A DNA stretch of 64,000 bases from Thermoproteota archaeon (lineage in GTDB: Archaea; Thermoproteota; Methanomethylicia; Methanomethylicales; Methanomethylicaceae). Below, piece by piece: positions 1-64,000 of the stretch. The position numbers and the translations under genes are program-made. The first letter of the stretch is position 1. The number at the start of each line of letters is the position of its first letter. The DNA is taken from the NCBI GenBank assembly GCA_016882195.1, contig VGLU01000002.1:43884-107883 (forward strand), given 5' to 3'. The notes below the pieces were generated by a model. That model searched no databases and had not been told where the DNA came from. It saw nothing but the letters and a program-made list of their open reading frames with translations.

Positions 1-416
1 TCGAAGGCACCCTCAGTCTCCCAGTGAACCAATATGTCCCTTGCGCGATCAATGACCTTTCGCCTCTTCTCCTCACGTACGTCCTCGATCTTCTTCACGA
101 AGACTCTAGCCGTACAAGGCCCTACTTTGTCAATGGTTTCAATGGCAGCGGCGACTATCGCGGTCTCGACTCTGTCAAGGCTTGATGGTATGATCATCTC
201 ACCAAAGGACTTGCCGGATTTTGACTCCAAGTCAACCTGTATCCTGCCGATCCTTCCGCTCTTCTGAAGTTCTCTCAGGTCAAGCTCCTCGCCCAATAGG
301 CCCTCGGTTTGACCGAATATTGCCCCGATCACATCGGGTTTATCTACAACACCATCTATCTCTATGCCACCGTAGATAGTGTACTTTGCAGTGGTTGGCG
401 TACCGCCCATATTCAT
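1..416 (-). CDS. dnaG: DnaG-type archaeal primase, N-terminal part. The gene continues beyond the window start.
   Basis: Minus-strand translation from ATG at 414-416 gives MNMGGTPTTAKYTIYGGIEIDGVVDKPDVIGAIFGQTEGLLGEELDLRELQKSGRIGRIQV..., matching the conserved archaeal DnaG N-terminus (DVIGAIFGQTEGL...DLRELQ..GRIGRI). The frame stays open to position 1. Confidence 0.6.
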   Translation of the reverse strand, partial: MNMGGTPTTAKYTIYGGIEIDGVVDKPDVIGAIFGQTEGLLGEELDLRELQKSGRIGRIQVDLESKSGKSFGEMIIPSSLDRVETAIVAAAIETIDKVGPCTARVFVKKIEDVREEKRRKVIDRARDILVHWETEGAF

Positions 417-564
417 CACCTAGAGGTTTCTTTAGGCCCCCAGAGGCCCATGGGCGACGCTTTTTATTCTTGTTTCAAGATGATTTAACATAGTAAACAT
501 AACACCTCATTCTTATCGCAATTTTTGCTTGAGTGAGTTAAAAAATCTTAACTTAAAAACCTTC

Positions 565-1662
565 CTATTGTTTCTTAGTAGAGGTCTCAAGACTCTCGAG
601 CAGATTATTGGCTTCCGGCACTTTTTGGAAGTACTTCCGCACCGGAGCAAGTAGCGAGGATATTCCATCGAATACGGCGTTCTTGAGATCAAGAGGGTGT
701 ATGCTCCCTTGTTGATAGGCGCTCAACAGCTCTGAAGGAGAGGTAAAGGCCACGTCACCCCCGTATTTTGGCGACCTCTTTATCGTGAAGCCCTTCTCGT
801 ACATCAGTACATAGTGTGCCAGATCCAAGATCGGATTTCCTTGTACCTCCTTGGGAGGGCAGTATGCAGAACTCAACTTGCTTTTGATCTGTTCAGCAGG
901 TTCATGAATGAAGATACAGGTCTCTGGTCTTGACTTACTCATCTTGTAGTCGATCATTGTCGCGTCCATTTCCCCTTGAACATCCATTCTGCCAGCACCT
1001 TGGAGGCTAGAAAGGAGTGGGGTGTGAACCGCCACCGGTTTCTTATAGCCATAGACTCCCGCAACCTCGCGCGCAAGTACGTGTGCCCTCCTCTGATCCA
1101 TACCACCAAGACAGAAGTCAAGATCCAAGTAGAAGATATCCTCCACCTGCATACATGGGTAGATGAGCTTCGAGAAGTCTACCAGTGTGTCGTCCTCTTT
1201 CCTGCCCATTATCGTTACGGCCCGTTTTATTCTTGAGAGAGACAGGCTTTTGGCTATCCTGAGAAGGCCCTCCCAGTAAGCCTTTTTGTTGATCATTTCA
1301 TCTGCCTTGATTATCGTGACTCGTGATAGGTCTACACCCAGAGCCTTCAAGCAGTGCTCGAGGTAGCTCGAACACAACTGGATCTTCGCCATGTCCCCTC
1401 CAAATTTGTCATTTATCCAGGCATGCCACGTGGCCTCCAGAAGCGTCATCTTCACGCCCGCTTCCATAAGATCCTTGAACTTGTTTACCCATATGATCCA
1501 ACCTAGGTGGAAGAGCCCTGACGGCTCGACCCCTATGTAGCCCTTCGGAGAGGACGTTCTCTGGAAGATCGCCTCTGCGTCCTCCTTAGTGATGACCTCT
1601 AACGTGTTTCTGGTAACCAGGTTCACTCTCTTAGTTACGTCCATTTCAAACACCCTCATCAT
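565..1662 (-). CDS. tyrS: Tyrosyl-tRNA synthetase. The ORF extends to 1782, but the start matching archaeal TyrRS is the ATG at 1660-1662.
   Basis: KMSKS motif. The C-terminal AYCPPKEVQGNPILDLAHYVLMYEKGFTIKRSPKYGGDV...HPLDLKNAV aligns with archaeal TyrRS. The N-terminal MMRVFEM...IGVEPSG...HLG carries the HIGH-region equivalent. Confidence 0.75.
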   Translation of the reverse strand: MMRVFEMDVTKRVNLVTRNTLEVITKEDAEAIFQRTSSPKGYIGVEPSGLFHLGWIIWVNKFKDLMEAGVKMTLLEATWHAWINDKFGGDMAKIQLCSSYLEHCLKALGVDLSRVTIIKADEMINKKAYWEGLLRIAKSLSLSRIKRAVTIMGRKEDDTLVDFSKLIYPCMQVEDIFYLDLDFCLGGMDQRRAHVLAREVAGVYGYKKPVAVHTPLLSSLQGAGRMDVQGEMDATMIDYKMSKSRPETCIFIHEPAEQIKSKLSSAYCPPKEVQGNPILDLAHYVLMYEKGFTIKRSPKYGGDVAFTSPSELLSAYQQGSIHPLDLKNAVFDGISSLLAPVRKYFQKVPEANNLLESLETSTKKQ

Positions 1663-1942
1663 AATTGGCAGACTACTGTGTAGCCCGAAGCTAACACCCG
1701 ACCTCACAGAGGGATCTTGCATCCCACTCGGACGGGCTCTCTCACAACGGGACGTATCCAGTAGCCTGCCATTGATTTTCATGGGTGCCCTCCTTATTTA
1801 ATTATTTGAACTGCAGGGCTGTTGCGGGTGTGGGTTAGGTCCTGTTCATCGCTGAGCAACGCTCGACTCACTGGACTCCTATTAACCCGCTATATCGCCC
1901 TACAGCGCTCAGCTCCCACTTCATCGCAATATAGGATCTGCA

Positions 1943-3622
1943 TCAACCTCGAAATAAACTTTCCAAGTGTGCTAGAGAGGATAGGTCGCACTCCATGGCC
2001 CCAACAGGGCAGGTCATGCCGAAGTTGACGAGCACCTGTGGCGAGATCTCCCCTATGGTCCCAATATACTTACCATCCATGATGATCTTGGCAGCCCTCC
2101 CCTGGATGAAGGGCTCCGCCGTGTAGGGTTCGAAGGAGACCTCCTTGGAGAGGTTCTTGAAGAGGGCAACGGCGACGGCTTGAATCTCCTCGAAACTTAC
2201 CTTGTGGTTGCTGATGGCGACCGAGAGGTGCGGCGAGGTCGGGGGCATGCCCTTCTCGACCCTTACGACGTCTCCATACTCGAAGACCTTCTGGGGATAG
2301 CTGTAGTGGGTGTTGTTACCAAGAAACTGCAGAAGCTTGGGCATTAGGGCGTCCCTTAGAACTGAGAACTCCGAGGATACGGGCCGGATTATCTCGACCA
2401 GAGGTCGTGTGTGCATGAGGGGCTTCTCCTCCAGCACTTCCCTGCTGCTGAGGATGTATGTTGTCACCTCTTGGAAGCCCATCCCCACCATCAGGTCTCT
2501 TATTCTCGATCTCAACCTGCTTCCTGTAAGCGGTCTGCCCATAGTTACGACCTGTGGCAGTTCAGGCACCATGCGATTCAGGCCGTAGGCCATCACAATG
2601 TCCTCGACCAAATCCACTTCGTGGAGAATGTCGAGCCTGTAAGGCGGTATGGTGACCTCGAGGGCGTCGCGTCCGACGGCCTCTGATTGTAAGCCCATAC
2701 GGCTTAGGAGGGAGGAAACCTCTCGGGGCGTGAGGTCTAACCCGGACACTGTGGCGACGGCGGAGTAGGGCAACCTCTTCTTGGTCTTCTCTAGCTTGGG
2801 CGTCTTGTCAGTTCGTTGCTTGTAGACAACATAGACCTGTTGGAGGCTACCGCCCCTCTCAAGAATGGATGTTGCTATGATGTTTAAGCAGGTGTTGATT
2901 GCCTTCTCCTCCGTGCCTGTGACGTCTATGAGCAGGTTTCTGGTTTTCTCAGTAATCTTAGTTGCCTCGCTGTTAATGATGGGTGGCATTGAGAGCACCT
3001 TTCTCCTGGAGTCCAAGAGCAGCGGGTATCTGTCGTAGCCGGAGATTATCCATCCATACTCCCTGCCCTTTTGGGTGTCGGCCAGTATTCTTCTGCCGTT
3101 CATCTCCTCAGAAGACTCAAGAGGGACGAAGGAGATCTCCTCTGGAGGGGGGGCGGTATAGGTAAAATCTGGGGTTACCGTGTCAAGATCGTAGACGCCA
3201 ATGGAGGCCTTCTTTCTGTTTGAGGCGTAGGTCGTGTGGAGCTTCTCCTGAAGCTGCATAATCTGCTTCATTCCCTCCTCGTCAAGGGAGATGCCACGAA
3301 TAGCCGCTGCAACAATGTAGGGGCGGACCTTCGAGGTGGGCTGCTCCACATGAAGTTTGAGGGGGGCCAGTTTGGAGTACTTTACATCGTAAACGGAGCC
3401 CCTGCTACGGTAGTAGCGGATGCCCCTCGCTATGCCCTCTGCGCTGAAGAGATCAGGCCTGTCAGACGTTACCTCGACGGTGATCTCATCGTTGGTGACG
3501 GTCTCGGGCTCGCACTTGAGAGAGGAGAGGGTCTCCTGTAGCGCTTCCTTCTCAATGGGGAACCCGATGAGCCTCTCTAGGTCTTTGACGTTCAGAACGA
3601 TTGTCGGCAATTCTACCGCCAC
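1943..3622 (-). CDS. pheT: Phenylalanyl-tRNA synthetase beta subunit, archaeal type.
   Basis: 559 aa, overlaps pheS by 10 nt. B3/4 and B5-like regions. Typical archaeal pheST operon order. Confidence 0.85.
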   Translation of the reverse strand: MAVELPTIVLNVKDLERLIGFPIEKEALQETLSSLKCEPETVTNDEITVEVTSDRPDLFSAEGIARGIRYYRSRGSVYDVKYSKLAPLKLHVEQPTSKVRPYIVAAAIRGISLDEEGMKQIMQLQEKLHTTYASNRKKASIGVYDLDTVTPDFTYTAPPPEEISFVPLESSEEMNGRRILADTQKGREYGWIISGYDRYPLLLDSRRKVLSMPPIINSEATKITEKTRNLLIDVTGTEEKAINTCLNIIATSILERGGSLQQVYVVYKQRTDKTPKLEKTKKRLPYSAVATVSGLDLTPREVSSLLSRMGLQSEAVGRDALEVTIPPYRLDILHEVDLVEDIVMAYGLNRMVPELPQVVTMGRPLTGSRLRSRIRDLMVGMGFQEVTTYILSSREVLEEKPLMHTRPLVEIIRPVSSEFSVLRDALMPKLLQFLGNNTHYSYPQKVFEYGDVVRVEKGMPPTSPHLSVAISNHKVSFEEIQAVAVALFKNLSKEVSFEPYTAEPFIQGRAAKIIMDGKYIGTIGEISPQVLVNFGMTCPVGAMECDLSSLAHLESLFRG

Positions 3623-5085
3623 CCCTTCTCCCTGAGGGATTCAAGATTGGAAGTGTGTAGTTCCCTGATGTCGTCGATCCCAAGGCGTATCATTGCGAGC
3701 CGGTCTATGCCGAAAGCCCATGCCAACACCGGGAATTTTACTCCCAGCGGCTCAAGAACCTCTGGTCTGAAGAGGCCCGATCCGAGGCACTCGATCCAAC
3801 CCAACTTGTGGTGTTTCGCGTAGGCCTCTATGCTTGGCTCGGTGAAGGGGAAGTATCCTGGCGTGAATTTTATGTCCTTGAATCCCAGCTGCATGGCGAA
3901 CTCCTTGAGAGTCCAGAGCAGGTGCCTAACGTTCATGTTGCGGTCGCCTATTATTCCATCCAACTGGCAGAACTCCACCATGTGTCTGGAGTCTATGACG
4001 TCTGGTCTGAAGTTCTTTGAGAGACAGAAGGCCTTTACCGGTGGAGTCTTATGGGTTGAGAGGTGCCGTACGGAGACGGCCGTGGTCTGGGTCCTCAAGA
4101 TTGGTCGCTTGGCGATCTCGATGTTCCAGCGGTAGCCCCACCCCTTGGAACCGGTCCTTCCACCATACTCGTGGGCTGCCTTCACGCCCTTTATGACCTC
4201 TTCGGGGGCGTCTATGTGAGGCTCGACCCCCTTTATCTGGAAGCTGTCATGTATGGCTCTTGCAGGGTGATCTTGGGCCTGAAAAAGAGCATCAAAGTTC
4301 CAGAACTCACTCTCCGCATATGGTCCCGATGCCTCTTCGAACCCCATGGCGATGAGTATCTCCTTAACCTCTTCCAGAAATTCAAGGTACGGGTGTTTTT
4401 TGCCGATCTTCAGAGATGGCGGGGAGGCCGTGACATCGTATGGGCTGAGAGTGGTCTTACGCCACCTCCCACTCTTGATAATGTCCGAGGTTAGAACGTT
4501 CGAGACGACACCGCCAGATGGCCTGATGCCCCTGATCATCTCGACTATTAGCTGCTTGGTCTCCTTTAGAGTTACGAGACCTCTCTCCTCCAACACAGAT
4601 ACTAGTTCTAGTTCCTTAGGAGTTAGGGCTGACTTTTCACCGTCTTTGCTCAATTTTTTGATCGTATCATCAAGTTCAATATTCACAGTCCTCTTGAGAA
4701 CTATCAGTGGGGGAGTTCCCCGTTTCTCGATCGCAATCGCACCTGCTTTTCGACCCCATCCCAGAGCTGCCGAGATCTCCGTTGGTTTGAGCGCAGTTTT
4801 GAGCGCATCCATGGGGGCTGTGCCTCCTTTGGAGGACAGGAGGCGCAACAGGCGTGTCTCTGGCATTCCATGTTTAGCGCAATATGCGCCTTCTTCGGTA
4901 AGCTCGAACTTTTCTTTTAGGATCTCGGTAGTCTTTACATAGCCTTTTTCTGCAAGTAAGCTAGATAACGGGAATATGGAACTCACGGGCTGTTTGAGGC
5001 CTGATGCGAGAGAGGAGGCCTCTGCTTTTCCACCCAATTTCTCCAGATATTTTAGCAATAAGGCCTCAGACTGACTTAGGGGCAT
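3613..5085 (-). CDS. pheS: Phenylalanyl-tRNA synthetase alpha subunit, archaeal type.
   Basis: 490 aa. Class II aaRS catalytic core with FRPEV..PFTEPS motifs. N-terminal winged-helix repeats. Confidence 0.85.
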   Translation of the reverse strand: MPLSQSEALLLKYLEKLGGKAEASSLASGLKQPVSSIFPLSSLLAEKGYVKTTEILKEKFELTEEGAYCAKHGMPETRLLRLLSSKGGTAPMDALKTALKPTEISAALGWGRKAGAIAIEKRGTPPLIVLKRTVNIELDDTIKKLSKDGEKSALTPKELELVSVLEERGLVTLKETKQLIVEMIRGIRPSGGVVSNVLTSDIIKSGRWRKTTLSPYDVTASPPSLKIGKKHPYLEFLEEVKEILIAMGFEEASGPYAESEFWNFDALFQAQDHPARAIHDSFQIKGVEPHIDAPEEVIKGVKAAHEYGGRTGSKGWGYRWNIEIAKRPILRTQTTAVSVRHLSTHKTPPVKAFCLSKNFRPDVIDSRHMVEFCQLDGIIGDRNMNVRHLLWTLKEFAMQLGFKDIKFTPGYFPFTEPSIEAYAKHHKLGWIECLGSGLFRPEVLEPLGVKFPVLAWAFGIDRLAMIRLGIDDIRELHTSNLESLREKGWR

Positions 5086-5122
5086 TGGAAATTCCTCCCG
5101 ATTCAGATTTGAATTTCTGTAA

Positions 5123-5593
5123 TCAAGAGCTTATTAGATTACCCTTCTCGTCTATTTCTTTATTTCTTATCCTTGTAGAAGAGATCGGTCGTCCATCTGA
5201 TGCCAGTATATGGTCTATGACATGGACGGTCATTTGAGGTACACCTTTAACGGCTCGCATTCTGTTTGCCTCTTCGGCCCGCGGAAGGGTCTCCTTGCTT
5301 ACAACTATCCCTTTGATGGTCGGATCCCTTACGATCGGACCATAGGGATCCTCCAGTATGAGCAAGGAGGATCTGCCGATCAGTTCGTTTTCAATTAGGA
5401 AGTCCTTGAGTTTGTTCAACCTCGTCTCCAACGGCTGAATTCCAGACTTCCCTGACCGTCTCAAGAATTCGTCAGAGGTGATGCCGATGACGACCCTTTC
5501 GCCGTACTGAAACGCCTTTAAAATTAGGGATTCATGCCCTTTATGAAAGTGATCGAAGGTTCCGCCGATGGCCACGACTCTATGTGGTTTCAT
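5123..5593 (-). CDS. coaD: Phosphopantetheine adenylyltransferase, archaeal cytidylyltransferase-like type.
   Basis: 156 aa. Nucleotidyltransferase HxGH motif (GGTFDHFHKGH). Size and pattern match archaeal PPAT. Confidence 0.6.
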   Translation of the reverse strand: MKPHRVVAIGGTFDHFHKGHESLILKAFQYGERVVIGITSDEFLRRSGKSGIQPLETRLNKLKDFLIENELIGRSSLLILEDPYGPIVRDPTIKGIVVSKETLPRAEEANRMRAVKGVPQMTVHVIDHILASDGRPISSTRIRNKEIDEKGNLISS

Positions 5594-5608
5594 CTTCGGT
5601 CAGTTCTA

Positions 5609-5998
5609 TTACTTTTTCAGCGGAACGGCATAGATGGCGCGGATGTACGAGTTTCCGGGGCATTTCTTGCATTGACCAAGTTCTTTGAAGATGTAGTCAC
5701 CCAGGGTGAACGCCCTCTCTTCTCTAAAATCACAGCCCCCGCAGCCGATAACTGTAATGACGTTCTCGGTGGACTCCTCCGGCTTCTGCGCCCTTCTGCC
5801 ACCAAAGAAGTATATCCCCCAAGAGGCGATCAGCAATGCCAGGCCGGCGACCATCAACTCCGTGCTGTAGGCAGAGAGCGGATCCACAAATGTGGCAAAC
5901 ACGAATAGTGTGAAGGCACCCAACGTGAGCGCTATTGAGATTATCGCAAACCTCGATTGACGCTGTTTAGACATTGCCATTACCTCGCTATTGCCCAA
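5609..5998 (-). CDS. Small membrane protein with C-terminal Cys-rich (zinc-ribbon-like) tail.
   Basis: Two predicted TM helices followed by CGGCDF...CKKCPG. Confidence 0.4.
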   Translation of the reverse strand: MGNSEVMAMSKQRQSRFAIISIALTLGAFTLFVFATFVDPLSAYSTELMVAGLALLIASWGIYFFGGRRAQKPEESTENVITVIGCGGCDFREERAFTLGDYIFKELGQCKKCPGNSYIRAIYAVPLKK

Positions 5999-7112
5999 CC
6001 CCTATGGTATTACCTATGCCAGCGACTATCACCACGTCGCCTTCCTTAGTCCTCTCCAAGATCGCCTTCTTGATCCTTTCAACTATCACGTCGGATGCCT
6101 CAACCACCTCCTTCCGTATTGTCGTCAAGGCCTCCTCAAGGTCCATCTTGCATATTATGGCATCCACGGGGATCTTGTACTTCGTGGCGACGTCCTCTAT
6201 CTTGAACTTCTCAGGACCGGGGTCGCCTATGGCAGCACCGATGCCCTCGACAACCTCACCAGTCTTCTCTCCCTCAAGCTTGGCCGCAGCATCGATCATG
6301 AATATCCTCGCAACTTTTCCTCCTAGATTTTCAACCAACTGCTTCACCGCCTCGCCGGGTTTTCCGACCACGCCGCCTGGACCTTCAGCCTTCAATACAA
6401 CGACTTTTCTATTTGAGAGGTCTAATTCGGCGTATACAACTTCCTCAGCTATCTGTTTCTTGGGCTGTCCCAACATCAGTTTGGAGGCAACCAGCGCACC
6501 TAGTCCGTCGCCAATCGGCTTACCAGCAGAGAAGGTCTTCTGCGCACTAAAGTATGCCTCTGCCATCTTCATGATCATGGGTAGCTGCATATCCAATTGA
6601 ACGAAGATCATGAGGCTCTTTGTTTTTTTACCTAGGAGCAGGTAGTGGCGTACGACTTTGAATATGAGGTTGAGGGCCATCGCCGCCTCAAGTATGTCCT
6701 CCGTATTGGCGGCGTCGGTCTTGCCCGCTTTAGGCGCAATCTGGGAGACAAAGGCCTTGAACCGGTCGCGCCTGTTGTCTAGAATGTGCTCAAGTCTGCC
6801 CAATACGCCAAAGGGGTCCCTATCAACAGGTTCAATTAAAAAGAAGTCTAGAAAGCCGGTAACCTGTGAGCGTATATCAACGTTCTCTTGGGCAAACTGC
6901 TTTATGCTATTAAGGGCATCCTCCCTGCTTTTGTCTGCCAAGAATTGTAGCCTTGCGGTGGCTTTTTCCACGTTCCTCTGGTAGGACCAGATCTGCATCC
7001 TCTGATTGAAGAGGATGATAATTGCAAAGAACGCTACCATCCATATAATATTAACAACGATAGAGGGCATATCGTTGCCCAGGGAGAAGAGCCCTTGACC
7101 AGCAGTAACCAC
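5988..7112 (-). CDS. DUF1512-like archaeal membrane-anchored protein.
   Basis: N-terminal TM helix plus a conserved C-terminal domain (GPGGVVGKPGE...IGDPGPEKF) typical of the archaeal DUF1512 family. Confidence 0.45.
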   Translation of the reverse strand: MVTAGQGLFSLGNDMPSIVVNIIWMVAFFAIIILFNQRMQIWSYQRNVEKATARLQFLADKSREDALNSIKQFAQENVDIRSQVTGFLDFFLIEPVDRDPFGVLGRLEHILDNRRDRFKAFVSQIAPKAGKTDAANTEDILEAAMALNLIFKVVRHYLLLGKKTKSLMIFVQLDMQLPMIMKMAEAYFSAQKTFSAGKPIGDGLGALVASKLMLGQPKKQIAEEVVYAELDLSNRKVVVLKAEGPGGVVGKPGEAVKQLVENLGGKVARIFMIDAAAKLEGEKTGEVVEGIGAAIGDPGPEKFKIEDVATKYKIPVDAIICKMDLEEALTTIRKEVVEASDVIVERIKKAILERTKEGDVVIVAGIGNTIGVGQ

Positions 7113-7351
7113 GCTAATTCACCACAATGACGTTCAAGAGAATAAACAACCAAGATATATTTATTTCTAATATCGAGGGTTTAAGTGGCCGCCAGCTTCC
7201 ATGGCTTCCCGGACCCTCTCGGCGTCCAGTACAACCACAGACGTTTGGTGGTTTAACTGCCGTGTTCGGAATGGGAACGGGTGGTTCCCACCAACTTTGG
7301 CCGGCGTACCGCTATATAAGAAAAAGTTTTGGTTTTTAAAGTTTGCTATCC

Positions 7352-7597
7352 TTATTGTTCCATAACGATCATAGTCATTGTGGATCTTACTTTGTCCAAC
7401 TGTCGGATCTTCTTCGTCACCATCTCTCGTAGTTTCTCGAGGGTGTCGGACTCCAGCATGACTATAATATCGTAGACGCCGTAAACCATGTATGCCTGCT
7501 TAACCTCTGGAGTCTTCTTGATATTTTCCAAGACCTCTTTGTCGGTTCCGGCCTCCACATTTACCAAAACGAACGCAAGCGGCATTATACCACCCAT
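7352..7597 (-). CDS. Stand-alone Lrp/AsnC C-terminal (RAM) ligand-binding domain protein.
   Basis: 81 aa. FVLVNVEAG...VYGVYDIIV pattern of the AsnC C-terminal domain, with no HTH. Confidence 0.6.
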   Translation of the reverse strand: MGGIMPLAFVLVNVEAGTDKEVLENIKKTPEVKQAYMVYGVYDIIVMLESDTLEKLREMVTKKIRQLDKVRSTMTMIVMEQ

Positions 7598-7684
7598 ATT
7601 AGATTACTGTTAATTTGACTTATAACTTTGTCTTAGGTTTTAGACAGCGTTCTTTCTATAGTAATGGATTGGTTCAAAGGATAG

Positions 7685-7852
7685 TGGGGCTGAGGGGACT
7701 TGAACCCCTGACATGCGGGTAACCCCGCTCTAGCAGCTCCAGAAGACAATCATCCCACAAGGGTCAAACTGTCTTGCTAGACCTCTGGAGCCCTTGGCGA
7801 GGTGGAGGAGATCCTGCCACCTTGCCGTCATACCGTGCTAGACCACAGCCCC
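7685..7852 (-). tRNA. tRNA gene with about 90 nt of intronic insertions (168 nt total), probably a type-II tRNA (Leu or Ser). Isotype not resolved.
   Basis: Minus strand reads GGGGCTGTG...AGGGGTTCAAGTCCCCTCAGCCCCA. The 7-bp acceptor stem (GGGGCTG/CAGCCCC) is perfect, the T-arm is canonical and the discriminator is A. GCGGGGTTACCCGC is a variable-arm-like hairpin. Long internal helices (GGCAAGGTGG/CCACCTCGCC, GCTCCAGA/TCTGGAGC) and a duplicated GGTCTAGCA suggest introns. Confidence 0.5.
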
Positions 7853-7916
7853 ACCAACCTCAAAAGGAGAGGTCGGAATTATATAAAGTTTTTATGATAT
7901 GATTGCAGACATGGGA

Positions 7917-8004
7917 AGCCCCAGGCGGGGTTTGAACCCGCGACCACCGCCTATTTGGGAAGACCTTACCAAGGCGGTGCTCTACCAGGCTGAGCCACTG
8001 GGGC
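7917..8004 (-). tRNA. tRNA-Thr (anticodon GGT) with a roughly 14-nt canonical intron.
   Basis: GCCCCAG-TG-GCTCAGCCTGGTAGAGC-A-CCGCC-TTGGTA[AGGTCTTCCCAAAT]A-GGCGG-TGGTC-GCGGGTTCAAACCCCGC-CTGGGGC-T. The intron lies between positions 37 and 38. Confidence 0.8.
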
Positions 8005-8128
8005 TTGTGGTATCTACCGAGAGAGATGGTTAATTAATTTTTTTATCCTAATATTGTGCGGAAGCGGATTTGCCCTTCCATAAATTGTTAACGGAGTTAT
8101 CTTATATTCTAGAAAACAGCAGTGATAA

Positions 8129-8959
8129 TTGGGTGGGGGTATGTCCAAAACGCTTAGGGAGGAGTTTCCTAGCATTATTGATGTGTTTTATCAAGACTTC
8201 CAAAAACATAAGCATGTGTCAGAAATAATGAGCAAGGAAGTTGCGATGATAGAGGAAAATGCCACAATGCTGAATGCGGCAAAGATCATGGGCAAACGGC
8301 ACATAGGTAGTCTGCTTGTAAAGGGACCAGAGAGGCCAGCAGGCATAGTGACGGAGAGGGATCTTTTAACTCGCGTAATAGCGGCTAATAAGGACCCGAA
8401 GAAGGTCAAGGTATTTGCTGTGATGTCACCACGACTCATTACAATAAAGCCGCAGGCGACCATCAGGGAGGCGGCGAGAACCATGATTAAGGAGAAGGGT
8501 AGGCTGGTGGTCATGGAGGAAAGGAAGTTAGCAGGCATAGTGACCGCATCGGATTTGATAAGATCATTACCAGAGGCCCCAGAAACCTCAACGGTGGTTA
8601 GTAAGTTTATGACTAGGCAGGTGGAAAGCACAACCCCAAACGCCAAGGTCTTGGATATAGCCAAAAAAATGGGAAAGAAAAGGATAGGCTCGGTAATAGT
8701 CAACAAGGAAGGGAAACCTTGGGGAATCTTCACCGAGAGAGACCTTCTGACCAAGGTCATCTACATGGGCGGGAGTCTTGACGAAGTCGTTGAGAAGTAC
8801 TCTTCAACACCGTTAATCGCGATAGAACCGGATTACAGCATCCACAAGGCAGCAAAAACGATGGCCGCGAAGCACGTCAGAAGGCTGCCAGTCTTTGAGG
8901 GAAATAAACTCGCAGGAATAATAACCGCCAGGGATCTCGTAGAGGCCTACGCCTTATAG
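8129..8959 (+). CDS. CBS-domain protein with four CBS domains.
   Basis: 276 aa with repeated CBS signatures (GIVTERDLL, GIVTASDLI, GIFTERDLL, GIITARDLV). Confidence 0.8.
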   Translation: MGGGMSKTLREEFPSIIDVFYQDFQKHKHVSEIMSKEVAMIEENATMLNAAKIMGKRHIGSLLVKGPERPAGIVTERDLLTRVIAANKDPKKVKVFAVMSPRLITIKPQATIREAARTMIKEKGRLVVMEERKLAGIVTASDLIRSLPEAPETSTVVSKFMTRQVESTTPNAKVLDIAKKMGKKRIGSVIVNKEGKPWGIFTERDLLTKVIYMGGSLDEVVEKYSSTPLIAIEPDYSIHKAAKTMAAKHVRRLPVFEGNKLAGIITARDLVEAYAL

Positions 8960-9040
8960 GCAACGCCAAGAAGGCCGGCATAAAAAAGATCACGGTTTTT
9001 CAATTCTAGTTCTTATCTATAATGAATGCTTTCAATAAAA

Positions 9041-9168
9041 TGGTGCGGGGGGTGGGATTTGAACCCACGAAGGCCTTCGCCACAGGATACCCTATCCCAA
9101 GCCGGGATCTTAAGTCTGGCACACGATGAACGTGTCCTGCCCCGTTGTCCTGACTTGGGGACCCCCGC
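9041..9168 (-). tRNA. tRNA-Leu (anticodon TAA) with two predicted roughly 20-nt introns flanking the anticodon loop. CCA is encoded.
   Basis: GCGGGGG-TC-CCC-AAGTCAGGACAAC-GGG-G-CAGGA[CACGTTCATCGTGTGCCAGA]CTTAAG[ATCCCGGCTTGGGATAGGGT]A-TCCTG-TGGCGAAGGCCTTC-GTGGGTTCAAATCCCAC-CCCCCGC-A-CCA. The 88-nt mature tRNA plus 40 nt of intron equals the observed 128 nt. The Leu-type variable arm has a GAAG loop and the discriminator is A73. Confidence 0.7.
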
Positions 9169-9254
9169 ATCGATGATTACTAATTAGCAGTAATATTTAG
9201 ATTTATTCGAAGTTATCGAAATATTTATTGGTGGAAGGATTGTGTTTGCAGATG

Positions 9255-9332
9255 GGGTCCGTGGCGCAGACTGGATAGCGCGTCGGCCTTCTAAGTCGAT
9301 GGTCGAGGGTTCGAATCCCTCCGGACCCGCCA
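9255..9332 (+). tRNA. tRNA-Arg (anticodon TCT), CCA encoded, no intron.
   Basis: GGGTCCG-TG-GCGCAGACTGGATAGCGC-G-TCGGC-CTTCTAA-GTCGA-TGGTC-GAGGGTTCGAATCCCTC-CGGACCC-G-CCA. Confidence 0.85.
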
Positions 9333-9398
9333 TTGGATCATTCATCTTTTAAACCCAAAGCAACAAATCATGCAACAACTTTATAGGCGTGGCTCGTC

Positions 9399-9620
9399 AT
9401 GTTAGGCGCATTAATAATGATGATGGAGGGAAGAATTACGCCAGAATGGAAGAATCAAAAAGCCCCACAGGCGGCAGAGGCAACGCCATCGATAAAGAAC
9501 CTGACTTGTAAGGGTTGCGGGTTGTTTACCGCCATGGGCAAGAGCGGTCAAGGTTACTGCAGGAAGCTGGCTTCGAAGAAGAGCACCTCCAGCAAAGCCT
9601 GCAACTTGTTCAGGAAGTAA
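9399..9620 (+). CDS. Small Cys-containing hypothetical protein (CxxC...C...C).
   Basis: 73-aa ORF. The antisense 73-aa ORF at 9411..9632 is less protein-like. Confidence 0.25.
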   Translation: MLGALIMMMEGRITPEWKNQKAPQAAEATPSIKNLTCKGCGLFTAMGKSGQGYCRKLASKKSTSSKACNLFRK

Positions 9621-9672
9621 CCTTTTCAGCATTCGAAAGCCATTTGCTTACCAGATTGCACTAGAAGGGGAT

Positions 9673-10977
9673 CTAAAACTCTGGCTCGAGATGTATGGAG
9701 ACGATCTCGATCTCTTTTACTTTTGATTTGATCGTCTCTTCTATCTCGGTGGCTATTCGGTGGGCGTCATTAACGGTAATATCGCTCTTAAACAGGCAGT
9801 GGATCTTCGCCGTGAATTTTCCGTTAATCCTTTCAATATCAATCTCGTGGAAGGATCTTACCTCGGGGAAGGACTTGATTATCTCCGCTAGGGTAGCTCT
9901 AAGTCTACGGCTCGCCTCTTGATCGATCACGCCATTGTACGTACCACCATCAACAGGTTCTACGTGCGAGGACACTGCAACTATGGAGCCGTCCAGTTTG
10001 CGTATCCTAGCCTCTAGTTCACTTGATAAGTCGTGGGCTTTAGTTAGCGAAAGTTCTCCCTCGAGCTCGATGTGGAAGTCGATGTGGAGCTTTTTGTCAA
10101 CCTCAGACACCCAAATGTTGTGAATGTTTTTTATTTCTGGGAAGTTGGCTGCCTCGCTTCTTATTTTAGCCACCAAGGCGGCAGTTTCCACAGATAACGG
10201 TTCGGCGTGAACAATGACATCGGAACTGGGTATGACGGACTGTATTCTCTTTGACAGACGGTCTGTCACCCCATGAGCAACTTCAAGGGGCAGAACTTTG
10301 TCGATGAATACGGTTATGTCGATGAAGGTCCTTGCGCCCGATTCTCTGAGTCTCACCTGTCCTATCTTCAGGACCCCCTCGACCTTTTTTGCCTCTTCGG
10401 TCACGAGTTTGACTAAGCCGGCGGGCGCTCTATCCATCAAGGCATTGATGGATTTCTTTCCCAGTCGGTAGGCCACAATCAGTATTACCACTGCAACACC
10501 TATGGCTGCAATTGAGTCGACTTTGGGCACACCAATGACTATTAACACAAGGCCGATGATAACGACTGTGGAGGAGATCAGATCAGTCGAGAAGTGCACG
10601 GCGTCGGCCTCAAGCGCTTGACTTCGGTATTTTTTGGCGGCCCTAGATAATGCTCGAGATCGCGTGAAATCGATGCCTATTGCAGTCAACATTACGACGA
10701 TCGAGAAAATATTTACATCCACTAAAGCGCCTCGGACGAACCTTTCAAATGCCTCGTATGAGATCCACACAGTGATAGCCAGAAGGAGAATCGTCTGCAC
10801 CAGGCTCGCCAAGTTTTCTGCCTTTCCATGTCCGTACAGATGTTCAGAGTCGGGCGGTATGTCTGCTTTTCTAACGGCGTAGTAGGTCGTGGTTACAGCT
10901 ATCAGGTCAATACCAGAGTGGAGTGCCTCGGATAAAACACCTAGGCTGTTGGTGAGGATGCCCACTACCAACTTCAT
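9673..10977 (-). CDS. Cation diffusion facilitator (CDF) family metal efflux transporter with extended cytoplasmic C-terminal domain.
   Basis: 434 aa. N-terminal CDF TM region (LVVGILTNSLGVLSEALHSGIDL) followed by duplicated cytoplasmic domains. Confidence 0.75.
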   Translation of the reverse strand: MKLVVGILTNSLGVLSEALHSGIDLIAVTTTYYAVRKADIPPDSEHLYGHGKAENLASLVQTILLLAITVWISYEAFERFVRGALVDVNIFSIVVMLTAIGIDFTRSRALSRAAKKYRSQALEADAVHFSTDLISSTVVIIGLVLIVIGVPKVDSIAAIGVAVVILIVAYRLGKKSINALMDRAPAGLVKLVTEEAKKVEGVLKIGQVRLRESGARTFIDITVFIDKVLPLEVAHGVTDRLSKRIQSVIPSSDVIVHAEPLSVETAALVAKIRSEAANFPEIKNIHNIWVSEVDKKLHIDFHIELEGELSLTKAHDLSSELEARIRKLDGSIVAVSSHVEPVDGGTYNGVIDQEASRRLRATLAEIIKSFPEVRSFHEIDIERINGKFTAKIHCLFKSDITVNDAHRIATEIEETIKSKVKEIEIVSIHLEPEF

Positions 10978-11377
10978 TACCGTAACGAATACCGAGGCTA
11001 TTATTGAAGTAAGGGCTATCTGTTCTTTTGGAGACGTGCCTGAAACCCCTTTTTCTTTCTCTGTGAAAAGAGTTCGGAGATAAAAGGATTTGTATGCAAG
11101 GAATACTTGTGTGGGTTTAGGCCATAGAATACATCAGGTAAGCAGTTTTTAGTTTCTGAATAGTGGGGGGTTTGCGTATTTTAGTTGGTAAAAACCTGGT
11201 ATTCTCTGATTAATACGGTCTGTGTCACGACCTTAAAGGGTAGGCCAGAAGCGCTATAGGATGCGTCCATACGAACTCCCCAAAGTTTTGGTTAGAAATC
11301 GGTAATTTAACCTTGATGCACAAAAATGTTGTAAAGAGTAGACGATAGTATACTTCCGTTATAATGAGTGTACTGTC

Positions 11378-11860
11378 TTAAACTCGTATGTCGAAGAGGT
11401 TTAATCCTGTTTTGGCGTCAAACCTGCGCTTCATTGGCGGCGATAGTTCCCTTATATAAACCTCTCCCGCGAATACCCTTGATCCTTCAGCAAGATGCCC
11501 GCCGAAGCACCTGCCATCCCTATCCGCTAGAACGAGATGGCAATGAACAATGATCTCGTCGTCTAGAATCGCTATGTTGCCGGTGCCCGATGCGATTTCC
11601 AAAGGACCCTCAAACATGTTCTTATGAAAGTGCTTTTTGTCCTGTAAGTAGTAGTATAGAGTCGCATTCCTCAGGGCGCCGATCACCATCATTATGCCCG
11701 ATCTTATCTGCAATTTTTTGACGACATCCTTCAGTGAGACGAGAAGGTCGGCATCATAAGGGATGTTGCAGAGATACTCCCTGAGACCTTTGGATTCCAG
11801 AACGCTCAATTTTAGCACCATAACAATTATGTAACTGCTGGTAAAAAGTGTTTCATTCAA
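11378..11860 (-). CDS. PPC/DUF296-family protein (predicted DNA-binding, PD1-like fold). The true start is probably internal.
   Basis: C-terminal LRNATLYYY...GNIAILDDEIIVHCHLVLADRDGRCFGGHLAEGSRVFAGEVYIREL matches the DUF296 signature (H.H...GGHL). Confidence 0.55.
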   Translation of the reverse strand: MNETLFTSSYIIVMVLKLSVLESKGLREYLCNIPYDADLLVSLKDVVKKLQIRSGIMMVIGALRNATLYYYLQDKKHFHKNMFEGPLEIASGTGNIAILDDEIIVHCHLVLADRDGRCFGGHLAEGSRVFAGEVYIRELSPPMKRRFDAKTGLNLFDIRV

Positions 11861-12025
11861 CGCAAGACGGACAAAATTATCCGAAGTTCAATAATTCGAC
11901 GCATAATTCCGTAAGGCGTTAAGTATTATAAATACAACAAGGAGATTATGTTGGAGGCTTTATTTTGAAGAAAGTTAAGGACGTGATGACTAGAAAAGTT
12001 ATCACCGTAGACAAAAAAGAGCGAC

Positions 12026-12397
12026 GTGTGTGGCATCTCAAAGTTGATGGATGAAAACGGCATTGGTTCTGTTGTTGTTACGGATGGCGGTAAGGCAGCA
12101 GGGATGGTGACCGAGAGGGATATTATAACAAAATGTGTGGCGAAGGGGCTAGACCCCAAGAAGACCAGAGTGGAGCAGATAATGTCGACGCCGCTGTTGA
12201 GCGTGGAGCCTGATGCGGGTGTTGTTGATGCGGCTAGGATCATGGTAAGCAAGATGATTAGGAGATTGCCTGTGATCAAGAATGGCGAGTTAAAGGGAAT
12301 GATAACAACAACAGATATGATCAGGGATGTTGTCTCCAAAGGAAAGAGAAAGGAAGACTCGCTGATCTATATAGTCTGTGATTATGAAAAGTTCTGA
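12026..12397 (+). CDS. CBS-domain pair protein. The N-terminal 20 codons lie in the +1 frame from TTG 11965, separated by an apparent frameshift in an A-run.
   Basis: Frame 2 gives ...ISKLMDENGIGSVVVTDGGKAAGMVTERDI...GMITTTDMIRDVV. Frame 1 upstream (11965-12054) gives LKKVKDVMTRKVITVDKKE..., the canonical CBS N-terminus, with GGAGG 9 nt upstream of the TTG. Confidence 0.7.
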   Translation: MCGISKLMDENGIGSVVVTDGGKAAGMVTERDIITKCVAKGLDPKKTRVEQIMSTPLLSVEPDAGVVDAARIMVSKMIRRLPVIKNGELKGMITTTDMIRDVVSKGKRKEDSLIYIVCDYEKF

Positions 12398-12415
12398 GCA
12401 ACTAAGAAGACTCAA

Positions 12416-12493
12416 TGGTGGGCCGAGTCGGATTCGAACCGACGACCACCGCCGTGTAAGGGCGGTATCCTAACCGGCTAGACTACCGGCCCA
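12416..12493 (-). tRNA. tRNA-Val (anticodon TAC), CCA encoded.
   Basis: GGGCCGG-TA-GTCTAGCCGGTTAGGAT-A-CCGCC-CTTACAC-GGCGG-TGGTC-GTCGGTTCGAATCCGAC-TCGGCCC-A-CCA. Confidence 0.85.
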
Positions 12494-12536
12494 TCATAGA
12501 GGATAAAAATCCCAGCACCTTTAAAACTTTCGTAGT

Positions 12537-13034
12537 CTACCCCGACAGATTACTCTCTAACTCGGCGATCTTGATCTTTAGAACGGAAATTATGTCTTGG
12601 TTTTGGACGCTTTCCAGCTTACCGCCACAATTTGGGCATTGAAAGTTTGTTTCCATGGCATCCTCAAAGACATACCGAACGTTGTCGGTGGGACAGATAA
12701 AGAACATGTTGCGAGTCTCATATTCAAGCCGCTCCTTTAGCTTATCCAAGATCTTTCTCTTCTTAGCATTCAGGAGAATGCTCAGTCCCGTCCGATTTAT
12801 CCTCCAGTAATACTTGAACCACCCAGCATCCTTGTCTCTCACCCTCCTGTACGATACCAGACTCTGTTCAAATAGTTGATAAAGAATTTTTCTCAGGTTG
12901 TTAAGCTTCATCCCGGTTTTTAGTATTAGCTCGTCATCGGTTGTTTCTTCTTGCTCCGACAGTATCTGGATTAGTTGTACAGCCTCTTCGCCAAGGAGCT
13001 CCCTAGTAGCTGCCTCTAGAGCAGCGTCAGGCAT
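12537..13034 (-). CDS. tfe: Transcription factor E (TFE, TFIIE-alpha homolog).
   Basis: 165 aa. N-terminal winged helix (LILKTGMKLNNLRKILYQL) plus a C-terminal zinc ribbon (FICP...CPNCGG). Confidence 0.7.
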   Translation of the reverse strand: MPDAALEAATRELLGEEAVQLIQILSEQEETTDDELILKTGMKLNNLRKILYQLFEQSLVSYRRVRDKDAGWFKYYWRINRTGLSILLNAKKRKILDKLKERLEYETRNMFFICPTDNVRYVFEDAMETNFQCPNCGGKLESVQNQDIISVLKIKIAELESNLSG

Positions 13035-13090
13035 GGACTGTCACCGATAGACATATGTAAAGACCCTAAGAAGATATTAGGGAAATAATC

Positions 13091-13636
13091 TCAAAAAGCT
13101 TTCTTTTTTGGACTCATCTGTTCAACGGTCTTTCCCTTATCTGATGGGATTATTCTAAGCCTCGCGTTCTTAAAGGGCATTTCTTCCCACGAACCTCTGG
13201 TAACCCTGTCTAGAAAGATCGCCAAGGCGGCTACCTCTGAGTGCGGTTGATCACCGATGGCGACGTTAAAGTCAGACTCCAGATAGTATTGTCTGGGAAC
13301 CTTCTCCCCACCAACGACAACCAACAGATCCTCCTCCAAGGTAGCTATTCTCCGGATAACTTTTTTGACTGGAACCCCGTACATGGTCAGATGGGCGACC
13401 TTACCGTCACTCTTCTTCCAGTCTTTCAGGAGGCATATAGGGTTGGAAGTAAATTCCACCCAAAATGCTCCGCCCCACGTTCCTGCGATCTTATCCATTG
13501 ACTTGCTGATCGCATCATCTCTTATGCCAGCGATATAGATCCCCTCAGCACCAAATGCCCTCGCGACTAAGCATAGATGGGTCGTGATCCTCTTGTCCCT
13601 AGAGGGCCGATGACCGAGCCTCAGGACAACTATTCT
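13091..13636 (-). CDS. tRNA (cytidine56-2'-O)-methyltransferase aTrm56 (SPOUT family). The N-terminus lies upstream of the first ATG at 13498.
   Basis: In-frame upstream translation gives (K)[33 protein letters not shown]..., matching the aTrm56 N-terminus [23 protein letters not shown]. Downstream WGG.F..EF...HLTMYG...GGEKVP...[21 protein letters not shown] also matches. There is no ATG, GTG or TTG at the expected start. ATA sits at 13631-13633, overlapping the hflX TAG stop. Confidence 0.65.
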   Translation of the reverse strand, partial: [181 protein letters not shown]

Positions 13637-14925
13637 CTTCGTATTTTTACCTCCTTTTGAGATTGAACTTCGACACCTTCGATTCCGTAGAGGAGCCGTT
13701 TGAATCTCGGAAGGAAAGCAGGGTGCATATGAACTTCCATCTCGACCACATCTTCGTAATATTTTACGAACCTAACATCTGCCTCCTCAAATGCCCAGGA
13801 TATTAACGAGCTCGTGTTCTTGGAGAATGGTATCCTGAGTTTAAGGCGCTCGTAAGGGGGGAGTCTATCTGAGATCGCCTCCAATAGTTCAGACACCCCG
13901 TCACCGGTCTTTGCAGATGTCTTTACAGGTCTTGCCCCCAAAAGATCGATGACCTCCTCTTCAAGTGGCTCAAGATCAATAGCCACGTCCGTCTTGTTCA
14001 TTATGGGTGTGATCGCACTGCTGAAAACGCCTATCTCATTCAGTGTTGAGAGGCATGTGCGTAGTTTTCTGGTGAACTCTGGCAATGGATCAGAAGAGTC
14101 GAGGACGAGTAAGACATTGTCAGCCAAAGTGACCTCTTCGAGTGTAGAGTAAAAAGCATCCACCAATAAGTGGGGGAGATTATCGATGAATCCCACCGTA
14201 TCAGAGAGGAGGATTTTTCTGTTGGAGAGGCAGAAGGCTCTTGTTGTGGTCGACAAGGTCGTGAAGAGGGCGTCCCCCACCAGCATGGTCTCTTTTGTCA
14301 GATAGTTGAAGATGGCAGTCTTCCCCGCAAAGGTGTAACCAGTAAGGGCGACACTGAAGAGGGCTTCTTTTCGGCGCCTCCGTCGGTGCATGGATTTTCG
14401 GGTGCGTATCTCCTCTAGTCGCCTCTGTAGGTAGGATATGCGTCTCTTTATCATCGTGGCATATACATCGACTTGATATTTACCAAGACCGTGAAAGCCA
14501 GGAAGTTCACCCATCTTTGCCAGTCTTACATTCTCCCTAGCCATGGGTAGCTCATACTGCAACTTGGCTAGTTCTATTTGATACTTGGCTTCGATCGTTC
14601 CTGCCCTCTTTGTGAAGATCTCCAAGATCAGTTGGAAGCGATCGATTACCTCTGCCCCAAATAATTTTGTCAGGTTATACTTTTGGATGGGCTTCAGCGG
14701 GTTGTTCATTATAACTTTGAGAGGTTTGATCTCTTCTAGCATCCTTGCTATCTCTTCAGCCTTGCCTCTGCCGAGGCAGAAGGACGGGTCGTAATACCGA
14801 GTCTGCTCAAACTCATTCAACACGGCGTAACCTGCGGATTCAGATAGCAGGCGCAGTTCGGCTAGTCCGCTTGAACTTCGATCGGGTCGGACTTCGATGA
14901 GGACTACGCCGCTCCCAGCCTGCAT
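13630..14925 (-). CDS. hflX: GTPase HflX.
   Basis: 431 aa. HflX N-terminal domain plus a G domain (GYTFAGKTAIFNYLT, DTVGFI, NKTD). Confidence 0.8.
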   Translation of the reverse strand: MQAGSGVVLIEVRPDRSSSGLAELRLLSESAGYAVLNEFEQTRYYDPSFCLGRGKAEEIARMLEEIKPLKVIMNNPLKPIQKYNLTKLFGAEVIDRFQLILEIFTKRAGTIEAKYQIELAKLQYELPMARENVRLAKMGELPGFHGLGKYQVDVYATMIKRRISYLQRRLEEIRTRKSMHRRRRRKEALFSVALTGYTFAGKTAIFNYLTKETMLVGDALFTTLSTTTRAFCLSNRKILLSDTVGFIDNLPHLLVDAFYSTLEEVTLADNVLLVLDSSDPLPEFTRKLRTCLSTLNEIGVFSSAITPIMNKTDVAIDLEPLEEEVIDLLGARPVKTSAKTGDGVSELLEAISDRLPPYERLKLRIPFSKNTSSLISWAFEEADVRFVKYYEDVVEMEVHMHPAFLPRFKRLLYGIEGVEVQSQKEVKIRRE

Positions 14926-15419
14926 TAATCACTTCGTCCCTCCTTCAGGATCGCCACATCACCGAGCGTCAGAGAGCTTGGTGTCGGGACGGAGCCTTTT
15001 ACTGTGCTATCTACCTTTGATTTCAGAGATATCTTGAGCAGATGCTCAATCCTACCGGTTAGGTTTGAGGACGGATACATCTCCCCAGCCTCAATCCTGC
15101 GGATGACAGAGGCCTTCTCTCCCAGCTTTTTTGCAAACTCTTCTCTGGTGAAGCCAATCCCCTCTCGGGCCTTTTTTATTGCTTCACCGAAGTTCTCTAC
15201 CAGTACAAATTCCTCAAAATGCTCCTTTTTGGGTGGTTTTGGTTTGAAAACGCTCCTTGGACCAGGCTTCGGTATTGATCTTTCGATGCTGGTGGCTGTC
15301 TTTCTGTCAACTACAACGCCGAATCGTGAACACTCCTGACAGACTGCCAGCAGGGAACGCTCAATAGATATCTGCACAGGTCTTCCCAGAATCCTCTTGC
15401 CGCACATCTCACAATTCAT
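14925..15419 (-). CDS. Archaeal MBF1-like transcription factor (N-terminal zinc ribbon plus C-terminal XRE-type HTH). The ORF extends to 15533, but the likely start is M39.
   Basis: MNCEMCGKRILG...VCQECSRFG zinc ribbon. C-terminal FTREEFAKKLGEKASVIRRIEAGE helix-turn-helix. Confidence 0.6.
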   Translation of the reverse strand: MNCEMCGKRILGRPVQISIERSLLAVCQECSRFGVVVDRKTATSIERSIPKPGPRSVFKPKPPKKEHFEEFVLVENFGEAIKKAREGIGFTREEFAKKLGEKASVIRRIEAGEMYPSSNLTGRIEHLLKISLKSKVDSTVKGSVPTPSSLTLGDVAILKEGRSD

Positions 15420-15475
15420 AAAAGGCACCGTTCCAATTCTAGTGTTGCAGAAGGTTAATCTAAATTTATCCCTAA

Positions 15476-16675
15476 GTGGTGAGCGATATGACCGCAAATA
15501 GTGAGGTAAAGGATGAAGGAGTACCGCTCCCAATGCAACTTAGAAGGCTGGAACAGAGGGTCTTGGATTTAGAGGGGGAAAGGAGGGATTGGTACTTTGA
15601 GAAGGACAGGTTACAGAGGGAGATTCAGATCCTTCGCGGAGAGATTGAAAAATTAACCGTTCCACCATATATTGAGGGAAGCGTGACGGACGTTTTAGAG
15701 GACGGTAGGGTTGTGGTGAAGAGCTCCACCGGACCGTCCCTGCTTGTCAACGTCATGAAATCTGTAGACGTGAGCAAGCTTGTCCCAGGCAAGAGGGTAG
15801 CATTAAGCCAGAGAAACTTCGCGGTCCTAGACCTGCTGCCAGATTCCTTAGATATGTACGTAAGAGCGATGGAGCTCGTGGAAGCCCCAAGGGTCAGCTA
15901 TGCCGAGATAGGAGGACTAGAGGAGCAGATCAGGGAGATAAGAGAACTTGTGGAGCTCCCGTTGCTCAAACCGGAGGTCTTTGAGAAGGTAGGTATAGAG
16001 CCTCCGAAGGGTGTGCTACTCTACGGACCGCCCGGCTGTGGCAAGACTTTACTGGCAAAGGCAGTTGCGAGAGAGACAAAGGCCACCTTCATAAAGGTGG
16101 TGGCATCGGAACTCGTTCAGAAGTACATAGGTGAGGGGGCCAGAATGGTGAGAGAGCTCTTCCAGCTGGGAAGAGCCAAGGCACCGAGCATCGTATTCAT
16201 AGACGAGATAGATGCGGTGGGCGGAAGGAGAGCGGACATAAGCATCAGCGGGGAGAGAGAGGTGCAGAGAACCCTCCTCCAACTCTTGAGCGAAATGGAT
16301 GGCTTCAGTGCAAGAGGAGATGTCAAGATAGTAGGAGCGACCAATAGGATAGATCTATTAGATCCTGCCCTGTTGAGGGCGGGCAGATTCGACAGGGTAC
16401 TCGAGATACCTGCACCAGATCAGGCAGGCAGGGAGGTCATCTTTAAGATTCATGCAGGTAAGATGAACGTCTCGAAAGAGGTAACGCTGAGCGGGCTCGC
16501 AAAGGCAACAGAAGGAGCCACGGGAGCAGATATAAAGGCGATTTGTACCGAGGCCGGAATGTTCGCGATAAGGGAAGGCAGGGATACAATAACCAGGGAG
16601 GATTTTCTTAAGGCAATAGACAAGCTCTTCAGGAAGGAGGCACCCAAGGGTGTCGTCAGTGGCACCTACCTGTAG
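15476..16675 (+). CDS. pan: Proteasome-activating nucleotidase PAN (AAA+ ATPase).
   Basis: 399 aa. N-terminal coiled coil, OB domain, Walker A (GPPGCGKT), Walker B (IVFIDEIDA) and AAA lid. Confidence 0.9.
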   Translation: MVSDMTANSEVKDEGVPLPMQLRRLEQRVLDLEGERRDWYFEKDRLQREIQILRGEIEKLTVPPYIEGSVTDVLEDGRVVVKSSTGPSLLVNVMKSVDVSKLVPGKRVALSQRNFAVLDLLPDSLDMYVRAMELVEAPRVSYAEIGGLEEQIREIRELVELPLLKPEVFEKVGIEPPKGVLLYGPPGCGKTLLAKAVARETKATFIKVVASELVQKYIGEGARMVRELFQLGRAKAPSIVFIDEIDAVGGRRADISISGEREVQRTLLQLLSEMDGFSARGDVKIVGATNRIDLLDPALLRAGRFDRVLEIPAPDQAGREVIFKIHAGKMNVSKEVTLSGLAKATEGATGADIKAICTEAGMFAIREGRDTITREDFLKAIDKLFRKEAPKGVVSGTYL

Positions 16676-17147
16676 ACGGATAACCAATGATGACCTGATA
16701 AGAATAAGGGCCGTCGCGAACTACCAGTTCGGTGCAGGTTGTGGCGAGGCGCTTTTCTCAGACGGGGTCATGGCGATCAAATCAAGAAAGACTGGTAAAG
16801 TGAAGGGCATCTACCACAAAGGCAAGCTGCTGGCAACCCTCAGACCGTCAGACGGCTATCTGGCACTAAGCGTTGATGGTGCTTGCCAGTTGACCAAGTC
16901 CTTGTATCCTCCGAGGTACAGAGTTGTGGTTCAAGACGACGTGTTGGAGTTCATAAAGCAGGGCAGGAACCTATTCTCGAAGCATGTTGTATCCGCAGAC
17001 CCAGAGATCAGGCCGGGCGAGGAGGTTCTTATTACAGATTCTAAAGATCATGTTGTGGCGGTAGGAAGAGCGGTTCTTAATGGCAGAGAGATGAAACGGT
17101 TTAAAACAGGTTTGGCAGCAAAGGTAAGAAGAGGAGAAGGGGATTAG
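16650..17147 (+). CDS. PUA-domain RNA-binding protein of the Tma20/MCT-1 family (pre-PUA plus PUA).
   Basis: 165 aa. The C-terminal PUA domain is YRVVVQDDVLEFIKQGRNLFSKHVVSADPEIRPGEEVLITDSKDHVVAVGRAVL. Confidence 0.55.
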   Translation: MSSVAPTCRRITNDDLIRIRAVANYQFGAGCGEALFSDGVMAIKSRKTGKVKGIYHKGKLLATLRPSDGYLALSVDGACQLTKSLYPPRYRVVVQDDVLEFIKQGRNLFSKHVVSADPEIRPGEEVLITDSKDHVVAVGRAVLNGREMKRFKTGLAAKVRRGEGD

Positions 17148-17171
17148 AGTATTGGCGGAGGTCTTCATGGT

Positions 17172-17522
17172 TTGAAGAGGATGAACCCGAGGGAAGTTAG
17201 AAGAATGATGCAGAAGATGGGCATGGGTCTAGAGGAGATGACGGGCGTCTTGAAGGTAATTATTAGTATGAAGGGCAAGAACCTGGTTATCCCAGACCCT
17301 CAGGTTACGGTAATGAAGGTCAGCGGGCAGACGGTATATCAAGTAGTTGGAGAGGCTGTTGAGGAGAAGGCTGAGACCGAGGCAAAGGTTGCCATATCTG
17401 ATGAAGACGCACAGCTTGTGTCCGCTCAAACTGGCGTAAGCATAGAGGTAGCCAGAAAGGCGCTCGAGACCACTAATGGCGATCTAGCTCAGGCAATCAT
17501 GCTACTGACCGCAAAGGGTTAA
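17172..17522 (+). CDS. nac: Nascent polypeptide-associated complex protein (NAC alpha homolog) with C-terminal UBA domain.
   Basis: 116 aa. NAC domain (GKNLVIPDPQVTVMKVSGQTVYQVVG) plus UBA-like SDEDAQLVSAQTGVSIEVARKALETTNGDLAQAIMLL. Confidence 0.75.
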   Translation: MKRMNPREVRRMMQKMGMGLEEMTGVLKVIISMKGKNLVIPDPQVTVMKVSGQTVYQVVGEAVEEKAETEAKVAISDEDAQLVSAQTGVSIEVARKALETTNGDLAQAIMLLTAKG

Positions 17523-17526
17523 GGAA

Positions 17527-19818
17527 TTACAGTTTAAAGCGCTGGTGTGTAGTAGCGAATTCCCTGTCATCGATGCCCCACATCTTCGAAGGCTTGTATT
17601 TGCCAAAGGTCTTTGTGTAGAGAACTAGACGGTTTCCATCATATCCGCAACGGGGGCACTTGGCACGGAAGCGGTAGGAAATGGACTTACAATGCCAGCA
17701 GTAGGTATAGTCTCTCGTGAATGTCAGCAGACCGATGCCAGTTGTCTCAACGATCCTCTTGGTATAGTTGGCCAGTACGTCCTCCGTCGGGAAGGGCTCA
17801 TCCAGCCGGATGTCGAAGAGGTGCCCACCTTTTGTTATCTGTTGGAATGCCTCTTCCACCTTTAACCTTGTCTTGAGCGGGATGGCTGTCGTTAGGGGCA
17901 GGTTTGAATGCTCCGTGGAGCCTGAAGCGGATTTTGGTTTTAGGAAACCGCCAGCCACATCTAAACTGGTGAGCCGCCGTGCTGCAGGCTCAAATGTTAT
18001 GCTGGAAGAGAGCAGGCGCATGGAAGGTGCTACCTGTGCGGTGTAATTATCCATGAGACCTACAATCTTGGTGGCAAGTTTCAGGGCATCTTCGCTGTCA
18101 GCCATGTCCAGGCCCGTATGATGCCTCACGGCTTCAGGCAATCCCACATAACTTATTATTCCCGGCGAGTCGGTGAGTCTGAAATAGCTACTACCATCAA
18201 TGCTTTCTCTGTAGAGCGGCAAAAGTTTGTCAGAAAAGATGCGCTCTTCGAGGATCTGCCTCTTAATCGAGAGCGCCTCCCTCGATAACTCCAGCAATTC
18301 CCTAATACGCTCCATCAGTCGGTCATCATCACCGTTTGACTCGTAGGCGATTCTGGGGAGGTTTATTGTAACATTGTCGAGTGCCCCGACCCTGAGCGTA
18401 CCACTTTCCCAGTCCTTCCAGCTGGAATCCACCCGCGAGAGGTCGGAGTTGTAGAAGACGTTATCCTGCTGCCACGGGAGGGTGTGGTTAACAAAGTAGA
18501 CGGTTCCCCATTTTTCAGCGAGCCGGTATGCCTTCTTCAAGCAGTCCTTGGCGGTGCCGGTTACCAGAGCCTTCTTCCTTATCTTGACAAAGACTGCCGG
18601 ATTCAGTAGAGGTTTTGAGGCACCGTCTGGCTCTTTAAGAACGTCCAAGAAGGCCTCAAGTAGACGAAGAGACGCCTCATAATAATCACCGTAGATGCCT
18701 CCTGCACCATCCAATCCAACACATTTCACGTTCTCCAAGAACTCCGGAATCTCTAGTTCGACATTGAATGCAACGGTCGAGCCGAGGATTCCATTAAATT
18801 TTGCGTTTAGGTCATACAGGAAATCTCTCAGGATCGATCGGATCTCGTTGCCCTTGAGACCTTTGATATATGGAGCCAAGAAAATGTTGAAGAACCCCAA
18901 AGACTGAGAATTTGATACACAAATCGATGTGGAGTTCAGGAGGCAGTTTGTTGCATATAGGGCACCTTGAAGCGTCTTGGGAGAGAAGTGAGCTGGGAGA
19001 GAGAGCCCAGTACCATCAGCAGGAGCTTTACCTTCAAGGATGGGACGTATATCGTGTTGAATGTCTGCCGGTCTGAGGACCCAATAGTTCGCATTATTAA
19101 GGTGTATTGCGCCACAGAGGTGGGCATCAGCGATGGTTCTAGGCAGGACTTTGAGAAGCATGTATTCCTCCAGCACTGCGTCGCCCGCCAAGGCATGGAC
19201 CCGCTCAAGCGATGGGTATTCTCGGAATGCGGCGTTTTTTATCGTGGTAGTGACGTCATAGACCGGTTGCCCCAGTCTGGTTAAGACATGGCGGTACTCC
19301 TCCAGACCCTTCTCAAGGAGTATCGCATTGACGAACTCTCTGATGAGAGCCGCTGTCAGATACCTAACCTGCAGTTTCTTTAGTCTGTCCTCAGTCTCCT
19401 TTGAGATGGACTCCGCCAGTTTTCGAGGGACGCTGGCCTCCCGCATCAAGGCATCAACTATCTTCTTCCTGTCGAAGGGTTCTATCGTGAGGCTTGAGGT
19501 CCTTACAAGCATCTCACCCTTCTTTCGCCTTACGGCGTCCTCAACTCCATAGATGAAGTCGGCAACGTCCTCACCCAGCAGGGTGAGGTAGTACTTTCCA
19601 GAGGACTCGTCCGATCTGAGGAGTTCGGCTTCAGTAAGCATACGGAGATGATACCCAAACTTGCCCGCGTCGCTCTTCGGGTTCATGTCGAGGCTTTTCA
19701 TTATCTCCGTAAAGGAGAGAGGGCCCTCTCTGCTAATAAGCTTCAAAACCTCAGCCCTGACCTCGTTGGAGAGGGATGAGAGTATGGACTCTAGCAGGTT
19801 ATTTGAAGGCAACCTCAA
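17527..19818 (-). CDS. nrdD: Class III (anaerobic) ribonucleoside-triphosphate reductase-like protein (NrdD family) with N-terminal winged HTH plus ATP-cone and C-terminal zinc ribbon.
   Basis: 763 aa. GALDNVTINLPRIAYES matches the class III RNR motif. ATP-cone-like IEPFDRKKIVDALMREA. C-terminal CWHC...CPRCG zinc site. No canonical RVxGY glycyl-radical motif seen. Confidence 0.6.
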   Translation of the reverse strand: MRLPSNNLLESILSSLSNEVRAEVLKLISREGPLSFTEIMKSLDMNPKSDAGKFGYHLRMLTEAELLRSDESSGKYYLTLLGEDVADFIYGVEDAVRRKKGEMLVRTSSLTIEPFDRKKIVDALMREASVPRKLAESISKETEDRLKKLQVRYLTAALIREFVNAILLEKGLEEYRHVLTRLGQPVYDVTTTIKNAAFREYPSLERVHALAGDAVLEEYMLLKVLPRTIADAHLCGAIHLNNANYWVLRPADIQHDIRPILEGKAPADGTGLSLPAHFSPKTLQGALYATNCLLNSTSICVSNSQSLGFFNIFLAPYIKGLKGNEIRSILRDFLYDLNAKFNGILGSTVAFNVELEIPEFLENVKCVGLDGAGGIYGDYYEASLRLLEAFLDVLKEPDGASKPLLNPAVFVKIRKKALVTGTAKDCLKKAYRLAEKWGTVYFVNHTLPWQQDNVFYNSDLSRVDSSWKDWESGTLRVGALDNVTINLPRIAYESNGDDDRLMERIRELLELSREALSIKRQILEERIFSDKLLPLYRESIDGSSYFRLTDSPGIISYVGLPEAVRHHTGLDMADSEDALKLATKIVGLMDNYTAQVAPSMRLLSSSITFEPAARRLTSLDVAGGFLKPKSASGSTEHSNLPLTTAIPLKTRLKVEEAFQQITKGGHLFDIRLDEPFPTEDVLANYTKRIVETTGIGLLTFTRDYTYCWHCKSISYRFRAKCPRCGYDGNRLVLYTKTFGKYKPSKMWGIDDREFATTHQRFKL

Positions 19819-19871
19819 ACACCAAAAGTAGTTTGGTGGGTTGTATCTAAAAAGGTTTATAGAAGCCTACA

Positions 19872-20264
19872 TCAAAAAGTAGGCCGGAACTTGATTGCGT
19901 ATTCGATTATTCCCGAGTCCCCGTCCTCAGATACCTTGCGTAAGACCGCTTCTAGGGGCATCCCTATGGTGACCTCCCCTGGCATGACGTCGGTGATCTG
20001 GGTCATCAGCCTACTACCGTCTTCAAGCTCAATAATGCCCAAGACGAAGGGCGCCATCTTCTCAAAACCGCGAGGAGGGTTACGAACGACTGTGAAGGTT
20101 AGCAACTTCCCCCTCTCTGGCAGTCGGTATGGCTCAATCGAGTCACTCCCGCACTTGGCGCATCTTGCTCTGTTAGGGTAGATTACATTCCCACATGTTG
20201 CGCACTTGCTAGCTTCTAGTCGCGACCTCTCTGGGATCTCGCGCCAATATCTTGGTACCGACAT
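19872..20264 (-). CDS. DUF35 OB-fold/zinc-ribbon protein, scaffold subunit of the archaeal thiolase/HMG-CoA synthase complex.
   Basis: 130 aa. CATCG...CAKCG zinc ribbon followed by an OB fold. Directly downstream of thiolase and HMGCS. Confidence 0.75.
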   Translation of the reverse strand: MSVPRYWREIPERSRLEASKCATCGNVIYPNRARCAKCGSDSIEPYRLPERGKLLTFTVVRNPPRGFEKMAPFVLGIIELEDGSRLMTQITDVMPGEVTIGMPLEAVLRKVSEDGDSGIIEYAIKFRPTF

Positions 20265-21430
20265 TATCTTGCCCTCCTTAGGATTGCTACATAAGTGCTG
20301 GAGCCAGATCCTCCTATGTTCTGGGTCAGACCCGCTTCGGCGTTAGGAACCTGCATCCTTCCTGCCCTCCCCATAAGTTGCATGGTTACTTCTGCGACCT
20401 GATACGAGCCTGTTGCACCTACAGGATGCCCTCTTGACTTCAGGCCGCCGCTCGGATTTATTGTGACTACGCCCCCTGGCTCGAAGGCTCCATCGGAGAG
20501 CAATTTGTTGAACTTGCCTTTCTCAGAGAAGCCAAGATCCTCTATTGAGAGGGCGCCGGTGATGGTGAAAGTGTCGTGAATCTCGGCTACGTCTATGTCA
20601 GCCGGGGTCACCTTTGCCATTTTATAGGCCTTATCCGCTGCAACCACCGTGGAATTTAGGGACAAGAGGTCAGACCTTGAAGAGATGTTGATCGTATCGG
20701 TCGCACCAGCAACCCCGCTGATCTCGACGAAGTTATCTGAGTACTTTGGTGCGTCCTCAAGGGGGCACATGATTATGGCGGCGGCGCCGTCGCCCACGGG
20801 GGCACAGTCATAGAGAGTTATCGGGTCGGCGATCTTCTCAGAGTTCAGAACGGTCTCCCTGGTGATCTCGAATGGGAGCTGGGCATAGGGGTTTCTCGCT
20901 CCGTTCTTGTGCATGAGAACCGCTAAGTCTGCAAATGCCTCTCTGGAGACGTGGTAAACGTGCATGTAGTGATTCATGATTAATGCATTGAGGCTCACAA
21001 AACTTGAGCCAAAGAACAGCTCGTATTCCGCGTCCGCAGCCTTGCCGAGAGAGCGAGTAGTTTCGCCCCCCACGCCGTCTGTAAGCTTTTCGACGCCACC
21101 GGTCATAACAAAATTGTACATGCCGGATGCCACAGATGCGTATGCGGCGAGAACAGCAGCCCCGCCAGAACCACAGGCGGCTTCAACTCGATAGGCAGTT
21201 GATGGAATTATACCCAAATGGTCAGCAAGGAGGGCGCCTATGTTATTTTGATCGGAGAGATCGGATGCGCACATGTTCCCGACAATTAAAGCGTCTAAGC
21301 CTGGGATCTTGGTCTCCTTGAGAGCCTCTTTGGCAGCATCCCCAAATAGTTCCCTTAAGGACTTCCTCCAGTGTTTTTCTACTTTTGTGAGACCATAACT
21401 TAAAATTGCGACCCTTCGCATTATAACCAC
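20264..21430 (-). CDS. Acetyl-CoA C-acetyltransferase (archaeal thiolase).
   Basis: 388 aa thiolase-fold protein. Conserved operon partner of HMGCS and DUF35. Confidence 0.85.
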   Translation of the reverse strand: MVIMRRVAILSYGLTKVEKHWRKSLRELFGDAAKEALKETKIPGLDALIVGNMCASDLSDQNNIGALLADHLGIIPSTAYRVEAACGSGGAAVLAAYASVASGMYNFVMTGGVEKLTDGVGGETTRSLGKAADAEYELFFGSSFVSLNALIMNHYMHVYHVSREAFADLAVLMHKNGARNPYAQLPFEITRETVLNSEKIADPITLYDCAPVGDGAAAIIMCPLEDAPKYSDNFVEISGVAGATDTINISSRSDLLSLNSTVVAADKAYKMAKVTPADIDVAEIHDTFTITGALSIEDLGFSEKGKFNKLLSDGAFEPGGVVTINPSGGLKSRGHPVGATGSYQVAEVTMQLMGRAGRMQVPNAEAGLTQNIGGSGSSTYVAILRRAR

Positions 21431-21433
21431 CCT

Positions 21434-22507
21434 TTAAATAACGATCTTTTTCCTAAATTTGGCGTAGATGGCATAGTCAATATTCTGCTTCCTTTTAATG
21501 TAATCCATAACCTTAGAGGCCATATCGCGCTTGGTTCGAGCACCCTCCTGAACAACAAAACTGAAGGCGTCACTGCCGGCCCCAGAGCCAAAACTGACCA
21601 ACAGAACTCTGTCACCGGGCATTGCTACATCTAATATAGCAGAAAAACCAGTAATTGATGAGCCTGCATAAAGGTTCCCGATGTACGGGACCAAGAGACC
21701 GGGCTCGACCTGTTCTTTCTTAAAACCCAGAATCTTCGCCGCCCTTAACGGGAATTTTCCATTCGGTTGATGAAAAACGGCGTACTTGAAGTCAGTGGGA
21801 TTGAGTGATAATTCATCCAACAACAACTTAGTTGCTGAGATTGTGTGGGTAAAGTAGGCTGGTTCGCCTGTGAATGCCTCGGCATGAGACGGGTAGTCAC
21901 GTTTCTGCCTTCTCCAAAAGTCTGGGGTATCAGTTACATAGGAGACGGAACCCTCTAAAATGGCAACCGGCTCTTTTTCTTTATCCTTGCGCCCAACGAT
22001 GAGAGCCGTACCTCCGCAACCTGCTGAGTATTCCAACGGGTCGGCGGGTGCGCCCTGGGCTGTGTCCGCACCTATTGCCAGACCATAGTTAATCATGCCG
22101 GACCCGACAAGACCGATACAGCACTGGAGGCATTCTGTACCCGCCTTGCAAGCAAATTCCATGTCAGCGGAGAGGACCCGCGGCGTCGCCCCTATTGCCT
22201 CGGCCACAATCGTGCCGGTAGGTTTCACCGCATAGGGTTTGGATTCCGAGCCTACAAAGACCGCCCCTAGCTCCTTTGGGCTGAGGCCTGCCCTACCCAG
22301 AGCATTCTTCGAGGCTTCAACGGATATTGTCGCCACGTCCTCGTCGATGCCTGCCACTGCCTTTTCGTCGATCAGCAACTCTTCCCGGAAATGCTTAGGG
22401 GACTTCCCCCAAACCCTAGCTATCTCTTCCACCGCTATGCGGTACATTGGAATATAGGAACCCCAGCCGGAGATCGCCACATCGATTACTGGCTTCACTG
22501 AAACCAC
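21434..22507 (-). CDS. Hydroxymethylglutaryl-CoA synthase, archaeal type.
   Basis: 357 aa thiolase-like fold with the active-site region (ACKAGTE). Gene order HMGCS-thiolase-DUF35. Confidence 0.85.
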
Positions 22508-22562
22508 CGTTTTTTCCTACTAGTAAAAAGACGAGTATATTAGGGCTTCGCCCCTTGACTAC

Positions 22563-23297
22563 TTATGATTCGACTAATGACGATTTGCTATGGAGAGCGT
22601 GGAGGGACTTTATAAGATCATCTACGCTGGGCTTCCTTGAAAGGATCAAGGGGATGTGCTCAGCCTTCGCGAGCTCGATCGCTATCCTGTCGAGGTGTGT
22701 AACGCCATGCAGTATTACGGCGGCAGGTTTTAGCAGGGTCACACGCACGGCAACCATTGGAGACCGGCCGGTGGAAGTCTTCGTGAAGATTATGGCCCTT
22801 TCCGTGGTGGTGCCAACGAGCTGCAGGAAGTCAGATCCTGACATTGTAAGAATTGCGCGGATACTATCAACGACGGTGTAACCCAGAAGCTTCTTCTCCG
22901 CCAAATAGTCACACGCAAGGAACTCGCCATCAACCATTTTTACTACGTCCTTAAGCGTGATGGGGGAAGGAAACTCGTAGAGATCTAGTATCGCGTCGGA
23001 GGAGACTCGAACCAAGGAGGAAAACTGTTTCAGTACCCTGCCGCCAGTTAGGGTGTCTATGTCTATTAGACTCACGACGAAGCGCCTTATGAATGTGGCA
23101 CCTGGAGACTTTCGTCTGCCGCCCTCGTAGTCACTGATCACTGAAGGAGAGATGCCAAGCTTCTCGGCTATATCGAGCTGGGTAATACCGAAGACCTCCC
23201 GCCAGCGCCTCATTATCTCGCCGGGCGTATCGGAGAGGATGATCTCGCCTATTATCCGCTTCATGATGAGCTCCTTTACGGTCTCCACCAATGCCAC
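22563..23297 (-). CDS. Putative transcriptional regulator: N-terminal XRE-type HTH plus uncharacterized C-terminal domain (archaeal COG1395-like).
   Basis: HTH region ITQLDIAEKLGISPSVISDYEGGRR. First gene of the minus-strand mevalonate cluster. Confidence 0.5.
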   Translation of the reverse strand: MALVETVKELIMKRIIGEIILSDTPGEIMRRWREVFGITQLDIAEKLGISPSVISDYEGGRRKSPGATFIRRFVVSLIDIDTLTGGRVLKQFSSLVRVSSDAILDLYEFPSPITLKDVVKMVDGEFLACDYLAEKKLLGYTVVDSIRAILTMSGSDFLQLVGTTTERAIIFTKTSTGRSPMVAVRVTLLKPAAVILHGVTHLDRIAIELAKAEHIPLILSRKPSVDDLIKSLHALHSKSSLVES

Positions 23298-23382
23298 CGT
23301 CCAATGTTATGCTTAAGAAGGTAAAAATGGTTTCCTACGAAAAAGTATAAAGATGGCGGATTTTCATTCTAAGGTGGTTTGC

Positions 23383-23460
23383 GGGGCTGTAGGCTAGCTT
23401 GGTCTAGACTGTCAGGCTCGGGCCCTGGTGACCCCGGTTCAAATCCGGGCAGCCCCACCA
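23383..23460 (+). tRNA. tRNA-Pro (anticodon CGG), CCA encoded.
   Basis: GGGGCTG-TA-...-TCAGG-CTCGGGC-CCTGG-TGAC-CCCGGTTCAAATCCGGG-CAGCCCC-A-CCA. Anticodon loop CUCGGGC with G37. Confidence 0.7.
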
Positions 23461-23492
23461 TTCACCAAATTTTAATGAAAACAGTCAAAGGT

Positions 23493-24959
23493 TTAAGCTA
23501 GGCCCTCTTTCTTCAGAATTGCCCTGCCAGCTATGACGCCATTTGCGGCTGCTCCAACAATGCCCCGTGATAGTCCGACGCCATCCCCTATCGCGAAGAG
23601 ACCTTCCACAGGAGTCTCCAAGTTCTTGTTAACTTGGAACTTGTTGGCGGAGAATTTTATCTCAGGAGCGTACAGTAGTGTGGAGGAGCTCGCGACGCCA
23701 GGTATGATTTCATCGAGCTTCTCAAGACCTTCCAATATGTCCGAGACTATTCTGTGCGGCATCGCCATGGCAATATCTCCGGGCGTGACCGACCTCAGCG
23801 TTGGTCTCACATTACTGTGTGAGATCCTGACCCACGTCGATCGCCTGCCCATTCGCAGGTCTCCTAACCTCTGTATCAAAGGTTCTCCACCGCCCAGAAT
23901 TGTCCCCTGTTGGACTACAGATCTCCCGTACGCTGTTGTGTCCTCGATAGGTTCTGTAAGTGCTACCCTCACCAAGAATGCAAAGTTGCTGTTTTCAGAG
24001 AGCGTTTCAGTCATCGAAATGCCGTTCACGCCGACAAGACCATCATATACTTCCTTAACGACGTAACCCTGATGGTTAACGCAGAAGGTTCTTACAAAAT
24101 CATCGTAGGTATCGGTGTAGATGTGGAACTTCGGATCACGATTGATTGCTGTTATCGGTTCCATGATAAAGGCAGGAACTTCCACCCTCACGCCGATATC
24201 TATGGGCTCGTGCTTGGTAGGAATTGAGAGCCTGCGTGCCACCCCCGCTGCCCAGTTCGCACCGACACGGCCCGGAGCCAGTACTACATACTGGGCAGTC
24301 ATTTTTGAACCGTCGTCCAAGGCTATCTGAATGTTCTGGACTCTTTCCCTTCTCGTTTTTTGGTTTGGTTTTATTGGGGGCTTCCGCAGGGACAGAGGGC
24401 TCTTTTTTCTCTGAACATCCTTGACATGAGTATCCAATAGGAACTTCACGCCCATTTTATCTAGATCCTCTTTGAAGTTCCGTATGACTTTTGGAGCGCC
24501 ATCGCTTCCCATAAGACGCTGTGTGATTGGAAGGAACTTTATGCCGACAGAGGCAGCCCTTCTTTGCAGGTCTAACGCCTCTTCAACATCGCCTCGGTAG
24601 ACATCCTTGGGGGCGCCATACTTTAGGAAGACTGAATCAACATAACTTACAAGATCATTGGCTTCTTTCTCGCTGTCCGTAAATTCCCTCAGGTCGCCGC
24701 CTATGTCAGGCCTCAGATTCAATAATCCGCTCGATAGGGTACCGGCGCCACCAACACCGCTCATGATACTGCATACCGGACACTTGGTGCACGTCTTGTA
24801 ATTCTGTACTGGACACTTTCTTCTCTCCACATCATAGCCCTGATCCACGATCAAGACGGACAGCTTACCTTTGTTGTTATGGGCGATCTCATGGGCTGCG
24901 AACATCCCTGCCGGACCTGCCCCGATAATTATGATATCATAGTCCAAAAAAGATCCCAC
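23493..24959 (-). CDS. FAD-dependent oxidoreductase (COG2509-like uncharacterized FAD-dependent dehydrogenase) with a Cys cluster.
   Basis: 488 aa. N-terminal Rossmann GxGxxG (IIIIGAGPAGMFAA) and a CPV...C..C..C motif. Confidence 0.55.
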   Translation of the reverse strand: MGSFLDYDIIIIGAGPAGMFAAHEIAHNNKGKLSVLIVDQGYDVERRKCPVQNYKTCTKCPVCSIMSGVGGAGTLSSGLLNLRPDIGGDLREFTDSEKEANDLVSYVDSVFLKYGAPKDVYRGDVEEALDLQRRAASVGIKFLPITQRLMGSDGAPKVIRNFKEDLDKMGVKFLLDTHVKDVQRKKSPLSLRKPPIKPNQKTRRERVQNIQIALDDGSKMTAQYVVLAPGRVGANWAAGVARRLSIPTKHEPIDIGVRVEVPAFIMEPITAINRDPKFHIYTDTYDDFVRTFCVNHQGYVVKEVYDGLVGVNGISMTETLSENSNFAFLVRVALTEPIEDTTAYGRSVVQQGTILGGGEPLIQRLGDLRMGRRSTWVRISHSNVRPTLRSVTPGDIAMAMPHRIVSDILEGLEKLDEIIPGVASSSTLLYAPEIKFSANKFQVNKNLETPVEGLFAIGDGVGLSRGIVGAAANGVIAGRAILKKEGLA

Positions 24960-25024
24960 GAAGGTTTACAATTGCAGGGACAGTTATTTATTTTCTTGCT
25001 CATTAACTTAAGTGAGGACTTGGA

Positions 25025-25420
25025 ATGGGTGCCGATCTGCATGGCATTCTCTCTGAGATAGAGAAGGGAAGGGGGATCCAAGAGGAGTTGAAGGAGAAGC
25101 TCCGAAAGATCTACGGCGTAAAATTTACAAAGGCTGAAGAAGCGGTCTCCTCGATGGCGGTAAAGAAGTACACCTTCAAGCCGAGCGGGAGGACGGTTTG
25201 GATAGTTGTTGGAAGGGAGAAGGAATATTTTTTAATCCCAGAGTTCTATTGCCAGTGCGATGATTTTTACATCAATGTGGTGATAAGAAGAAAGGCGAAG
25301 CTATGCTACCATGTCCTTGCTCAAGCCATTGCAGAGCGGCTCGGAAGCTTTGAGGAGTATGAGGCCTCTGACAGTGATTTTATAAGGCTTAACAGTGAAT
25401 GGAAGAAGCAAAGCGTATGA
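25025..25420 (+). CDS. SWIM-type zinc-finger protein.
   Basis: 131 aa. CxCx(n)CxH pattern (YCQCDDFYIN...CYHVLA). Confidence 0.5.
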   Translation: MGADLHGILSEIEKGRGIQEELKEKLRKIYGVKFTKAEEAVSSMAVKKYTFKPSGRTVWIVVGREKEYFLIPEFYCQCDDFYINVVIRRKAKLCYHVLAQAIAERLGSFEEYEASDSDFIRLNSEWKKQSV

Positions 25421-25534
25421 GGTCATATTTATGGATTCAGCAACGATTTTCAACATTATTGCCGGAGTGGCAGTTGTTCTATTAGCTGTAACAGTCATCA
25501 TTGTGGCTCTTGACAAACAGTAGCGGCGGTAATA

Positions 25535-26635
25535 ATGAGCGAGTTTGAAGGACTTTTTTCTATCCTGGTTAAGAGATCAGGGCTTGCTATAAATGAGGTG
25601 AGTAAGAAGATTGAGGACAAGAAGGAGAGTCTCGGCCACTTAATCAATGATGAAGTTGCGGTGCGGTTGGTTGCTAGAGATTTGGGAATAGCACTTTCTG
25701 AGGAGAGTACAGCTAGGCCGGTGGTTAAGATAGAGGATCTCGTGCCCAACATAAATAACGTAACCCTGAGCGTGAGGATAGAGAAGGTAGGGACGCCAAA
25801 GGAATTCAGCAAGAAGGATGGGACGACTGGAAGAGTAGGCAGGGCGACCATATCAGATGAGACCGGCAGGGCGACCCTTGTCCTCTGGGACGATAAGACG
25901 ACCTTTCTTTCCAAGATGAGGTCTGGGGCAAATGTTACGGTCTTCTCTGCCTACACCAAGGAGGGGCTGAATGGTGATATTGAGGTGCACATGGGTAATA
26001 AGAGCAGACTGGAGTTTTCCGAGACTTTGCCGGCAGAGGTTCCACAAAAGGGTCAGGTTCAAAGGGGCAGGCTATGGAGGATCTATGACCCCATTGAGTT
26101 TGAGAGGAGGGACGGGGGCCGAGGAAGGTTGGTCGCTTTTCTCCTCAGGCATGAAGAGGACACGACCAGAGTACTGGTGTGGAACCCGTCGGATTCTCTG
26201 CTACACAGTTTGAGGGAGGGGGTAGCGGTGGAGATCGCCGGCGGGACAATGAAGCTTGATTTTCGCGGCGAGGCAGAGTTGCACATAAATGATGAGAGTC
26301 AAATCCAGATAGACCGTAACGATATCGTCCCTCCGAAGACAGAGGTAAAGAGGCTAGCGGATATTCAACCAGATATGTCAGCTCTTATTATCGAGGGAAT
26401 TGTCGAGGTAGACTTTACATTAGAGACCACTTACAGCGGTAAGAGTTATGCGAAGGTCCTTCTCAGGGACGGCGAGACGGTGTTGCCGGTAGTTTTTTGG
26501 AACGACAAGGCTCTCCTTGTCAAGAGAATAGCTAAACCAGGCAAACTGCTCAGAGTTGAGGGGTGTTATTCAAAGATCGGACCTTATGGGCTTGAACTCA
26601 ACGTGAGCAAGTGGAGCAGGACGAGGGCGGAATAG
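25535..26635 (+). CDS. rpa: Replication protein A (RPA/SSB) with multiple OB folds.
   Basis: 366 aa with three OB-fold repeats (VTLSVRIEKVG...GRATISDETGRATLVLWDD, and two further repeats). Confidence 0.8.
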   Translation: MSEFEGLFSILVKRSGLAINEVSKKIEDKKESLGHLINDEVAVRLVARDLGIALSEESTARPVVKIEDLVPNINNVTLSVRIEKVGTPKEFSKKDGTTGRVGRATISDETGRATLVLWDDKTTFLSKMRSGANVTVFSAYTKEGLNGDIEVHMGNKSRLEFSETLPAEVPQKGQVQRGRLWRIYDPIEFERRDGGRGRLVAFLLRHEEDTTRVLVWNPSDSLLHSLREGVAVEIAGGTMKLDFRGEAELHINDESQIQIDRNDIVPPKTEVKRLADIQPDMSALIIEGIVEVDFTLETTYSGKSYAKVLLRDGETVLPVVFWNDKALLVKRIAKPGKLLRVEGCYSKIGPYGLELNVSKWSRTRAE

Positions 26636-26736
26636 CCGAAGTATTTACTTGAACAGGAGGGCATAACATATCATAGAAAGGTTATTATTACAAAGTTTTA
26701 GATGATAAGAGGAAGACGAGAGTCGAGATGATGTAA

Positions 26737-27030
26737 ATGGGGGGTAGGAAGCGAAAGAAGGTAATAAAGCGGATGAGGAAGACGATCCCGAAGATCTTCG
26801 CCTGTCCTAACTGTGGGGAAAAGACACTTAGTATAGTGATCAACCGGGAAGAGGGCAAGGCTGTAATTAAGTGCGGCAGGTGTAATATTATAGAGGGGGA
26901 CATTTTAGTCTCGTATGTAGAAGAGCCCGTTGATGCTTATGGCAAGTTTGTAGACAGGTATTATGGTGTAGGAAAGCCGGTGAAAACCAATGAGGAAAGT
27001 GGAAAACCTTCTGAACTCGAGAATAAATGA
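26737..27030 (+). CDS. Transcription elongation factor Elf1-like zinc-ribbon protein.
   Basis: 97 aa. Basic N-terminus, CPNCG...CGRC zinc ribbon and SYVEEPVDAYGKFVD, which resembles the Elf1 family. Confidence 0.65.
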   Translation: MGGRKRKKVIKRMRKTIPKIFACPNCGEKTLSIVINREEGKAVIKCGRCNIIEGDILVSYVEEPVDAYGKFVDRYYGVGKPVKTNEESGKPSELENK

Positions 27031-27754
27031 GAAAGGCTGCATTCACGTCGCACTGATAGATCCGGATAAGTGCGATCCTCAACTCGCCAAGAAGTTTTCA
27101 CGGGAGGCAAAGGGGGCGGGAACCTCGGCATTGATGGTGGGAGGTTCCACAAGCATGGGCGGGGGGCTCGTTGACGGGCTGATAAAGGGCCTAAAGACAG
27201 GCTCGGATCTCCCGGTAATACTCTTCCCTGGCAACCTGTTTGGTATTTCCAAGTACGCGGATGCCGTATGGTTCATGTCGGTATTGAACTCCACAAATCC
27301 GTTCTATATCACTGGCGCCCAAGCCATTGCATCGCGGATGATAAAGGCATACAATCTTGAGGCCATCCCCTTGGGCTACATCATTATCAGCCCCGGAGGC
27401 ACTGCGGGTTTTATCAGTCAAGCCAACGTCATCCCCTATGAAAAGCCAGAGGCGGCGGCCATCTACGCCCTTGCTGCCCAGTATATGGGAATGCGTTTCG
27501 TGTATCTTGAACGTGGATCCGGTGTAGAGGCGCCGATCTCTCCAACGATGGTGAAGGTTGTCAAGAAGGTTGTTAACGAGGCGCGGCTCATAGTAGGAGG
27601 GGGCATAAGGAGGAGAGAGCAGGCCAGAGAGATTGCGAGGGCAGGAGCAGACATCGTAGTAACTGGAACTGTAATAGAAGAAAAGGGCATAAGTGCTTCA
27701 ATAAAGGAGATTACTGGAGGCATAGAGGAAGGCGTAAATGAAAGAGAGGTTTAA
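26990..27754 (+). CDS. Geranylgeranylglyceryl phosphate synthase (GGGPS, PcrB family).
   Basis: 254 aa TIM-barrel PcrB/GGGPS signature (IISPGGTAG, VYLERGSG, IVGGGIR). Confidence 0.8.
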   Translation: MRKVENLLNSRINEKGCIHVALIDPDKCDPQLAKKFSREAKGAGTSALMVGGSTSMGGGLVDGLIKGLKTGSDLPVILFPGNLFGISKYADAVWFMSVLNSTNPFYITGAQAIASRMIKAYNLEAIPLGYIIISPGGTAGFISQANVIPYEKPEAAAIYALAAQYMGMRFVYLERGSGVEAPISPTMVKVVKKVVNEARLIVGGGIRRREQAREIARAGADIVVTGTVIEEKGISASIKEITGGIEEGVNEREV

Positions 27755-28316
27755 GCGGGAGCTCATGCGAAAGACCTTCCACATGAGCGGGGTTACCGTT
27801 CCTCTGGTTTACGTATTGTTCGGAAGAGAACTGGCAATTCTTTACACCTCTGCTGCCCTTATCGCCTTCGTAATGCTGGAGTTTGTGCGGACGAGGGCGC
27901 ATTCTTTGTTTCCTATGGTAAAGACCGCAGATCTTATTGCGAGGCAGAGCGAGAAGAACGCGCTTGCGGCATACGTATACTTTTGCATTGCGGCGGTAGT
28001 CTCAATCTTTTTCATGAGCAGATCGGCCGTTATTGTGGGTTTGACTGCCGCGCTCGCCAGCGACGCAGTTGCGGCAGTAGTGGGCGTGGGCGTTGGGATG
28101 CATCAGATCAAGCCTAAGAAGACTGTAGAGGGCACCTCTGCCGGATTTTTAACTTCTATGGCATTAGCGTATCTCTTAAATTGTAATTTTGTTACAGTGA
28201 TAGCAGTGGGACTGGTCTTTTTGATCTTTGATCTTGTGGAACTGGGCATTGATGATAACTTCACGATTCCATTAGCCATGGTGATCATAGTCCAAGTGGT
28301 CGAGGCGATCCTATGA
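27738..28316 (+). CDS. carS: CTP-transferase-family membrane protein, probably CDP-archaeol synthase (CarS).
   Basis: 192 aa polytopic membrane protein with the KTVEGTSAGF motif of the CDS/DolK/CarS family. Adjacent to GGGPS. Confidence 0.5.
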   Translation: MKERFKRELMRKTFHMSGVTVPLVYVLFGRELAILYTSAALIAFVMLEFVRTRAHSLFPMVKTADLIARQSEKNALAAYVYFCIAAVVSIFFMSRSAVIVGLTAALASDAVAAVVGVGVGMHQIKPKKTVEGTSAGFLTSMALAYLLNCNFVTVIAVGLVFLIFDLVELGIDDNFTIPLAMVIIVQVVEAIL

Positions 28317-31300
28317 TAGCGGATCCCGCTGTGCAGAAGTACTTCAAGAACCTTGAAGAGACAATCACCGATCTCTACAGGATTGCTGATAATGCGCACT
28401 CGAAGGGTCTGGACCCGCTGGACAAGACGGAGATCTATAAGGCGCAAGACCTGGCTGCAAGGGTCGAGGGACTGATAGGGGTGCCAAGGGTCGCGGAGAG
28501 GATCCGTGAGTTAGCTGCACAGTTCTCTCGTGAGGATACTTCGTTTAAGATCATTGAAGAAATAATAAATGGCAAGTTTGGCAAATACGACGATAAGACT
28601 GGTGCTGAAAAGGCGTTGAGAACAGCGCTGGCGATAATGACTGAGGGCATAACGGCTGCCCCGCTACAAGGGATAGACAAGGTAGAGATCAAGACCAATC
28701 CCGACCGGAGCAGATACCTCGCCGTACACTATGCTGGACCCATGAGGTCCGCTGGAGGGACTGAACAGGCTTTAACCGTCCTCTTTGCCGATTACATACG
28801 GATACTGCTACACCTCGACAGATACAAGATCACTGAACAAGAGGTCGGCAGGTTTATCGAGGAGCTAAGGCTGTACGAGAGGAAAGTTACCAGATTTCAA
28901 TACCACCCTACGGACGAGGACCTCCGTAGAATACTTCAGTATGCACCGATCGAGGTGACCGGTCCGCCCACTGACAACTACCAGGTATCGGTCTATAGGA
29001 ATCTGGACAGGATCGAAACCAACAGCGTTAGGGGCGGAGCGCTTAGAGTAATAAATGATGGAGTCTACGGGAAGGCAGCGAAGCTGAAGAAGATAGTGGA
29101 GAAGGTTGGCATCTCTGATTGGGACTGGCTCAAGGTCAAAAAGGAAGAGAATGAAGAGAGCATTACGGCAAAAATCTCCCCTGATATAAAATATCTCGTT
29201 GATGTGGTCGGCGGGAGACCCATATTCGCCCATCCATCGGTCCCCGGGGGGTTCAGGCTGCGTTATGGTAGGGCGAGGAATACCGGTCTGGCAGCGGTAG
29301 GCATACACCCTGCAACCATGGTCATACTTGACAGTTTCATAGCGGTCGGCACGCAGCTGAGGGTGGAGAGGCCCGGCAAGAGCTCGACCATAACGCCTGT
29401 GGATACCATAGAGGGGCCGATCGTTAAGTTGAAGAACGGAGACGTATTGAGGATTGAGGACGAGGTCACGGCGGAGAAAGTCAGAGCTGACGTTGAGGAG
29501 ATCCTTTTCCTAGGCGACATGGTTGTTTCCGTCGGCGAGTTTCTCGAAAACAATCACAGGCTGATGCCGGCGGGCTACTGCGAGGAGATTTGGGCCGCCG
29601 AGTTCAGAAAGGTTATGGATGAAAAATTTGAGAATCGCTATGATATTTTGGCAGATAAAGTTGATTTAAGGGTTGAGAGGCTGCAGGATTTTGTCGAAAG
29701 TCCTTTAGTGGTGAAACCGACTCCTGAGGAGGCATTAAGCATATCGAATTTGCTGTCCATCCCTCTTCACCCAAGGTACACCTACTTCTGGGAGAATATC
29801 AGTGTGGAGGAGATCATGATCCTGCAGGAATGGTTGATAGAGCCGCTTAAGGGATGGAGGGGAGGAGAGCTTGAGGTCCCTCTGAAGAGCCCCGTGCCGA
29901 AGAAGATCTTGGAGAAGGTTGGCGCGCCGCACAGGTTTGTTAATGGCGCCGTGGTATTTGAGGATGCACCGATAATCAATGCGCTGTTTTCCCCTACGAA
30001 ATGCAGGAAGGGATCCCTGGAAGACGACCCTGTCAAGTTCCTTAGCGAATTCGCCTGCATAAAGATCAAGCCTAAGGGCAGGTCCTTCGTCGGGGCCAGG
30101 ATGGGAAGACCGGAAAAGGCGAGGGAGAGAGTCATGCGCCCCCCCATTCATATGCTCTTTCCGGTGAATCTAGCCGGTGGTTCCCAACGGGATCTAACGA
30201 AGGCTGCTAAGAAGGGGAGCTTCGAGGCATCCATACTACTTAAGCAGTGTACCATATGTAACGCGATTACCTACGAGAATGTGTGCAGAAAATGCGGAAA
30301 TAGAACCGTACAGATCTATAACTGCCCTAAATGCGACACTTACGCGAGCGCCCAAGGTCTGTGCCCGAAGTGTGGCACCCAGATGATGCCGTACAAAAAC
30401 CGCTTAGTCTCAATAGAGAACTACGAGGGCTTGCTCAGTAAGTTCGGATTGTTAAAGGATCAAACGGTTAAGGGCGTAAGAGGACTCTCGAACCCAACGA
30501 AGGTTCCAGAAGCCCTTGAGAAGGGGATCCTTAGGAGCAAGCATAAGGTGTTCGTCTACAAGGACGGGACGGTCCGATTTGATATAACCAATGCCCCCCT
30601 TACCCACTTCAAGCCATCTGAGATCAGGACAAGTCTAGAGAAGCTGAAGGAACTTGGCTATGATAAGGATTATAGGGGCAAGGACTTGACCGACCCGAAC
30701 CAGCTCGTAGAACTCAAAGTTCAGGACATCATAGTGCCTGAAGCTTGTGGGAGGTATCTCTACAGGGTCTCCAAATACACAGACGAACTGCTTACCAAGG
30801 TATACCAAATGAAACCCTACTACAGCCTAAGAACCCATGACGATCTTGTTGGTCAGCTGGTCATTGGACTCGCCCCACATACCTCTGCGGGCATTACTGG
30901 TAGGATAATCGGCTTTACGAAGGCCTCTGTATGCTACGCACATCCGTTCTGGCACGCCGCAAAGAGAAGAAATTGCGATGGCGACGAGGATGCGGTTATG
31001 CTGGCTCTGGAGGCTCTGATCGACTTCTCTAAGGCATACCTCCCGGAGAAAATTGGAGGGCTGATGGACGCTCCTCTTGTGATGACAACCATAATAGATC
31101 CCTCTGAGGTCGATGATGAGTGCCATAACATGGAGACCGTTGAGCGGTTACCCTTGGAGTTTTATGCTCTCGGTGAGGATTACAAAGAACCAAAAGAAGC
31201 TTTAAAGGTAATACAGATCATGAAAAACAGGTTAGGAAAGACGGAACAGTACACTAACTTTTCCTTTGTAATATTCACCCAAGGTGTAGATAGAGGGCCT

Positions 31301-31735
31301 CTGACCACCGCATACGACAGGCTCAAGACCATGATGGACAAGGTCAAGAGGCAACTTCAGTTAGCCAACAAGATCAAGGCGGTGAACAGCAAGGACGTGG
31401 CTGAGAGGTTGTTGAAGCACCACTTCATACCCGACCTGGCGGGGAACATGAGAGCATTCTCAACCCAGACGTTCAGGTGTACAAAGTGCGGATCAAAATA
31501 CAGGAGGGTTCCGTTAAAGGGGGTTTGCATGAAATGCAATGGTAACCTGATACTCACAGTTCATGAGGGCAACATAAACAAGTATTTAGAAGCAGCTTTT
31601 GCCCTGAGCAAAGAATACGAGCTGGGGGCCTTCATAGATCAACAGATTAGCCTGATCGAGAAAGGCCTGAGGATGCTCATTCCGCCGAAGAAGAAGGAGA
31701 ATATGGAGCTAGGGCAGTTCATTGAATCAAAGTGA
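28313..31735 (+). CDS. polD2: DNA polymerase II (PolD) large catalytic subunit DP2.
   Basis: 1140 aa. Conserved PolD DP2 regions and C-terminal zinc fingers (CTKCGSKYRRVPLKGVCMKCNGNL). No intein. Confidence 0.9.
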   Translation: MIADPAVQKYFKNLEETITDLYRIADNAHSKGLDPLDKTEIYKAQDLAARVEGLIGVPRVAERIRELAAQFSREDTSFKIIEEIINGKFGKYDDKTGAEKALRTALAIMTEGITAAPLQGIDKVEIKTNPDRSRYLAVHYAGPMRSAGGTEQALTVLFADYIRILLHLDRYKITEQEVGRFIEELRLYERKVTRFQYHPTDEDLRRILQYAPIEVTGPPTDNYQVSVYRNLDRIETNSVRGGALRVINDGVYGKAAKLKKIVEKVGISDWDWLKVKKEENEESITAKISPDIKYLVDVVGGRPIFAHPSVPGGFRLRYGRARNTGLAAVGIHPATMVILDSFIAVGTQLRVERPGKSSTITPVDTIEGPIVKLKNGDVLRIEDEVTAEKVRADVEEILFLGDMVVSVGEFLENNHRLMPAGYCEEIWAAEFRKVMDEKFENRYDILADKVDLRVERLQDFVESPLVVKPTPEEALSISNLLSIPLHPRYTYFWENISVEEIMILQEWLIEPLKGWRGGELEVPLKSPVPKKILEKVGAPHRFVNGAVVFEDAPIINALFSPTKCRKGSLEDDPVKFLSEFACIKIKPKGRSFVGARMGRPEKARERVMRPPIHMLFPVNLAGGSQRDLTKAAKKGSFEASILLKQCTICNAITYENVCRKCGNRTVQIYNCPKCDTYASAQGLCPKCGTQMMPYKNRLVSIENYEGLLSKFGLLKDQTVKGVRGLSNPTKVPEALEKGILRSKHKVFVYKDGTVRFDITNAPLTHFKPSEIRTSLEKLKELGYDKDYRGKDLTDPNQLVELKVQDIIVPEACGRYLYRVSKYTDELLTKVYQMKPYYSLRTHDDLVGQLVIGLAPHTSAGITGRIIGFTKASVCYAHPFWHAAKRRNCDGDEDAVMLALEALIDFSKAYLPEKIGGLMDAPLVMTTIIDPSEVDDECHNMETVERLPLEFYALGEDYKEPKEALKVIQIMKNRLGKTEQYTNFSFVIFTQGVDRGPLTTAYDRLKTMMDKVKRQLQLANKIKAVNSKDVAERLLKHHFIPDLAGNMRAFSTQTFRCTKCGSKYRRVPLKGVCMKCNGNLILTVHEGNINKYLEAAFALSKEYELGAFIDQQISLIEKGLRMLIPPKKKENMELGQFIESK

Positions 31736-32560
31736 TTTTATCAGATCGATGTCGTAGATCATGCCTATTATTTCATCCTTTGCGTTTGTTACTGGTAGCT
31801 GATCGATGTCGAACTTCTGCATTTTGCTGGCGCACTCTGTTATGGAGGCGGTCTCACTGATAGTTATGCAGGGGGCAGACATTACCTTGTGGAGGGGGAT
31901 ATTTGGAAGGGCTATCTTGCCTTTGGTGATGTAAAGAACCGAGGAGGTTTCCCAGTCCCATTCCTGGCTCTCAGAGCTGGATTTCAGGACAGATTTTCTC
32001 TCCTCTATATTGATCTCAACCAAGCGGATTAGGTCCGTGTTCGATACTATGCCTGCTACGTTCTCCTCATTGTCGATGACCAATGTAACGTACTCATTGG
32101 CCATGCGCATCATCTTGCTGGCTATATAGACCGGGGTATTGCCCCAACAACTGAATACAGTGCGCTTCATGAAGTCCTTTACTTTGGCGCTTGAACCTGA
32201 TGTCACAACGACTTTATGAACTATGTCGCCCACCGTTATTATACCCTGAAGTTCGTTGCCTGAAACGACGGGCAGACGTCGGTATCGTTTCTCTTTCATT
32301 AGCTTGAGACAGTCCTCGAAGGGGGTCTCCGGGGAAACCGTTACAACTTTGGTGCTCATTATCAGGGCCAACTGCTCTTCGTCCGAGTGTCGCAGGAGGT
32401 CCTCCCTTGTTATGATTCCAATCAGGTTCTTAGTTCCCTTCTTCACGACGGGTATGCCAGAGATCTTCTTCTCCTGAAGTGTCTTGAGGACCTGCTCTCT
32501 GCTGCCTGGAACCTCCGCGTAGAACACCTTGTGGTTCATCAGATCTTTTACTGTTGCCAT
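31727..32560 (-). CDS. CBS-domain protein with four CBS domains.
   Basis: 277 aa of repeated CBS motifs. Confidence 0.8.
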   Translation of the reverse strand: MATVKDLMNHKVFYAEVPGSREQVLKTLQEKKISGIPVVKKGTKNLIGIITREDLLRHSDEEQLALIMSTKVVTVSPETPFEDCLKLMKEKRYRRLPVVSGNELQGIITVGDIVHKVVVTSGSSAKVKDFMKRTVFSCWGNTPVYIASKMMRMANEYVTLVIDNEENVAGIVSNTDLIRLVEINIEERKSVLKSSSESQEWDWETSSVLYITKGKIALPNIPLHKVMSAPCITISETASITECASKMQKFDIDQLPVTNAKDEIIGMIYDIDLIKSL

Positions 32561-32569
32561 TTTATCACC

Positions 32570-32857
32570 TCATTTATCGCAAATACAGGGTGCCTTCTTA
32601 CAGCTCGGGCAGACTGAGTCGTACTTCTCCTTGAAGGACTCGCTAACATCTACGTCCAGAACGTTAGCCAAAGAGAGGAGCCATGCCAGAACGTCGGCAA
32701 ACTCACCCCGTATATTAGAGACATCTCTCTTACGCACGGCTTCAGACAGTTCTCCTATCTCTTCGACCAGCCACATAAAGGTGCCTTCTGCACCGCGCCT
32801 TCTATCACGCTCGCCGTAGAGCCTTAGCATCAACTGCTGGGCATTTTTTAGTTCCAT
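32570..32857 (-). CDS. MazG-like nucleotide pyrophosphohydrolase domain protein with C-terminal Cys cluster.
   Basis: 95 aa. EEIGELSEAV...EFADVLAWLLSLAN is the MazG EExxE signature. C-terminal CPSCKKAPCIC. Confidence 0.55.
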   Translation of the reverse strand: MELKNAQQLMLRLYGERDRRRGAEGTFMWLVEEIGELSEAVRKRDVSNIRGEFADVLAWLLSLANVLDVDVSESFKEKYDSVCPSCKKAPCICDK

Positions 32858-32868
32858 CGGTTAACCAA

Positions 32869-34197
32869 CTACCTTATCTTTACATACTCGTAGGCATCAT
32901 GCACCGAGGAGAAGCAGTATTTCACTTTCTGGAAGTCTTTGCGTAATTCAGCGATCTCCGCCTTTACCTTCACCGGATCCTCGTTGTCAACTATGACCTT
33001 CTTCATGAGTTCGGCTACCTCTACCATATGAGACTTGTTCATCCCGAGGTGGGTGAGTTCTTGGGTGCCAATCCTGATCCCGCCAGGCGCCTTGTAGTCC
33101 CTACCCATCCGCTTATCGTACGGCAGGAGGTTTCTGTTCACAATTATGTTGGCGTCCTCCAGCCTCTTCTCAATCTCGAAGCCGTTCCCGTACTTTGTAA
33201 CATCAATTATCATCATGTGCGACTCCGTGAACCCCTTCTTCTCATAGAGGACGTTGATCCCACGCTCGTATAACGCCTGGGCCAGCGCCTTGGAGTTTAT
33301 CACTATATTCCTAGCGTACTCCGGGTAGAACTCAAGCGCCTCAGCGAATGCAATCGCTACCCCGGCCACCGCATGAAGATGGTGGTTGCTGGACAGCCCA
33401 GGGAAGACTGCGCGCTTGATTGGTTCCGCGTACTTCAACCACGAGGCGATCGCGCCGTGCTGCGGACCAGCCAGAGTCTTGTGGGTGCTCATCGTGAAGG
33501 CATCGACCCCATCGCCTATAGGATCCTGGAATATGCCACCGGCTATCAAGCCAGCCACGTGGGCGCCGTCGTAGACCACCTTGGCATCATAGGTCTTTGC
33601 TAGTTCGACTATCTCCTTGACCGGGTGTGGAAAGAGGAAGACGCTCGCGCCCAGTACGAATATCTTGGGAGGCTTCCCTTGATCTTTGAGGCTCCTCACC
33701 AACTGTGCCGTTTTGTCGACGTCTATCGTGAAGTTCTCCTCGTCGAAAGGATAATTGTAGACATCGAGGTCCCTTATGGCTCCGGCGGTCCCTCCCAGGG
33801 CCTTCTTTGAATGGCTTATGTGACCGCCCGTGGGGATGGTGCAGGATATCAGTACATCACTAGGGTTGGCGAAGACCGAGTACGCGGCCAAATTTGCGAA
33901 GACACCGGATACGGGCCTTACATCAATAAACTCCGCGTGAAACAGCTTTTTGCCAAGCTCTATGGCTACAGCCTCGACTTCGTCAAGGTGCTTACAACCA
34001 GCGTAAACCCTTTCACCTACCCATCCCTCCGCGTACCTATTTCCGAAGTCGCTTGCCATAGCCTCCCTAACCGCCGGACTTGGAACATTCTCGCTGGCGA
34101 TCAGGGGTAAGGACTTCTTTACCATCTCGTGATGGTTCTCCAAGCTCGTCAAGACACGATTGTAAGCGTCTCTGCCGCTGGAAAGTGAATTGACCAT
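32869..34197 (-). CDS. glyA: Serine hydroxymethyltransferase.
   Basis: 442 aa. PLP-lysine region STHKTLAGPQHG. Confidence 0.9.
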   Translation of the reverse strand: MVNSLSSGRDAYNRVLTSLENHHEMVKKSLPLIASENVPSPAVREAMASDFGNRYAEGWVGERVYAGCKHLDEVEAVAIELGKKLFHAEFIDVRPVSGVFANLAAYSVFANPSDVLISCTIPTGGHISHSKKALGGTAGAIRDLDVYNYPFDEENFTIDVDKTAQLVRSLKDQGKPPKIFVLGASVFLFPHPVKEIVELAKTYDAKVVYDGAHVAGLIAGGIFQDPIGDGVDAFTMSTHKTLAGPQHGAIASWLKYAEPIKRAVFPGLSSNHHLHAVAGVAIAFAEALEFYPEYARNIVINSKALAQALYERGINVLYEKKGFTESHMMIIDVTKYGNGFEIEKRLEDANIIVNRNLLPYDKRMGRDYKAPGGIRIGTQELTHLGMNKSHMVEVAELMKKVIVDNEDPVKVKAEIAELRKDFQKVKYCFSSVHDAYEYVKIR

Positions 34198-34306
34198 AAA
34201 CAGTCCTCCTTTAGATTAAACGCTAATAATATAGTATAAAGAAGGTAATATACATAATGCTTAAAAGAGGAGAACTCTTCATTGTAACAGGTTATAGGCG
34301 AACGCT

Positions 34307-34480
34307 ATGCCAAAGAGCGATAAGAAGAAAGAGGCACCAATGCCAATGACCGGCGCAGGATTAATCCGTTTCTTCGAAGACGAGACCCACGGGATTAAGA
34401 TAAAGCCTACATACGTTGTGGTAGGATCGGTCATAGTGATGATCACTGTCATCATGGCGCACGTATTGACCGGACTTTAA
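34307..34480 (+). CDS. secG: Preprotein translocase subunit Sec61-beta (SecG, archaeal). Shorter than the ORF-track cutoff.
   Basis: 57 aa: MPKSDKKKEAPMPMTGAGLIRFFEDETHGIKIKPTYVVVGSVIVMITVIMAHVLTGL. Conserved GLIRFFEDE..GIKI motif plus a single C-terminal TM helix. Confidence 0.55.
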   Translation: MPKSDKKKEAPMPMTGAGLIRFFEDETHGIKIKPTYVVVGSVIVMITVIMAHVLTGL

Positions 34481-34485
34481 GGTTA

Positions 34486-35475
34486 TCAGAGAGGCTCGGC
34501 CTCTATACCTTTTCTTTTGAGTTTGTTTGCAAAATCCTCGGCGTAGCCATGAATCGTGAAGACTTTTTTAGGCTTGCATGCCTTTACGAAACCCATCAGC
34601 TGGTCATAATCAGCATGACTGCTCAGAACGAATGCATCGTCAGCGCTACGCCTCCCAAAGCTCAAAGCCCAGCCCGTTACGATTGCCACCCGGGCATACC
34701 GATAGACCATCTTTAGAGTTCCAGGATGGTATGACGTCGGGAAGAGGCAGACGCAGCTCTTACTCCTGATGAGCTCCTCCCCCTCCCTCGAGAGGTCGTA
34801 ATAGGTAAGATCCCCACCAAAGGCGTTTACTGTCGAGTTCGTCTTGGTAATAGAGGGATGGGTAACCACGGGAATTGATGTGTAGAGGTTGAAGAGCTTG
34901 GTAAGCTCCTGAGCCTTGCCTACTGGATAGGCGAGGATGCATGGGAGATCCCCGTCCATTATCGTCTTGGCTGCCCAATCAACTATGCTGTCGTAGACCT
35001 CCTCCCTTGGAGGAAATAAAAAGTTGGGTCTTCCGTACGTGGTTTCCACGACCATAATGTCGCATTCTTGGGGGGTTATCGCCTTCTGGGTCAGTGTATC
35101 GGTAAAGTTGAAGTCCCCCGTGTAAAAAAAAGTCACACCCTTCTCGTTTAGAAGGAGGCTACCAGAGCCGAAGACGTGGCCGGAGTTGATGATCTTTAGC
35201 TCACTCTGATGGAGTTTCAGTGGTTTACCATAGGCGCATGATACGGCATTTTTGACCTTTTTTTCGGTTATCGCCTCGAAGAGGGCGATGGTTTCCTTGG
35301 TGGAATACTTGGTTTTCTTGGTGTCAATGAAGGCGCCGGTATGGTCCCTGTGGGCATGGGAGATGAAGGCGCAGTCGGCTGAGCCGATGTGGTTGATGGG
35401 ATCCAAGATTAATTTGGAGCTTTCAGTCTTCACGACAACGCCGCTTTCCCAAGATACGCGAACCACCGAGTGCAC
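34486..35475 (-). CDS. Metallo-beta-lactamase-fold hydrolase (beta-CASP-like nuclease family).
   Basis: 329 aa. HxHxDH motif (ISHAHRDHTG) and downstream His/Asp motifs. Confidence 0.6.
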   Translation of the reverse strand: MHSVVRVSWESGVVVKTESSKLILDPINHIGSADCAFISHAHRDHTGAFIDTKKTKYSTKETIALFEAITEKKVKNAVSCAYGKPLKLHQSELKIINSGHVFGSGSLLLNEKGVTFFYTGDFNFTDTLTQKAITPQECDIMVVETTYGRPNFLFPPREEVYDSIVDWAAKTIMDGDLPCILAYPVGKAQELTKLFNLYTSIPVVTHPSITKTNSTVNAFGGDLTYYDLSREGEELIRSKSCVCLFPTSYHPGTLKMVYRYARVAIVTGWALSFGRRSADDAFVLSSHADYDQLMGFVKACKPKKVFTIHGYAEDFANKLKRKGIEAEPL

Positions 35476-35544
35476 CTATCACTATGAAGGATATAGGGGG
35501 TTAAAAATGGTTACCACCACATAAGTTTTTAACTTTTCACCGTA

Positions 35545-37374
35545 TTGATGATACTGGGATGGGAGTTAGTGGCATCCGCCGAGAAGCTAGCCAAGAAGTA
35601 CAGCAACCTGTTCAGCTTGCCGAGTAAGGGAGTTCTCATTGCCGAGCTGTTTTTACTTGGCACTATTGTCGGATTGATAGCGTATGCCATTACGCCGGAT
35701 TCTCAAGGACCTCTCTTCGGCATAGCTGATGGCTTTGTCTCCCTTGCATTCGGTAGCCTGCTCTGCACATTCATGATCCACAAGGTTATCGGGAATGGCA
35801 TCCTGACCTTTAGGAGGATCTCAGCCCTTACAGGCTTCGGTATAGCCCTCATCGGACTTGGCCTGATAGCCTCGGCTATTGCCTCCAGAGTCCTCGCAGA
35901 TCCGACTATCCTTGAGCGGACCTATTTCATCGCATGTGGCATTATAGTGGCTTATGGGTACATAGTCCTAGGGGTAACCACGGAACTGAGGCAAAAATGG
36001 CTTTTCATATCGAGTTTACTTCAGCCAGTAACAATTTTGATAATACATTCAATATTAATATACGTGTCAGGGTTTATTTCCATAATAAATATTTTTACAT
36101 ATTCGATGGCTTTTATACTAATAGCGATTATTTCGTACGCACTCGGGAGATGGTATTACTCCTCGATAGAGAACGTGGGCAAGGAGATCCTAGGCTACGG
36201 GAGCCTCGCGCTGTTTAGGGCCTTCATCGACGCCCTTATGCTTGACAGGACGGGGCTTTTGGAGAAGATGCTCAAGATTCTGGCCGTACGCGGTGATGTT
36301 GAGGTGAGGACCCTAAGCTTCAGCGGTAGTGGAACGAAGGGGGTAGTTGTGGCACCCATGATACACCCGGGCCCCTTCAGGGACTTGGGGAGTAGCACTC
36401 TGCCAACGCGGATAGCTCAAACCTTCTTGGACAAGCACGTGATGCCGATGGTCTTCCATACACCGACGACGCATGAGAAGGATTTGGTGCTGGCGAAGGA
36501 CTGTGAGCGGGTTATTCAGAGGATTTTATCGGTCGAAGGGGATGGAGGCATACCAACAGCCACGCAGGCCATGGTGAGAAAGAGGGGTGCCGTCACAGTA
36601 ACCTGTCAGATTTTCGATAAAACACCATTAGTTGTGATTACAAGGTCACCATTACCGACCGAGGATTTACCAGATCGCATACACGAGGTCTGCATGGAAA
36701 AAATACTGGAAAATGGGTACTCTGATGGTGTTGTGGTGGATGCCCATAACGCTATGGACACGACCTATACGGAGTTCAGCGAACAGGATGAGAGAGATCT
36801 CGTTGAAGCGATGGTGGAAGCGCTTCGGGAAGCAGGTAGAAATGGAGAATCCAAGGTATTTGCCGGCTTTGCGAACGACAAGGTTGAACACTATTCGAAG
36901 GGAGAGGGCATAGGGGACGCGGGAATCATGGCCCTAGTCACTGAAGTTGACGGGCAGAAGGCGGCTTATGTCGCCCTTGATGGAAATAACATGGTCGTCG
37001 GACTTAGAGAGAAGATTCAATCGGTATTGAGAAAGGCTGGCTTTGACCCTGTAGAGGTTACTACGACGGATACACATATTGTTGTAGCTCTGAAGGCTGG
37101 CGAGGGGTACGCTCCACTTGGTAAAGCCATACCTGAAGGGGTTTTAATCGAAAAAATCCTAGAAACCGTAAGGGAGGCAGACTCTAAAAAAGCCGAGTGT
37201 TTGGTGAAGTTTTCTAAAACAAAGGTGGAGGATGTATACCTCCTTGGGGATAAAGGCATAGAGGATCTCTGGCATATTACCCATGAAACTATCAAGGCAG
37301 CAAAAAGGAAGATCATGGTGCTGATAGCGGCGTTAATCGCGGCCGGCATCGTGGTTTATGCCGTAGTAAGGTAA
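35545..37374 (+). CDS. DUF2070-like archaeal membrane protein (N-terminal multi-TM region plus large soluble C-terminal domain and C-terminal TM anchor).
   Basis: 609 aa with the hydrophobic N-terminal third and a conserved soluble domain. Confidence 0.55.
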   Translation: MMILGWELVASAEKLAKKYSNLFSLPSKGVLIAELFLLGTIVGLIAYAITPDSQGPLFGIADGFVSLAFGSLLCTFMIHKVIGNGILTFRRISALTGFGIALIGLGLIASAIASRVLADPTILERTYFIACGIIVAYGYIVLGVTTELRQKWLFISSLLQPVTILIIHSILIYVSGFISIINIFTYSMAFILIAIISYALGRWYYSSIENVGKEILGYGSLALFRAFIDALMLDRTGLLEKMLKILAVRGDVEVRTLSFSGSGTKGVVVAPMIHPGPFRDLGSSTLPTRIAQTFLDKHVMPMVFHTPTTHEKDLVLAKDCERVIQRILSVEGDGGIPTATQAMVRKRGAVTVTCQIFDKTPLVVITRSPLPTEDLPDRIHEVCMEKILENGYSDGVVVDAHNAMDTTYTEFSEQDERDLVEAMVEALREAGRNGESKVFAGFANDKVEHYSKGEGIGDAGIMALVTEVDGQKAAYVALDGNNMVVGLREKIQSVLRKAGFDPVEVTTTDTHIVVALKAGEGYAPLGKAIPEGVLIEKILETVREADSKKAECLVKFSKTKVEDVYLLGDKGIEDLWHITHETIKAAKRKIMVLIAALIAAGIVVYAVVR

Positions 37375-37677
37375 TTATCACAGAGTTTTTCATGGGAAAA
37401 GTAATATCACGATTTCCATGTCAAATTATGGTTTTTCATCGGATTACCATCAGCTCATGATCGGACAATAATGGTAATTTTATGGTCATGCCCCCATGGT
37501 AGAGCATTAACATGGCTTTGATGGAAAGTTCGTGCAGGAGTATCATCGTTTTGTACAAAATTACCATCGGATCGAGAGGTTTAGTATACCATTTAAGGGT
37601 TTGTATGCAAAATGATGGTGATTTACAATAATAAACATGATTTATAATCACAGTGTGATGCGCAACTCAGTCACAGT

Positions 37678-39984
37678 CTACTGAAAAGCGGCTGCGACGG
37701 CAACTTGGCCCGTGGATGTGCCGCCGTCCCCACATGGGATGGTTCTATAGAACAAGAATTGTTTGTTATTTCTTTCGACTGTCTCTTTAATATACTTGAA
37801 TAATAGTGTATTAACCGCGGAACCGCCGGTTAGACCAATGGTTGGAACCCCGTTTTCATCGCTTATCCTGCAAGCCAGCTCGCCCAATGTGATGCCCAAA
37901 ACGCGGTGGGCCTCAAATGTGATGTTTTCTTTTTTATTTTGGATGTTCTCAAGCAGTGACAACATAAAATCTGAAGTATTGATGATATATTTCCCATTTT
38001 GTTTTGAAAATGGAAGGCGGAGGGCGATTTTTCCGGGCTTACCACGCCTTGCCACACCTTCAAGCCGCATGGGAGGCTCTCCCTCATACGTCCTCAGGGC
38101 ACAAACGTTCATCAAAGCGGCGATCGCGTCAAGGAGACGGCCCATGCTTGAGGTCTTTAAGGCATCGTTAGTCCTTGATTGTTTCAATATCACATCTAAT
38201 TCGTCCATTCCGTGTCGTAAATAATGGGAATAATTCTTCTCAAAAAGTGCTAAGATTTCAGAATCGCTCATAACTGTTGATAAAATTGCAGCAAGAAACC
38301 TCGCAGGATAATATGCGCAGAGGTCTCCCCCTGGCATCGGTTGGTACCGGAGATGCCCGACTCTATCAAAATTGGAGTACCCACCAAGGAGGATCTCCCC
38401 TCCCCATGCCATGCCGTCCGTTCCGTAGCCCACGCCGTCTATCGCAATGCAGACTATAGAGGCGTCTCGGGGCATTGAGTTGTCCGCCATAAGGGACGCA
38501 AGGTGAGCGTGATGGTGCTGAACCGGGATCGTTTGGGTTTTATAGAGATCCGCAAGTTCCTTTGCATACCTCGTCGTCAGGAAAGAGGGGTTGAGATCAT
38601 GAGCGATGTATGAAAAGTCGGACATATTATAAATTTTAGTTATAAACTTCAGAGCACTTTTCAGATAATCCAATGTTTCCAGTTCGCTGATATCCCCTAT
38701 ATGCTGCGTTGTAATGATGCGGTCCTGCAGGAAGACCGAGCCAGTTACATTAAACTCGCCGCCCACCGATATCAAACCGTTCTTGCCAATGTTCCAAGGC
38801 ATTGCGAGATAGGAGGGAGAATAGCCCCTAGACTTCCTCAGAAACATCGGCACCCCCTCTACGACCTTGATAACCGAGTCGTCACAGCGATTAATGATAG
38901 TTCTGTTATGCATCAGGTAGAAATCTGCAATGTTTCTAAGTTCCTTTAGGGCCTGCTTGTTATCCGTTGATATCGGCTTGCCAGGATAATTGCCACTCGT
39001 CATGACTAAGGCATCTTTTGCAAAGTTGTCAAGGAGGAGGAGATGAATGCCTGTGTAGGGAAGCATTACGCCGATTGAGTCCAAACCAGGAGAGATGGAG
39101 TCCGCGAGTGAGCATGGTGATGACTTCTGAAGAGTTAGGATGGGGCGTTGCACGCTCTTCAATAGGTCCTCTTCCTGGCGTGAAACTATTCCAAAGTTCC
39201 TTATCTTCTGAATAGAGCGAGACATCACAGCGAACGGCTGGGCTGGGCGCCTTCTCCTCTTCCTGAGCTCCATCACTGCAGATTCATTGCTGGCGTCCAC
39301 AGCCACGTGAAAGCCACCGATCCCCTTCACGGAGACTATATAACCTTCAGACAGGAGCTTCGCAGCCTCACTAAGTGGTTCACCTGTGAGTGGTTCGCCG
39401 GTTTTGTCGACCAGCGTATGTCTGGGACCGCATATCGGGCACGTGATACCCTGAGCATCATAGCGCCGGTCCATCGGATTGTCGTACTCAGTTTGGCAAT
39501 GAGAGCAGAAAGGGAAGTCCACCATGGAGATATTCTCTCTGTCGTATGGAAGCTTGCGAATCATTGTGAACCGCGGTCCACACTGTGCACACGATGTGAA
39601 GGAGTAACTATGCCAGCGGCTCTTGCGGTAGATATCTGTGATACATAGGTCACAGATGCCGAGATCGGCAGGTATCACAGATCTTACAGTCAAACGCCTC
39701 TCGTCGCTTTCCGCTATCGTGAACTTGTCAAATTCCCCGGTCGGCGCTTCCCACGTTATATCGAGAGCATCAACCCTGGCAACTGATGGTTTCTTCTCAC
39801 GGATCTCGGCGATGAACTTCTTTAACTTCGCCTCGTCGCCTTCCACCAAGATCTCAACGCCAGCATCGCCCAAGTTCAAAACGTAGCCTTTCAGACCATT
39901 AGCGATTGCTATCGTGTAAATGAAAGGTCGGAAGCCTACACCCTGCACAAGGCCGCGTGCAAAGACGTGAGCGCGCTTCATCAT
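37678..39984 (-). CDS. hypF: [NiFe]-hydrogenase maturation carbamoyltransferase HypF.
   Basis: 768 aa. Acylphosphatase domain (VQGVGFRPFIY), two CxxC zinc-finger pairs, YrdC-like and Kae1-like domains. Confidence 0.85.
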   Translation of the reverse strand: MMKRAHVFARGLVQGVGFRPFIYTIAIANGLKGYVLNLGDAGVEILVEGDEAKLKKFIAEIREKKPSVARVDALDITWEAPTGEFDKFTIAESDERRLTVRSVIPADLGICDLCITDIYRKSRWHSYSFTSCAQCGPRFTMIRKLPYDRENISMVDFPFCSHCQTEYDNPMDRRYDAQGITCPICGPRHTLVDKTGEPLTGEPLSEAAKLLSEGYIVSVKGIGGFHVAVDASNESAVMELRKRRRRPAQPFAVMSRSIQKIRNFGIVSRQEEDLLKSVQRPILTLQKSSPCSLADSISPGLDSIGVMLPYTGIHLLLLDNFAKDALVMTSGNYPGKPISTDNKQALKELRNIADFYLMHNRTIINRCDDSVIKVVEGVPMFLRKSRGYSPSYLAMPWNIGKNGLISVGGEFNVTGSVFLQDRIITTQHIGDISELETLDYLKSALKFITKIYNMSDFSYIAHDLNPSFLTTRYAKELADLYKTQTIPVQHHHAHLASLMADNSMPRDASIVCIAIDGVGYGTDGMAWGGEILLGGYSNFDRVGHLRYQPMPGGDLCAYYPARFLAAILSTVMSDSEILALFEKNYSHYLRHGMDELDVILKQSRTNDALKTSSMGRLLDAIAALMNVCALRTYEGEPPMRLEGVARRGKPGKIALRLPFSKQNGKYIINTSDFMLSLLENIQNKKENITFEAHRVLGITLGELACRISDENGVPTIGLTGGSAVNTLLFKYIKETVERNNKQFLFYRTIPCGDGGTSTGQVAVAAAFQ

Positions 39985-40048
39985 TTCCAGCAGTCACCAA
40001 AGTTAAATATTATTCGAAATAATATAGATCAACCGAGGCTCAATATAA

Positions 40049-40615
40049 ATGGTTGGATTACCACCAACTCCTCAAGAATTAAGGATCTTGCGGAAGAGGG
40101 CACACCTCACACAGAAGGAGTTGGCAACCAAGGCTGGCATAAGTCAGGCATTGGTGGCAAGGATAGAGTCTGGAGACGTTGATCCTCGCGTGTCGACTCT
40201 GAGGAAAATTTTGAAAGTCCTGAATGAAGTCACCGAGACCAAGTTCACGATGAGGAACATTATGCATCAGCCGGTCATCACGGTAGATGTTAATGAAACC
40301 ATAGGTAAGGCAGTCGAAGTGATGTGGAAGAACGGAATCTCACAACTTCCGGTTATGAAGGGAGACAATGTGGCCGGCAGCGTAAGGGAAGAGACTATAC
40401 TTAAAAAACTCAAAGATGAAAACTTTAAAGAGTTATTGAACATGCCAATATTATATTTATTGGAAGACCCCTTCCCCGCTGTGAGCATTGAGACGGACCT
40501 TGATGAAGTATCAAAGTTACTATCAATGGGAAGCCCTGCCATCTTAGTGAATGAACATGGGCGCATGGTCGGAATTATCACGAAAATCGACCTTATAGCC
40601 AAGCAAATGATGTGA
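40049..40615 (+). CDS. Transcriptional regulator with N-terminal XRE-type HTH and C-terminal CBS pair.
   Basis: 188 aa. HTH (LTQKELATKAGISQALVARIESG) followed by two CBS domains. Confidence 0.7.
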   Translation: MVGLPPTPQELRILRKRAHLTQKELATKAGISQALVARIESGDVDPRVSTLRKILKVLNEVTETKFTMRNIMHQPVITVDVNETIGKAVEVMWKNGISQLPVMKGDNVAGSVREETILKKLKDENFKELLNMPILYLLEDPFPAVSIETDLDEVSKLLSMGSPAILVNEHGRMVGIITKIDLIAKQMM

Positions 40616-40746
40616 CTGTGAGTTAGTTGTAATTAATAATCACACCCTGTGAGAGAATATTGTTATCCTAAATAAAGGTTAGTGATTTATAGTCACTCAC
40701 AACCAAAAACCTTAAAACATAAAACATCATAATTAATATTAAAATA

Positions 40747-41382
40747 ATGGAAAAGGTGCCAAAGTTGAGTCTTCAGGATAGGAGCGACCGGGTCGTTGAA
40801 GAGCTCAAGGTCGAATTGGCACTGGTAAGGCGCGACTTGGTGGAAAGATTAAGGCGTATTGAAGAATACATTACATTTTTAGAGTCGGATGTAAGCCGGC
40901 TGAGGCTGGATCTCCAGAGAGTTCATGATAAACTGCAAGAAATCTCTGTTGAAAGAACAACAGGATATGTTACCAAACCATTAATTACTCCAGAGGTAAT
41001 AAGAACTCCTGCTGTAACCACGGAGGTAAAGCCGTCTAGGATAGAGGCAGAGGCGCCAGGGCCGCAGATACCAATATCACAACCAATACAACCGCAAGCT
41101 GCAAAGTCCTTGGAGAGGAAGGAGGGACTTAATCAAACAGAAGTGGCCATCATCAAGTACCTCATCGACAACCCTGGCACGAAGAGCGCCACACCAGTTG
41201 CACAGAGCGTCGGGAAAGCTAGGGAGCACGTTGCTAGGACCCTTAAGAAGCTTGCTGATGAGAAAAAAATCATCAGAGACGAGACAACATGGCCTTACAT
41301 GTACGTTGTTCCTGAAAACATCAAGAAAATTGTGCTAAGTCAGACGACTGGTGCAACTCAAACACTAGGAGCTCCATCGTAG
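40747..41382 (+). CDS. Hypothetical protein: N-terminal coiled coil, Pro/Thr-rich linker and C-terminal winged helix.
   Basis: 211 aa. Lies inside an AT-rich island. C-terminal TEVAIIKYLIDNPGTKSATPVAQSVGKAREHVARTLKKLADEKKI resembles a MarR/wHTH. Confidence 0.45.
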   Translation: MEKVPKLSLQDRSDRVVEELKVELALVRRDLVERLRRIEEYITFLESDVSRLRLDLQRVHDKLQEISVERTTGYVTKPLITPEVIRTPAVTTEVKPSRIEAEAPGPQIPISQPIQPQAAKSLERKEGLNQTEVAIIKYLIDNPGTKSATPVAQSVGKAREHVARTLKKLADEKKIIRDETTWPYMYVVPENIKKIVLSQTTGATQTLGAPS

Positions 41383-41428
41383 ATAGAGTATTGTGACTGG
41401 AACCCTGTGACAGATTGAAAAAGTCACA

Positions 41429-41854
41429 TTATTTCTTACTAAGATCCTTGATGATGTTTTCCACGTTTTTTGCAGAGATCGTTGTTACAACGCGATATTG
41501 CCAACATGACCTGTTACCATTACGCTCAAGATAGCCATTATTATAGAGTCTTGTGAGGTATGTGGATACTGTACTGGGTTTTATTGATTCGTGATATTGT
41601 TCCATATACATCAATGAAAGGTCTTTGCTCGTGAACCATGATTTACTTAGTTGGGACTTTATCAAATCAAGGATCTTGGCCATAGCCGTCTTTGTGACGT
41701 GGCTAGCTGCCGGCGGATTATGATCATCATTGGTGTTGAAGAGGTTGATGATCTGATAGAGACGTTCCTTGGAGACCGACCCACTCATGGCTACTGTGAC
41801 CTGCTCTCCATTCCCATCACAGAACTCTATTTTCAGTTTTTTCATACAGATCAC
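41429..41854 (-). CDS. Hypothetical winged-helix protein.
   Basis: 141 aa. C-terminal STVSTYLTRLYNNGYLER is a wHTH recognition pattern. AT-rich island. Confidence 0.45.
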   Translation of the reverse strand: MICMKKLKIEFCDGNGEQVTVAMSGSVSKERLYQIINLFNTNDDHNPPAASHVTKTAMAKILDLIKSQLSKSWFTSKDLSLMYMEQYHESIKPSTVSTYLTRLYNNGYLERNGNRSCWQYRVVTTISAKNVENIIKDLSKK

Positions 41855-42452
41855 TGAGTGAGTGGTTTGAATTCTCTACGGTTTCACCAGTATATGAGCG
41901 TATTGTAGTCCCCATAACGTTGTTAGAAAAGTTAAATTTGATGGTAATTATGGTTAAAAAAGGAAGATTTGCACTTCTTTCATTTTTCTGGCTTATTTGT
42001 AACGGTTTCACAGCAAATCACATGGCAAATCAAGTGATTCACAGCGTTGGAGTGGAAGTGAAGGGGTGAATTATGAAAACCTTAAAAACAATATGCACCA
42101 TGATATAGTCACAGTGACGCTATGACGGCCCTTATAGGACCTTTGATGTTAATTTATGATGATTCATTACTGAATGAACTAAGATAAAGTCACTATTACG
42201 AACGCAAAGGAAAAGTAGCTAGATTTTTTTGGATAAAAAACTCTAACATTGATGATGTCAATGGATCATCAAAAACGATGGTGCACCATGAAAAATACCG
42301 TTGATGATAGTAAAGTTTATATATCAGAGTTCATGGTGATTTTGTGAGCCTTAAATAGAGTATTGTTTAATGAACTATTTTGACAGTGTTTGATGGTGAG
42401 TTGTAACAGGGTAGTTACATAAAGTAAGCTCTAAAGCAGGCTTCCCTGTTCC

Positions 42453-42470
42453 CAGAAACACGTGTTTCTG
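42453..42470. promoter_or_regulatory. Perfect 18-bp palindrome CAGAAACACGTGTTTCTG in a noncoding AT-rich stretch. Candidate operator for a dimeric regulator.
   Basis: Seen directly. Flanked by direct repeats TTGTAACA(N6)TTACATA at about 42397 and about 42478. Confidence 0.3.
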
Positions 42471-42997
42471 CCGGATTAATTGTAACATACTTATTACATA
42501 GAATTGAAGGGTGGGGCCCTCTAAAAAGCTCTCTGGCACGATGGATCTCGATTACCGGATACCTATGGCCGGTATAAATAATGAGGGATGTTGTTGTTTA
42601 GGTGAGATCCATATAATTAGGACAATTTTAGATCAATTATTAAATTATTATGAAAATTTCCAGTGGAGGTTAATTTTACATAATTATATAAAAAAATTAT
42701 AAAAAGATTTAAATAAAGACACGCCTGCACCCTAGAAGGCCATGATAGCTCTCAGACCCCATCTTTTCGCTAGGAAGTGTATATTATTTAATATTATTTA
42801 TTTCCTATAAAATAAATAGTGTAGTTGTCTAGTAGGATCAATTTCTATAAATAGGTTGCAGTCTAAAATGCTTGAGAACTAACTCTTAAATAACTAATGT
42901 CATGGGCTCCGGCTTGGAGAAACAACAATACCAGGTCCAAAAGAAGCCTTGGGGTCACCTTCTTATAATAGATCCTCCATAGGTCTTCTGATCTTCC

Positions 42998-43297
42998 ATG
43001 TCCAAAGAGAGCTTTGAAGTGGTTCAGTTAATCGCGCAGTACATACCCAACGAACAAAGGATCTCCCTTCTGAAGACCTTACTCGAGGTATACGGGTCCA
43101 TCTATAAAACTTCCAAGGTAACAAGGATCTCGCGACCAGCTCTGTACCGGTACCTGGCATCCGACAAGAAGAGCTACCCGAACGACGAGATTACCGCCAG
43201 GTTGCTCATGGCCCTGCTAGAGATTAAGAGGAGCTGGATTAAAGATCAGCTAAGGCAACTCGCAAAGGATTTTAATGAATTAATAAATAAACTTTAA
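42998..43297 (+). CDS. Hypothetical small HTH protein.
   Basis: 99 aa. ISRPALYRYLASDKK is HTH-like. AT-rich island. Confidence 0.4.
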   Translation: MSKESFEVVQLIAQYIPNEQRISLLKTLLEVYGSIYKTSKVTRISRPALYRYLASDKKSYPNDEITARLLMALLEIKRSWIKDQLRQLAKDFNELINKL

Positions 43298-43407
43298 TAC
43301 ATTCAACCTTCCACTCTTCTAAAATTAAAATTATCACATCTGGGCGCACTAAAACTCAGGTTTATAGACCCCGTGAACCTTCTTATCAGTGGACCCGGTG
43401 TAGAAGC

Positions 43408-44505
43408 ATGAGGGTAGGCGTAATCTTCCACAGGCCGGAGGTAATAGATTCGGACTGGGCGAGGAAAATCCTACAAATATTGGGCGGTTTTGGTACGGTC
43501 GATGCCAGGCTTAGTGGAACCATGGGCACTTTGGCCGTATTGGACAGCTCCATGGATGACAAGATCAAATGCGACTTCAGACCGACCAGCCAGTGTTTGG
43601 CTGAGATGGTAAGGGAATGTGATTCCATAGTTATGGCAATGTATTCTGATAACCCCTTAAAGTCCCACGCGTTCTGCTGGCACTTGGTCAAGAAATTAAA
43701 CTGCCCCAACATCCCAATAGTCGAGGTCGAAGCCAAGAACGGGGTGGTGATCGATTGGTGTGCCAAAAGCGATCTGAGCGCCAAACTAGTAAAAAAATTG
43801 GGATTTAAGTCAACCCCGCCCCCTGATTATGGGAAGACCGAATGGATCAAAGACGGCATTAAATATAGGAAGGTATTGGCCGCTGAGCCAGGGGACTTCG
43901 TCCTTGTCAACGGAACGGTTGTAGGGCGAGCCACTTCAGAGGAGGTGATACTCAGAGAGTCCGACGGAAAGATTGTGGGCGGGGATAGTGTCGAGTTTAA
44001 GGAACAAGGGCTTATCAAACTGATCAGAAGGGGGAAGATAGATCTCTTCAAGGTCAAGTTGGACACCACGACCTCCCTGAGGAGGACCGAATTTAAGCGT
44101 CGGTATCATGTTCCCACACCAAAGGGAGACCTCATTGCGTTCATAGAGCATGATGTGGCAAGCCGCTCGGGTGCGACCGTCTACGGGGGGATAAGAAGAG
44201 GGATAACCGGCGCAGTAACCATAGGGGATGATACGACTGCTATCGCTGGGGAGATCTTGTCGAGGTACAGGATCCCGATAATAGGGATAGTAGATGGTGA
44301 CAAGGACGGACTTTTAAAGGACACCGCACTCGCAGAGGGCTCTATTATCCTGACGGTTAAAATGGACGACCAACTAGGCGAAGTGATCCGCGATAAACTA
44401 TTCAAAGGAAAGAGGTTGGTCAACTTCAAATTCAAAGAGGCAAAGGAAAGGGCGGTGGATCTGGCGGTAGAATCGAATCAGCTCATAAGAAGGGAGGATA
44501 GCTAG
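43408..44505 (+). CDS. Conserved archaeal hypothetical protein, function unknown.
   Basis: 365-aa ORF with good coding character. No family recognised with confidence. Confidence 0.45.
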   Translation: MRVGVIFHRPEVIDSDWARKILQILGGFGTVDARLSGTMGTLAVLDSSMDDKIKCDFRPTSQCLAEMVRECDSIVMAMYSDNPLKSHAFCWHLVKKLNCPNIPIVEVEAKNGVVIDWCAKSDLSAKLVKKLGFKSTPPPDYGKTEWIKDGIKYRKVLAAEPGDFVLVNGTVVGRATSEEVILRESDGKIVGGDSVEFKEQGLIKLIRRGKIDLFKVKLDTTTSLRRTEFKRRYHVPTPKGDLIAFIEHDVASRSGATVYGGIRRGITGAVTIGDDTTAIAGEILSRYRIPIIGIVDGDKDGLLKDTALAEGSIILTVKMDDQLGEVIRDKLFKGKRLVNFKFKEAKERAVDLAVESNQLIRREDS

Positions 44506-44617
44506 AGCTGCTTTTAGATACTGAATAATAATCTTTTTACTTTATAAAAATGAGGTACTCCTCTCATCATCCTAAGTTCTATTAAGATTTGATTTTACAG
44601 TTCAAAAGATCAAACTC

Positions 44618-45805
44618 TCATTGTTCGCTCTTTAGGGCGTTCTTTTCCTCCGGCATCTTGGTTGTGCGGAAGAAGAACCAGAATAATGTTATGGAAATGA
44701 CGTAAAGTATAGTTGCTAGGTAGAACGGCATAGCTAGCAACCCTATTCCCATAAGCCATGCACCTATGGTGGTGCTCAAAGAGTTCGGCAGCCTCCACAA
44801 CGCAGAGCTTATGCCTGAGGCAGCGCCCCGCTCATCCGCGGCGACCAGCCCCATGATCATAGACTGCTGAAGCGGACCGGCCATATTCATTAAGAAAGTC
44901 CTTATGGTATAGAGCGCGCTCGCCAACAGGTACCCGGGGCATAGGGGCGTGGTAAACATGAAGACCGTCGAGACCGCCTGGGTCACGACGATGGCCTTCA
45001 CCATCCCCAGCCTCCTTGCTAGTGCTGGAGCAGCCAGAGTCGCGATCCCGATCAGGATGCTGGACATCCCCAGGATGGGTCCGCTTATCGCGTCCGACAC
45101 GCCGTACGCTAGATGTAGCCACCTCGTCATAAGGGGTACAAACATACCCGCGCCGAAGGCAACGATGGCGCCAGCGAGCGCGTATTTCATCAGGACGTTC
45201 ATGGACTTCCTCGGCAGGAGATTCTTCACGCCTCTCTCCTTGCGCAGAGTCTTCGACTCGCTGACTTTGAGCATCAGTAGGGTCGATGCCAGACTCAGGG
45301 CTGCGAGTACGAGGTAAAGGATGATGTGGGACTCCCTATTGCTGTAGCCAAAACCTTCAAAGACAACAACCAGCGGAATGGCGAAGCCGCCAATCCCAAA
45401 CGCAATGCCGCCCATGAAACCTGACAGCGAGAAGACGGCCGTTCTCCTCCCATCGCCAGCCTTCTCAGCCATGAGGGCGCTGGATGATGCAGAATAAGCA
45501 GCCTCAGAGACCCCCTCGAGGACCGCACCAAGAAACAGGACGGCCGGTTCTGTGGTCAGGGCAAAGATGGCTATCATCAGGCTCGCTACCACGTTTCCTA
45601 TAATGAGGACCTTCCTCCTCCCGTAGCGATCAGCCGCAATACCGAGGGGGATGCTGGCCACAACTGTGGTTATCCCCATTACCATGATCACACTGCCCAT
45701 GAAAATATCCGACAGCCCCTGAACGGCGGTGAGGAAGTACGCAATATCCGTATAGAACATCCCGAAGGCGAGGGCAGGTAAAATACTAGCGTAGATCAGG
45801 ATCAT
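44618..45805 (-). CDS. Major facilitator superfamily transporter.
   Basis: 395 aa, 12 TM segments, MFS motif (GIAADRYGRRKV). Confidence 0.8.
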   Translation of the reverse strand: MILIYASILPALAFGMFYTDIAYFLTAVQGLSDIFMGSVIMVMGITTVVASIPLGIAADRYGRRKVLIIGNVVASLMIAIFALTTEPAVLFLGAVLEGVSEAAYSASSSALMAEKAGDGRRTAVFSLSGFMGGIAFGIGGFAIPLVVVFEGFGYSNRESHIILYLVLAALSLASTLLMLKVSESKTLRKERGVKNLLPRKSMNVLMKYALAGAIVAFGAGMFVPLMTRWLHLAYGVSDAISGPILGMSSILIGIATLAAPALARRLGMVKAIVVTQAVSTVFMFTTPLCPGYLLASALYTIRTFLMNMAGPLQQSMIMGLVAADERGAASGISSALWRLPNSLSTTIGAWLMGIGLLAMPFYLATILYVISITLFWFFFRTTKMPEEKNALKSEQ

Positions 45806-45954
45806 TGCCTCGCGCGGTATCCTTCTGTAATCCCCGAACGTAGTGCTCAGCCCTGGCTACTATAATATGATCAATTTCAAGACTACAACTTCCATTTATA
45901 CTGAACTGTGGCGGAACAGCCTTCTCGATGGAGACCGTCCTCTCAAAATGATAG

Positions 45955-46048
45955 TGGTAGCGGGGGGTGGATTTGAACCACCGATCTCGGGGTTTCCCAG
46001 CACGGGGCATATGAGCCCCGCGGGATAACCTGGCTACCCCACCCCGCT
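45955..46048 (-). tRNA. Initiator tRNA-Met (anticodon CAT) with a roughly 16-nt canonical intron. CCA is encoded.
   Basis: AGCGGGG-TG-GGGTAGCCAGGTTATCCC-G-CGGGG-CTCATA[TGCCCCGTGCTGGGAA]A-CCCCG-AGATC-GGTGGTTCAAATCCACC-CCCCGCT-A-CCA. A1:U72 and three G:C pairs in the anticodon stem are archaeal initiator features. Confidence 0.75.
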
Positions 46049-46244
46049 TTTTAGTAGGTCAAAAGACTTGTTATTTTGATGGAAGGTTGAGGAACTTATA
46101 AACTTTTACGGGTCACTTGAAGAGCAGAATCCATCTGTTAAAATGGGGAGAACAATAAACCCGTTTAAATCCTAAACGTCCTAATAATAATTAAGGGAGG
46201 CGGCGAGGCTGATCATCCTACTCTCCGGCGATGGTAAGTACTCC

Positions 46245-46475
46245 GTGGAAGGGGAAGACTTGGATAGGGTACTGGAGACTGGAAGGAGGCTCTTCTCCCT
46301 GTTGAAGGAGGACAAGGACGAGGAGTTCTCGCGTACCCTCAGGGAGATACACAGGTTTGTGAGGGGCAAGGGGATGCCGGTCGAGGTCTACCGGAGTGCG
46401 GATATCATCATCCCGCCCGCGGAATGCGACCCCAAGGTCATGAAGTCGGTGCTCGGCATCCAGAAGAGTCCGTGA
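46245..46475 (+). CDS. Small hypothetical protein. The frame is open from about 46209 with no canonical start upstream of GTG 46245.
   Basis: The in-frame upstream extension LIILLSGDGKYSV looks protein-like. GGGAGG lies at 46193-46198. Confidence 0.3.
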   Translation: MEGEDLDRVLETGRRLFSLLKEDKDEEFSRTLREIHRFVRGKGMPVEVYRSADIIIPPAECDPKVMKSVLGIQKSP

Positions 46476-46555
46476 AAAATGCCCACACTGCCACTTCAAG
46501 ACACCTTCTCCTGTCCGTACTTTGAACATGTTATCGCACTAAGAAAAAAGAGTTT

Positions 46556-46753
46556 TTATGGCTGTTTCTTTCTCCACACTGCCACGATCTTGTCGACCGC
46601 TATGTGGGTGTAGATGCCCTTCTTCGTCTCGAGAGTTAGGACACCATCGGCGCAGGCCACGACCTTGCCAGTGAACTTGTCAGTCCAGCCGCAGTAGATG
46701 TCGACTTCCTGGTTTATCAGGTGCTCGGAGATGAATTTGTCCATAATACTCAC
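46556..46753 (-). CDS. Small hypothetical protein (65 aa).
   Basis: ORF with a beta-rich composition. No family recognised. Confidence 0.3.
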   Translation of the reverse strand: MSIMDKFISEHLINQEVDIYCGWTDKFTGKVVACADGVLTLETKKGIYTHIAVDKIVAVWRKKQP

Positions 46754-46803
46754 ACTGTTAGTAATATCATCGTCGCCTCAAATAAACTGGATGGCGCCGA
46801 ATC

Positions 46804-48114
46804 TCAAAAGAGTCCGTGAAAGACGCCAACCTTGCCTTCCCAGGACGCCTTCTCCTGACCGAACCTCTGGAACGGCTTCGTGAGGTGCCTCATCGCCCTC
46901 GGCGGGGGGAGGTAAACCCCTGTTTTTATCCTCCTGTCGATCTCCTCCAGCACCGGTTCCTTTGCTTTTAGACCGCACCTCTTACACTGGTAGCCCTTAC
47001 CCCTCCCCTCGGACTTCATGCTCTTCCCGCACTTGGGGCAGACGGGGTTCCTGTAGGCTTCGGAAACAAGCGATAGAACCTCAAGCCTCTCCAAGTTGAA
47101 GGTGAACCTACCGTCGTTAAGAACACGGACGCCGCCGAACGCCTTTACACGGTCGCCTGGCATGAGATCTCTGACGGTGTATCTGAAGCCCCCCGAGGGC
47201 TCGTAGCCGGCAACATCGATCTCGCCCGTACCGTCCCTTATCGAGGCGATCACGTGCCCGCCCTTCAGAACCCTGGGCGCTTTGGTGATAACGCCCTTTA
47301 AAACAGCCGCCTGGTAGGGCTTCAGGTCCCTTATCAATAAGGTACGGACGAGGTGGGCGGCCGTGCCCTGGTTGCTCCTGTAAATTACCCAACGCTCGGC
47401 GCCCCTGAACTTGATCTTCTTTAGAGCCTCCATCACGACTGCGGGGTACTCGCCCCTCACGCCGAAGAGGATGGGATCGGGACCGTGCGGGGTTACCAGA
47501 AGGCGGTTCTTCTCGTAGTCAATGTTGTTGAAGGTGAGCGGGGTCGTCTCCTTGTCGAACTTCAGGACGCTATTATAGTCCACGTCACGCCTGCGCCCCC
47601 ACAGCGCCTTTCTGCGGTATATGACGAGCTCGAAGGTGTGATCCTGTTCTAAAGTGCTACCTACCGCGGCGATGGCACCCACCAGACCCAACCCGCCCCT
47701 AATGATCCGGTACTTGACGCCTGCCTTTTGGGCGGTATGAAACGCATCGTCCAGCGTGAGCACGTTGTAGAGCGCCCGGCGCCCGAACTCCTTGATGTGT
47801 GAAGGGACCTCCCCCTCGAGCAGCGCGATCCCCGGCTGGTTCTTCGGATCCTTTCGGTCCCGGTACTGCTCCGCCAGCTCGAACGCCGTGCCCAAAATAT
47901 CATCGGGAGAGCGGTCTGACATGAACCTGAGGCAGATGGCCGCATTTCCGCGAGACTTCCACGGGATGTTGGGGTTGAGCCTGATGAGGTTGGGGTAGTC
48001 CACGAACCTGCTGCCGTCCTTTGCAAGGTCTGAGATCATCAAAGCCCCGATGTAGGTCGTGCAACCCAGCTTGAGCGAGTCCGTGTCGTCCATCCCGAGG
48101 TGATAGAGAGGCAT
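46804..48114 (-). CDS. tiaS: tRNA(Ile2) 2-agmatinylcytidine synthetase TiaS.
   Basis: 436 aa. N-terminal LGMDDTDS...CTTY...LIRLNPNIPWKSRGNAA matches the TiaS kinase-like domain. C-terminal zinc ribbon (CPKCG...CKRCG). Confidence 0.8.
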   Translation of the reverse strand: MPLYHLGMDDTDSLKLGCTTYIGALMISDLAKDGSRFVDYPNLIRLNPNIPWKSRGNAAICLRFMSDRSPDDILGTAFELAEQYRDRKDPKNQPGIALLEGEVPSHIKEFGRRALYNVLTLDDAFHTAQKAGVKYRIIRGGLGLVGAIAAVGSTLEQDHTFELVIYRRKALWGRRRDVDYNSVLKFDKETTPLTFNNIDYEKNRLLVTPHGPDPILFGVRGEYPAVVMEALKKIKFRGAERWVIYRSNQGTAAHLVRTLLIRDLKPYQAAVLKGVITKAPRVLKGGHVIASIRDGTGEIDVAGYEPSGGFRYTVRDLMPGDRVKAFGGVRVLNDGRFTFNLERLEVLSLVSEAYRNPVCPKCGKSMKSEGRGKGYQCKRCGLKAKEPVLEEIDRRIKTGVYLPPPRAMRHLTKPFQRFGQEKASWEGKVGVFHGLF

Positions 48115-48180
48115 AAACCATAACCTTAACTATGACCACAACTTTTGCTTCTGCCTTTACTTCTCTTAATCTTCTGCCAC

Positions 48181-48423
48181 CTAAAAGGTATCTGCCACTA
48201 TGAGCGTCGTCGTGGACTGAACCTCATTTATCCGCCGGATCTTCCAGATTATGTCCTCCTTCAGCTTGTCCGGCTGGTCCCCTATCTCCACCTTTGCGAT
48301 GATGTCGTGCATCCCGTACAGGGTATGTACCTCCATGATGCCCTTGAGCTTCCTGAGCTCCTTCAGCACCTTATCCTCGGAGCCCTTTGCCGTGTTTATC
48401 AATACGTAGGCTATAGGCATCAT
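48181..48423 (-). CDS. Stand-alone Lrp/AsnC C-terminal (RAM) domain protein.
   Basis: 80 aa. YVLINTAKG...LYGMHDIIAKVE pattern. Paralog of the 7352..7597 gene. Confidence 0.6.
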   Translation of the reverse strand: MMPIAYVLINTAKGSEDKVLKELRKLKGIMEVHTLYGMHDIIAKVEIGDQPDKLKEDIIWKIRRINEVQSTTTLIVADTF

Positions 48424-48523
48424 ATTGCACCCAGAGAATCAATAATATATGCGACTTAAGTAGATTGCCATTCGGGGGTTAAAGACGAGCAGACCGACAA
48501 AGCCGTCGATATACATCTACCAC

Positions 48524-49015
48524 ATGCGGGAGTGCGATCCCAAGAAGTGCACCGCGCTGAAGCTGGGGAGGCTTGGGCTTGCCAAGGTGGTCTACAACGT
48601 AAAGGGGCTACCCAGAGGATCACTTCTACTTTACCCATTCGCCAAAGAAGTGCTGTCGCCTCAAGATAGATCCTTTGTTGCGGAGAGAGGCATTTCAGCT
48701 ATAGACTGCTCGTGGAACCGGATTGAAAAGTTGCCATCAACGGGGCACTTCGTCGCTAGGCATCTTCCGTTCCTTCTGGCGGCAAATCCCATACATTACT
48801 CGATACCTTACAAGCTTAGCACCCTCGAGGCCGTCGCCGCAACCCTATACATTACAGGCTTCGAGGAGGAGGCCGGCTCATTACTCTCGAAGATGAAGTG
48901 GGGCCCGACATTTCTTACACTGAACAAAGAGCCACTCTCGTTTTACTCAACCGCTAAAGACGGTGACGCAATAAAGAAAATAGAGGAAGATTACAAGAAA
49001 GGATATAACATCTAA
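48524..49015 (+). CDS. tsr3: 16S rRNA aminocarboxypropyltransferase Tsr3. The conserved N-terminal strand is encoded in frame upstream of the annotated ATG.
   Basis: DPKKCTALKL...AIDCSWN...AANPIHYSIPYKLSTLEAVAATLYI...KWGPTFLTLNKE matches archaeal Tsr3. Upstream in-frame codons give ..SIYIYH before MREC, matching the Tsr3 start (YIIDYH). There is no ATG, GTG or TTG between stop 48461 and ATG 48524. ATA sits at 48509. Confidence 0.65.
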   Translation: MRECDPKKCTALKLGRLGLAKVVYNVKGLPRGSLLLYPFAKEVLSPQDRSFVAERGISAIDCSWNRIEKLPSTGHFVARHLPFLLAANPIHYSIPYKLSTLEAVAATLYITGFEEEAGSLLSKMKWGPTFLTLNKEPLSFYSTAKDGDAIKKIEEDYKKGYNI

Positions 49016-49023
49016 TTAAAAAG

Positions 49024-49336
49024 AGGGCGTGTTGGCCGTAACCCACCTTCTGTTCTAGGCGGCATTTGACTATGCGGGCTACCCGGGCTTCCCGTAGGCG
49101 TCATCAGCCTCTATTTGCCCTTTCTCCCCGCGGTTTGGCCGTTTCAACGCAGCCGGCGGCATCCTCGGCGGGAAATCGTACACCCGCCTCATCGTCGCGC
49201 CACCGGACGTCCCGTTTCTGTTCCAAGAGCAGGGGTCTCCCCCTACGCCTCGCGGCGCCGCGGTCCTACATGGAGGGTGGAGTTTCCTCAGGCCTTCCGT
49301 TGCCGGAGGCCCGTGAGCCGCCCACCAACTCGCCCA
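49024..49336 (-). ncRNA. rnpB: RNase P RNA (archaeal type A).
   Basis: Minus-strand RNA has a P1 helix (GGGCG...CGCCC), CR-I-like GAGGAAACTCCACCC and CR-V-like ACAGAAGGTGGGTTAC whose complementary cores form P4. It also has AGGGCAAATAGAGGCTGATGACGCCTACGGG, matching AGGGCA..ACGCCT.GGG. It is GC-rich and structured, and overlaps a spurious ORF. Confidence 0.6.
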
Positions 49337-49501
49337 ATAGATTCATTACTTACCCTAAGATAAAAATTCCTACTGTACCTGTAAGCCATAGTCCCCATGG
49401 GACTGATCTAATAATGGAAATCAAAATTAGTTAGAGCTTGTTAAAAATCAATCGTAATTGTTATATCGGTTATACATCAAAAAGATTAGTTGTGAGTTCT
49501 G

Positions 49502-49684
49502 ATGTTCGAGGAAGACGAAAAAAAGACTTTGAGATGCTTTGACTGCAAAGGTATCCTCGAAATAATTGAATACGATGCCAAAAAGAGCACTAAAATAATG
49601 AGATGCAAGACATGTGGGCTGAATCATCTTTATCAAAAAGGTCTTCTTGGCGACTGGAAACTTGTTAAAGCTGCTAAAAAATAG
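49502..49684 (+). CDS. Small zinc-ribbon protein (CxxC...CxxC).
   Basis: 60 aa: CFDCKG...CKTCG. The antisense 114-aa ORF is less protein-like. Confidence 0.35.
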   Translation: MFEEDEKKTLRCFDCKGILEIIEYDAKKSTKIMRCKTCGLNHLYQKGLLGDWKLVKAAKK

Positions 49685-49745
49685 ATGCCCTTGCGCTTCA
49701 ACTAGGCAAATCCCATTGTCATAGTAAAAAAGGTCACCATAGCAT

Positions 49746-51287
49746 TCACTTGTAGCCATATATTTTTGAGTACTTGGAATCCAAGTAATCAATGAAGTGT
49801 TTGGGCGTTATCCCCTCCCCTGAAACCCTCCTGAGGAGGTCCAAAGGGTCGTACAGGTTCCCGTAGGCGTGGACGTTCCTCATGAGCCACTCCCGGACCT
49901 CGTGGAAGTTGCCCTTTGAAAGGCTCTCGCGCCACTGCGGCATCTCCCTCTCCATCCTGTAGAGGATCTGCCCCCCGTAGATGTTCCCCAGCGCATACGA
50001 CGGGAAGTACCCGAAGTACCCATGCGCCCAGTGTACGTCCTGCAGGACCCCCTCCGAGTCGTTCTCGATCTCCACCCCGAGGTAGTCCCGGTACTTCTGG
50101 TTCCACACAGCAGGGAGCTCCCCCACCGTTACCTTGCCCGCAAACAGATCCCTTTCCAGCTCGAATCTTATTATCACGTGCAGAGAGTATGTGGCCTCGT
50201 CAGCCTCGATGCGGATCTTCGATGGTCTGACCACGTTCACGGCGGGCACAAACCCCTCCAGATCAACATCGGCGAGGGCATTGCTCGTGATCCTCTTCAG
50301 CTCCGGCAGGTAGTGCTCCCAGAACTCGTACGACCTCCCAACCATGTTCTCCACGAACCTTGACTGGGACTCGTGGAACCCGTAGGAGCATCCCGTTCCG
50401 ACCGGCTGGTACATCCACTCCCCTTTCAGGTTCTGATCGTACATGGCGTGCCCGCCCTCGTGCAGCACCGAGAAGAGGGAAGAGGCGAAGTTCTCCTCGA
50501 AGTAGTGTGTCGTGATCCTCACGTCGTCGTAGTAACCGATCGTGAAGGGGTGCTCGGTCTCGTCTATCCTGCCCCTCGCCTTCTCAGACTCCATGTCGTA
50601 GCCGATGAACCTGGCTATTGACCTAGAGATCTCCTCCTGCGCCTTGACGGGCACCCTCCTTTTCAGCACCGACGTATCCGGCTTGACGGCCGAGCCCACG
50701 CACTTCCTTATAATGGGAATCAGCCCGCCCCTAAGCTCATCAAACGTCCTGGCGATGATGTCCTGGGTCACCTTTGGCTCGAAAAGATCGATCATGGCGT
50801 CGTAGGGTGTCTTGACCCCCTTTGGCTCCATCAGTATCTCCGCGCTCTGCCTCTTCAGCTCGAACATCTTCTCCAAATCTGGCTTGAACATCGAGAAGTC
50901 CTTAGCCGCCTTCGCCTTCTTCCACTTCTCGTATGCCACGGCCTGCTGCCTCGCCATCTCCGAGACGAGCTTCTCTGGGAGCCTCGTGTTCTCATCGTAA
51001 AACTTCCTGACGAGGTAGACGTTTCTCCTCTGGAACTCGCTGAGTTCTTGGTACTGCTGGTGCCCCTCTACCCTCCCCAGAAGGGCTCCTATCTCGGGAT
51101 CGGTCGTCATTCTGTGGTCTATCTGGCTGAGCAGGGCGAGTTGCTGGCTCCGCAGACCGAACGCCCCCGGAGGCATCTTCGTCTCCATATCCCATTTAAT
51201 GATCGAGTCCACGGAGGATAGGATTATTATCTCTTTGTCCTTTTCCATCAGCCTGTTGTAGTCGTCAATCAGCGCAGATTCTGGCAT
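49746..51287 (-). CDS. Carboxypeptidase Taq-type metallopeptidase (M32 family).
   Basis: 513 aa. HEGGHAMYDQ is the HExxH zinc motif in M32 context. Confidence 0.85.
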   Translation of the reverse strand: MPESALIDDYNRLMEKDKEIIILSSVDSIIKWDMETKMPPGAFGLRSQQLALLSQIDHRMTTDPEIGALLGRVEGHQQYQELSEFQRRNVYLVRKFYDENTRLPEKLVSEMARQQAVAYEKWKKAKAAKDFSMFKPDLEKMFELKRQSAEILMEPKGVKTPYDAMIDLFEPKVTQDIIARTFDELRGGLIPIIRKCVGSAVKPDTSVLKRRVPVKAQEEISRSIARFIGYDMESEKARGRIDETEHPFTIGYYDDVRITTHYFEENFASSLFSVLHEGGHAMYDQNLKGEWMYQPVGTGCSYGFHESQSRFVENMVGRSYEFWEHYLPELKRITSNALADVDLEGFVPAVNVVRPSKIRIEADEATYSLHVIIRFELERDLFAGKVTVGELPAVWNQKYRDYLGVEIENDSEGVLQDVHWAHGYFGYFPSYALGNIYGGQILYRMEREMPQWRESLSKGNFHEVREWLMRNVHAYGNLYDPLDLLRRVSGEGITPKHFIDYLDSKYSKIYGYK

Positions 51288-51360
51288 AGTAAATCACCAT
51301 AATGGATAAGGTTAGCGACGCACCCTAATATATGTCGAATGATCTTCCCTCCATAGTCAG

Positions 51361-51405
51361 CTAGAAGACCGGATCAGCACCTCAGGCGATTGGGGACGGC
51401 GGGCT
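51361..51405 (-). repeat. Repeat copy E: 45-nt perfect copy of the 23S rRNA 3'-terminal segment (helix-1 3' strand and preceding 30 nt).
   Basis: Identical to 57961-58005. Same orientation as the 23S gene. Confidence 0.8.
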
Positions 51406-51448
51406 TCCTTAATGAAAACACAATGCACATTACTGCCTATTTTAGGAA

Positions 51449-52174
51449 CTATGCGATTTGAACACTGCAGAAGGATGGGTCGGTCTTTTTTAGTTCAGCC
51501 CGCCCCTCGATGGTAAGCTGCCTGAAGTTCACTTTCTTAAGGTGCTTCTTGGCATCCCTAACAGCTATAGATAGTTCTTGAGGGGTAGGGGGTTTTAATG
51601 TAATTCCTGGTACGGGTATGTATGCGGTGATGTGGAATCCGATCTCAGGGTCTATCGAAGCAACAAATTCAGCGATACGTTCGACCTCATCAGTAGTTAC
51701 TATTTCGGGGATGAGGACCGTGCTTGCTTCAAGGCGGATGCCCCTCTCGTACGCATCTCTGAAATTGGCTAAGACAGATTTGTTGGTGGTGCCCGTGTAA
51801 GCAAAATGGGCACGTTCATCATATGCCTTTATGCTTATGGACGCCTCGTCAATGTAGTCCGGCATTCTTATCGAGCCGTTTGAATGACCTATTTTTGTTA
51901 CAGCGCCCAACTCTTCATGTGCAAACTTTGCAATTCTGCTGAGCGCCGGATTTGAGGTAGGTTCGCCTCCTAGGAAATGAACCCTTTTAGGCCTTAGGGA
52001 TGCCAATATTCCAATAATTCTACTTTCATCTAGCGCCTTTGCACACGACTCTGCCATCTCAGCGGGATTGATCTTATAGGCGCACCCAACACATTTGAAG
52101 TTGCATCCTGAATTATAGATGCATATCCTAGAGCTGCCACAATTCTCATTTAGAGTGATCTTGTAGAAAGTCAA
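51449..52174 (-). CDS. Radical SAM protein (small activase-like; NrdG/PflA/QueE-like size class).
   Basis: 241 aa. CxxxCxxC cluster (SGCNFKCVGC) near the N-terminus. Confidence 0.65.
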   Translation of the reverse strand: MTFYKITLNENCGSSRICIYNSGCNFKCVGCAYKINPAEMAESCAKALDESRIIGILASLRPKRVHFLGGEPTSNPALSRIAKFAHEELGAVTKIGHSNGSIRMPDYIDEASISIKAYDERAHFAYTGTTNKSVLANFRDAYERGIRLEASTVLIPEIVTTDEVERIAEFVASIDPEIGFHITAYIPVPGITLKPPTPQELSIAVRDAKKHLKKVNFRQLTIEGRAELKKTDPSFCSVQIA

Positions 52175-52269
52175 GCAGACCCTGCCCCACGTATACCTTA
52201 ACTTGAGATTTCACCTAAATATAAGTATTATTTTTTTTAAAAAAAGTGGTACTTTCGCATAAGTGAGCC

Positions 52270-52339
52270 GTGCACAGACTCCGGCTTCCTCGTTTTCACC
52301 CAGGCTTGGGACCAGATCTGCACCTCAGACGATTGGGGG
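52270..52339 (-). repeat. Repeat copy D: diverged copy (about 75-80% identity) of the 23S 3' end plus trailer element.
   Basis: GTGCACAGACTCCGGCTTCCTCGTTTTCACCCAGGCTTGGGACCAGATCTGCACCTCAGACGATTGGGGG aligns with 57927-57995. Confidence 0.65.
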
Positions 52340-52473
52340 CAACGCAACGTACGCCTCGGTCTCGAATACATCAACCGATAACTGGATCAGCACTTTCATC
52401 AAAAGGGTCAAGACGACTTAAATTTAAATACCTTGATTGAACTTAAACAATTCTTGCCTTCGAGGTTTTCGAT

Positions 52474-53682
52474 GTGAAATACGTAGTCTTCTTGGGGGAC
52501 GGCATGGCAGACTATCCCATAAAGGAATTGGGCAATAAGACCCCCCTGCAGGTCGCTGACAAGCCAAACATCGATTCCTTGGTGAAAAAAGCAAGATGCG
52601 GGCTCCTCAGGACGCTGCCGGAGGGGATGCCGCTTGGGAGCGATGTCGCAAACTTAAGCGTATTGGGCTACGATCCGCGCGTCTTCTCCGAGGGTAGGGG
52701 GGTACTGGAAGCCGCCAACATGGGCTTGAAGATAGCGGAGGACGAGGTAGTCCTCAGGTGCAATTTGATCTGCGTTCAAGACGGGAAGATAAAGAACCAT
52801 AGTGCTGGTCACATCTCGAGCGTAGAGGCTGCCGCCCTGATAAGGGACCTGGACAAAAAGCTCGGTTCCGCTAAAATAAGGTTCTACCCAGGCGTGAGCT
52901 ATAGGCACATTCTCGTCCTGAAGGGAGACGAGTTCTCAAAAAACGTGAAGTGCATCCCTCCCCACGACGTTCCAGGGATAGAGATGGCGAAGGTGATGGT
53001 CAAGGGTGACGCCCACACGAACGCAGTCCTGAACGACCTCATCCTTAAGTCGAACGAGCTGCTTGAAGACCATCCCGTGAACCTTGACAGGGCGAAGCGG
53101 GGAAAGGACAAGGCAAATTATATCTGGCCGTGGTCGCCCGGGAAGAGGCCAAAGCTGGAGAAGTTCTTCGATAAGTACGGAAAAAAGGGAGCCGTGATCT
53201 CCGCTGTTGACTTGTTGCAGGGCATTGGGGTCTACGCCGGGTTCGAGGTCATAAAGGTCGAGGGTGCCACAGGCCTGGCGAACACAAACTATGAAGGGAA
53301 GGCAGACGCAGTGGTTAAGGCTCTAAAGAGCCATGATTTTGTCTACTGCCACGTTGAGGCAAGCGATGAGGCATCTCATGAAGCAGATTATGAACTCAAG
53401 GTAAAGACGATCGAGTATTTTGACAAACGCCTGATCGGGAACGCGCTGAGGAGGCTGAGCGAGATAAAGGATGAGATCTCCATCGCGGTCCTGCCCGACC
53501 ACTACACGCCGTGCGTAAAGAGGACGCACTCGTCCGAGCCCGTTCCTTTCTTGATCTACAATCCAAAAATCAAGGTCAAGGGATCATCCGTCGAGAAGTT
53601 CGATGAGGAGAACTGCAAGAAGGGAGTTCTTGGGCTACTGGAGGGTGAAGAGTTCATTAAGGAATTCTTTGCTTTCCGCTAG
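52474..53682 (+). CDS. apgM: 2,3-bisphosphoglycerate-independent phosphoglycerate mutase, archaeal type (ApgM).
   Basis: 402 aa. N-terminal KYVVFLGDGMADYP. and the ApgM metalloenzyme core. Confidence 0.85.
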   Translation: MKYVVFLGDGMADYPIKELGNKTPLQVADKPNIDSLVKKARCGLLRTLPEGMPLGSDVANLSVLGYDPRVFSEGRGVLEAANMGLKIAEDEVVLRCNLICVQDGKIKNHSAGHISSVEAAALIRDLDKKLGSAKIRFYPGVSYRHILVLKGDEFSKNVKCIPPHDVPGIEMAKVMVKGDAHTNAVLNDLILKSNELLEDHPVNLDRAKRGKDKANYIWPWSPGKRPKLEKFFDKYGKKGAVISAVDLLQGIGVYAGFEVIKVEGATGLANTNYEGKADAVVKALKSHDFVYCHVEASDEASHEADYELKVKTIEYFDKRLIGNALRRLSEIKDEISIAVLPDHYTPCVKRTHSSEPVPFLIYNPKIKVKGSSVEKFDEENCKKGVLGLLEGEEFIKEFFAFR

Positions 53683-53755
53683 ACAGATAATCAGAAGAGT
53701 TGACTTTTCCCCTTTTTGATACGTCTCCAAAAATCAAGCCGCAGTGCCATCGTTT

Positions 53756-54292
53756 TCACTGGTAGCGTCCCGTCCTCCCCACTTTCCTCCTGTACAATGA
53801 CGAAATTATCATAAAAACATAGTAAATTATCCCGAACACCCCCGCCCAAAAGGACAGGCTGTAGATTTGAAGAGAAACCCCAGGATCGTACAAGGGGTTA
53901 ACGGCGAGCGGGTAAAACGGAAGAATGTCCGGATACAGCGGGGCATCGAGCAGCACATGTATGACTGTTCCTAATACGCCGGAGATTGCGAAGGTATTCG
54001 TTTTGAACTTTGCATCACCCTCGAGCAGTAGTAACCTGTAGAGCGGGCTGAGAGTGCCCTCCAGTAGCGACGCTAAGGACCCAAGCACCGCACCCGTGAC
54101 TGCCGCAACAATCAGCGTATGGAAGTAACCGTGTAAGGGATAGTTAAGACCCATGAGAAGCACCAGGAAGGGCTCAATGTCCAATACCACGCTGGCAACC
54201 AAAAAGGTGGGGGTGTGCAGGAACCGCCTGAATGGCAGTCCTATGGCTATCGCCGGTCCGAGGTGGTAAGGCGTAAAAGGCATACTCTTCAC
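53756..54292 (-). CDS. Membrane protein (DUF4184/YdjM-like metal-dependent membrane hydrolase fold).
   Basis: 178 aa. Multiple TM helices with conserved His positions. Confidence 0.45.
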   Translation of the reverse strand: MKSMPFTPYHLGPAIAIGLPFRRFLHTPTFLVASVVLDIEPFLVLLMGLNYPLHGYFHTLIVAAVTGAVLGSLASLLEGTLSPLYRLLLLEGDAKFKTNTFAISGVLGTVIHVLLDAPLYPDILPFYPLAVNPLYDPGVSLQIYSLSFWAGVFGIIYYVFMIISSLYRRKVGRTGRYQ

Positions 54293-54411
54293 TTGAGTAT
54301 CAGCCTCACTTCTATAGAAGTCTGCCTGCCATCCATTGCGCTGGAGCCGTTCCCATCAAGGTTCGAAGGATTTATATGACAATTAATGGTAATGGTATAT
54401 GGTGATGCCAT

Positions 54412-54645
54412 TTGAAAGTGGCAATCGACAAGCAGGGTCGCATAGTCATACCGAAAGAGGTCAGGGATAAATACGGTCTCTCTGAGAATGACAGGTTCGA
54501 GCTTATAGTTCGGGAGGGGGCTATAGAATTGATCCCACTCAAGGAAGGCGACCCGGCGGATTACCTCCTTAGGGAGCCCTGCACGATCGGCTCTCCGGAG
54601 GCCCACGACAAGGCATTTTCGCGGGGGAGGGCATGGAAGCGATGA
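54412..54645 (+). CDS. vapB: AbrB/MazE/SpoVT-family antitoxin (VapB-like).
   Basis: 77 aa. VAIDKQGRIVIPKEVRDKYGL swapped-hairpin motif. Overlaps the downstream PIN gene. Confidence 0.7.
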   Translation: MKVAIDKQGRIVIPKEVRDKYGLSENDRFELIVREGAIELIPLKEGDPADYLLREPCTIGSPEAHDKAFSRGRAWKR

Positions 54646-55088
54646 GGCTCCTCGACGCCGACATCCTATCGTATGCACTCGCCCGGGGGCACGACGCGCA
54701 CCCCTACTGCTGGCCGTTGCTCCAAGAAGCCCTCCAAGGGAAGATCAGCGTAGCGGTAGCCGCCACGAGCCTGCTGGAAGCGTACCACGCGTTGGTGGAG
54801 GACTACCGCGTGGAAAGGGAGAAGGCATACCTGAAGCTCGACGCGCTGTCAAGGAGCAGGAGGGTAAAGGTCCTGCCCGTAACGGTCGAGACCGCCAGGA
54901 GCGCGCTGGAGATCGCCAAGATCCACCAGGCGAGGTCGTACGACGCCAACTTGATCGCGTCCGCGGAGACCAACAGCATATCCGTGATCGTGAGCAACGA
55001 CCGGCACATCGCAGGGCTCTGCAAGGAGCGGAACCTGATACTCGAGAATCCCATACCTGAAGAAGTCATAAGGGGTATGAAGTTCTAG
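54633..55088 (+). CDS. vapC: PIN-domain ribonuclease toxin (VapC).
   Basis: 151 aa. LLDADIL...SYDANLIASAE...VIVSNDRH carries the conserved acidic PIN residues. Confidence 0.75.
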   Translation: MEAMRLLDADILSYALARGHDAHPYCWPLLQEALQGKISVAVAATSLLEAYHALVEDYRVEREKAYLKLDALSRSRRVKVLPVTVETARSALEIAKIHQARSYDANLIASAETNSISVIVSNDRHIAGLCKERNLILENPIPEEVIRGMKF

Positions 55089-55194
55089 CAATCAGACTCT
55101 GTTCACTGAACTAGTTTGAAATGCGCATTCGATATGGTTTCTTATCAACTTTATGAGTCATCAAAAATGAATGCAGACAATAGCGTCATTAACG

Positions 55195-55264
55195 CCATGC
55201 ACGGTTCCAGCTTTCTCGGTTTCACCCAGGCTTAGAACTGGGTTCACACCTTAGGCGATTGGGG
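55195..55264 (-). repeat. Repeat copy C: copy of the 23S 3' end plus trailer element, about 80% identity.
   Basis: CCATGCACGGTTCCAGCTTTCTCGGTTTCACCCAGGCTTAGAACTGGGTTCACACCTTAGGCGATTGGGG. Shares the extra flank ATTAACGCCATGCACGG with copy B. Confidence 0.7.
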
Positions 55265-55635
55265 CTCCCTCAAGTATCTTTTTAGGTTCTCCTCTTCCTC
55301 CTGGTGCTTTTTTACCGACTTGAGCGTATCCTTGACCCGCTCCGAACGAGCAGAAATGGGTCGGAGCCTATAGTAAACGATGGCTGTGAAAATGCAGACG
55401 CCCCCCCCTTTTGTTCTATAGTCATTACGCTTTTGAAGTATAAGATCCTCCACAACGAGTTCGTGATGTAGAACGATCAATTTGTTCGGAAGATCTTCAT
55501 GTACTCCACCTTCATCTCAAATTTCACGCGCTCTTTGGGGTGCCATCTGATGTAATTCTCATCGATTTTGGGAAAGAGGTCCCATATTCTCTCCGGCACC
55601 GTTCTTATCTCTACAGAATCCTCGATTGCGGTCAT
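55244..55635 (-). pseudogene. SRPBCC (polyketide cyclase/START-like) family gene split by a frameshift near 55480. The C-terminus and stop codon lie inside repeat copy C.
   Basis: The N-terminal 58-aa ORF (55635 down to stop 55477-79) is MTAIEDSVEIRTVPERIWDLFPKIDENYIRWHP..., typical of an SRPBCC start. The 78-aa ORF 55244..55480 in the +1 frame continues ...GGGVCIFTAIVYYRL.... Its last 9 codons overlap the repeat. Confidence 0.45.
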
Positions 55636-55663
55636 CCATTGCCCCTTCTCCGGAGCTGGTCCG

Positions 55664-56164
55664 TCATCTGCCTATCTGCTGTCTTATCACCCGGATTACC
55701 TCTTCAGGCTTACTGGTTGAAAAGACGACCTCTTCATACCTCGCCCTCTTTAACAGCAGGACAACGCGGGGCGTCCTCGGTATGTTGTAAGCCAACCTCT
55801 TCCTCCCCTTGTATATGCCGATGCGTATGCCGTACCCCCCATACCTGATGGCTGACGCCTCATCCGGGTAGCAGTCTGCGATGTCCTCAAACAGATAGGT
55901 GCGCTTGAGAACTCCGTAACCGACAGTTACCGCCTCCCCAGTGATGGCTATTGACAACCTGCTGAAGGTTACCGTGATCGCTAGGAAGAGGATGAACATT
56001 GCCAGGAAGAAGTCGTTCGGGGCAGGGCGGGTGCCGATCGGCCCTACCAGCGCCTGATACAGGTAGATCGCGAGGAATAGCGCAGTGAGGACGCCCGTTA
56101 TGCCTCCGAATGTCTTGCACAGGAGCGTCTCTTCATAGAGCCTTTGCGGCACATCCATCCACAA
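55664..56164 (-). CDS. Membrane protein with two TM helices and a cytoplasmic PH-like (bPH/YdbS-like) domain.
   Basis: 166 aa. Hydrophobic N-terminal half plus a soluble C-terminal domain. Confidence 0.45.
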   Translation of the reverse strand: MWMDVPQRLYEETLLCKTFGGITGVLTALFLAIYLYQALVGPIGTRPAPNDFFLAMFILFLAITVTFSRLSIAITGEAVTVGYGVLKRTYLFEDIADCYPDEASAIRYGGYGIRIGIYKGRKRLAYNIPRTPRVVLLLKRARYEEVVFSTSKPEEVIRVIRQQIGR

Positions 56165-56206
56165 ATGGGCTGTCGTCTTTCATTTATAAATGTGTTTTTA
56201 TTAACG

Positions 56207-56276
56207 CCATGCACGGTTCCAGCTTTCCCGGTTTCACCCAGGCTTAGAAGACCGGATCTGCACCTCAGGCCATTGG
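56207..56276 (-). repeat. Repeat copy B: copy of the 23S 3' end plus trailer element, about 93% identity.
   Basis: CCATGCACGGTTCCAGCTTTCCCGGTTTCACCCAGGCTTAGAAGACCGGATCTGCACCTCAGGCCATTGG aligns with 57927-57996. Confidence 0.75.
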
Positions 56277-56406
56277 ATTCGTAACCCATCCATGAATCCC
56301 TCCACGACGAACTAACACTCTAGGAATGAATATTGCCCCGGCACGCCCTGATGCGTCCCATATCGCTTGGGCAAAAGCGTAATTAACGCCCTCCTCGCCA
56401 TAACAA

Positions 56407-57867
56407 TTGGTAAGGGTGAACCCCTTGCCTAACAACTTCTACAGAAGGCTCATCGAGGCCTCCAACCTCTCCTCCTTCCGTGACCTCCTCATCGTCCCCG
56501 GCAGGTCAGAGGTCGAGCCCTCGCAGATAGCCATAGCCTCCACCTTCTCCACCAACATCAGGATCAACCTCCCATTTGTCTCGAGCCCCATGGACACCGT
56601 AACCGAGAGCAGGATGGCAGTCGCCCTCGCCCGCCTCGGGGGTCTTGGCGTCATCCACAGGAACATGAGCGCGGAGGAGCAGGTGGAGCAGGCGAAGAAG
56701 GTAAAGAGGGCCGAGTCCTTCATAATAAGGGACGTCTTCACCATATCCCCAGGCGCTAGGGTGAAGGACGCCATCGAGATAATGACCAAGAACAGCATCT
56801 CCGGCCTCCCGGTGGTGGAGGGCGAGCGCCTCGTGGGCATCTTGACGAAGAGGGACGTCTCCTTCGCGGAGATGGGCACGGACATCAGGAGCGTCATGAC
56901 GAAGAGGGTGATAACCGCCCCCCAGACCGTCACCGTCGAGGAGGCAAAGAGGACAATGCACGACCACCGGATTGAGAAGCTCCCGGTCGTGGATAAAGAC
57001 GGCAAGCTCCAAGGTCTCATAACCGTCAAGGACATCTACTCCCGCGAGAAGTACTCCTCAGCCACGAGGGACTCACAGGGTCGTCTGATGGTCGCCGCCG
57101 CTGTATCCCCCTTTGACCTGGAGCGGGCTAAGGCACTGGACAAATACGTGGACGCCTTGGTCAGCGACGTGGCGCACTTCCACAACTCGAACATCCTCGA
57201 CGCCGCGAGGAGAATGGCCAAGGAAGTATCCGCCGATCTTGTCATAGGCAATATCGGCACCGCGCAGGCTCTCAAGGACTCAGTCGGCGCCGTGGAGAGG
57301 GTGAACGGGGTCAGGGCCGGCATAGGATCCGGCTCCACGTGCATAACCTCGCAGGTCACAAAGGCCGGGGCTCCCACGCTCTTCGCCGTGGCTGAGATAG
57401 CCGACGTCCTTGAAGAGCTAAACCTGAAAATCCCAATAATCGCCGACGGGGGCATAAGGACACCGGGTGACGCCATGCTCGCCTTGGCTGTCGGTGCCTC
57501 GACCGTAATGATGGGCAACGTCTTCGCCGGCTGTAGCGAGTCGCCAGGGAACCTGATAAAGATAGGTGGGAAGTACTACAAGCCCATCCGGGGCATGGGC
57601 AGTCCATCGGCCCGCCAGAAGAGGTTCGCGGTGGACAGGTACGCCTCCATGGCAAAGGGCATAGCGGAGGGCGTGGAGGGGTACGTCCCCTACCGCGGTG
57701 ACCTCCAGATAGTCATGGACGAGTTCTCGGCCGGACTAAAGGCCGCCCTCGGGTACGCTGGGGCGAAAAACATCAAGGACCTCTGGGAGAAGGCGAGGTT
57801 CGGCACCGTCTCCAGCGCGGCGCTGGAGGGGGCGGGTGTGAGGGACCTCATGCTGCCAGGCGACTAG
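56407..57867 (+). CDS. guaB: Inosine-5'-monophosphate dehydrogenase.
   Basis: 486 aa. SSPMDTVTE, an inserted CBS pair, GIGSGSTCITS catalytic loop and C-terminal IMPDH motifs. Confidence 0.85.
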   Translation: MVRVNPLPNNFYRRLIEASNLSSFRDLLIVPGRSEVEPSQIAIASTFSTNIRINLPFVSSPMDTVTESRMAVALARLGGLGVIHRNMSAEEQVEQAKKVKRAESFIIRDVFTISPGARVKDAIEIMTKNSISGLPVVEGERLVGILTKRDVSFAEMGTDIRSVMTKRVITAPQTVTVEEAKRTMHDHRIEKLPVVDKDGKLQGLITVKDIYSREKYSSATRDSQGRLMVAAAVSPFDLERAKALDKYVDALVSDVAHFHNSNILDAARRMAKEVSADLVIGNIGTAQALKDSVGAVERVNGVRAGIGSGSTCITSQVTKAGAPTLFAVAEIADVLEELNLKIPIIADGGIRTPGDAMLALAVGASTVMMGNVFAGCSESPGNLIKIGGKYYKPIRGMGSPSARQKRFAVDRYASMAKGIAEGVEGYVPYRGDLQIVMDEFSAGLKAALGYAGAKNIKDLWEKARFGTVSSAALEGAGVRDLMLPGD

Positions 57868-57959
57868 TCTGCCTGATCGAGTTTAGCTCAAAAACCCTTT
57901 CGCATTATTTAGAATTGCTATCACACATGCACAGGTTCCAGCTTTCCCGGTTTCACCCA

Positions 57960-61050
<3,091 letters not shown>

Positions 61051-61208
61051 TAGTCTGGTGCCGGAAACACTGGAACCTGTGCACGGCGGTAATCGCAAGG
61101 CAGTCGTCGCCCTGCTGCGCCCTTCACTGGAGAGCTTCCTCCTCAGTTGCATGACTCATTGGACTCGATACCATCTTTCACGTATGGTTGGGGTTAGCGG
61201 GTCTTTCG

Positions 61209-62708
<1,500 letters not shown>

Positions 62709-63189
62709 AACGTCCGCAAGGCCCGTTATTACCCCAACCATATATCATGGTTGAATATCGAGTCCAACGTAAGACCTGAAGCAGCCCGACGGCGTTGGCG
62801 CCGGCGTTATTCAAGTCCCCATGAGTATTACCGCAGCCGGAGAGCGATCGATCACCCCTCGGGCTAGGGCCCGTCAGGTCACGACCAGCGCCGCCGATAG
62901 GCTGCGGCTAGTTGTTAGCACAGTTCGTGCAACCGTCTAACATGATGATCCTAAATATATCTGTTGCGCCTTGAACTTCTCCGCCTGTTTCTGAGATATT
63001 CGGCGTCGCGTTCTACACGCCACAATAAATTGCCGAAGCTTGATCCTCTCAGAATTGCCTAATACAATGCAAACTTTACCATGAGCGGTAAAAATTAAAT
63101 TGGCGCTATCCGGTACGATCTGCTGTGTTCCAGCTCTCTCATCTCTAAAATTAGTATAATATACCCCTTAATCCGAATAAAGTTGTAAA

Positions 63190-63531
63190 GTGATCGAAAT
63201 GTCTCAGGAGATTAGAGTCCAAAAAGGAGACTTGGTAAGGGTTCACTACATCGGGAAGTTTCAGGGTGGTAAGATATTCGACACATCCATGAGCAAGGTG
63301 GCGCAGAGCGCTGGCATGTTCAACCCGTCTAGGGACTACAGGCCGCTCCAAATTAAGGTTGGTACCGGGCAGGTAATACCAGGGTTCGAGGAGGCCCTGA
63401 TGGGGATGAGGGTCAATGAGGAGAAGACGGCCACCATACCGCCGGCAAAGGCCTACGGTGAGAAGGGCAAGCACCCGCTGGCCGGAAAGACCTTGGTCTT
63501 CACCCTCAAAATGATCGAGATAAAGCGCTAA
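63190..63531 (+). CDS. FKBP-type peptidyl-prolyl cis-trans isomerase (short form).
   Basis: 113 aa. VHYIGKFQGGKIFDTS...GQVIPGFEEALMGM signature. Confidence 0.8.
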   Translation: MIEMSQEIRVQKGDLVRVHYIGKFQGGKIFDTSMSKVAQSAGMFNPSRDYRPLQIKVGTGQVIPGFEEALMGMRVNEEKTATIPPAKAYGEKGKHPLAGKTLVFTLKMIEIKR

Positions 63532-63555
63532 GATTATGGTTCAACTGGCGCCGAC

Positions 63556-64000
63556 CTAATAGCATACCTTCTGCTCTTTTCCCCTCATAAGATAGGCGTA
63601 GGCGGATAAAATTGCCGTAGCGCCCTGCCCCGCGGCTATGATGGCTTGTGCATACGGCGTATCGGTTATGTCCCCTGCGGCAAATATCCCCTCGCAGCTC
63701 GTCCGCCCGGCTTTGTCGATGACTATCTTGCCTGCCTCGTTCGTCTCCACAAGATCTTTGATGTAGTCCAGCTTTATGTCCCTTCCAATGTCAAGGAAGA
63801 TTATGTCGACCTTCAGCTCCCTCAGCTCGTCGGTCTTCAGGTTCTTCACCAGCACGCTCTCGAGCCTCTCTCCTCCCCTCATCTCCACGACCAGTGAGTT
63901 GAGGACAAACTCGACGTTGGTGCACCTCTTCACGCTCTCCACGGTCACCTCGTCCGACCTGAACTGCTCCCTCCTGTGTATCAGGTAGACTTTGGCCGCA
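63556..64000 (-). CDS. trxB: Thioredoxin reductase-like FAD/NAD(P) oxidoreductase, C-terminal part. The gene continues beyond the window end.
   Basis: GIFAAGDITDTPYAQAIIAAGQGATAILSAYAYL is the TrxR C-terminal FAD motif. The in-frame upstream extension (..KVYLIHRREQFRS..) runs to the window edge. Confidence 0.7.
   Translation of the reverse strand, partial: AAKVYLIHRREQFRSDEVTVESVKRCTNVEFVLNSLVVEMRGGERLESVLVKNLKTDELRELKVDIIFLDIGRDIKLDYIKDLVETNEAGKIVIDKAGRTSCEGIFAAGDITDTPYAQAIIAAGQGATAILSAYAYLMRGKEQKVCY

Follow-up and report, generated by a model that had tools for sequence, protein, structure and literature searches.

A probable ORB-type chromosomal replication origin of Methanomethylicia without an adjacent orc1/cdc6 gene

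Archaeal replication origins and the low-GC gap

Adjacency to an initiator gene is typical of archaeal oriC, not obligatory. Canonical ORB-type origins lie by orc1/cdc6, as is seen with Pyrococcus oriC, Sulfolobus oriC1, Nitrosopumilus oriC, and the predicted origins of Bathyarchaeia and Nitrososphaeria (L032–L093), and they are characterized by full ORBs matching CTTCCAGTGGAAACGAAAGGGGT, by inverted ORBs bracketing AT-rich DNA, and by an intergenic place with divergent flanking genes; a review of the field defines the archaeal origin as an AT-rich region flanked by ORBs (PMC4010727). Sulfolobus oriC3 is flanked not by orc1/cdc6 but by a small winged-helix gene, whiP, the Cdt1-like product of which specifies the origin (PMC4010727, PMC3607249), and carries neither ORBs nor mini-ORBs (PMC4010727). 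Solitary ORBs are also found away from orc1/cdc6, an example being ORB3 of Ca. Methanomassiliicoccus intestinalis, which lies downstream of ftsZ (PMC4153887, Table 2). Our literature search found no described replication origin of either Methanomethylicia or Bathyarchaeota.

The gap discussed here (41855–42997 in a 64-kb stretch of Methanomethylicia DNA, the whole of which we refer to as the window) fits the review definition and shares the three canonical properties listed above. It differs from canonical origins in having no adjacent initiator gene, with the gene p99 found instead, in the degeneracy of two of its three ORBs in the lineage of the window, and in a convergent-ORB interval that a conserved lineage-specific module, which carries operator-like palindromes, makes 3–6 times longer. 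Like Sulfolobus oriC3, it is flanked by genes for small DNA-binding proteins, which by analogy could take part in origin function; unlike oriC3, it contains three ORBs, and its flanking protein p138 matches BlaI/MecI-type winged helices, with no similarity to Cdt1 or WhiP being found for p138, p211, or p99 in Pfam, NCBIfam, PDB-profile, and Foldseek searches. The M. intestinalis ORB likewise has no initiator gene beside it, but is single and unpaired, whereas the window holds a conserved inverted three-ORB set together with AT-rich tracts and a skew switch.

A preliminary description of this DNA had reported an AT-rich island at 40620–43400, and the sharp drop in base composition is indeed there, the GC content of this region being 0.397 as compared with 0.506 for the window. 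The ORF-free stretch reaches 0.350, and the lowest-GC kilobase of all 64 kb is 42001–43000. The drop is not even, as the p211 gene, at 0.47, is near the window mean and the low values come from the non-coding DNA. The only credible genes in the region are p211, p138, and p99; the gap holds no credible ORF, as had been noted for 41.86–42.98 kb, and a tRNA/tmRNA scan of the region returned nothing. The region is not an island, as its gene block is kept across Methanomethylicia (see below), and we consider that 41.85–43.0 kb is probably an ORB-type chromosomal oriC.

ORBs, easily melted tracts, and strand asymmetry

In a search of the 64-kb window with an ORB PWM, three full-ORB-type sites were identified within the gap. 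ORB-1 (42047–42068, plus strand; TTGGAGTGGAAGTGAAGGGGTG) is a full ORB with its G-string, agrees with published ORBs such as TTTGCAGTGGAAATGA-AGGGGT (PMC4153887), and is the best match in the window, at 26.0 bits against a maximum of 17.7 in 20 shuffles. Lying on the strand opposite to p138 and ~200 bp upstream of its start, it has the distance and orientation of the proximal ORB of orc1-linked origins. Its core (42051–42070) is the longest block kept in 18/18 orthologous gaps, and the only block of ~20 nt so conserved, across loci in which the identity of the p138 protein drops to 44%. The exact 20-mer occurs in 27 metagenome contigs, 25 of which represent this locus, and a second ORB-1-type site near orc1 in Methanomethylicia was rejected, the other two occurrences being unrelated coding matches. 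This full ORB, the strongest element of the gap, had been overlooked in the preliminary description.

The two remaining sites are degenerate in the window, and both are at noise level by score alone, being credible only via their orthologues. ORB-2 (42755–42776, minus strand; TTCCTAGCGAAAAGATGGGGTC) is convergent with ORB-1 and scores 12.1 bits, with the same position in other Methanomethylicia holding ORBs of 15–26 bits, such as TTCCAATAGAAATAAAGGGGTC in L031. ORB-3 (42935–42956, plus strand; GTCCAAAAGAAGCCTTGGGGTC) scores 10.5 bits, compared with 13–23 bits in orthologues, its columns T.CA...GAA.....GGGG.C are invariant in alignment A1, and its distance to ORB-2 is ~160 bp, as in Bathyarchaeia origins. 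Exactly three full-ORB-type sites, in the same positions and orientations, are present in 18/18 aligned Methanomethylicia gaps, all three being canonical in the deep branches of the class (21–31 bits), and across 11 loci totaling ~200 kb all 25 PWM matches of at least 15 bits fall inside the gap. The gap thus holds repeated ORBs that match the archaeal consensus of a TCCAnTGGAAA dyad followed by a G-string. The ORB-like element TTTCCAGTGGAGG noted earlier is also present, at 42657–42669 and not, as had been given, two bases away at 42655–42667; it is a mini-ORB consisting of the dyad core only (CCTCCACTGGAAA on the other strand), which is kept in place in 7/18 orthologues (the window, L007–L010, L012, and L015) and is absent there in the rest.

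The inverted ORBs flank AT-rich, easily melted DNA. Ranked by nearest-neighbor free energy, the three weakest 60-bp duplexes in the 64 kb all lie in the gap: the weakest is in a very AT-rich tract at 42780–42839, between ORB-2 and ORB-3, and the next two are in the tract at 42599–42720 (GC 0.15–0.23), which adjoins ORB-2, contains the mini-ORB, and is the candidate duplex-unwinding region. A TATA-like block, AGTGTA ... TATAAA ... CAGTCTA, extends over 42818–42865, with its component blocks being at least 82% conserved over 18 gaps. Two further conserved TATA-like boxes are found at the edges of the gap: the nearly invariant CTCATATAC (41889–41898, minus strand), ~45–50 nt upstream of the p138 ATG, and TCTTATAA (42961–42968, plus strand), which directly follows ORB-3 and lies ~30 nt upstream of the p99 ATG. 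These boxes would be the promoters of p138 and p99, respectively.

Strand asymmetry also switches at the site. We measured third-codon-position GC skew, corrected for gene orientation, over ~10–40 kb per side, and obtained a side coefficient of -0.055 [-0.089, -0.018] in the window, of -0.075 [-0.111, -0.043] for eight Methanomethylicia loci, and, with the same sign, of -0.054 [-0.092, -0.019] for 19 orc1-linked origins, the best switch point being at the gap in both the Methanomethylicia and the orc1-linked groups. The sign of the switch is opposite to the bacterial rule and was calibrated internally, against origins that are predicted and not experimentally mapped. Gene orientation relative to replication shows no bias, even at the canonical origins of these lineages, and is uninformative.

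Orthologous loci, flanking proteins, and the conserved module

The same block, in the order p99, a gap of 0.9–1.2 kb, p138, p211, an HTH-CBS gene, and HypF, was found at every Methanomethylicia (Verstraetearchaeota) locus fetched, with gene order, gap length, and low GC being kept in 25/25 species-level loci and in 25 further metagenome contigs. The block proteins have diverged in step with housekeeping neighbors such as HypF and DUF2070. In L023, a 7-kb segment separates p99 from the origin; it was considered as a mobile element and rejected, as it consists of ordinary cellular genes.

The p138 homologue of Bathyarchaeia and Nitrososphaeria stands opposite orc1/cdc6, the two being separated by an AT-rich gap that has the three-ORB layout of the window, and we therefore regard the window gap as the orthologue of a canonical oriC without its orc1/cdc6. 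Among the 62 non-Methanomethylicia species loci, orc1 is within the fetched DNA in 43 and is directly adjacent to, and divergent from, p138 across the ORB gap in 31, and the upstream divergent ORFs tested in other classes were Orc1/Cdc6 in all ten cases. The orc1-linked gaps contain 110 ORBs with the consensus TTCCAGTGGAAATAAAGGGGTG and share with the window gap the order and orientation of the three ORBs, a proximal ORB placed ~205 bp from p138, and a distal spacing of ~160–190 bp, the Bathyarchaeia loci being alike in ORB order, in the ~205 bp proximal distance, and in a distal spacing of ~160 bp. In Methanomethylicia, neither the 64-kb window nor the 10 kb on each side in any of 25 loci contains orc1/cdc6. 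The possibility of an origin had earlier been discounted for this absence, for which comparison offers an explanation, as the orthologous gap borders orc1/cdc6 in the sister classes.

The three flanking proteins had been described as small HTH or winged-helix proteins, which is correct for the presence of the genes and for the general class, except that p99 is an all-helical HTH protein with no winged helix in its AF2 model. The p138 gene (41429–41845, minus strand; 141 aa if read from an upstream GTG) encodes an N-terminal beta-hairpin-plus-helix domain followed by a BlaI/MecI-type winged helix, and has 63 homologues (32–100% identity) in a family spread across Thermoproteota. By its AF2 model and Foldseek, it groups with MecI, RosR, and AspA, and its profile match to MecI has an E value of 6e-5; the window protein scores 17.8 bits against the PF03965 cut-off of 22.6, with only the winged-helix part aligning, while the Nitrososphaeria homologues in L036 and L039 exceed that cut-off (31.9 and 27.6 bits). 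The likeness to the BlaI/MecI/CopY (Penicillinase_R) repressors is thus in the C-terminal winged helix, by both profile and fold, and p138 differs from them in its distinct N-terminal domain, in being without the MecI C-terminal dimerization helices, as aligned, and in a genomic association with oriC and not with a sensor protease. Since the family accompanies oriC in Bathyarchaeia, Nitrososphaeria, and Methanomethylicia, with homologues in further Thermoproteota lineages, p138 is a candidate origin-associated factor.

Convergent with p138 is p211 (40747–41382, plus strand), which has a helical N-terminal region that is probably a coiled-coil, joined by a Pro-rich linker to a winged helix at the C-terminus, and shows weak Pfam/NCBIfam matches to TrmB, HTH_24, Csa3-HTH, and Lrs14; the full-length family is found in Methanomethylicia only, and winged-helix genes occupy the same position in ~22 loci of other classes. 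The p99 gene (42998–43297, plus strand), which stands in the place held by orc1/cdc6 in the sister classes, encodes a six-helix HTH protein with 37 homologues (64–94% identity), all from Methanomethylicia; its AF2 model (pLDDT 92.4) has no strands, and the best PDB match, to an XRE-type HTH, has an E value of 0.64. Descent of p99 from a decayed Orc1 winged-helix domain was rejected (HHalign probability 0.3%), as was a relationship of p138 or p211 to Orc1, for which the similarity was not significant; in place of Cdt1/WhiP matches, there were only sub-threshold matches to MCM winged-helix domains (E 0.001–0.09).

Between ORB-2 and ORB-1 lies a conserved non-coding module specific to Methanomethylicia (42069–42520, core 42142–42423), which is single-copy, with blastn matches (68–93% identity) only at the orthologous place, and nearly indel-free in its spacing. 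The interval between the two ORBs is ~500–750 bp in Methanomethylicia, compared with 53–361 bp (median 116) at orc1-linked origins. The direct repeats reported earlier, at 42401–42421 and 42480–42500, are present, but each is really an 18-bp inverted repeat of the form TGTAAY-N6-RTTACA. Repeat A (TGTAAC-N6-GTTACA, 42402–42419) and repeat B (TGTAAC-N6-ATTACA, 42481–42498) are operator-like and stand 79 bp apart, with a spacer that is not conserved and that neither aligns nor folds consistently (z -2.1 to +1.0). The motif has 22 matches in 22 Methanomethylicia gaps and none in 59 gaps of other lineages, and repeat A is fixed at ~574 bp from the p138 start, deep branches included. The 18-bp perfect palindrome at 42453–42470 (CAGAAACACGTGTTTCTG) exists as described but was rejected as a key element, as it is found in the window only and differs by one base even in the closest relative, L007. 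The recurrence of CACCAT/ATGGTG is likewise confirmed, with five copies in the gap where 0.45–0.87 are expected, and TGATGAT has four copies where ~0.3 are expected; these recurring motifs include the inverted repeat TTGATGAT-N8-ATCATCAA (42249–42272) and the palindrome ATGGTGCACCAT (42278–42289), and CACCAT[CG]AA has 26 matches in Methanomethylicia gaps as compared with one in other lineages.

These features suggest the following course of events and working layout. The ancestral locus would have been an orc1/cdc6-linked origin of the kind present in Bathyarchaeia and Nitrososphaeria, from which orc1/cdc6 moved away in Methanomethylicia, leaving the lineage-specific HTH gene p99 in its place with ORB-3 by its promoter, and a conserved non-coding module of ~0.3–0.5 kb, carrying two TGTAAY-N6-RTTACA sites along with the CACCAT and TGATGAT motifs, would have been inserted between ORB-2 and ORB-1. 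The resulting order is ORB-3, ~160 bp, ORB-2, ~690 bp, ORB-1, ~200 bp, and the p138 start. The three ORBs would most likely be bound in trans by Orc1/Cdc6, the gene for which would be at another genomic site, the flanking HTH proteins p138, p211, and p99 would bind the module, and firing would begin where the convergent ORB-2 and ORB-1 bracket the most easily melted DNA, near ORB-2 and around the mini-ORB, which is the presumed site of unwinding and MCM loading. It is possible, if rather doubtful, that Methanomethylicia rebuilt the ancestral origin, with the initiator gene uncoupled and an inserted module of paired 18-bp palindromic operators, bound by p138, p99, and p211 together, forming a previously undescribed accessory licensing or control layer, or an origin-proximal centromere, atop Orc1/Cdc6.

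Alternative explanations and implications

An alternative that we regard as unlikely is that the gap is a relic or dormant origin, now a control region, in which ORBs and palindromes serve only as operators for Orc1-type or HTH regulation of the divergent p99 and p138, replication starting elsewhere, for instance beside the relocated orc1/cdc6. This would agree with the missing adjacency of orc1/cdc6, with the degeneracy of ORB-2 and ORB-3 in the window's own lineage, and with the placement of the ORBs, ORB-3 abutting the p99 TATA box and ORB-1 lying ~150 bp upstream of that of p138; moreover, Orc1 paralogues are known as transcription regulators (PMC9738581), and some archaea keep dispensable origins (PMC5663688). 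The regulatory hub proposed in the preliminary description is partly right, the gap having conserved operator-like palindromes and two putative divergent promoters, but the origin reading is better supported. In sign and size, the skew switch at the gap matches that of orc1-linked origins, and such a polarity switch requires long-term initiation of forks there; furthermore, the whole class has kept both the three-ORB geometry and tracts of extreme AT richness, and a pure operator region would need less than 0.9–1.2 kb. Against the origin reading stand the separation of the convergent ORBs by ~690 bp, where canonical origins have 53–361 bp, the absence of orc1/cdc6 nearby (in the window and ±10 kb in 25 loci), the Methanomethylicia gene not having been located, and the direction of the rRNA operon, which in both L031 and the window is transcribed toward the gap and hence head-on to forks leaving it, with orientation being unbiased even at canonical origins.

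We give even less weight to the view that the module, situated within the origin or next to it, codes for at least one unannotated ncRNA or for a very small protein, in favor of which one could cite the strong, nearly indel-free nucleotide conservation over ~280 bp across the class, the conserved TATA-like block at 42846–42851, and the changes of both arms in short inverted repeats, as from TTGATGAT/ATCATCAA to TTAATGGT/ATCATTAA in L009, such half-site co-changes being equally expected of palindromic protein-binding sites. An Rfam search of the window and five orthologous loci gave no match at gathering score, and relaxing the threshold to E 10 added just two matches of chance level, so that no family explains the ORF-free stretch; when RNAalifold was slid over 12 orthologues in 120-column windows, the structure conservation index never exceeded 0.09 on either strand, the consensus energies being 0 to -1.2 kcal/mol and those of the individual sequences -8 to -22; and the GC content of the module is 0.30–0.34, compared with 0.58–0.65 for the rRNA and RNase P RNA in the window. 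The earlier suggestion of an unannotated ncRNA is accordingly unsupported, the gap as a whole being 35% GC, and the TGATGA motifs were rejected as C/D-box sRNA because their box spacing, judged by eye, is unfit. Each reading frame is interrupted in at least one orthologue, and similarity is spread over several frames and both strands. An unstructured antisense or short RNA may nevertheless arise from the module. Least credible of all, and in our view very improbable, is a remnant of an integrated virus or plasmid with only its regulator genes surviving, a reading put forward earlier from the low GC (0.397 vs 0.506) and from a block whose only genes are small HTH genes without a match to any curated family. 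Conserved presence with similar composition in relatives had been named as the finding that would make the region core, and this is what we observe, which refutes the remnant reading, as genes, order, gap length, and GC depression recur in all Methanomethylicia loci examined; the p138 family occupies the same chromosomal landmark in other Thermoproteota classes, low GC is confined to non-coding DNA, and no integrase, tRNA target, or flanking direct repeats were found in the window. Patchy presence, integrase or att repeats, and foreign gene composition, the marks of an integrated mobile element, are thus not seen.

As an origin, the gap is a concrete and testable candidate for Methanomethylicia (Verstraetearchaeota), which are methanogens outside Euryarchaeota, and it indicates that the linkage between replicator and initiator gene can be lost class-wide while the origin stays put. 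It would escape origin predictors whose search is confined to the neighborhood of orc1/cdc6. The operator-like palindromes conserved in the inserted module make it a defined target for work on how archaeal replication is subject to accessory control, and complete genome records from named Methanomethylicia isolates exist (L026 and L027).

Conservation of the AT-rich gap and its flanking genes

The region at 40620-43400 had been singled out in a preliminary description as AT-rich, and the drop in base composition is real: its GC content is 0.397, that of its ORF-free gap (41855-42997) is 0.350 and that of the whole window is 0.506, with 42001-43000 having the lowest GC of all 64 kilobases. The gap is flanked by genes for three small helix-turn-helix (HTH) proteins, namely p211 (40747-41382, + strand), which carries a weak TrmB/HTH_24-type winged helix, p138 (41429-41845, - strand) and p99 (42998-43297, + strand). 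The window derives from a chromosome of the Methanomethylicia (Verstraetearchaeota). Contigs identical to it turn up in several metagenome assemblies from JGI and SRA (e.g., JGI 3300020222), and the best named protein match comes from a Ca. Verstraetearchaeota metagenome-assembled genome.

p138 has 63 homologues, and all seven of the homologue contexts fetched (44-86% identity) share one block, comprising a divergent p99, an ORF-free gap of 0.9-1.2 kb, p138, a convergent p211, an HTH_3+CBS protein, HypF, DUF2070, and an RMMBL nuclease; synteny in these contexts is lost only past p99. The same block was confirmed in 25 Methanomethylicia loci, in a scan that used one genome per species and took in two complete genomes, those of Ca. 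Methanosuratincola petrocarbonis (CP130488.1) and M. verstraetei (CP186953.1), and in every one of these loci the GC of the gap is 7-15 points lower than that of its locus. Judged by the refuting condition that the preliminary description itself set, namely conserved presence in relatives, the region is core rather than accessory.

The p138 protein (AF2 model pLDDT 76.5) combines an N-terminal beta-hairpin-plus-helix domain with a BlaI/MecI-like winged helix; it gives Foldseek matches at E ~1e-3 and a profile match to MecI at E=6e-5, and the Nitrososphaeria homologues of p138 exceed the cut-off of Pfam PF03965. p99 is a six-helix HTH protein with a confident model (pLDDT 92.4) and no close solved relative; it is confined to Methanomethylicia, and full-length p211 is likewise lineage-restricted. 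A resemblance to Cdt1 or WhiP was found for none of the three, and p99 is no Orc1 remnant.

Many conserved blocks appear in alignments of orthologous gaps. An unannotated noncoding RNA had been proposed for the ORF-free stretch; neither the window nor any of five orthologous loci gave an Rfam match, the structure conservation index in sliding RNAalifold over 12 orthologues stayed at or below 0.09 on both strands, and no frame is open across all orthologues. The GC content of the gaps is 0.30-0.35, against 0.58-0.65 for neighboring structured RNAs. The gap is accordingly best described as conserved DNA, not as the source of an RNA or protein product.

Origin recognition boxes and the inserted module

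The longest block kept in all 18 aligned gaps, AGTGGAAGTGAAGGGGTGAA at 42051-42070, is by its sequence a full origin recognition box (ORB-1), published ORBs for comparison being TTTGCAGTGGAAATGA-AGGGGT and the archaeal consensus CTTCCAGTGGAAACGAAAGGGGT (PMC4153887). When scored with a position weight matrix built from 110 ORBs of other lineages, ORB-1 (42047-42068, ~200 bp from the p138 start) is the top site of the 64-kb window, at 26.0 bits versus a maximum of 17.7 among 20 shuffles. In every one of the 18 gaps there are exactly three sites of full-ORB type in fixed positions and orientations, the others being ORB-2 (42755-42776), convergent with ORB-1, and ORB-3 (42935-42956), ~160 bp past ORB-2 and immediately before the TATA box of p99; both are degenerate in the window (12.1 and 10.5 bits, respectively), and their deep-branch orthologues are canonical (21-26 bits). 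Matrix matches of at least 15 bits in ~200 kb of Methanomethylicia loci fall inside the gap in 25 cases out of 25, and of 27 metagenome contigs that contain the ORB-1 20-mer without mismatch, 25 represent this same locus. The ORB-like element noted previously is present as a mini-ORB, although at 42657-42669 and not at 42655-42667. The three weakest 60-bp duplexes of the whole window (42780-42839, 42661-42720, and 42599-42658) flank ORB-2 on both sides and surround the mini-ORB.

The gap further contains an inserted module (42069-42520, core 42142-42423), which is single-copy and nearly indel-free and is found by blastn at the orthologous site only, with 68-93% identity. The motifs listed in the preliminary description do occur, but its "direct repeats" are really two 18-bp inverted repeats, TGTAAY-N6-RTTACA, which lie 79-83 bp apart, are retained in deep branches too, and give 22 matches in 22 Methanomethylicia gaps versus 0 in 59 gaps from other lineages. 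For CACCAT[CG]AA the counts are 26 in Methanomethylicia gaps versus 1 in other lineages, and the reported recurrence of CACCAT withstood scrutiny, CACCAT and TGATGAT being 6- to 13-fold enriched; TTGATGAT-N8-ATCATCAA and ATGGTGCACCAT are further elements of the module. The 18-bp palindrome exists as described, but it is lineage-specific and sits in unconserved spacer, which argues against its being a key element. The overall pattern of short invariant blocks, many of them palindromic, at fixed spacing is consistent with a series of sites recognized by dimeric DNA-binding proteins, for which p138, p211, and p99 are the obvious candidates.

A GC-richer, unconserved segment within the predicted origin, at 42506-42600, is common only to the window and its closest relative, L007; it contains GGGTGGGGCCC and the inverted repeat TACCGG-N10-CCGGTA and could be a small insertion of recent date. 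~7 kb of ordinary cellular genes in Ca. Methanosuratincola sp. GD_Cm_T35 (L023:1850-8850) (an ABC-2 transporter, PadR, a Na+/H+ exchanger, and a prenyltransferase) lie between p99 and ORB-3, and since the intact predicted origin remains with p138 there while p99 is 7 kb off, p99 need not adjoin in cis. A perfect 22-nt ORB, CTCCAGTGGAAGTGAAGGGGTG (31 bits), occurs in an unrelated organism (L113:883-904 and L118:2003-2024) within an 886-aa ORF that has no Pfam match; L113 also has an Orc1/Cdc6 gene, 5 kb from this ORB, and that gene's own upstream gap is without ORBs.

Relationship to orc1/cdc6-linked origins

The p138 family reaches Bathyarchaeia, Nitrososphaeria, Aigarchaeota-type lineages, and others, and in these sister lineages an AT-rich gap of 0.5-0.85 kb lies upstream of the p138 homologue, and beyond it comes a divergent ORF, 400-430 aa long, identified as Orc1/Cdc6 in 10 of 10 cases tested. 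By tblastn, orc1/cdc6 is present in the fetched DNA of 43 of the 62 non-Methanomethylicia loci, directly adjacent in 31, and is found in none of the 25 Methanomethylicia loci nor in the 64-kb window, in agreement with the earlier remark that none is nearby. The sister-lineage gaps carry canonical ORBs in a three-site layout matching that of the window: distances to the p138 start are 665(-), 489(+), and 205(-) bp in the sister-class locus L040 and 1090(-), 931(+), and 202(-) bp in the window, so that the proximal ORB (~205 bp) and the distal spacing (~160-190 bp) agree, and the sole difference is the central ORB interval, 53-361 bp (median 116) in other classes versus ~500-750 bp in Methanomethylicia. 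Given the same layout and the presence of Orc1/Cdc6 at the sister loci, the window gap is the orthologue of an orc1-linked oriC, one in which orc1/cdc6 is no longer adjacent and the center has been enlarged by an insertion. In species genomes of Bathyarchaeia and Nitrososphaeria (L032-L093; e.g., L040:9184-10000 and L035:4909-5672), a p138-family gene and orc1/cdc6 diverge from an intergenic region with three ORBs, and the family looks like an undescribed conserved origin-neighbor gene.

Third-codon-position GC skew, computed on the + strand with a correction for gene orientation, shifts across the gap by -0.055 in the window (95% interval -0.089 to -0.018), by -0.075 in the Methanomethylicia loci that have 10 kb of sequence to either side (8 of 8), and, with matching sign and size, by -0.054 at 19 orc1-linked sister-class origins; because this polarity runs against the bacterial rule, the argument is only an internally calibrated one. 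The best-fitting switch point falls at the gap in both groups, and gene co-orientation carries no information in these lineages.

Measured against the canonical ORB-type archaeal origin (PMC4010727), the region shares the homologous position, the ORBs, their inverted arrangement around AT-rich DNA, and the skew switch, but it lacks the usual neighboring initiator gene, and we rate it as an orphaned and expanded version of that type. The gap is probably the origin, or one origin, of this chromosome; the main rival, in which it is a relic origin that now acts as a control region only, we regard as rather improbable. The literature searched yielded no described Methanomethylicia or Bathyarchaeota origin.

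Structured RNA genes around the gap

The window also encodes a 16S-23S operon, RNase P RNA, 5S rRNA, and tRNAs. The operon (57973-62707, - strand) lies on the p99 side, 15 kb from the gap, and the 5S rRNA gene (7187-7308, - strand) is unlinked to it, at a distance of ~50 kb. In the deep-branching locus L031, the operon (L031:1-4841, + strand) is likewise on the p99 side, 5 kb from the gap, with RNase P RNA directly after it, and in both cases its transcription points toward the predicted origin, that is, head-on to departing forks. An intron-containing tRNA (45955-46048, - strand), whose anticodon ARAGORN did not assign and reported as "cata", lies ~750 bp from the gene for TiaS, the tRNA-Ile2 agmatidine synthetase (46804-48114, - strand), and is possibly the CAU tRNA-Ile2 on which TiaS acts, in which case enzyme and substrate would be encoded side by side; the two genes are paired in relatives as well (TiaS in L007, L008, L011, and L012).
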